From: a virus
Lineage: Duplodnaviria; Caudoviricetes
Length of the DNA stretch: 26,674 bases
IMG/VR virus record: IMGVR_UViG_3300048598_000110
Span: 1 to 26,674 of that record
Reading direction: 5' to 3' (one strand)
Shown: positions 1 to 26,674 of the stretch, one piece after another
How the letters are laid out: every line of letters starts with the position of its first letter
Position numbering within the stretch: the stretch's first letter is position 1
Made by a program: the position numbers and the translations under genes
The notes under the pieces: model-generated
Database searches by the model: none
Told to the model about the DNA's origin: nothing
The model's input: only the letters and a program-made list of their open reading frames with translations

Positions 1-826
1 CACGCTTGACGACAAGCCCCACGCCTGCGACAGGTCCAACGATTACGTACGATCCGCTGCAGATCTCTTTGTCGCAGCTGTTGTACACCTCTAGATTCCA
101 ACTGCCGGAGGTTCCGACTGCAGGATCTGCAGCTATCGCAACAGAGGGGTCGTCTGTGCTGGCCGTCAGATACTGGACCTCAATAGCTCCACTACCTAAC
201 GTGCCGTTGTCTGGATCCGCTGCGCTAATGCACGCACTAACCCGGCCGAGGATGTCTGGTATTGTTGCCAACACAACGGCAGCAACCCTTTTCCGGCTAT
301 CGTCGTCCGCCACATCCAGACAGATCAGTCCAGCGCCTGCAGGCGGAGCCACAACACCCCAGCTGTTGCTTGGGCCGCATGGATTGCCGACCTTAGGTTC
401 GTTGCCGTCGGTGTTGACCGCGATCCACACCGGTTTAAAGGCTGTAATCGCACGAGCCCGGCCCCAGGTGTTCGCCGCGATTTCCTCGTCGCCGTTGGTA
501 TAGTAGGTGATCGCGCTTCCTGCCGTCGACGCAGATATCTTGTCAACAGCCAGCCCTACCGAATCGGCAATCGCCTTTGATTCGCCGTCGTCGGTCTTTC
601 TGATTCCGAAAATTGACCTGGCCGGGATCGTCTCGCTACCAAGGTTGTAAACGTCAACCCAATAGGCTTTGTCCTTGTCGACATCCGCGTCGACGTTCCC
701 ATCGTACCCGCGAAAGCTTCCGGGATTAGCGCTGTCGCCAAGCGCTCCTCGACGCGTAGCATTTAGGGCCCGCGCGGAAAGCGTTTCATCGCCACGAGCG
801 AATGAAGGCACGCCGGGGAGCGTCAT
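1..826 (-). CDS. Putative tail-tip/minor tail protein, 3' end outside the window (not in the ORF track)
   Basis: Manual translation from ATG 826 (ATGA overlap with upstream stop): MTLPGVPSFARGDETLSARALNATRRG...VYNLGSETIPARSIFGI..., open to the window edge (275 codons). F-x-x-G-x(2-3)-LSAxxLN start is typical of tail-tip proteins; second gene after the tape measure. Confidence 0.75.
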   Translation of the reverse strand, partial: MTLPGVPSFARGDETLSARALNATRRGALGDSANPGSFRGYDGNVDADVDKDKAYWVDVYNLGSETIPARSIFGIRKTDDGESKAIADSVGLAVDKISASTAGSAITYYTNGDEEIAANTWGRARAITAFKPVWIAVNTDGNEPKVGNPCGPSNSWGVVAPPAGAGLICLDVADDDSRKRVAAVVLATIPDILGRVSACISAADPDNGTLGSGAIEVQYLTASTDDPSVAIAADPAVGTSGSWNLEVYNSCDKEICSGSYVIVGPVAGVGLVVKR

Positions 827-1764
827 ATCAGCAGGCCCGAGAAATCACCGGTCGGGTACGGCTTGAATTCATTGCCGGACTTGCGGTCCAAAATTTTTTG
901 GAATGAAATGCCGCCCCCAGTAATGCGAGGGAACTTGTTCCAGCCACATCCGCGATGAGTTAGCGAAAACTCCAGTTGCCACGACGTCTTCTCTCCCAGG
1001 CACACCGAGATATTGGCGACCGGAGGATTGTACAGCAGACTTTCCTTTGCGAACGTTATCCCAAGGCTGCGAGATTTGAAGGACGATCCGTTACAGGCCC
1101 CTTCCATCGTGAACACCCAATTGGGAATCGACGTGATTCCATAATAGGTGAGACGATAGTTGCACGTGCGAATCTGCAGGCCAGGCGGGTTGTCGTGATC
1201 GGTCAACCTGCCGCCGTCTTCCCACTTGAACCACTGCGGCTTAAGCGTAATGAATTCGTACGCCGGTTCAATGCTTTCGGAAAACACGACCGGATTATTC
1301 TGGTTGTCTGAAAGCTGAAGCTGCATGTCGTAGGTGATCGTGACGATTGCTGCTTCATACGCGACTAGATAGCTGACAGAGGGATCCCTGACGCATCTGC
1401 CGAACGGCTTGATCGTGATGTGGCGGCACAACATCGGCGGATCTGTCGTTGGATCCGAATCGTTTCGGCTGTAGTAGGTGGTGGCAACCCAATTCGAAAA
1501 CGTATACCGATCGCTCCATGCGACCTTCACGTCGACCACAGCTCGAGTTCGCTCGTTGACATCCCAGTCCTCGACGGGAGAGCCCTGGATCTCTGTGACG
1601 TTGACCGGAGACGATCCGACAATACCGGTCTCGGTTAGTCGGGTGCGATGAATCGGCCTGGCAACGAGCCGGTTAACAGGGTCGGTCCAATCAATGCCGG
1701 ATATCGCGGAGGCTCCGCCGAGTCGAGTCGAGACTGTGCCGCTTTCGTCGCTCATCCATGCCAC
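823..1764 (-). CDS. Putative distal tail/hub protein (313 aa)
   Basis: Long beta-rich ORF directly downstream of the tape measure gene; function inferred from position only. Confidence 0.65.
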   Translation of the reverse strand: MAWMSDESGTVSTRLGGASAISGIDWTDPVNRLVARPIHRTRLTETGIVGSSPVNVTEIQGSPVEDWDVNERTRAVVDVKVAWSDRYTFSNWVATTYYSRNDSDPTTDPPMLCRHITIKPFGRCVRDPSVSYLVAYEAAIVTITYDMQLQLSDNQNNPVVFSESIEPAYEFITLKPQWFKWEDGGRLTDHDNPPGLQIRTCNYRLTYYGITSIPNWVFTMEGACNGSSFKSRSLGITFAKESLLYNPPVANISVCLGEKTSWQLEFSLTHRGCGWNKFPRITGGGISFQKILDRKSGNEFKPYPTGDFSGLLI

Positions 1765-1780
1765 CTTCTAATTGCTCACG

Positions 1781-3988
1781 CTAATCGCTCACGACGCCAC
1801 GCTTCTTGCTGGCTCGCGATACTTCCACGAGCGTGACAATCCCCTCTGCGACCTTAATGAGTTGTTCTGTTTGCTTCTTCGTTTCTTCGAACACCTGGCC
1901 GCCGTTCTGGCTCATGCCGTTCTGGGCCATGTTCTTCCACATGTCCTGGCCGCCGACGAACGACGCACGGAAGCTACCGGCGGGACTCGACTCCACGGCC
2001 TTGTTGACGGCCGTGTGATACTGATCTTCGCTGAGGCTCCCTGGCAGAAATCCTTCGCGGCCGAGCCGCATATCGGCCAGCTTCTTGAGCTGTTCGCCTA
2101 GTTGCTGCTCGGGAGTCTTGATCGAATCCAGGACCGACTTAACTCCGGACTCTTGTTGATACTGTTCTCGGGCTGCCTTGGTCTGGCGCATCAGTTGACC
2201 GGAGCCAAAAAAGTTCGGATCGGTCCTGGCGCGTTCGTCGATCACTTCGTTGGCCTTGCGGTATTTCTCGGCGGCCGTCAGGATATCGGCGCCGGTGAGC
2301 GATTCGCCGGATGCCTTGCGTCGAGCCGCCGCCTCGCCGCTACCCAATCCCGCTTTCTCCATGCGGGCGATCTCATCCAATTCTTTCCGGTACCGCTGGA
2401 GGTTCGTCAGGACGGCCGGGCCGAACATCGCCTCATGAAGGGCCTTGCGTCGGCGTGCCTGCTCTTCGGCGCTCGTGCCCGCCTTGGCCATGATGCTGTT
2501 CAGGTTGTCGAATTCTTCGCCGTACTTGCTGAACTTGTCGGGATCGGCGCCGATGGTCGAGTCCACAAGATCACGCAAAGCACGCTGACTCGACTTGGCC
2601 GGCTCATTGACCCTTGCCAGCTTCTTTGCAAGATCGTCCCATGCCTGGGCGAATTTCTCAGCCGGCGCCCGCAGATCACCGGTCAATGATCGCTTGAGTG
2701 TCTTTCCTTCTTCGAGCACCTTGTCATCGCCCTTATACGTCCCCCTATTCATTCGCTCATTGAGAAGGTTGTCGTACTGTCGGATCTTTTCGCCATACTG
2801 CCGAATCTGGGAATCGACGTCATTGCCAAGTCCAAGGCCGCTTTCTTTCGACTCCAAGACCTTGTCGATGGCTTGATTGACCAGTCTTTCTCTTCCGGAT
2901 TCCGCCTTTCCAGACTCGGCTTTGATCGCATGAAGCTTCAGCAGCATGTTGTCAAGCGATTCAAGATCGGACCTAAGCTGTTGCGAAAATGACTTGGGCA
3001 GGGCGGAGTCAATCTCACTTCGTTGCCGTTCCATGTCAGCGATTCGTGCCGCCCGGGCCTGCCGCTTGGCGTCAATCGCCTCTTGTCGTTGGGCCGCTTG
3101 GTCCTCTGCTGCGAGCTGCCCATCAGACATGCCATAGAATGCTTTGCCGATGTCTTGACCGACGAGCGCCACGCCTTTTGCTACGCTCGAAAAGAAGCCG
3201 GCGACCTTGGTCATCGACCACGCCAGGCCGGGCAACACGGATTCCCCAAGCTCGGCTCCCGCCTCCTTCATTTCATTGATCGCTTTGGTGGTTGGGGAAG
3301 CGGTATTCTTTGCCGCTCCTCCCATCCGCTTATTCAACTCGTCCAGAATGACTTGCTGGGCCTTGGCCGCCTGGCCCATGGCGAAGTAGTTTCGGATTTG
3401 CTTCTGCTGCTCGTCAGTGAACGAGATGCCAACTTCCTTCAGTCGGTTCACGCCTTCCAACGGATCGTTAACGGCCTTGCCGACCATTCGGACAGAATTG
3501 GTGACGTCGGTCCCGAACACGGCCGCAAGATCCTCGGCCGCCGTCAAGGTTCCCTTGAACTGGTCGCCACGAATTCCCGTGAACGTCGCCAAGAGTGCCA
3601 TGGCCTCCTTGTTGGTGGCAACGCTGTTATTGGTCGTCTTGGCAAGGCTCTTGGCCAAGTCGTCCATCTGGCTACGTGCAAGGCCCGTTGAATTGCCAGT
3701 GGCCTTTAGGACGGCATCAAGCTTCTTCTGGGCAGCTGCGTTTTCCCCGGCCGCTGCGACCATTCCGCCGATACTCAAGGCGCCGCCGATCGCTCCCATC
3801 TGTCCAGACAAGAATCCGGTGAGTTGGCCGCCGATGCCCTGCATGGCAGCGCCCATGCGTTTTGACGCCGCGGCGACGACAGCCTCAGCTTTCCCGCCCC
3901 AACCTCGCATCTTCGCTTCCGCTGCCGCCAGCGCAGTATCGAGCGGTTTGGCGTTGCCGGAGATGGTGAGTGTTACGCCGTCGCTCAT
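1781..3988 (-). CDS. Tail tape measure protein (735 aa)
   Basis: Ala/Gly-rich helical protein after the tail chaperone; lambda-TMP-like segment (LLATFTGIRGDQFK...VGKAVNDPLEGVNRLKEVGISFT); C-terminal TPxEK/QY-like repeats (RAPAEKF, LTNLQRY, LTAAEKY, KTPEQQL). Confidence 0.93.
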   Translation of the reverse strand: MSDGVTLTISGNAKPLDTALAAAEAKMRGWGGKAEAVVAAASKRMGAAMQGIGGQLTGFLSGQMGAIGGALSIGGMVAAAGENAAAQKKLDAVLKATGNSTGLARSQMDDLAKSLAKTTNNSVATNKEAMALLATFTGIRGDQFKGTLTAAEDLAAVFGTDVTNSVRMVGKAVNDPLEGVNRLKEVGISFTDEQQKQIRNYFAMGQAAKAQQVILDELNKRMGGAAKNTASPTTKAINEMKEAGAELGESVLPGLAWSMTKVAGFFSSVAKGVALVGQDIGKAFYGMSDGQLAAEDQAAQRQEAIDAKRQARAARIADMERQRSEIDSALPKSFSQQLRSDLESLDNMLLKLHAIKAESGKAESGRERLVNQAIDKVLESKESGLGLGNDVDSQIRQYGEKIRQYDNLLNERMNRGTYKGDDKVLEEGKTLKRSLTGDLRAPAEKFAQAWDDLAKKLARVNEPAKSSQRALRDLVDSTIGADPDKFSKYGEEFDNLNSIMAKAGTSAEEQARRRKALHEAMFGPAVLTNLQRYRKELDEIARMEKAGLGSGEAAARRKASGESLTGADILTAAEKYRKANEVIDERARTDPNFFGSGQLMRQTKAAREQYQQESGVKSVLDSIKTPEQQLGEQLKKLADMRLGREGFLPGSLSEDQYHTAVNKAVESSPAGSFRASFVGGQDMWKNMAQNGMSQNGGQVFEETKKQTEQLIKVAEGIVTLVEVSRASKKRGVVSD

Positions 3989-4212
3989 TTACTGGCTCCC
4001 CAAAGCAGTGAACGGATTGCCTGCGGGTTAGTGAGATTGAAGAGAGGGTTTCCGCCCTCGTCAGCGCCGTCGGCCATGTAGCCTGTCAACTGCTCGTCCG
4101 TGTGCCGGTCCACCTCTTCAGCGGTCCATCCGTATCGATCCGCGAAATAGCGATAAATCCAGAATTCGTCCTTTACGTCTTCGTTGCCGGCGTCTCGGCC
4201 GGCGTCGTAGGG
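3985..4212 (-). CDS. gpT-like -1 frame extension of the tail assembly chaperone (G-T fusion product)
   Basis: -1 frame reads PYDAGRDAGNEDVKDEFWIYRYFADRYGWTAEEVDRHTDEQLTGYM...WGASK*. The YGWTxEEVxxxTxxQ pattern is typical of gpT-type domains; its TGA overlaps the tape measure ATG. Confidence 0.85.
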   Translation of the reverse strand, partial: PYDAGRDAGNEDVKDEFWIYRYFADRYGWTAEEVDRHTDEQLTGYMADGADEGGNPLFNLTNPQAIRSLLWGASK

Positions 4213-4610
4213 TTTTCGCCGGGCTTGTGGTAAAGCAACGCCAACTGATCGAATGCGGGGCCGATGTCGTCGGGATTATCCTCCAAGGCCTGGGTGACTT
4301 GCTCCAGCGTTACATTGGGGTACCTGGCCTTGATGTACTGCCAGAGAAGTCGTGAGATCCGTTGCAGACTGTCGATTCTGCCGGATGCCGACCAGGTTGC
4401 TTCCACGGCCCGGTCAAACGCCAGGCCCATAATTTCCTTGCGATCCTCAGCAGTCGCGCCGTCAAGTCCCAACCGCGCAACCTCGACGATCCTGCCTTGC
4501 ACCCAGCGATCCAACTCTCTCCGCTCGGCCCGGGTGAGTTGCGACACTAGATAGGTTTTGCCCCCGAGCGTGATTTCCATGGGTGCGTTACCAGCCTGCG
4601 AGGAATTCAT
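4173..4610 (-). CDS. Tail assembly chaperone (lambda gpG analogue, 145 aa)
   Basis: Between tube and tape measure; starts with EITLGGKTYLVSQLT; slippery site near the 3' end. Confidence 0.85.
   Translation of the reverse strand: MNSSQAGNAPMEITLGGKTYLVSQLTRAERRELDRWVQGRIVEVARLGLDGATAEDRKEIMGLAFDRAVEATWSASGRIDSLQRISRLLWQYIKARYPNVTLEQVTQALEDNPDDIGPAFDQLALLYHKPGENPTTPAETPATKT
4209..4215 (-). promoter_or_regulatory. Programmed -1 frameshift slippery heptamer A-AAC-CCT
   Basis: Minus strand GGC GAA AAC CCT fits X-XXY-YYZ in the chaperone frame; a -1 shift enters the gpT-like frame. Confidence 0.75.
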
Positions 4611-5506
4611 GCGGGCACCTCCTCGACGGGATATGCGTCAACGGCAGACGCCTCCGGATCGCCGACAGTGGTCGATTCCGGCGGAGCACTCGTGGTAGAC
4701 GGCCACCACTGCGTACCGCCCGGCAACTTAACCGAGCCGAGCGTCGTCCCGTTAATGGCTGCCATTGAACACTGCAGTGTGACGGCGACGGGCGTGCCGC
4801 TGGCGTCTACTTGCAAATTGCCGGGGTCCAAGAACTTTCCCCACTTCAATTCGAAGTACAGATCCGCCGTAACGTAGATGCGTAGTACGCGAATGTCATT
4901 TGGTCGCGGAAGAGCAGAGGCGTTGATCACATAGCAATCGATGGATGCTGTCCAATCCCTTACGCCAGGCAATCGCTCGTAGGATCCATTGGTGTCGGAG
5001 TCAGCAATTTTCGAATTCTCTGCCGACAGCGTCAGGGTAACCTTGCGCACTCGCTCCAGGTCTGTGAAGGACGACCCGTCTGCGGACATCGATACTTTGA
5101 GCCCCTTACTCATAAACTTAGCGGTTGGCGTTCCTATTACGACTTCGACGTTTCCAGTCGTCAGCGCTCCATCGGCCGAAAACTTGACGGTGTGCTCGAC
5201 CGGCTTATTGCCTTCTTGATCGATCACGATCTCGACCGAATCGACCATCGCCATTCCAGACCGTCCTTGCGTTCCGTCGATTGAGAATTGCCCATCGAAG
5301 CTTTCTCCAGGCAACGCGGCCGGCGAATACCCCAGCGCCTGATAGTCGCCGGACCAGTCCGTATTGCCATTAACACGATCTGTTGCGCCGTTAGAGTCGG
5401 ACGTGACGATTTTGTTCTCGTCAGCCTTCTCGCTGATGCTCCACTTCATAGCACCACCTACGCCGTTGATCGCCATCTTGAGCCCGGTTAGCGGTTTGTC
5501 TGCCAT
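4607..5506 (-). CDS. Major tail (tube) protein with two tandem tube domains (299 aa)
   Basis: Start reassigned to ATG 5506 (MADKPLTG; GGAAAGG upstream; avoids overlap with the upstream gene). Two copies of a siphovirus tube motif: DSNGATDRVNGNTDWSG and DTNGSYERLPGVRDWTA. Confidence 0.85.
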   Translation of the reverse strand: MADKPLTGLKMAINGVGGAMKWSISEKADENKIVTSDSNGATDRVNGNTDWSGDYQALGYSPAALPGESFDGQFSIDGTQGRSGMAMVDSVEIVIDQEGNKPVEHTVKFSADGALTTGNVEVVIGTPTAKFMSKGLKVSMSADGSSFTDLERVRKVTLTLSAENSKIADSDTNGSYERLPGVRDWTASIDCYVINASALPRPNDIRVLRIYVTADLYFELKWGKFLDPGNLQVDASGTPVAVTLQCSMAAINGTTLGSVKLPGGTQWWPSTTSAPPESTTVGDPEASAVDAYPVEEVPA

Positions 5507-5526
5507 AGTTTGTGACCTTTCCAGAA

Positions 5527-6060
5527 CTAGGATTGCGTTTGGTTGGCGAGAATGAATTGAGTTGGGATCGACATGCGAACCTCGATGGCCAGCACGGCCG
5601 ACCAGCCACGGATTCCGCGATTCTTCGTCCGATCGTTCAGGGCCTCGGCCAGATCCACGATCGCGACAGATTCCACAAACGATAGACCACGCCACTGGGG
5701 CCCGCCTTCGCCGGACAAGGCATAGTTGGCCTGAATGGTCGCCTCAATCAGCATCCATTCGACGGAAAATAAGCCTTTGTCTTCGGACGCACGTTGATCG
5801 CCGGTCGTGAGCCACCACACAAACCGGTGAGAAATCGCGTGGCTGTCGTTGGATTCGATGACCACCGAACCGCCATCGGGCAACAGCTGCAACTCGGGCA
5901 GATCCGCAGCCTGGATCTTCGGCTTACCTGGAGCCGGGTTGGGTGTGTCAAACACGATCAGATTGCCAGGCTGCACCAGCTCGGGCCGGCTGGGGTGATT
6001 CCATACGAAGCGTTTCAGCTCCGAATAAATCAAGGCGAAAGGTGTTTCGACGGTTGGCAT
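5527..6060 (-). CDS. Putative tail terminator/tail completion protein (177 aa)
   Basis: Position just before the tube, size, and alpha/beta pattern (ADLPELQLLP...HRFVWWLTTGD...WSAVLAIEVRM). Confidence 0.65.
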   Translation of the reverse strand: MPTVETPFALIYSELKRFVWNHPSRPELVQPGNLIVFDTPNPAPGKPKIQAADLPELQLLPDGGSVVIESNDSHAISHRFVWWLTTGDQRASEDKGLFSVEWMLIEATIQANYALSGEGGPQWRGLSFVESVAIVDLAEALNDRTKNRGIRGWSAVLAIEVRMSIPTQFILANQTQS

Positions 6061-6069
6061 GGTTTCTGG

Positions 6070-6753
6070 TTACAGCCCGGCATCCCGTTTCAGTTTCGCT
6101 ATCGCCCGGTCGGCATCCGCTCGCATCTGTTGTGTGGTCGCCTTGTTGGGCGACACGATGATTTTGCGTTGTGGATTGTTGCCAAGCCCCTCGTTGTGGA
6201 ATCGTGCGATGTCCGCGATTGTTGCTTTGCCTTTCGAGTGTTTGGCTGGGCCGCCGTACCCCACATCCACTTCGATTTGCGTTTTCCCGATTGTCTCGAT
6301 GCCGCCTTGCGGGTTCAGCGTCGGATTCAGAGCCCCATAGAGAGCGTTGGTGTCTCGCAGCATGTCCACTTTTCCGTAGGTGGCGGCTAGCTTCTGCTTT
6401 AACTCCTTGATTTTTCCGACCAGCTTCTTACGTGTGGCCGTAATGCGCTCTTGCTTCTTGACCGCTCGTTCTCGTCGCTTCTGCTCTCGCTCGACCTGTC
6501 GCGCCCTGCGTGTCGCTTCCCGTGCCAAGCGATTTTGCTCTGCTTCCGCCCGCCTCTGTGCTCTTGCCGCCTTCCGTGCTTCAATCTCGGCCTGTCGATT
6601 CTGAGTTAACTTGACGCGTGCCGATTTCGCCTTGTCCCGCAGAGATTGAATATGTGCCTTATGCAGTGTCCTGACTTCCGCCAGTTGTTTCTTGTTGGCC
6701 TCCCGTATTGCGGCATGGGTCGCGTGCTTTGCCGATCGTGCTTTCTTGGCCAT
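6070..6753 (-). CDS. C-terminal half of Mu gpG-like virion morphogenesis protein, preceded by a ~130 aa Arg/Lys-rich helical region (227 aa)
   Basis: Start reassigned to ATG 6753 (TGATG overlap). Motifs MLRDTNALYGAL, VDVGYGG and IARFHNEG...PQRKII match the family's LxDTGxL...VG...AxxHxxG...PxR pattern. Confidence 0.78.
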   Translation of the reverse strand: MAKKARSAKHATHAAIREANKKQLAEVRTLHKAHIQSLRDKAKSARVKLTQNRQAEIEARKAARAQRRAEAEQNRLAREATRRARQVEREQKRRERAVKKQERITATRKKLVGKIKELKQKLAATYGKVDMLRDTNALYGALNPTLNPQGGIETIGKTQIEVDVGYGGPAKHSKGKATIADIARFHNEGLGNNPQRKIIVSPNKATTQQMRADADRAIAKLKRDAGL

Positions 6754-7343
6754 CACCCGGCCGCCAACGTGAACTGGTATTCGTAGAATGCACTCCGGGC
6801 GAGGTCGGCCGGCTCGGTCGCACGGTCGGCCAGCTGTGGAACCGGATCCACGCCGCCGCCTCGCCTTGTCGCGATCGCCACAGCACCGGAACACATGGGC
6901 GGCAGCTGGTGAATCGACGCCGAATCATTGACCGGGGCCGGCAGGCATGCACCGATCAGCGGCAGATGCCGGACCGCAGCCAGGCCGATATCGAGCCAGC
7001 CGTATTGCCATCCGCAATAGCTCTGCATCCATCGTACGGCCGCGTCACGATCGAAACAGTCAGACGATCGATCCCACCGGTAAACGTCGTACCGGCCGGG
7101 ATACTGGGCCACCTGACTCGCGAGCGTGACGGCCCGACCGCCGTACCACTGCAACACCTCAATGAGAAACAGCCGGTCGCCCCACCATGCAGCCATGGCC
7201 GCGTGGCTGTAGATCGATCGGCCGCCCCTGGCTATGGGGCTCCGCGGGGATCGGTAAAGCAGTAGGTCCGCATTGCCGATCCGGTGGAGAGCCTGAGACA
7301 GCGGAATCAAATTCGGTTCAGGTGCTAGGGCAACGGTCGCCAT
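6753..7343 (-). CDS. Permuted papain-like NlpC/P60 amidase/peptidase (YiiX/YaeF-like, 196 aa)
   Basis: ADLLLYR...YSHAAM (His first)...LIE...GWQYGW...MCSGAVA (Cys last)...TEPADL, the circularly permuted motif order. Confidence 0.85.
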   Translation of the reverse strand: MATVALAPEPNLIPLSQALHRIGNADLLLYRSPRSPIARGGRSIYSHAAMAAWWGDRLFLIEVLQWYGGRAVTLASQVAQYPGRYDVYRWDRSSDCFDRDAAVRWMQSYCGWQYGWLDIGLAAVRHLPLIGACLPAPVNDSASIHQLPPMCSGAVAIATRRGGGVDPVPQLADRATEPADLARSAFYEYQFTLAAG

Positions 7344-7344
7344 A

Positions 7345-7659
7345 CTATTCCCCCGTCTTCTCGTTGATCGATCGCAGCCTTTGTTGGGCCTGTCGAATCT
7401 GCCGCCGCAAGACCTTCCGCCGCTTGCGTACCGACTGGCGGGCCCGCCCGGCGATCGTGGCCGGCTTCAACGGTGGCCACGGGGTACCGGTTTCATCCGA
7501 TCCGCCCCGGCTGAACGTTAGGAAGCGTTTCTGGGCGAAGGAGCGATACCGGGCCGCCCACTGCTTGAGCATGTCTTGGATTGGCCGCGACTGCGGGTTG
7601 AGCGATTTCCGCAGCTTGCGGAGCCCTTCCACTCGAACCTGGACAGTCGCTTGAATCAC
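7345..7659 (-). CDS. N-terminal half of Mu gpG-like virion morphogenesis protein (104 aa)
   Basis: Start reassigned to GTG 7659, downstream of the terminator. QKRF...DETGTPWPPLKPATIAGR matches the family's RF...GxxWxPLxPxT motif; ends in a basic helix and TAG. Confidence 0.78.
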   Translation of the reverse strand: MIQATVQVRVEGLRKLRKSLNPQSRPIQDMLKQWAARYRSFAQKRFLTFSRGGSDETGTPWPPLKPATIAGRARQSVRKRRKVLRRQIRQAQQRLRSINEKTGE

Positions 7660-7677
7660 AAGGCACCATGCTTGCTT

Positions 7678-7722
7678 AGAAAAGTGCCCCGTGCGGCGCC
7701 AGTCATTGGACCGCACGGGGCA
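7678..7722 (-). terminator. Intrinsic terminator after the major capsid gene
   Basis: Perfect 12-bp inverted repeat TGCCCCGTGCGG (7685-7696) / CCGCACGGGGCA (7711-7722), followed on the minus strand by CTTTTCT. Confidence 0.85.
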
Positions 7723-7766
7723 ACATACGCCTCAATTCCCTTCGAGGATTCGCGGTCGCGATTTTC

Positions 7767-8939
7767 CTATTTCTGCGGAGCCGAGGCCTGCGGTCGGGTT
7801 GTCTGCCGGGCCGAGGCCTGCGGACGCGTTTGCGCCGGGGTCTGCTGCGACAACGTCGGTTTGATCTCGTCGGCCGCTGGGACACCGAGCAACTGACCGG
7901 CGGGGACCGGGGCGGACACCGTGGAACCGCCTGCAATCTGCAGCTTGACCAGCACGGCCGGCCGCGTGCAGAGGTGCAGCGGATTGCTGTTGGTGTGCAG
8001 CTCGGTCCCCAAGCCGAACTTCATCGGTTCTTGCTTGGCGTAAAGCGGAATCCCGATCGTGTTGACGGTTTCCACAAACGGCGCCGGGCCATTGCGGCGG
8101 ATAAACAAATCGGGCACGCCGATCGGGAACGCATAGGCTTCATCGGGCTCGATGAAAGCTTGCGTCCCGACAAACCCGCGGTAGTTCTCCCACACGACGC
8201 CCGCCGGATGTTCGAAACCTGCCCGCTGGTCTTCGCGAAGGAACGTTCCGCCCTGGCCGTTGTTCTCCCACTGCTCGTATGCTTCCTTGACGTTCGGGTG
8301 GGCTACCAGAGCATCGAAGAAGTCATCGCCACACAGTACGTGGATATGCTGATAGGTCGACGCGCCAAGCGTCTTATCGATGTAACGCTTGAGCTTGATG
8401 CACTTGTCCTTGACATCCAAGGACTCGTCTTCGAAGTCGAATTCCTCGACCTTCTGCGTGATCCCGAATTCGTCGAACAGATCGTAGATCACGGTTTCGG
8501 CATCCGCGTCCAATATCTGGCCCTTGATGGCGCCCAGCCGATGCCACTCCCACGTCAATTCGTGGTTCTGCTTCAACTTTTCCATCTTGTTGTTAACGAT
8601 CCCTAGCACGGTTTCCAGTTCAGATTCCGTGCCGAACGCTCGCACTCCCTGAGCGTCATCGGCCAAGACGTTGTCGTTCTGCGGCAAGTGAGGGATCAGG
8701 AACGAACGCATCTTGCGGCGTTCCTTGGTTCCCAGCGTTGGCATTGTGCCACGGGCCGCCGTCTTGATCAACGACAACTTGCCGAACTGTTCCTCGATAA
8801 TCACCGACAACGAAGCAACTCCCTCTTCCTGGAACAGGTTGAGTTCACCCAACCGGTTCGGGACATAGGGAAGGTGGTTGATGGACTGCGTCAGGCTATT
8901 GAGCGAGAACGCATCGTCCTGAAAGATGTCAATCAACAT
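7767..8939 (-). CDS. Major capsid protein, lambda gpE-like family (390 aa)
   Basis: Start reassigned to ATG 8939 (GGAG upstream). DIFQDDAFSLNSLTQSINHLPYVPNRLGELNLF, QGVRAFG, GAIKGQILDAD, VNTIGIPLYAK and SNPLHLCTRP are hallmark motifs. Confidence 0.95.
   Translation of the reverse strand: MLIDIFQDDAFSLNSLTQSINHLPYVPNRLGELNLFQEEGVASLSVIIEEQFGKLSLIKTAARGTMPTLGTKERRKMRSFLIPHLPQNDNVLADDAQGVRAFGTESELETVLGIVNNKMEKLKQNHELTWEWHRLGAIKGQILDADAETVIYDLFDEFGITQKVEEFDFEDESLDVKDKCIKLKRYIDKTLGASTYQHIHVLCGDDFFDALVAHPNVKEAYEQWENNGQGGTFLREDQRAGFEHPAGVVWENYRGFVGTQAFIEPDEAYAFPIGVPDLFIRRNGPAPFVETVNTIGIPLYAKQEPMKFGLGTELHTNSNPLHLCTRPAVLVKLQIAGGSTVSAPVPAGQLLGVPAADEIKPTLSQQTPAQTRPQASARQTTRPQASAPQK
7780..7823. repeat. 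14-bp direct repeat GCCGAGGCCTGCGG x2, 30 nt apart, in the capsid C-terminal tail
   Basis: Copies at 7780-7793 and 7810-7823; lie within TRPQASA, present twice. Confidence 0.9.
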
Positions 8940-9007
8940 TTCGCGTTTTCTCCGTAATGATTCGTGGTCGAAAGTTCGCCGGCGGCTCCTGCTGTCGGCC
9001 AATGGGG

Positions 9008-9427
9008 TCAGGTGGTGTGTTCGCCGGTGAGTTCCGGGCCCTCGCGCAGAACGAAGCCGAGCGTGGTGCAGGCCGAGGTCAGATCACCGGCCGTCCAAGC
9101 GACGTTAGAATAATCCTTGGCCGGCAAGGCAGACTGGTTCACGGCCACGTGTCCGCGGCGAAGGATGGGGAGCTTCACGGTTTCACCAGCCGGCAGCACA
9201 ACGGGTTGAATCGTAAAACCGTCGATCACGGCATCCGTACCGCCGTTGGTGTGCAACAGGGCCTTGGTCACCGGTACGGCACCATCGAACGGATAGCCAG
9301 CCGCCAACGAAATGTCGGTCGCGCCGCTGTTGGTGACCTCGACGCTTTCGAGGTCGTAGAGAGGGTTGATCGGGCCGGCGAACACGTCGCCACCCCGGAT
9401 ACCGTCGTAGTCCAGTTCTCGCGCCAC
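9008..9427 (-). CDS. Head decoration protein, lambda gpD-like (139 aa)
   Basis: Between protease and capsid genes; GAGGAG RBS; GDV...YDLESVEV...RRGHVAVNQSAL...LGFVLR pattern. Confidence 0.75.
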   Translation of the reverse strand: MARELDYDGIRGGDVFAGPINPLYDLESVEVTNSGATDISLAAGYPFDGAVPVTKALLHTNGGTDAVIDGFTIQPVVLPAGETVKLPILRRGHVAVNQSALPAKDYSNVAWTAGDLTSACTTLGFVLREGPELTGEHTT

Positions 9428-9498
9428 TTGAAAGTCTCCTCAGAATCTTGGTTTGATTGAGTCGCTTCAATCGAAAAGCCTTCAGCCGAACGTGCTGC

Positions 9499-10032
9499 TT
9501 ACCGGCGGCGTTTCTTCTTGGCCTCCTCGGCGCGTCGTTTGGCGTCCTTCACCAGCGGGCTTTCCTCGCCACCGCCAGCGCCGTTGTTGGACAAGACCAC
9601 AACCTGGCGGCCGGTCTTTTCGATCAACGGAACGCACCGATCGTTGGCAGACAGAACCTCGACCATCTGGTCGAAGCCGTCGCCGCCGGTCTGGCTGCTG
9701 AGCGAGAGGGACAATGCCTCATCGCCTAGGTACTGCTTTTCCAACTTGTCGCGGGCAGCCTTGGTCAGCTTGCCGGCCTGCTGGAGGGCGTCCAACTTCA
9801 TCCGACGGTTGTCGCGGAGGATGCCGACGAACGACGCTGACAGGGGAACCGGATCGGGCTTCTTGTCGGGCGCCGGCGTCTCGTCGGGTTTCTTCTCGGC
9901 CGGCTTCTCCCCGGCGGCCTTCTTGAGGGCGTCGATTGCCATGGTCAGGACGGTAACGGCCGTTTCGTCGGTCAACTCCGTCCCCTCGGGCAAATCCAAC
10001 AGTTCCTGAATCGGGGTCCAATCGAACGCCAT
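9499..10032 (-). CDS. Nested in-frame scaffolding protein, Mu gpZ-like (177 aa)
   Basis: Internal AAGGAG (10041-10046) 8 nt before in-frame ATG 10032 (MAFDWTPIQELL), right after the protease domain. Confidence 0.7.
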   Translation of the reverse strand: MAFDWTPIQELLDLPEGTELTDETAVTVLTMAIDALKKAAGEKPAEKKPDETPAPDKKPDPVPLSASFVGILRDNRRMKLDALQQAGKLTKAARDKLEKQYLGDEALSLSLSSQTGGDGFDQMVEVLSANDRCVPLIEKTGRQVVVLSNNGAGGGEESPLVKDAKRRAEEAKKKRRR

Positions 10033-10539
10033 CTTGATTTCTCCTTGCAGCGAGGCTGCGATGGTCTGAAAGTTTCCCAAGCTTGGGACTACGGGGTAGT
10101 TCGTCAGAGCAACGTGGGTAATCGGACTGGACCACTTACGGCCGGCGTACTTGAATTCCGGCGGAGCATAGACGCTGACGTTTGTTCGTGCGGCCAGCTT
10201 TTCTGCCTCGGCATCCGAGAATTTCACGGTACCGAAAAGCGAATACCGGCCCTTTTCGTCCGCTCCCACCTCCATCGCCAACACTTGGCCGCGATTCTTT
10301 TCGGGGTCGGTGGTATGCTCAAGCGGAAGGGGCGGCGTGAAGCCGGCCGCGATCAATTCCTTGTGCGACTTAGCCCAGTGATCGATAAGCGATCGGTCAA
10401 CCTTGATCCGCTGGCCCTTGGGGGTAACAAACTCACCTTCATAGATGAGTTGTTTACGATAGAGCCGCTCAGCCTCATTGCTGAGAATGAACGGACTATC
10501 GATAGGAGCGGTATAAAGAATTGCCGAACGCTTCGCCAT
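9499..10539 (-). CDS. Mu gpI-like prohead protease/scaffold (346 aa)
   Basis: Likely start ATG 10539 (GAGGA upstream). PLPLEH, NVSVY and ITHVALTNYPVVPSL match the Mu-like protease; charged helical C-half. Confidence 0.88.
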   Translation of the reverse strand: MAKRSAILYTAPIDSPFILSNEAERLYRKQLIYEGEFVTPKGQRIKVDRSLIDHWAKSHKELIAAGFTPPLPLEHTTDPEKNRGQVLAMEVGADEKGRYSLFGTVKFSDAEAEKLAARTNVSVYAPPEFKYAGRKWSSPITHVALTNYPVVPSLGNFQTIAASLQGEIKMAFDWTPIQELLDLPEGTELTDETAVTVLTMAIDALKKAAGEKPAEKKPDETPAPDKKPDPVPLSASFVGILRDNRRMKLDALQQAGKLTKAARDKLEKQYLGDEALSLSLSSQTGGDGFDQMVEVLSANDRCVPLIEKTGRQVVVLSNNGAGGGEESPLVKDAKRRAEEAKKKRRR

Positions 10540-10602
10540 TCTGACGGTTCCTCTGTCTTTCACAGAGTACCGGCGAAGCTGGCAAACATTCCGCTACGAT
10601 CG

Positions 10603-11565
10603 TCAGGCGACCGTGGAGAACACTTGGCCCGGGTTGAAAGCGAAACCCTTATCGGGGACCACCAACATGCCGTCAATTTCTTTCGGCGGTTTTATCGGCT
10701 TGGCGTCTTCGAAGATCGGAACGGCCACACAACGGCAATTCCAACCGGACGGTGGCCACCACGTTCGCCAGATCGAATCATCCTTCTCCGCCCGGGTGCC
10801 GTCCATAGCCCAATGGGTCGGCCGCGTCCGATCGTCGTGGATGGCCGAGTATTCGTAGCCCCAAAGAATTTCCTGGATTGCCTTGTCCTGGTCCGCTTGC
10901 CACCGGCCGGCCCCGTAGCCGAGCTGGGTCTGTGTCCGAAAAATCGCCTCAAGTTGATATCCCTTCGTTTCGGTCAACCCAAGGGAATCAAACTTTTCCC
11001 GCAGGACGTCCACGCCCTCCTTATTGTGGGCCCCGCCCGAAATCAGTTCGCCGATCGTCTGACGTAAATCCTCCTCGATCGAGTCGGCCGTTTTGTTCCA
11101 GATTTTCAGGGCCTGGGTCTGGTACTGCCGCTGCAGCCGATCGTAGTCGGATCGCTTTTGCATCTCCAGCGTCTGCAACACCTGATCGAAGACCGAGGCG
11201 GGGCCAAGGCAGATAGCCCGATCGTCCCAGGGAATGACCGCTGAAAACGCCACGACACGATCGTAGAGAGCGCTGGCCGCTATCTTTCGACGAACATCCG
11301 GCCGGGCCTGGCTGGCCATCAACACGGATCGGCGTTCACCCTGGATGTGGGCCGCCAGCATAGACCCCTGCAACGGGGTTGCCAATTGACTGATGATCGA
11401 TTGGCGAATCTGAACGTTTCGGTTTTTCTGTCGCCAGGCCGACATAGCCGCTGATCGGATCTTGACGGTCGCCTTCCTGGCCAAGGCGACCCCCCGTCGC
11501 TCAATCACCTGGAGATCGCGCAAGGCTCGGGCAGAGTGTAGCGTGGCGTGGGCGGATCGGACCAT
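10603..11565 (-). CDS. Minor head protein, Mu gpF / SPP1 gp7 family (320 aa)
   Basis: LEAIFRTQTQLGYGAGRW, YEYSAIHDDRTRPTH, PPSGWNCRC, PDKGFAFNPG. Confidence 0.95.
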   Translation of the reverse strand: MVRSAHATLHSARALRDLQVIERRGVALARKATVKIRSAAMSAWRQKNRNVQIRQSIISQLATPLQGSMLAAHIQGERRSVLMASQARPDVRRKIAASALYDRVVAFSAVIPWDDRAICLGPASVFDQVLQTLEMQKRSDYDRLQRQYQTQALKIWNKTADSIEEDLRQTIGELISGGAHNKEGVDVLREKFDSLGLTETKGYQLEAIFRTQTQLGYGAGRWQADQDKAIQEILWGYEYSAIHDDRTRPTHWAMDGTRAEKDDSIWRTWWPPSGWNCRCVAVPIFEDAKPIKPPKEIDGMLVVPDKGFAFNPGQVFSTVA

Positions 11566-11568
11566 AGA

Positions 11569-12417
11569 TCACCAATCCGAATGATGGAAAGGATCGTAGG
11601 GCCGCCGGGGACGCTCACGAACCGACTGCGGATAGGTCGCCCCAGGCTTAACGATTTCCAACTCAATCCGGCCGTCCAGTATCATATCGAGCGCTTTTTC
11701 TGCGGCCTTACGATGTGACGAAATCCGCCAATCGGTGGTGTCTTCATCCTCGCTGTCTTGCGATCCACGGAGGTCGTAGAGCTCGACTCCGGCCAACCGG
11801 GCCGCCGCAGTCTGGATCTCCTCGGGCGCCGGCAGAGCAAACGGTACCGTATAGGGCCCGCCGCGCAGCCTGGAATTGATCCGGTTTGTTGCCAGCTTGC
11901 AGGCCCAATCAATCCGGGCCAGGATCTTATCGGGATCCTTATCGTTGTCCATGTCGGCCCACTGCAGCACGTTCGAGGCGCCGAAAAGCATTTCTACGGC
12001 TCGACGATGGCAGTAGTAGGCCCCGCCAACCTCGGGCAACGTGGAGACGTAGAATTCAAGCGTCAGCTCTCCAAGGAACACATGCGTCAGCGTCACGACG
12101 ACCAGATAGGACGTGTCGGCCGTGGCGAACGGATCCGCTGTACCATCGGCCGGGATGAAGCGGAAGTTATACCCCTGATCGTCTTCCGTCCATGCTGCGT
12201 CTTCTTGAAGATCATCAAACAGGACATCGGCCGGCGTCAGACTCACCCCCGTGTGGCCGTCAACGGCGGTTCGATCGGACGAGTCCCGATCGCTGACCGC
12301 GTAGATGGTGTACTCGGCCGCTGTGACGTCGGCCGGAAGGATCAGCGATTCTTCGGAGTCCACCAGCCGCGACATGAGAGCGGTTGTCTTTCCGGCCTTG
12401 ATCGTGTTGACGCTCAT
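11569..12417 (-). CDS. Head-tail adaptor, Mu gp36 (DUF1320)-like, fused to a ~130 aa N-terminal beta domain (282 aa)
   Basis: C-half: YYCHRRAVEMLFG...ATNRINSRLRGGPYTVPF...ELYDLR...AEKALDMILDGRIEL. N-half is acidic and beta-rich. Confidence 0.82.
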   Translation of the reverse strand: MSVNTIKAGKTTALMSRLVDSEESLILPADVTAAEYTIYAVSDRDSSDRTAVDGHTGVSLTPADVLFDDLQEDAAWTEDDQGYNFRFIPADGTADPFATADTSYLVVVTLTHVFLGELTLEFYVSTLPEVGGAYYCHRRAVEMLFGASNVLQWADMDNDKDPDKILARIDWACKLATNRINSRLRGGPYTVPFALPAPEEIQTAAARLAGVELYDLRGSQDSEDEDTTDWRISSHRKAAEKALDMILDGRIELEIVKPGATYPQSVRERPRRPYDPFHHSDW

Positions 12418-12419
12418 GC

Positions 12420-12575
12420 CTACGGCTCCACTCTACGAATTGATGCAGCCACCTGACGGGCAACGGACGCTACTGACAACACCGCACGCACCGCATAGGT
12501 AGCGATCTTCTTGACCGCCATCCATCGGCCCACAGCCCAATAGCCTCGATTCCATCGCCCGGTAAACCAGCTCAC
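12420..12575 (-). CDS. Small Trp/Arg-rich protein (51 aa; below the ORF-track cutoff)
   Basis: MSWFTGRWNRGYWAVGRWMAVKKIATYAVRAVLSVASVARQVAASIRRVEP*. GTGA overlap upstream, stop 2 nt before the next ATG; fills the gap exactly. Confidence 0.7.
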   Translation of the reverse strand: MSWFTGRWNRGYWAVGRWMAVKKIATYAVRAVLSVASVARQVAASIRRVEP

Positions 12576-14596
12576 GAATCGTGATACTCCAGATTGGATC
12601 GATTTCCGTTTGCGTCCACGGTTCCAGTAACGGCCGTTGTTCCGGCGAAATCCTTAAACGTCTCTGAAGTTGTGCCGGCCCCGGACCTGGCCCCGGCGAT
12701 CACTGCGCCGATGTACCGCACGGCAGCGGCCAACGACTTACCGGCGATCTGGTCACCATCCATGATGGCCGTTTCAATGGACACCAGAGATGGCAAATCC
12801 TCAATGGCCGCCAGCACGGCATCAACGTTTTCCGATGTGGCCAATTCTTCAACGGCCGTCGCGATGATTGCTGCCGTTGCCTCAGAACTGAGTGGGGCCG
12901 TATAGCCGGCAGCCGCCAGGCGGGTACTGATCGCCGCATCCAATCGGGCAAGTCTTGCTTCCGTTGCCGCTGACTGAATAGCGGCAATCCCGTCGTTGTT
13001 CGGGGCGGTATAACCGGATTCCGCCAGCCTGCTCGATACGGAAACATCGAGCTTTGACAGCCGCGTCTCGGTGGCCGCCGCTGCGATCACGCCAACAGTT
13101 TCCGCGATGCTTGCCACGCCCGCATTATTGGGGCTCGTGTAATCAGCAGCCTGCAATGTGTCGCTTATGTCGGCGTCCAGGTGGGCGAGCCGCTCTTCTG
13201 TTGTTGCCGTCGCGATCGCCGTAAGCTGGCTGGCCTGCGATTCGGTCAACCCCGCCGCACTAGTGAGCGTCCTTTCCTCGGCTGCCCAAATGGCAGATAT
13301 GGCGGAACTAGACAGCCCTATTGCGCTATCGACTGATGCCGGATCGTCGGGAATCAGATCAGTTCTCGCCTTAATCGCGGTCGCTACAGTGGACGTGGCG
13401 TAGCTGTCGGCGGCAATCGTTCGCGTGCTGAATTCGCTGACCGTCGGCAGATCGGCTAACTGGGTATCGAGGTTTGCCTCCGCAAGCCCGATCGCGGTGC
13501 GGATCTCTGTTGCGTCGAGTGGAGCTAAACCGGACTCGTAAGCTCCAACAGTCACCGAGAACCCGAATCCGCTAAGGGTGCGATCCTCGGCCGTCCAGAT
13601 ACTGCTGACGGCATCGCTGGTGAGTGCCATAGCATCACCTTTGGCGGCCGGTTCGCTCGGAAGATTTTGCGTTTTCGCGTTGATCGCAGAAATCGCAGTG
13701 TTGTCTGGCGCCATGTAGTCGGTCGCTGCAAACCTCGTACTTACGGCTACATCGAGTTTCGCTGCCACGGATGCGGCGATCGCCGCGAGTTGCTCTGCTT
13801 GATCATTGGTTAGCCCCGAGCCGCTTCCTACTTCCAGCGTTCCGACGTAACCGACGCCGGTTGCGCCCGTCCATCGCGGAACGTCCAACTCGACATGCTC
13901 GGCGGACACGACGTCGCTTTTCGCTACGTAGTCGGCAGTCAGCGGGAGGAGTGTGCCCGTCCCAAAACCCTCCTCCTGCAGTGCTGGATTCGTCATGCCA
14001 TATCGGACGTCACACGGCATGACCGTGTCGCCAGTATGATACGATCCGCTGACGCCCAACCCGCCGCCACCGCCATGACCACCACCAGCCTCCTCGGTAC
14101 CATCGCCGTCGTTTCCATCCGCGCCGGCAATATCAGATCCGGTCAGCACCAACAGTGCGCCGGAGTCGACCACGACACCACAACCTCCAGATTCGCCATC
14201 GCTGCCACTGGTCGGACCGTCGGCGTTCGATCCGTTTGAGCCGACGCCACCTGTGGCGTTGCCGATCTTGGCGGCGCCGCCTTCGAGGATCCGCACGGCG
14301 CTGTTTCCCCCGTTGCCGGTCCCCGCATAGGAGCCATCAGCGCCATAGGCGTCCGAGGCAAACAGCGTTGCGCCGGCCTCAACAGTAACGAAATTGCCGT
14401 TGGTGGCCTGCGTCGCGCGAATGACGCCTAGGGTGCACCGACCGCTGACTGCGACCGATCCGCCTAAGTCGTGCACCGCTACGGTCACAACATCACCATC
14501 GATCATGGTCATCACGCTTTGCACGTGGATCGTGTCGCCCGCCTCATACTCCACGTCGACCAGGCGGCCATTCGCGGTAGTGTAGACGTCTGCCAT
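12572..14596 (-). CDS. Gly-rich, repeat-containing putative virion fibre protein (674 aa)
   Basis: GAGGA RBS; N-terminal beta/Gly-rich region; repeats LDxxVS(S/T)R...YxAPxN (x4), IWxAExRTL (x2), GLTxxQAxQLxAIA (x2). Function is inference. Confidence 0.7.
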   Translation of the reverse strand: MADVYTTANGRLVDVEYEAGDTIHVQSVMTMIDGDVVTVAVHDLGGSVAVSGRCTLGVIRATQATNGNFVTVEAGATLFASDAYGADGSYAGTGNGGNSAVRILEGGAAKIGNATGGVGSNGSNADGPTSGSDGESGGCGVVVDSGALLVLTGSDIAGADGNDGDGTEEAGGGHGGGGGLGVSGSYHTGDTVMPCDVRYGMTNPALQEEGFGTGTLLPLTADYVAKSDVVSAEHVELDVPRWTGATGVGYVGTLEVGSGSGLTNDQAEQLAAIAASVAAKLDVAVSTRFAATDYMAPDNTAISAINAKTQNLPSEPAAKGDAMALTSDAVSSIWTAEDRTLSGFGFSVTVGAYESGLAPLDATEIRTAIGLAEANLDTQLADLPTVSEFSTRTIAADSYATSTVATAIKARTDLIPDDPASVDSAIGLSSSAISAIWAAEERTLTSAAGLTESQASQLTAIATATTEERLAHLDADISDTLQAADYTSPNNAGVASIAETVGVIAAAATETRLSKLDVSVSSRLAESGYTAPNNDGIAAIQSAATEARLARLDAAISTRLAAAGYTAPLSSEATAAIIATAVEELATSENVDAVLAAIEDLPSLVSIETAIMDGDQIAGKSLAAAVRYIGAVIAGARSGAGTTSETFKDFAGTTAVTGTVDANGNRSNLEYHDS

Positions 14597-14603
14597 TGCG
14601 TCC

Positions 14604-14924
14604 TCACGAGTTCTGAGTGGTTGTCACTGTCCCGTCTGGGTTGACCGTTACTGTGTAGCCATCCTTCGTGGCAAGCGTCTTAGCGTCGAGCGAGAGCCCC
14701 GCGTTACCGGCGGAAACCAAAAACGCGTCGAGAGCCGAGGCGAGAGCAAGGAACGATCTAGCGTCGGCTCCCAGCCCATCCAACACGCTCTGCGGCGACG
14801 CACTGCCCCACAGTTCGCTACAGAGCAATCGCCGCTCTTGCAACAAGAAATGAGCCATCGCCGCACACCGCGCACGAATGCGGCCGGCAGGTGTCGTGGT
14901 GGAAGATGACGAAATCAATGCCAT
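14604..14924 (-). CDS. Hypothetical protein, possible fibre chaperone (106 aa)
   Basis: Strong AAAGGAG RBS; helical, ending in TVNPDGTVT; lies between two fibre-like genes. Confidence 0.65.
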   Translation of the reverse strand: MALISSSSTTTPAGRIRARCAAMAHFLLQERRLLCSELWGSASPQSVLDGLGADARSFLALASALDAFLVSAGNAGLSLDAKTLATKDGYTVTVNPDGTVTTTQNS

Positions 14925-14954
14925 AAAATAATCTCCTTTACTGTGGCAGTTGAG

Positions 14955-17699
14955 CTACAGTTTCCAGTTACTATCCACGATCAGCGTCGTTCCGCTTGTT
15001 GGCGGAGTCAGCTTTCTGAGGGCCAAACCGAATATACGATTCATGGCGTCCAGTGCATTGCCAGCTCTGTCATTGGAGACCGTGAGCGTCCACTTGTTCG
15101 CGGTCGATGGCTTAGTGTTGCCGAGAAACCCAGCAATATACGGGCCGCTCGTATAGAGTTGCGTTCCCTGCACCAAAGCCATGTCGTCGACGCACACGCC
15201 GAGCAAGGCAATCTCGCTCGCAATCAGATTTGTCGTGTTGATCGTGAGAGCTTCCACTACGCGAATTCGCACATACACGGGGTTGACGTACGATGCGGGA
15301 ACGCGGAACGAGAACGCAACATGCTCGTGAGCGGTCGTGCTGATTTCAGTCGCGTTCAGCATCAAGGATGCCTCGTTGCCTGCCGAATCCGTGATAGGGT
15401 CGCCGGTAACGCTATCGACTACCTCAATGGCAATGGAGCCGGTCGTGATCGTTCCCACTGCCCGGACTCTCGCACCAACAAAATAGACCGTGTCGGTGGA
15501 AAGCGTCACCTGTTGACACAGAGCCGGCAGTGTCGTTCTGCTCGCGGGAAACTGTATGGCATAGGTGCTGTAGTTTCCTGGATTGCCAGCGACCTCAACG
15601 GTAACCTTGAAATCGCTGGTCGTCGCCGCATTCTCCACGGTTTGCAGTGTCTCGGGCACGCCTGGATAACCGTAAAAGTAGATCCGGTATTCATACACAC
15701 CTCCCGCGCCTGCGACACCCGAGGTATCCGTGCCCACGACGGTTACGGCACTAAGGCGAGGAAACTCCCGCAACGCTGCCTGAACTTCGGCAGCGGTAGC
15801 GCTCTCACTCAGACGTGGCGTCACATACACCTTGCCGTCGCACGTGTACTTGATCTGCCAATACCCGTTCCCGTTCGGACTCGCTACCGTGATCAGTTGG
15901 GTCGGGATGTTCGTCATCGTAATATCGGTGCCCGGCGTCCCCGACGAGACGAACCATCCGTCGGGAATATATTGCGACGATCCGATGAGCGTTCTACTGT
16001 CGAAGCTGCCGTTGGTCAACAGGTTTGCGCTCGACGCCACCGTCACGGCGGTGGCTGCACCGGACCCTTGCGGCCAATTGGAGGCATTCCAGTCGACCGC
16101 TGGTATATCGCTGGTAACCTGGAGCGTAACGCTGGTGGTAGACGACGCCGTTACGTCAATATTCAACTGCTCATCGTACGCATAATAGAGCGGATTCCCT
16201 ACAGCGTCTGCCATAGATATGGCGATTGCCATATCGCCGGAATTGCCGCTTCCGGCCGTGAGAGTGTAGTCGACTGACGGCACAGCGACGTATAGCCCGG
16301 CAGCCTTGAGGTTATTGAAGAACATCGACACAGCCGCCGTGGAATTCATGGCCGTGTCTCCGGTTTCGCGGCGAATCGTAGTGATCACCAACGACAAGCA
16401 CAAATTAATCAGCGTCGTTGCAAATGCTTCGTTCGCCGTTATGGCAGCTTTCATGGCACTGCTCAGGGCACTGAGGTTCAGCCACGCTTGCGGATTCAAC
16501 ATGTACGCCGTGACGAAGTTCTCAAGCCACGTGGGCATCCATGTCGTTGAAAGGGCCCCGAGAGCCGACAACAGACGCGACGCCTGGCCGATCGTGTCGA
16601 CAATCGTATTCGTGCTCGATTCGTCCGTGTAATCGAGTGCAGGGTACGATCCGGCGGCGTAGCCGTTCTTGTCGGCGTTGAGAGTCATGGATGTCGACGC
16701 GACATTCGCAGACAACGCGATGCTGCCGGGCAGCAGAACTCGCAGCCCTGACGCCGTGTTGCTCGCCGCAGACGTACCGACACTGTTGGTTGCTTTGATC
16801 GTGTAGGTCGACCACACGCCAACAGGCGCTGTCGTATCGGCGTAGGTTAGCGTACTGTAGGGCAGGTCGCTGGCAATCTGCGTGTCATTACGCCACACGC
16901 TGTACGCCACGTCTGTGATCTCAGTCGCCAGCCACACCAACGTAACTCCCGATGTGCTCGTTGAGGTTGCCGACTGCAAGACCGGAGAATCCGAAATCAC
17001 TGCCGTCCCGGACGACCATGCTCGACCGCCAGTAGCACCCGATCCGCCATCAGTCCCGGCGTCCCCGTCGGTACCGTGAGCCCATGCCCCGGTGACCGTT
17101 GAGCCTGAGCCACCTGTGACTCCCTGGCCGCCGGATCCACCGTTACCTCCGCTGTTCGATCCGCCGGATCCACCGTTGCCTCCGTACGAGTTGCCGGTGA
17201 CCGTCACCGTTGTTGCTGTGATCCCGTTGCCGCCAGTGCCACCGGCAGTGCCACTGGACCCGCTTTGACCGTTACCTCCAGCGCCGCCCTGGCACGTTCC
17301 GGTCACTGCGACGGTAGTTGCGGCCACTGCAGCCCCGCCGCTACTTCCACCGTCAGCCCCCGCTTGCCCGGATCCGCCGGTGCAGTTTCCGACGATGGTC
17401 AGCGTCGCAGACCCTGAACCGATCAAGCACGTTGCGTTGCCTCCGGTTTGTCCGTTGATATTCGCGTTGATCGTCTTGGCGGTGCTCAAGTCGATAGTGA
17501 ATCCGCCACCGTTATTGCTGTACAACGCTGTCGCGGTGAACGACTCGACGTCGATTGCGACCGCGTACCCGTTCGACTCAAACTCATCGGCCGAGTTGCT
17601 TCCCGGCGTGCCGGAATACGCGCCCCCCGTACCGTCAGCGGATGTGTTCAACGAGATGGTCGAGATATTGCCGCTCGACTGTGCGTAGTAACGAGTCAT
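14955..17699 (-). CDS. Large multidomain putative virion protein: Gly-rich region, FN3 domain, CBM-like domain (914 aa)
   Basis: GGxGGxG runs; FN3 signature VTLVW...YSVWRN...YADTT...YTIKATNSVGTSAASN; CBM4/9-like NLLTNGSFD...PDGW; no signal peptide visible. Confidence 0.75.
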   Translation of the reverse strand: MTRYYAQSSGNISTISLNTSADGTGGAYSGTPGSNSADEFESNGYAVAIDVESFTATALYSNNGGGFTIDLSTAKTINANINGQTGGNATCLIGSGSATLTIVGNCTGGSGQAGADGGSSGGAAVAATTVAVTGTCQGGAGGNGQSGSSGTAGGTGGNGITATTVTVTGNSYGGNGGSGGSNSGGNGGSGGQGVTGGSGSTVTGAWAHGTDGDAGTDGGSGATGGRAWSSGTAVISDSPVLQSATSTSTSGVTLVWLATEITDVAYSVWRNDTQIASDLPYSTLTYADTTAPVGVWSTYTIKATNSVGTSAASNTASGLRVLLPGSIALSANVASTSMTLNADKNGYAAGSYPALDYTDESSTNTIVDTIGQASRLLSALGALSTTWMPTWLENFVTAYMLNPQAWLNLSALSSAMKAAITANEAFATTLINLCLSLVITTIRRETGDTAMNSTAAVSMFFNNLKAAGLYVAVPSVDYTLTAGSGNSGDMAIAISMADAVGNPLYYAYDEQLNIDVTASSTTSVTLQVTSDIPAVDWNASNWPQGSGAATAVTVASSANLLTNGSFDSRTLIGSSQYIPDGWFVSSGTPGTDITMTNIPTQLITVASPNGNGYWQIKYTCDGKVYVTPRLSESATAAEVQAALREFPRLSAVTVVGTDTSGVAGAGGVYEYRIYFYGYPGVPETLQTVENAATTSDFKVTVEVAGNPGNYSTYAIQFPASRTTLPALCQQVTLSTDTVYFVGARVRAVGTITTGSIAIEVVDSVTGDPITDSAGNEASLMLNATEISTTAHEHVAFSFRVPASYVNPVYVRIRVVEALTINTTNLIASEIALLGVCVDDMALVQGTQLYTSGPYIAGFLGNTKPSTANKWTLTVSNDRAGNALDAMNRIFGLALRKLTPPTSGTTLIVDSNWKL

Positions 17700-17744
17700 C
17701 TGGTACGCCTTACGATTACGGGGGGATTGTGGAATTGTGATACA

Positions 17745-18518
17745 TCACGCCGCCGTTGTTGCGCAAGCCGGCAGCACAAGGCCTTCGTTACGTCCGGTGA
17801 TCTCGCGAGGGGCGAACGCACCGAACACCTGAATCCCACGAGATACTTGCGAGGCCGGCAGGTAGCCAAACCCGCCATCCTTCCATTTGAACCCGTAGGA
17901 ATTTTGAATCTCGATTTTCATTGTCTTGGGGTTGGTGGTCCCCTTGACGCCGATTGCCAGGACGCAATGCCCGCCACCGCCAGGCCAATAGACGCCGATA
18001 ACGACCGGACTTCCCCTCTGAATTGCACTCACGAGATACAGCAGACCGGGAATGTCCCAGTATTCGAAGATCCGATTCTCCTCTGCTACCGCGTTGGCGC
18101 CGTCGGGCTCCGGAGTCTCCCAGTTGGTCAATGGATACATCGCCAGCGGAAGGTGTCCGATCGTGTTGACAAAATGGCACACGTCCGAGATTGCAGACCC
18201 GCCATCTTCCCCGCCGTTGACAGCTCGGTAGATCCACGCCGGCGAGAAGTGCACGAACGGCAGTCCCTGGGCCCGTCGCAGCATGTGAGCGCACGCAACA
18301 TTGGCGAACGGGCAGCACTCGTTGGTTTGACCCTGGTACAAGATCACCGGCCGACCGTCGACCACAGGCACCAGCGGACGCAGCGAAATGTCCCGCCATT
18401 CGTTTTCTGGAATCAGCCAATCAGCCCCAGCCACCTTGAAGTGACCAGAGCCGACGCTTGATCCGAGCTTATCACGCGAACGCGGAAGGCAACCGGTACC
18501 GAGTTTGATCTTTCCCAT
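17745..18518 (-). CDS. Papain-like C1 cysteine peptidase (257 aa)
   Basis: Start reassigned to ATG 18518 (MGKIKLGTGC). QGQTNECCPFA (oxyanion Gln, catalytic Cys), FSPAWIY, GGHCVLAIG (His), IQNSYGFKWKDGGFGYL (Asn). Confidence 0.9.
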   Translation of the reverse strand: MGKIKLGTGCLPRSRDKLGSSVGSGHFKVAGADWLIPENEWRDISLRPLVPVVDGRPVILYQGQTNECCPFANVACAHMLRRAQGLPFVHFSPAWIYRAVNGGEDGGSAISDVCHFVNTIGHLPLAMYPLTNWETPEPDGANAVAEENRIFEYWDIPGLLYLVSAIQRGSPVVIGVYWPGGGGHCVLAIGVKGTTNPKTMKIEIQNSYGFKWKDGGFGYLPASQVSRGIQVFGAFAPREITGRNEGLVLPACATTAA

Positions 18519-18526
18519 ACGGCCCC

Positions 18527-18850
18527 CTATTCGCTCCACTGGTACTTGAGGAGTCGTTCGGCCAACTCGACAGCCGTCGCACCAGCCGGCAACGGGCCTT
18601 GCCACACGATTGAGCCGTAAGCATCGGCCAGAAACACGTACGGCAATGCCGACCCGGGCGGGATCAGATTGACCCAAGCTGCAATGGACGAATCACCGGC
18701 TGACCGGTCGACGTCGAACACGAACAGCCGACCTCGGCAGATCGATCGGCACTCGTCCGACAGCAACAACGCGACTTGATCGGGCGTCTGTGCGGACGAT
18801 TCACGAATCACCACCGCCTGGTAGAGCGTCGGCTGCTGTTGCTCGGTCAT
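18527..18850 (-). CDS. Hypothetical protein, possibly a thioredoxin-like fold without CxxC (107 aa)
   Basis: ATGA overlap with the portal stop; LPYVFLADAYGSIVWQGPLP resembles the cis-Pro beta-hairpin end of thioredoxin folds. Confidence 0.6.
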   Translation of the reverse strand: MTEQQQPTLYQAVVIRESSAQTPDQVALLLSDECRSICRGRLFVFDVDRSAGDSSIAAWVNLIPPGSALPYVFLADAYGSIVWQGPLPAGATAVELAERLLKYQWSE

Positions 18851-20205
18851 ACAGATGCCCCCGCGGGAACGGATATTTGTCCAGCGATCGGTAAGTGATT
18901 CTCAATGCCGGTCACTGAATCGCCTTGGTTTGGATCGGTCTGCCCAAGCTGGTTGGTTTGATCTGGCTCCGGTTGCTCGGGAATCGACAGCCGCTCACGC
19001 AACGCCTGCCAATCCACGGTCGCCGTCTCGCTGGCCAGGCCTTCGGGCGTCGTCAGAATCGCCTTGTAGACGTCCCGCAGGAAGATCCGATCCAGGTCGG
19101 TGATGGGGGCAGGCTCGACGTGAACCGTGTCCTCTACCTCCACGCCCCAATTGATCCGCAACAGGTGATTGATCAGGTGCCAGTTGATCAGCTGCACCAG
19201 CACCTGATGGCGGATCTCCATGTTGGTGATGGCGAAATCCGCGTGGGCCTCGGCCTCGGCTTTCGTGCCGAATTGTCCTTCGAGAATCGCCCGCTCGGGC
19301 ATGCCGAACGCCCGGACCTTCAATGCGTCCAAGTATTTCTGCCGGTCAATGAAGTTCGCCAGGGCGGTCCCCTGGTCGCTCAGCAGGTCAATCTTCCAGG
19401 CATCTTCTCCGAGTCCGCCATTCAGATCCTTGATTGTCTTCGAAAGCACCCGCGGAACAGCGATCGAACCGGACGATTCCAATGTGTTCAGAAATCGCCT
19501 CGCCACTTCGAAATTGTCGGTCGTCACCCCGTCAACGTTGCTTTCGCCCGGCGGGTAGTGGATGACCCAGTGAGCCCCGGCCACCTTGCGATCGTATCGG
19601 TCGGCCGCCGCCTCGACCGTGTTCCATTGATCGAAGGCCTTGCGGGCAACCTCCATGATCGACTGGCCATACCAGTTGGTCCCTTCCACGTCGATCGCAA
19701 TCAGCAGGCATTCCTGGATGCCAAGGTCGATTTGTCCGTTTGCTCCGGCATCCGCCATGTTGTAGTAGTTCTGAGGCGACTGCCGAAGGCCTGCAAAGGC
19801 CCCCGTTTTCTCGTCCACTAGGATTTCGGTGATATCCTGCAACAGCGGTTTTAATTTTCGAATCGCATACAGGCCGTCGCGACCGATCTCGAAAACCTTT
19901 TCGAACGCCTGCCACCCGAAATCAATACACCCCGTCATGGCAGTGCGAAGGATGTGGAGCCGCAAGGGCTTGATCTGGGCGTCGATGAACGTCAAGGCAC
20001 CGGGCGGAGCGTCGTCGGTTGCCTCTACCGACCATTGGGAAGCCAACACCGGGGCCATTGCCAGATCGCGAGCCAGCCGGATCGTGGGATCGAATCGCAT
20101 CGACCGGTAGGTTCGGTACGTTGCCGGCGACCGACGAGATAAGACCCCGTTGCCGTGCAGCTGAGCGTGAACCTGAGGGCCAGTGCGTTCTACGTTGAGT
20201 GCCAT
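18847..20205 (-). CDS. Portal protein, Mu gp29 (DUF935)-like (452 aa)
   Basis: Follows TerL; IDFGWQAFEKVF, WYGQSIM, GQFGTKAEAEAH, LINHLLRINWG. Confidence 0.9.
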   Translation of the reverse strand: MALNVERTGPQVHAQLHGNGVLSRRSPATYRTYRSMRFDPTIRLARDLAMAPVLASQWSVEATDDAPPGALTFIDAQIKPLRLHILRTAMTGCIDFGWQAFEKVFEIGRDGLYAIRKLKPLLQDITEILVDEKTGAFAGLRQSPQNYYNMADAGANGQIDLGIQECLLIAIDVEGTNWYGQSIMEVARKAFDQWNTVEAAADRYDRKVAGAHWVIHYPPGESNVDGVTTDNFEVARRFLNTLESSGSIAVPRVLSKTIKDLNGGLGEDAWKIDLLSDQGTALANFIDRQKYLDALKVRAFGMPERAILEGQFGTKAEAEAHADFAITNMEIRHQVLVQLINWHLINHLLRINWGVEVEDTVHVEPAPITDLDRIFLRDVYKAILTTPEGLASETATVDWQALRERLSIPEQPEPDQTNQLGQTDPNQGDSVTGIENHLPIAGQISVPAGASV

Positions 20206-21488
20206 CAGCCGGCGTAGACCTTGGGGATTTCGTTGCCGAAGTTGTATTCGAGGGGAAACAGCATGTCGATCACGTAGCCCAGGGCGTCGGACATATGGCC
20301 CAAATCTCCGTAATCGTCAGATTCTCTTGCCCCGTCCTTCCACCGACGCTGCTCGAAATCGGCAATCAACCGCGTACAACGCGGATGGACGAACAGCCGC
20401 CGCTCGCCGGCCGCATTGCACAACATGGCATTGGTGGCTGCGAAACGATCGACAACGGACGGATTGCTTCTAGGATAGAGTACCCGTCGGCCTACGAATT
20501 GTTCCGCATTTCGAATCTGCAAATAGTCCGACTCGGCCGCGGAAGTCTTGCGGGATTGCCCTGTTGCGTCGCCGCAGAAAACCCAGCCCGATTGATGGCC
20601 GCCAAGCCGCTTGTAGAGATCCGCTAACGTGGCGGCCGTGTTGGTGTCGCGCAAAACGATTTCGTCAAAAACGTGCAACGTCCGGTTGTCCTGGGAGTGG
20701 GAAAGCGTCCAACACATGGGGTTCACGTTGAAGTCAGAACCGACGATCACCGGAAGATCCGGCCGGTAACACGCAATTTCGGATCTGTTATACCTCTCGT
20801 CCCACGCGTGGAAAATTCCGCCGCCAACGGATTGCCACAGGGCCCCGAATTGCTCAGCGTAGTCCAAGGCGTCGAGGTTGCCCATCGCAAGGGTGGCGTC
20901 TTCCCGGCTGATGATGTCCGAGCTGGGCCAGGTGAACGCCGCGTGCTCATCCAGTCCCTTCAGGCCCTTTTCGAAAGCCGATTTGAATTCAGCCGCGCCG
21001 CATCCGTACCGCTTCGGAACGCCGATCCGCCAGCACCACGCCCGGCGATGGCTAAAGGCCGGATACAGCGATCGGTGGAACACACCCGGCTTCTGGTCGC
21101 TGCACTCGTCCATGATTCCGCCGTCCCATTGCACACCCTCGGCCCGCTCGGGTTTGTCCATGCCGAAAAGGTACAGCCGGGAGCCGTAAATCGTCTCAAT
21201 GAACAGTTCCGACTCGCTGATTTTTCGAATCCAGCGTTTCGGCACCAGGGCCTTAAGTGGATCCCACGCCACTCGTTTCGCCTGGGTGTAGGTCGGGAGG
21301 GCGTAGAAATACTTGGGATCCGGCCACGGCTTGACGACGTTCAGAAATCGCACCACTCGGCGCCGGGCCAATTCCGTCTTGCCCGATCCACGGCCTGCCA
21401 CCACGACCGGAAAGCGTGCCTGCGTCCGCCAGAGTGCGGCCTGAGTCGCGTGGTGCCGTAGCGGTGTCCATGCGTTGGTGAGGCTCAC
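20205..21488 (-). CDS. terL: Terminase large subunit (427 aa)
   Basis: Walker A VAGRGSGKT, Walker B GGIMDE, RNase H-like GSDFNVNP and HMSDALGY. Start reassigned to GTG 21488 (GTGA overlap). Confidence 0.95.
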   Translation of the reverse strand: MSLTNAWTPLRHHATQAALWRTQARFPVVVAGRGSGKTELARRRVVRFLNVVKPWPDPKYFYALPTYTQAKRVAWDPLKALVPKRWIRKISESELFIETIYGSRLYLFGMDKPERAEGVQWDGGIMDECSDQKPGVFHRSLYPAFSHRRAWCWRIGVPKRYGCGAAEFKSAFEKGLKGLDEHAAFTWPSSDIISREDATLAMGNLDALDYAEQFGALWQSVGGGIFHAWDERYNRSEIACYRPDLPVIVGSDFNVNPMCWTLSHSQDNRTLHVFDEIVLRDTNTAATLADLYKRLGGHQSGWVFCGDATGQSRKTSAAESDYLQIRNAEQFVGRRVLYPRSNPSVVDRFAATNAMLCNAAGERRLFVHPRCTRLIADFEQRRWKDGARESDDYGDLGHMSDALGYVIDMLFPLEYNFGNEIPKVYAG

Positions 21489-21706
21489 GACGCCCCCCAA
21501 TGGCCCCGAGGGCATCGGCCGTGCCGCCAAGTCTGCTCTGTCTTGCTTCCTCGGCTTCGAGGACAGAAGCAACGGCATCCGTAATCGCCCAGCCACTTGT
21601 AGCACGCGTTCGTTGTACAGATCGCCTTGACTGCCTGGATTTCTCCGGGTGATCTTGTCAGTCCATCGATCAATATCGGTTCCACGAATCCACTGATGCC
21701 GGCCAT
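21485..21706 (-). CDS. Small Cys-rich putative metal-binding protein (73 aa)
   Basis: Six Cys ending in CPRGHW; coupled on both sides (TGATG, GTGA). Confidence 0.7.
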   Translation of the reverse strand: MAGISGFVEPILIDGLTRSPGEIQAVKAICTTNACYKWLGDYGCRCFCPRSRGSKTEQTWRHGRCPRGHWGAS

Positions 21707-22641
21707 CAGGTGTACACCATATTCAGTTGGTCGGGCCGAAAGCGGACTAATGAAATCCGTTCGTCGTTGACGCCCATCGATGCCACGAAAGTATCACTGT
21801 CCGAAAAAGTGCCACCTTCTGACACCAGGCCGCAGGGGAACCGGATTCGCGTTCCCTCCGCTCGTTGTGGCATCTGCTCGGGCAGCTCGATCACTGGAGC
21901 CCTGGACAAGCCGATGCAACGGAACGGCGCACGGGGCTCGATTGCCACAGCTCCCACGTGGTACTGCAGGGCCGTGCCGTCGTGGACCTCGAACCTCAAC
22001 TGCGTGTGAAAGAATTGGACCAGGCAACTGCCGCCGGCGCCATGTCTGGGAATGAAATTGGTGCCCCCGCGGGGCTCGCCCCACTCCGCGGCCGACCACG
22101 GCGTAGCATGTTCAGTGATCACGGCATCCGCGGCCGATAAGCTGAAATCTTCGCGAACCGGCAGCACGACGTGATGGCCGCACCAAATCGAATAAGAACA
22201 CCACAGCCGTCCGTCGACGTCGTCGAAGAAAATCCAATTTTTATCGACGATATTTTGTTCTGGGAAATCGATTATTCGCAGGGCCAGCGGCATTCCGCTG
22301 ACATCACAGGGCCCAATCGCGATCCTCGATAGACCCTCGCCTTGCTCCCGCGTGTAGAGCGTCACGGAGCACCAGAGCTGGCCTTGGTGTTCAAAGTACC
22401 TCGGATCTTCGTACGACATCCAGCCCGGCAACAAGGCCCGCGGCACGTCCCTGGTGGTCCCCGGAATCACTTGCCAGGATTCATTGAGGTGTGACAACAC
22501 CAGCGAAGAGCAATAGGCCCCACCGATCCGGTAGAGAATCGGCCGGCAATTTCCTATGCGAGCAATGGCCGCGTTGTACCGGCGGCGCTGGACAACTCGC
22601 CGGAATGGGTCGAACTCACAGATTCCAGCGGTATCAGGCAT
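21706..22641 (-). CDS. GH130-like five-bladed beta-propeller glycoside hydrolase/phosphorylase/transferase (~311 aa)
   Basis: YNAAI...ILYR, YEDPRY, DKNWIFF, PRGGT, FFH, IRFPCGL, SMGVND in the GH130/DUF377 motif order; likely start ATG 22641. Confidence 0.78.
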   Translation of the reverse strand: MPDTAGICEFDPFRRVVQRRRYNAAIARIGNCRPILYRIGGAYCSSLVLSHLNESWQVIPGTTRDVPRALLPGWMSYEDPRYFEHQGQLWCSVTLYTREQGEGLSRIAIGPCDVSGMPLALRIIDFPEQNIVDKNWIFFDDVDGRLWCSYSIWCGHHVVLPVREDFSLSAADAVITEHATPWSAAEWGEPRGGTNFIPRHGAGGSCLVQFFHTQLRFEVHDGTALQYHVGAVAIEPRAPFRCIGLSRAPVIELPEQMPQRAEGTRIRFPCGLVSEGGTFSDSDTFVASMGVNDERISLVRFRPDQLNMVYT

Positions 22642-23110
22642 CGCGGCTATCAAGATAGGCCCTCAACTCTTGGTCGCAAGATTCCTGCCGCTCACGCAAA
22701 TAGGCGGCATCGTCGTCCAATCGCAAATTGACTCGATCCCAGCGACGAAGATGAGCTACGATGAAGTGGCAGCCGAGGCGGTTACAGATCGACCGGAGGT
22801 TGGCCGGATCTAACTCGAGTTCCGGCCGGCCGATCGCGATTGCCACATGGACGGGAATCAGGTGATGCACGCAGTCAGCCGGACCCCCACAGACGATACA
22901 ATCCGGATGTTCGTCCAGCGTGTGCTTGGCAAGCGTGTGCCATTTGGGACTTCTCGGCCGGCCGAGCAACGGAGCGTCAGCACCCAGCAATGGGATGCCA
23001 GAGCCCACCAGCACCACGCGATGGGCACAGTGTTCGCAAACCGTCTGGCTGTGCAAAACAGCTTCTTCTTCGGTGGCTCCACAGATCACACAACAGGCTT
23101 CGGTGATCAC
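22634..23110 (-). CDS. HNH endonuclease with an extra N-terminal CxxC...CxxC (158 aa)
   Basis: RSPKW...HPDCIVCG...VHHLIP...LDPANLRSIC...CH; N-terminal CVIC and CEHC. Confidence 0.88.
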   Translation of the reverse strand: MITEACCVICGATEEEAVLHSQTVCEHCAHRVVLVGSGIPLLGADAPLLGRPRSPKWHTLAKHTLDEHPDCIVCGGPADCVHHLIPVHVAIAIGRPELELDPANLRSICNRLGCHFIVAHLRRWDRVNLRLDDDAAYLRERQESCDQELRAYLDSRDA

Positions 23111-23724
23111 GATTCAGCTTCCTCTCCGTTTGGGGCGTTCGATTCTAAATCCGGCCCGGCCGGGATTGTAGCGTCCATGACTACTGCCTCTTGATCTGGT
23201 GTTAACGCGGTCCCCTCAACTCCAGCAGCCTGTTTGACTTCGTCCAAGCCAAGCAACTTAGATCGCTTTTCCACGCACTCCAGCACGATTTGCAGGTAAG
23301 ACGGATTCCCGCTCTGCCCTTCGCGACGAGTCTTGAGCTTGCGTCGGATCCACTCCAGGGAATGCTTAGGCGGAGATTTCTTTTTCTGACTGTCCTCAGC
23401 CTGCTCATCGGCCGGCTGATTCTCCGCCTCTTCCTGGATCGTCTGCCGTTCCCTCAGTGACAAATCCCAGGCATGCCACGCGGCCGATTCAACGGCGTCG
23501 ATCCTGGCTAACTCACGATTTAGAAGCTCGTTGTAGTCACGAAGGGCCGATTCCTTCCACTGTGCGCGAATGACCGCAATGTCCTTGCAGACCGTGGGGG
23601 CCGTCGTGCCAAGCTTATCGGCCACCTCTCGCATCGTGAGGCCTTGCAGGTACAGCCTCACCACAAGCTGACGGCGCTCATCCTGATTGACGTAGACTGA
23701 GAGTGGATAGCCCGGCTTGCCCAT
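23107..23724 (-). CDS. Probable terminase small subunit, HTH-type (205 aa)
   Basis: N-terminal HTH RRQLVVRLYLQGLTMREVADKLGTTAPTVCKDI; ELARID helix; RSKLLGLD motif; upstream of terL. Confidence 0.75.
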   Translation of the reverse strand: MGKPGYPLSVYVNQDERRQLVVRLYLQGLTMREVADKLGTTAPTVCKDIAVIRAQWKESALRDYNELLNRELARIDAVESAAWHAWDLSLRERQTIQEEAENQPADEQAEDSQKKKSPPKHSLEWIRRKLKTRREGQSGNPSYLQIVLECVEKRSKLLGLDEVKQAAGVEGTALTPDQEAVVMDATIPAGPDLESNAPNGEEAES

Positions 23725-23727
23725 CGT

Positions 23728-24084
23728 TCACCTGTTCGGGTAGAACCAGCCGGCAATACCGCCGAGGATGGCTGCCACGATCGTGATGAAAGCCCACCAC
23801 GCCTTTGAGAGGCCACTGTGATACTTGCTACGAATCTGATCCAGCTCCTTACGATGCTCGCGTAGCTCGCCCTTCACGTCTCGCATCTGGCCCTTAAGAC
23901 CAGGCTTGTCTGGATTACCGTCAATTCCGAAAACTTCCGTGTGCAGGGCTTTAACTTCACTACGACACGCAGCCTCCTTTTCTTCGCGGCGTTCGAAGGC
24001 AATGCGAAGCTCAGTGAATTCTCGCACAAGCGTCTTGACGTCCTTCCGCACTTCCTGTACTAGGCCGGTCTCGACGTCTGTCAT
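23728..24084 (-). CDS. Coiled-coil protein with C-terminal transmembrane helix, holin/XhlA-like topology (118 aa)
   Basis: Heptad-rich body followed by KAWWAFITIVAAILGGIAGWFY; likely start ATG 24084. Confidence 0.65.
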   Translation of the reverse strand: MTDVETGLVQEVRKDVKTLVREFTELRIAFERREEKEAACRSEVKALHTEVFGIDGNPDKPGLKGQMRDVKGELREHRKELDQIRSKYHSGLSKAWWAFITIVAAILGGIAGWFYPNR

Positions 24085-24109
24085 CGTCAGAATCCATCCA
24101 TGGTGTTTG

Positions 24110-24163
24110 AAGAGCAAAGAGCCAGCGCCGGCCGGCAGTAAATCAGCACCACCGGCCGGCGCT
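24110..24163 (-). terminator. GC-rich intergenic hairpin, possible weak terminator or processing site
   Basis: Perfect 12-bp inverted repeat AGCGCCGGCCGG (24124-24135) / CCGGCCGGCGCT (24152-24163), 16-nt loop; minus-strand tail GGCTCTTTGCTCTT is only moderately U-rich. Confidence 0.55.
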
Positions 24164-24176
24164 ACGGGAGGGCCGG

Positions 24177-24620
24177 CTACGTCGCAGTCGCTTGTGGGGA
24201 CGCGTTGGAACCTCCCGATATCAATTCTGCGACCGGAGATATCGCGGCACCAGACGCCACAGCCCCGGCGTTAATCGCCTTGAGGATCTTTTCTCGCCAG
24301 GTCGCATCCTTTGCAAAGTGAGACAGCAGCTTCTCAAACAGGTCACGAAAGACATCGGGCAGGCCGTCGGTCTGGATCCGTTTCAACAGGGCTTCGACCG
24401 CCTCGACGAATCCCGAGTAGTCGCCGATAGCGTAGCAGCTCAGAGCGTGAGCGAGCTTCGAAAGACCCCAAGCACCGAACTCGTTGGCCAGGGCCGCAGC
24501 TTTGCGACGGCGAGATTCACGACGGTTGTAGATCCAGAGGGCGAAGAAGATTCCACACAGCGGGGCCAGGAAGCACGTGGCGTAAAGCCACACGTTGGGA
24601 TCGACTTGGGCGAAGATCAT
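24177..24620 (-). CDS. Membrane protein with N-terminal TM helix (147 aa)
   Basis: VWLYATCFLAPLCGIFFALWIY followed by basic NRRESRRRK; GGAAGG upstream. Confidence 0.7.
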   Translation of the reverse strand: MIFAQVDPNVWLYATCFLAPLCGIFFALWIYNRRESRRRKAAALANEFGAWGLSKLAHALSCYAIGDYSGFVEAVEALLKRIQTDGLPDVFRDLFEKLLSHFAKDATWREKILKAINAGAVASGAAISPVAELISGGSNASPQATAT

Positions 24621-24645
24621 AGAAAGCCTTCCGTGAATAGATATT

Positions 24646-25095
24646 TTAGGTTGGATCAGCCTTCGGGCTGTTGTAGAAACGTTCGTTGAGAATTCTGCGA
24701 TTGAAGTCTGCAGTCTCGCAGGAAACGATTGTTGGAGCGAATGGTTCCGCCAACTCGTGAATGTCCTGCAGACGTTTACGAGCCTCTACAAGCGACTGCA
24801 TGGTACCGGTGTAGCTATCGTCCCAGTCCTTGCACATCGCATTGAGTCTTTCGATTTCTGACTCAGCTTCTGCCAGCTTCGCATTGGCGGCTTCAATCTC
24901 GCTGGTCAGGCGAGCGTATGTCGCATCCGCAACCTTCATCGCCTTGACGTGTTCGGATTCCAGGTATTTCAGCTTCGCCTTGACTGCATCGCGTTCTCGT
25001 TCGACTGCCGCAATGGTGCGCGCATGCCCCTTGACGAGCAGGATGTCAGTAAGCATGCCAAGCAGAAACGCGACGACGACAGATACCCATCCCAT
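24646..25095 (-). CDS. N-terminal TM plus long coiled coil, i-spanin-like architecture (149 aa)
   Basis: WVSVVVAFLLGMLTDILLV followed by ~90 aa of heptad repeats; function inferred. Confidence 0.65.
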   Translation of the reverse strand: MGWVSVVVAFLLGMLTDILLVKGHARTIAAVERERDAVKAKLKYLESEHVKAMKVADATYARLTSEIEAANAKLAEAESEIERLNAMCKDWDDSYTGTMQSLVEARKRLQDIHELAEPFAPTIVSCETADFNRRILNERFYNSPKADPT

Positions 25096-25099
25096 GACT

Positions 25100-26101
25100 T
25101 CACCCCGTGTGATTCTGGGTAGCGAAGAACACCAGCCCGCCGACGGCCACGGCCGCCGCGAACAGCCCGACGATCACGGCCGGCATTGGCCCGTCTTCCT
25201 TCTTCGCCGGCTCGGGCTCTGGAGAACGTTGCTGTCCAGCCTGGATTTGCATATAAATCTGGTCCAGTCGCTGATTGGTCGGGCCAAGGTCGACCGGAGG
25301 AACAGCCGGAATTGGCAACGTCGGCCAGGGACCGACTTGAGGCTGAGGCTGTGGCTGTGGCTTGCGAATCGGACAGATGCCACCAGGACAACCGGACGAG
25401 CCGGAACAACCACTCGGGCCGCATTGCGATTTCTGCTCCGTCGCCTGGCCAAGGTTGCGATACAGGACTGGTAGCGAGGTAGCAATCCCTGTCGAGTCGT
25501 CCAGTGTACGAGCCCGGATCAGACCCACAATATGTGTACCATCCGCGTCGAATACAGCGGACCCACTACGTCCGTTCATAGGCGCCGGCGTAAACATCAA
25601 GTCGGTATTGCGATAGCCGAGCACGTGTCCTTTCCAACCCGTTGACCACGCCCCATTGGCACAGCCGACCGAAGTAATCGTATCGCCGGCCTTAATTACC
25701 GTCCCCTTAGAAGCCATCGGAATCACCACCGGCAGCCGCCCGCCAAACTGCGAAGATTCAACGGCCAGGATCGCCGCGTCCGTATCCGACTGTTCGACTC
25801 GTGCGACAACCACCCCTCGAAACGGCGATGACTGATGACCTTGCTGCCAGAATTCGCAAGCCACCTCCGAGTACTTGTCGACCACGTGAGCAGCCGTCAA
25901 CACGTACACCTGACCCTGGCTGATCTCAAACACGCAGCCGGATCCGCGGCTACCGTCCGGTGTAGTGATCCGACACGTGGCGTCGATACACTGCTCGACC
26001 GAGGCGTGAGCCACAGCCCCCAGCAGCAACGCCAGAAGCATGATCACCAATCCCATCACCAGAAACCAAACCGCCCTCACCCTCGACATATACGTGCTCA
26101 T
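25100..26101 (-). CDS. Exported, C-terminally membrane-anchored trypsin-like serine protease (333 aa)
   Basis: GGAGG before ATG 26101; signal peptide ending AHA/S; triad LTAAHVV, DTDAAIL, NGRSGSAVF; CGPSGCSGSSGCPGGICP and (PQ)4 linker; C-terminal TM AVIVGLFAAAVAVGGLVFFA. Confidence 0.9.
   Translation of the reverse strand: MSTYMSRVRAVWFLVMGLVIMLLALLLGAVAHASVEQCIDATCRITTPDGSRGSGCVFEISQGQVYVLTAAHVVDKYSEVACEFWQQGHQSSPFRGVVVARVEQSDTDAAILAVESSQFGGRLPVVIPMASKGTVIKAGDTITSVGCANGAWSTGWKGHVLGYRNTDLMFTPAPMNGRSGSAVFDADGTHIVGLIRARTLDDSTGIATSLPVLYRNLGQATEQKSQCGPSGCSGSSGCPGGICPIRKPQPQPQPQVGPWPTLPIPAVPPVDLGPTNQRLDQIYMQIQAGQQRSPEPEPAKKEDGPMPAVIVGLFAAAVAVGGLVFFATQNHTG
25338..25361. repeat. Hexamer tandem repeat TG(A/T)GGC x4 encoding the Pro-Gln linker
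   Basis: TGAGGC TGAGGC TGTGGC TGTGGC on the + strand. Confidence 0.85.
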
Positions 26102-26129
26102 CGTTCGGCCCTCCATCCCTGAATTGGTA

Positions 26130-26674
26130 TCACAACAAATGTGCTGCTCTCCGCCTGGCCATGGCTAGCGCCTTGTGAAGCCGCCTGTGTGCGGTAGTCG
26201 TTGACGTCCCGAGTCGTTCGCCGATCTCCTCAAGCGTCAACCCTTGCCAGTATCGCAGTCTGAGAACCTGGCGAGCCTTGGCCGGCAGTGCTCTTACGAT
26301 AGAGATTACCTGCTCATGCCTGATAAATTCCGCAAGCCTATCGCGTGGATCGATTCGCGGATCCTCGCCAGTTCGCATGTCATCGTTCGGGAGTAGGATT
26401 TTGGTAGAGGCTTCCACCGCACGCCGTTTCTGAACGAATTTTTTCAGGTACCTCAGAATCGAGTGGGCCGCGTAGTTGATCAGAGGCACACCATACCGAG
26501 AATCCCAGAGCTGACAGATTCTCGGGATTTTATCGACAACTACCCCCCAACACTCTTCGGCCAAGTCGAGCCGTTCGTCAGCCGATCGGATGCACAGCGA
26601 CCAGAAAAGCTTCTGGTGGTGCGTCAGGAGCCACCACGCCTTGTCTAAATTTTCTGCGGAGATTTCTCTACCGC
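26130..26674 (-). CDS. Sigma-70-family RNA polymerase sigma factor (regions 2 and 4), 5' end outside the window
   Basis: Frame stays open beyond the track start 26564 to the edge (...AWWLLTHHQKLFWSLCIRSADERLDLAEEC...). Region 2-like WDSRYGVPLINYAAHSILRYL; region 4 LPAKARQVLRLRYWQGLTLEEIGERLGTSTTTAHRRLHKAL. Confidence 0.88.
   Translation of the reverse strand, partial: GREISAENLDKAWWLLTHHQKLFWSLCIRSADERLDLAEECWGVVVDKIPRICQLWDSRYGVPLINYAAHSILRYLKKFVQKRRAVEASTKILLPNDDMRTGEDPRIDPRDRLAEFIRHEQVISIVRALPAKARQVLRLRYWQGLTLEEIGERLGTSTTTAHRRLHKALAMARRRAAHLL

Follow-up and report, generated by a model that had tools for sequence, protein, structure and literature searches.

A trypsin-fold protease in a candidate lysis cassette of a putative planctomycete phage

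The viral record IMGVR_UViG_3300048598_000110, analysed here at its full length of 26,674 nt (hereafter the window) and estimated by CheckV to be 47% complete, i.e. a fragment, encodes a trypsin-fold serine protease among small membrane proteins in its late operon. We consider it somewhat better than an even bet (probability about 0.55) that this cassette lyses the host by the protease cutting load-bearing envelope proteins, in place of an endolysin acting on peptidoglycan. The genes, the catalytic triad, the fold, the neighbourhood, purifying selection on the enzyme and the absence of a detectable endolysin are directly supported. No published description of protease-based lysis by wall-protein cutting was found.

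The phage likely infects planctomycete bacteria: 45 of the 47 records of its genome relatives are Planctomycetota, in support of the host suspected in the preliminary description. That description had also supposed a host envelope relying on protein. In its favour, YTV wall-protein genes were present in all five host genomes tested, but three of the five, including that with the closest protease (G025), have kept murA, the Mur ligases and a transpeptidase. Planctomycete walls are described as protein-rich, with patchy and dispensable peptidoglycan genes, in two reports (PMC8567305; PMC10632474).

Gene order and architecture of the protease

The genes of the lysis slot all lie on the minus strand and follow the order originally claimed: sigma factor, protease, TM plus coiled-coil protein, TM protein, coiled-coil plus TM protein and HTH protein. 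The sigma-70/ECF-type factor (26130..26674; Pfam Sigma70_r4, 7.5e-14; TIGR02937, 67 bits against a cut-off of 42.9), whose 5' end is cut, is by its position likely the late-gene activator. At the far end, the HTH protein (23107..23724, minus strand; Pfam HTH_23; phrog_645, 3.9e-19) likely is the terminase small subunit that it had been called, HTH and position being the two supports of that label. An HNH gene and a 315-aa gene of no identified family intervene between it and terL; for the latter (21706-22653), a glycosidase assignment based on a motif received no support. The structural genes of the window include portal, tail tube and tape measure (Pfam, PHROGs), and a head maturation protease separate from the trypsin is also encoded (phrog_328).

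Position in the late operon near a regulator and terminase genes is typical of a canonical holin-endolysin-spanin cassette. The lambda-type cassette comprises holin S, endolysin R and spanins Rz/Rz1, and that of P2-type phages lies between head and tail genes. Like these, the module described here follows the likely late regulator and precedes the terminase genes, or lies within the block of structural genes, and small membrane proteins flank its hydrolase. Unlike them, its enzyme is a serine protease for which a signal peptide and a C-terminal anchor are predicted, and there is no convincing spanin pair.

The protease gene (25100..26116, minus strand; Pfam Trypsin_2, 4.5e-13) encodes 338 aa, or 332 or 329 aa if alternative ATGs are used. 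The protein consists of a predicted signal peptide ending A-H-A, a catalytic domain at about residues 39-230, a Cys/Pro-rich linker, a short helix (278-296) and a C-terminal anchor (313-331). Catalytic residues H77, D113 and S184 are invariant in all 34 aligned sequences, and the AF2 model (mean pLDDT 82.4) matches the protease domains of DegS and DegP (E 3e-10). The chymotrypsin fold and His-Asp-Ser triad, evident from Pfam, alignment and model, place the enzyme in clan PA. It had been described as an exported, membrane-anchored trypsin-like protease; fold and triad are indeed intact, and export and anchoring are predicted from hydropathy (segments 18-36 and 313-331), the A-x-A motif and model helices. 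A hydrophobic N-terminal stretch immediately precedes the catalytic domain in the 56 homologues listed, and also in three further subfamilies of trypsin that related phages carry. Across 13 pairs, dN/dS of the protease domain was 0.02-0.33 (0.15 against L032), indicating purifying selection.

HtrA, DegS and DegP belong to MEROPS S1C. The window protease shares with them the chymotrypsin fold, the triad and a predicted periplasmic side, but differs in its low identity (~20%), scores far under NCBIfam cut-offs, G-R-S-G-S motif, C-terminal anchor and phage-borne location. Membership in the HtrA/DegS family was rejected, as neither Pfam nor the model revealed a PDZ domain and TIGR02037 scored 20 bits against a cut-off of 416. 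A PDB sequence search with the protease returned nothing useful, and a search of GenBank phages gave no match, so no isolated phage could serve for comparison. A quickly built tree of 67 protease domains was largely unresolved, and the direction of transfer was not read from it.

Endolysin searches and conservation of the locus

The window had been said to contain no recognisable peptidoglycan hydrolase motif. This was upheld: neither Pfam and PHROGs searches of its 29 proteins nor a six-frame search for Amidase_2, Phage_lysozyme, M15_4, M23 and NlpC/P60 detected a canonical peptidoglycan hydrolase. Because the gene caller had overlooked the window's own protease, gap ORFs and six-frame searches were added to gene calling. 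No peptidoglycan hydrolase was present in 350 representative proteins from 12 protease-positive virus records and host clusters, or in 150 of the 153 gap ORFs. In six-frame searches of 39 records, the only endolysin matches came from both distant low-GC outgroups (G049 and G050), versus none of the 37 planctomycete-like records. Five protease-positive relatives are at least 90% complete, and no peptidoglycan hydrolase was found in any of them. Since known YiiX-like genes went undetected in the six-frame search, it could likewise have failed to pick up a divergent wall hydrolase. Many proteins of the relatives have no family match.

Conservation of the neighbourhood, proposed earlier as a check, was borne out across 72 distinct loci: the protease is accompanied by holin-like genes and by a cysteine hydrolase resembling YiiX, and the module either opens the late operon or lies between the genes for head and tail. 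A small TM gene of one of three families lies at most three genes downstream in 33/62 loci, and phage copies are found on the same strand with tight spacing inside the late or structural operon. The proposal that a serine protease occupies the endolysin slot agrees with the late-operon position, but the slot is not fixed, since head-tail sites are used too, and the protease is not the sole candidate lytic enzyme. Among 20 records picked independently, by a tail protein, five carried a trypsin and two a papain-like exported enzyme; in the other 13, including the 100% complete G039, neither peptidase nor endolysin was found, so endolysin absence does not require a protease.

The cassette is retained in a host-resident particle cluster of Thermoguttaceae, and the protease occurs in 39/151 genomes of that family. 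No tape-measure gene was seen in the host-resident clusters, and the cassette's persistence there also fits a host function. The protease is not a core host gene: a strong match was obtained in one of 201 genomes of the phylum, the query centre.

Papain-fold enzymes and small membrane proteins

Two further peptidase genes, both papain-fold and on the minus strand, had been overlooked in the window. One (17745..18518), after the portal gene, encodes a papain-like (C1-type) cysteine peptidase of 257 aa (phrog_16701 peptidase, 3.5e-6) and is, judging from sequence, a second candidate lytic enzyme. Its match to Blo t 1 of the papain family is weak (E 0.37) and spans His/Asn. The peptidase aligns with the enzymes of G047 and G046, the latter a Pfam Peptidase_C1 member (6.9e-9); a homology search retrieved one relative, and a single-protein scan of viral contigs none. 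The 107-aa gene upstream (18527..18850, minus strand), possibly thioredoxin-like, has no family match in Pfam or PHROGs and no significant match to its G047 partner. The other peptidase (6753..7343), in the neck region, is a YiiX/YaeF-like permuted papain with H47 and C151 invariant in 28/28 sequences. It matches 3kw0 at 2.7e-6 and YiiX (2if6) at 9.5e-4, and its predicted fold compares with 3kw0 at TM 0.66-0.68. Fold and His/Cys order are those of the permuted papains YaeF/YiiX and BcPPNE (3kw0) as described in PMC3142127, but the protein lies below Pfam PF05708 detection. A YiiX-like gene is the usual upstream partner of the protease (27/62 loci).

The gene downstream of the protease (24646..25095, minus strand) encodes a 149-aa protein with a TM segment at 3-21 and a coiled coil, i-spanin-like by architecture only. 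A homologue search retrieved only the protein itself, and Pfam/PHROGs gave coiled-coil noise. A doubtful 44-codon overlapping frame (24969..25103, minus strand) has an L-T-S-C lipobox, a short, partly polar hydrophobic region and no homologue; that it is an o-spanin is possible but unlikely. With neither a homologue nor a convincing lipoprotein partner, the earlier spanin assignment found no support.

The next protein, TM2 (24177..24620, minus strand), has a single N-terminal TM, a basic stretch and a helical domain predicted cytoplasmic in an alignment of eight. It accompanies 8/12 short versus 0/50 long proteases (4/6 versus 0/20 in metagenome loci), and is an unnamed family that partners the short protease form only. 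There are 420 relatives at E<=0.001, of which the best 150 are 76-235 aa long. TM2 weakly matches holin phrog_16918 (E 0.005); an atlas search gave no usable match, a PHROGs search with 30 TM2 relatives nothing, and a single-protein scan of metagenomes no relative. Homology to the long-protease tail, as a piece split from it, was rejected: the hhalign probability was 0.76%, only the TM and basic residues are common, and the best 150 of the 420 relatives are unfused. TM2 may instead be a functional complement of that tail. A prediction of the protease-TM2 complex (score 0.00) spoke neither for nor against it.

Between TM2 and the last membrane protein gene lies an 18-pair hairpin (24123..24164, minus strand; -43.8 kcal/mol, z -3.36, none of 200 shuffles as stable), possibly an attenuator or RNA-processing signal. 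That gene (23728..24084, minus strand) encodes a 118-aa protein with a coiled coil and C-terminal TM. By atlas features it resembles viral hypotheticals (0.93-0.94) and an XhlA-bearing cluster (0.91; 22% XhlA), and it matches phrog_2990 at 7e-4. A similar protein (F30) matches phrog_937 hemolysin at 3e-4, with hhalign giving only 23.5% between the two. Of the holin- and spanin-like roles proposed for the membrane proteins, the XhlA/holin-like one seems to suit this protein and the spanin-like one does not. The resemblance to XhlA-bearing clusters is a weak lead to the PBSX xhlA-xhlB-xlyA cassette (PMC5589764); unlike PBSX, the cassette lacks XhlB and an XlyA amidase, and its likely host is diderm. 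The commonest small-TM partner of the protease across loci (F5) hits holin phrog_1350 at E 0.004-0.006, and the holin-family matches of TM2, the 118-aa protein and F5 are all weak, none reaching significance. Proteases of the Pirellulaceae type (L028, L030, L031) have a fused 2-TM N-terminus; a motif had suggested a holin there, but PHROGs gave none and the label was discarded.

Mechanism, alternatives and implications

In the favoured mechanism, the sigma factor would switch on the late operon, and the protease would exit via Sec, shed its signal peptide and stay tethered to the inner membrane by its C-terminal helix, the Cys/Pro linker keeping its domain in the periplasm. Holin-type timing would fall to the XhlA-like protein. 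Long proteases have a membrane-plus-cytoplasmic element as a C-terminal extension; TM2 would provide this element in trans, and may help time or cluster the protease. The substrate would be either the wall layer of cysteine-rich YTV protein or the proteins that tether the outer membrane, with the two papain-fold enzymes, which have no signal peptides, as helpers released by the holin. Endolysin-free lysis needing trypsin-like peptidase activity is reported for LypABC in Caulobacter GTA release, a CARD-NLR-like system whose domains include an ATPase and a nuclease (PMC13236601); unlike LypABC, the cassette has no CARD-like, NLR ATPase or nuclease partners, and its protease is predicted exported.

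It is conceivable, though we think it unlikely, that the holin-released papain-fold enzymes themselves do the cutting, with the tethered trypsin in an accessory or activating role. Like canonical endolysins, they have no signal peptide, the YiiX-like enzyme belongs to the NlpC/P60 superfamily and is a frequent neighbour of the protease, and permuted enzymes have a hydrophobic pocket, occupied by a fatty acid in YiiX (PMC3142127). G046 and G047 have the same head module as the window and a papain cassette accompanied by holin-like genes, but no trypsin. However, G009, G012 and G013 (90-100% complete) and G048 have a trypsin but neither papain-fold gene by HMMs, and in the window both papain-fold genes lie outside the cassette. 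We see a slim chance that a canonical endolysin resides in the missing half of the genome or is too divergent to recognise, the protease being an add-on. The incompleteness of the window, the peptidoglycan genes of the close host G025 and the unmatched proteins of relatives would allow this; the split between planctomycete-like records and outgroups, and the five nearly complete relatives, argue otherwise.

A role in lysogens, with the tethered protease clipping receptors or incoming phage proteins for superinfection exclusion or surface remodelling, would account for the membrane tether, for the purifying selection in host-resident clusters and for the occurrence in Thermoguttaceae-family genomes. 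We regard it as improbable, as the gene is embedded in the late or structural operon of phages, moves with holin-like genes and has no separate promoter in a sigma-70 scan (0 sites; a weak test). A different trypsin also occurs in G048, which shares the window's head module and looks lytic, with direct terminal repeats, DNA polymerase A and no integrase among the scanned genes. Envelope remodelling for chronic release, or processing of phage membrane or virion proteins, has little likelihood in our view, although phage release without lysis is reported from a planctomycete (PMC10945688) and head-tail genes surround some copies of the protease. Head maturation has a protease of its own, and predicted export places the trypsin away from assembly. 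The window also encodes a tailed capsid, and tailed capsids are normally released by lysis. Very improbable is an ECF-sigma circuit in which a DegS-like site-1 protease cleaves a neighbouring anti-sigma membrane protein: an ECF-type sigma lies directly upstream, DegS is the best fold match and faint anti-sigma matches occur (E 0.02), but sigma factor and protease adjoin in no other locus, where an HTH-zinc protein or YiiX-like gene is usually upstream, the protease has no PDZ domain, and any non-HtrA trypsin would match DegS.

Returning to lysis by envelope proteolysis, we tentatively propose, at somewhat less than even odds, that tailed phages of YTV-walled planctomycetes dropped endolysins and lyse by wall proteolysis with interchangeable trypsin- or papain-fold enzymes, holin-like partners and TM2, and that a Thermoguttaceae lineage domesticated the cassette within a chromosomal particle cluster resembling a gene transfer agent. 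Tailed phages of bacteria are assumed to depend on a peptidoglycan hydrolase for their escape; a phage group lysing by proteases instead would, if real, represent a new lysis chemistry. The single-gene form in cultivable Pirellulaceae-type prophages (L028, L030 and L031, where no YiiX-like gene was found) makes protease lysis testable. If the reading is true, the enzymes' substrates would reveal what holds the planctomycete cell together, and that of the protease would name the load-bearing layer, offering a handle on the long dispute over whether load in planctomycete envelopes, with their patchy and dispensable peptidoglycan genes (PMC10632474; PMC8567305), is borne by peptidoglycan or by protein.

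Protease and gene order in the window

The window record is linear, with a completeness of 47% (CheckV), and carries all of its genes on the minus strand in the order sigma factor, cassette, HTH protein, HNH, a 315-aa unknown, terminase, Mu-type portal, then head and tail genes. The five genes named in the preliminary description were found where it had placed them. The protease gene (25100–26116, minus strand) matches Trypsin_2, and the triad H77, D113 and S184 is kept in 34/34 aligned sequences. Hydrophobic segments span residues 18–36 and 313–331; hydropathy together with an A-H-A motif suggests that the enzyme is exported and its signal cleaved. The predicted model (mean pLDDT 82.4) resembles the protease domains of DegS and DegP with PDZ absent, and the enzyme is not a member of HtrA. 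A strong 18-pair hairpin (24123–24164; z −3.36) lies inside the cassette between TM2, a single-TM protein gene (24177–24620), and the XhlA-like gene (23728–24084), upstream of the latter.

The 315-aa gene (21706–22653), between HNH and terL, has no family match; a beta-propeller glycosidase-like product is a tentative reading that family searches did not support. Between the portal and head-morphogenesis genes, at 12572–17699, lie two further genes without a family match, both long and rich in Gly/Thr/Ala (674 and 914 aa), which possibly encode head fibres. Two papain-fold genes, both on the minus strand and without a signal peptide, were also present. The YiiX-like permuted NlpC/P60 gene (6753–7343) is intact and sits in the neck region, apart from its usual partner protease. 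The second peptidase gene, papain-like (17745–18518), is inserted with a 107-aa partner after the portal gene, the pair spanning 17745–18850, so that this phage has both protease types found singly in relatives.

Conserved neighbourhood and membrane partners

Genes were called in 78 loci and the window, and leaving out L051 (broken frame) and six duplicates gave 72 loci. Of these, 52 contain a gene from a list of phage families, and most of the others are short or poorly called. The module occupies one of two positions: the late-operon start, ahead of the terminase genes, or the stretch that separates head genes from tail genes. Among the 62 loci with enough DNA, a YiiX-like gene lies at most three genes upstream of the protease in 27, and a small membrane gene belonging to one of three families lies downstream in 33. 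The preliminary description had proposed looking for this neighbourhood in related phages, and these counts bear it out: the gene block is real and conserved. Protease-domain dN/dS is 0.02–0.33 (13 pairs), and synonymous distances resemble those of the neighbouring YiiX-like, F5, terL and portal genes.

The downstream partners are F5 (TM then coiled coil; 24), TM2 (8, including the window) and coiled coil then TM (5, including the window). TM2, a large unnamed stand-alone family with 420 matches, accompanies 8/12 short proteases (two probably mis-called) versus 0/50 with a C-terminal extension; in a metagenome scan of a partly overlapping locus set it was found with 4/6 short and 0/20 long ones. 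F5 and F30, the latter similar to the coiled coil plus TM protein, have weak holin and hemolysin matches, and the coiled coil plus TM gene offers an XhlA lead. The spanin-like reading found no support, because the TM plus coiled-coil gene (24646–25095) is an orphan and the sole nearby lipobox frame is doubtful. Three loci (L028, L030 and L031) encode a protease with an additional two-TM N-terminus (L028:9842–11428), tentatively holin-like from a motif; it is the sole lysis-like gene seen in these 81–99% complete proviruses and is possibly a holin–protease fusion. An exported-looking domain with no Pfam or PHROG match lies upstream of the protease at L025:8665–10014 and L076:8841–9857; the L025 copy is joined to three TM segments.

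Endolysin searches and enzymes of relatives

Pfam searches of 350 cluster representatives, drawn from host clusters and from 12 protease-positive virus records (five of them 90–100% complete), revealed no peptidoglycan hydrolase. Since gene calling misses genes, gap ORFs of seven records were added, and 150 of 153 scanned gave no such hydrolase. Six-frame searches of 39 records for Amidase_2, Phage_lysozyme and M15_4 matched only G050 (amidase) and G049 (M15_4), distant terminase relatives, of 32% and 36% GC, that serve as positive controls. Searches for Amidase_3, SLT, M15_3, M23 and NlpC/P60, each covering five records, gave no match in any of them; with PF05708 the same method missed the YiiX-like genes.

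Relatives picked independently of the protease were also examined. Three terminase relatives share the window-type head module. G048, which has direct terminal repeats, DNA polymerase A and, in the genes scanned, no integrase, encodes an unrelated exported trypsin with a TM plus coiled-coil gene after the portal; in place of a trypsin, G046 and G047 carry papain cassettes accompanied by holin-like two-TM genes, and no endolysin in 97 of 117 proteins scanned. A tail protein was used to select 20 records of 25 kb or longer. A trypsin occurs in five of them, an exported papain-like enzyme beside a thioredoxin-like partner in two (labelled from motifs, with no Pfam match), and neither in 13; 146 of 213 unannotated representatives and four short genes scanned gave no endolysin. 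The alternation of trypsins and papains supports interchangeable proteases, and the 13 records with neither show that phages lacking an endolysin can do without a protease as well. Most of these 13 carry nothing beyond small TM and lipoprotein genes. Related phages in which both protease and endolysin are missing (G026, G027, G039 and kin; L242:18431–18895, L247:7122–7669, L243:1605–1865) encode a C-terminal-TM lipoprotein of u-spanin-like architecture, or a two-TM protein and a small lipoprotein, plus a TM plus coiled-coil gene; enzyme-free lysis is possible in them.

Interpretation, hosts and envelope

The anatomy of the cassette is observed, and we infer all functional steps. We give a probability of about 55% to the block being a protease-based lysis cassette, and consider it distinctly more probable that it has some role in non-canonical lysis. 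In its working the cassette can be likened to a holin–endolysin cassette, but it contains no peptidoglycan hydrolase, which defines that system; nor does it belong to LypABC, the Caulobacter GTA-release system (PMC13236601). An ECF circuit is unlikely because the adjacency of sigma factor and protease occurs in the window alone. Chronic release (PMC10945688) is a minor rival to protease-based lysis. Searches of open-licence literature, covering titles and abstract openings, turned up no work on protease-based lysis by planctomycete phages.

A protein search returned 208 relatives, the organism-named ones mostly from Thermoguttaceae or Phycisphaerae, and GenBank phages gave no match. An alignment scan found 31 viral and 47 genome loci, 45 of the latter titled Planctomycetota and the other two Nealsonbacteria and Mycobacterium. 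The only strong family match among 201 genomes sampled phylum-wide was the query centre itself; in that genome's family, Thermoguttaceae, 39/151 genomes have the protease. Many Thermoguttaceae-type genomes contain a compact chromosomal packaging/head/tail-like cluster that begins with the cassette and comes directly after housekeeping genes at three recurring sites (L032/L129–L130, G025:C195 about 15,500–32,900; also L035, L040, L043, L046–L048, L050, L055, L057, L060, L068, L069 and L113–L125). It comprises an HTH-zinc regulator, YiiX-like gene, protease, small TM gene, terminase, portal, capsid, and neck and tail-tube-like genes. Neither an integrase nor a replication gene lies upstream, and none of the six clusters traced to their end showed a tape-measure gene. 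Its dN/dS is about 0.1–0.3. The cluster looks domesticated and is a candidate gene-transfer-agent-like element; it fits lysis for particle release and also a host function. A literature search found no Thermoguttaceae resident cluster of this type.

Genes for YTV, the planctomycete wall proteins, occur in 5/5 protease-carrying host genomes; murA, a transpeptidase and several Mur ligases occur in 3/5, one of the three being G025, whose protease and TM2 are the closest. According to three published reports, wall preparations contain cysteine-rich YTV proteins and peptidoglycan genes are patchy (PMC8567305), murABCDEFGJ are dispensable in Planctopirus (PMC10632474), and peptidoglycan components were detected (PMC12673574). 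Two loci (L266:5252–6760 and L264:4362–5642) encode a trypsin–thioredoxin domain fusion adjoining YiiX-like and TM plus coiled-coil genes, an architecture that would suit a disulfide-linked wall.
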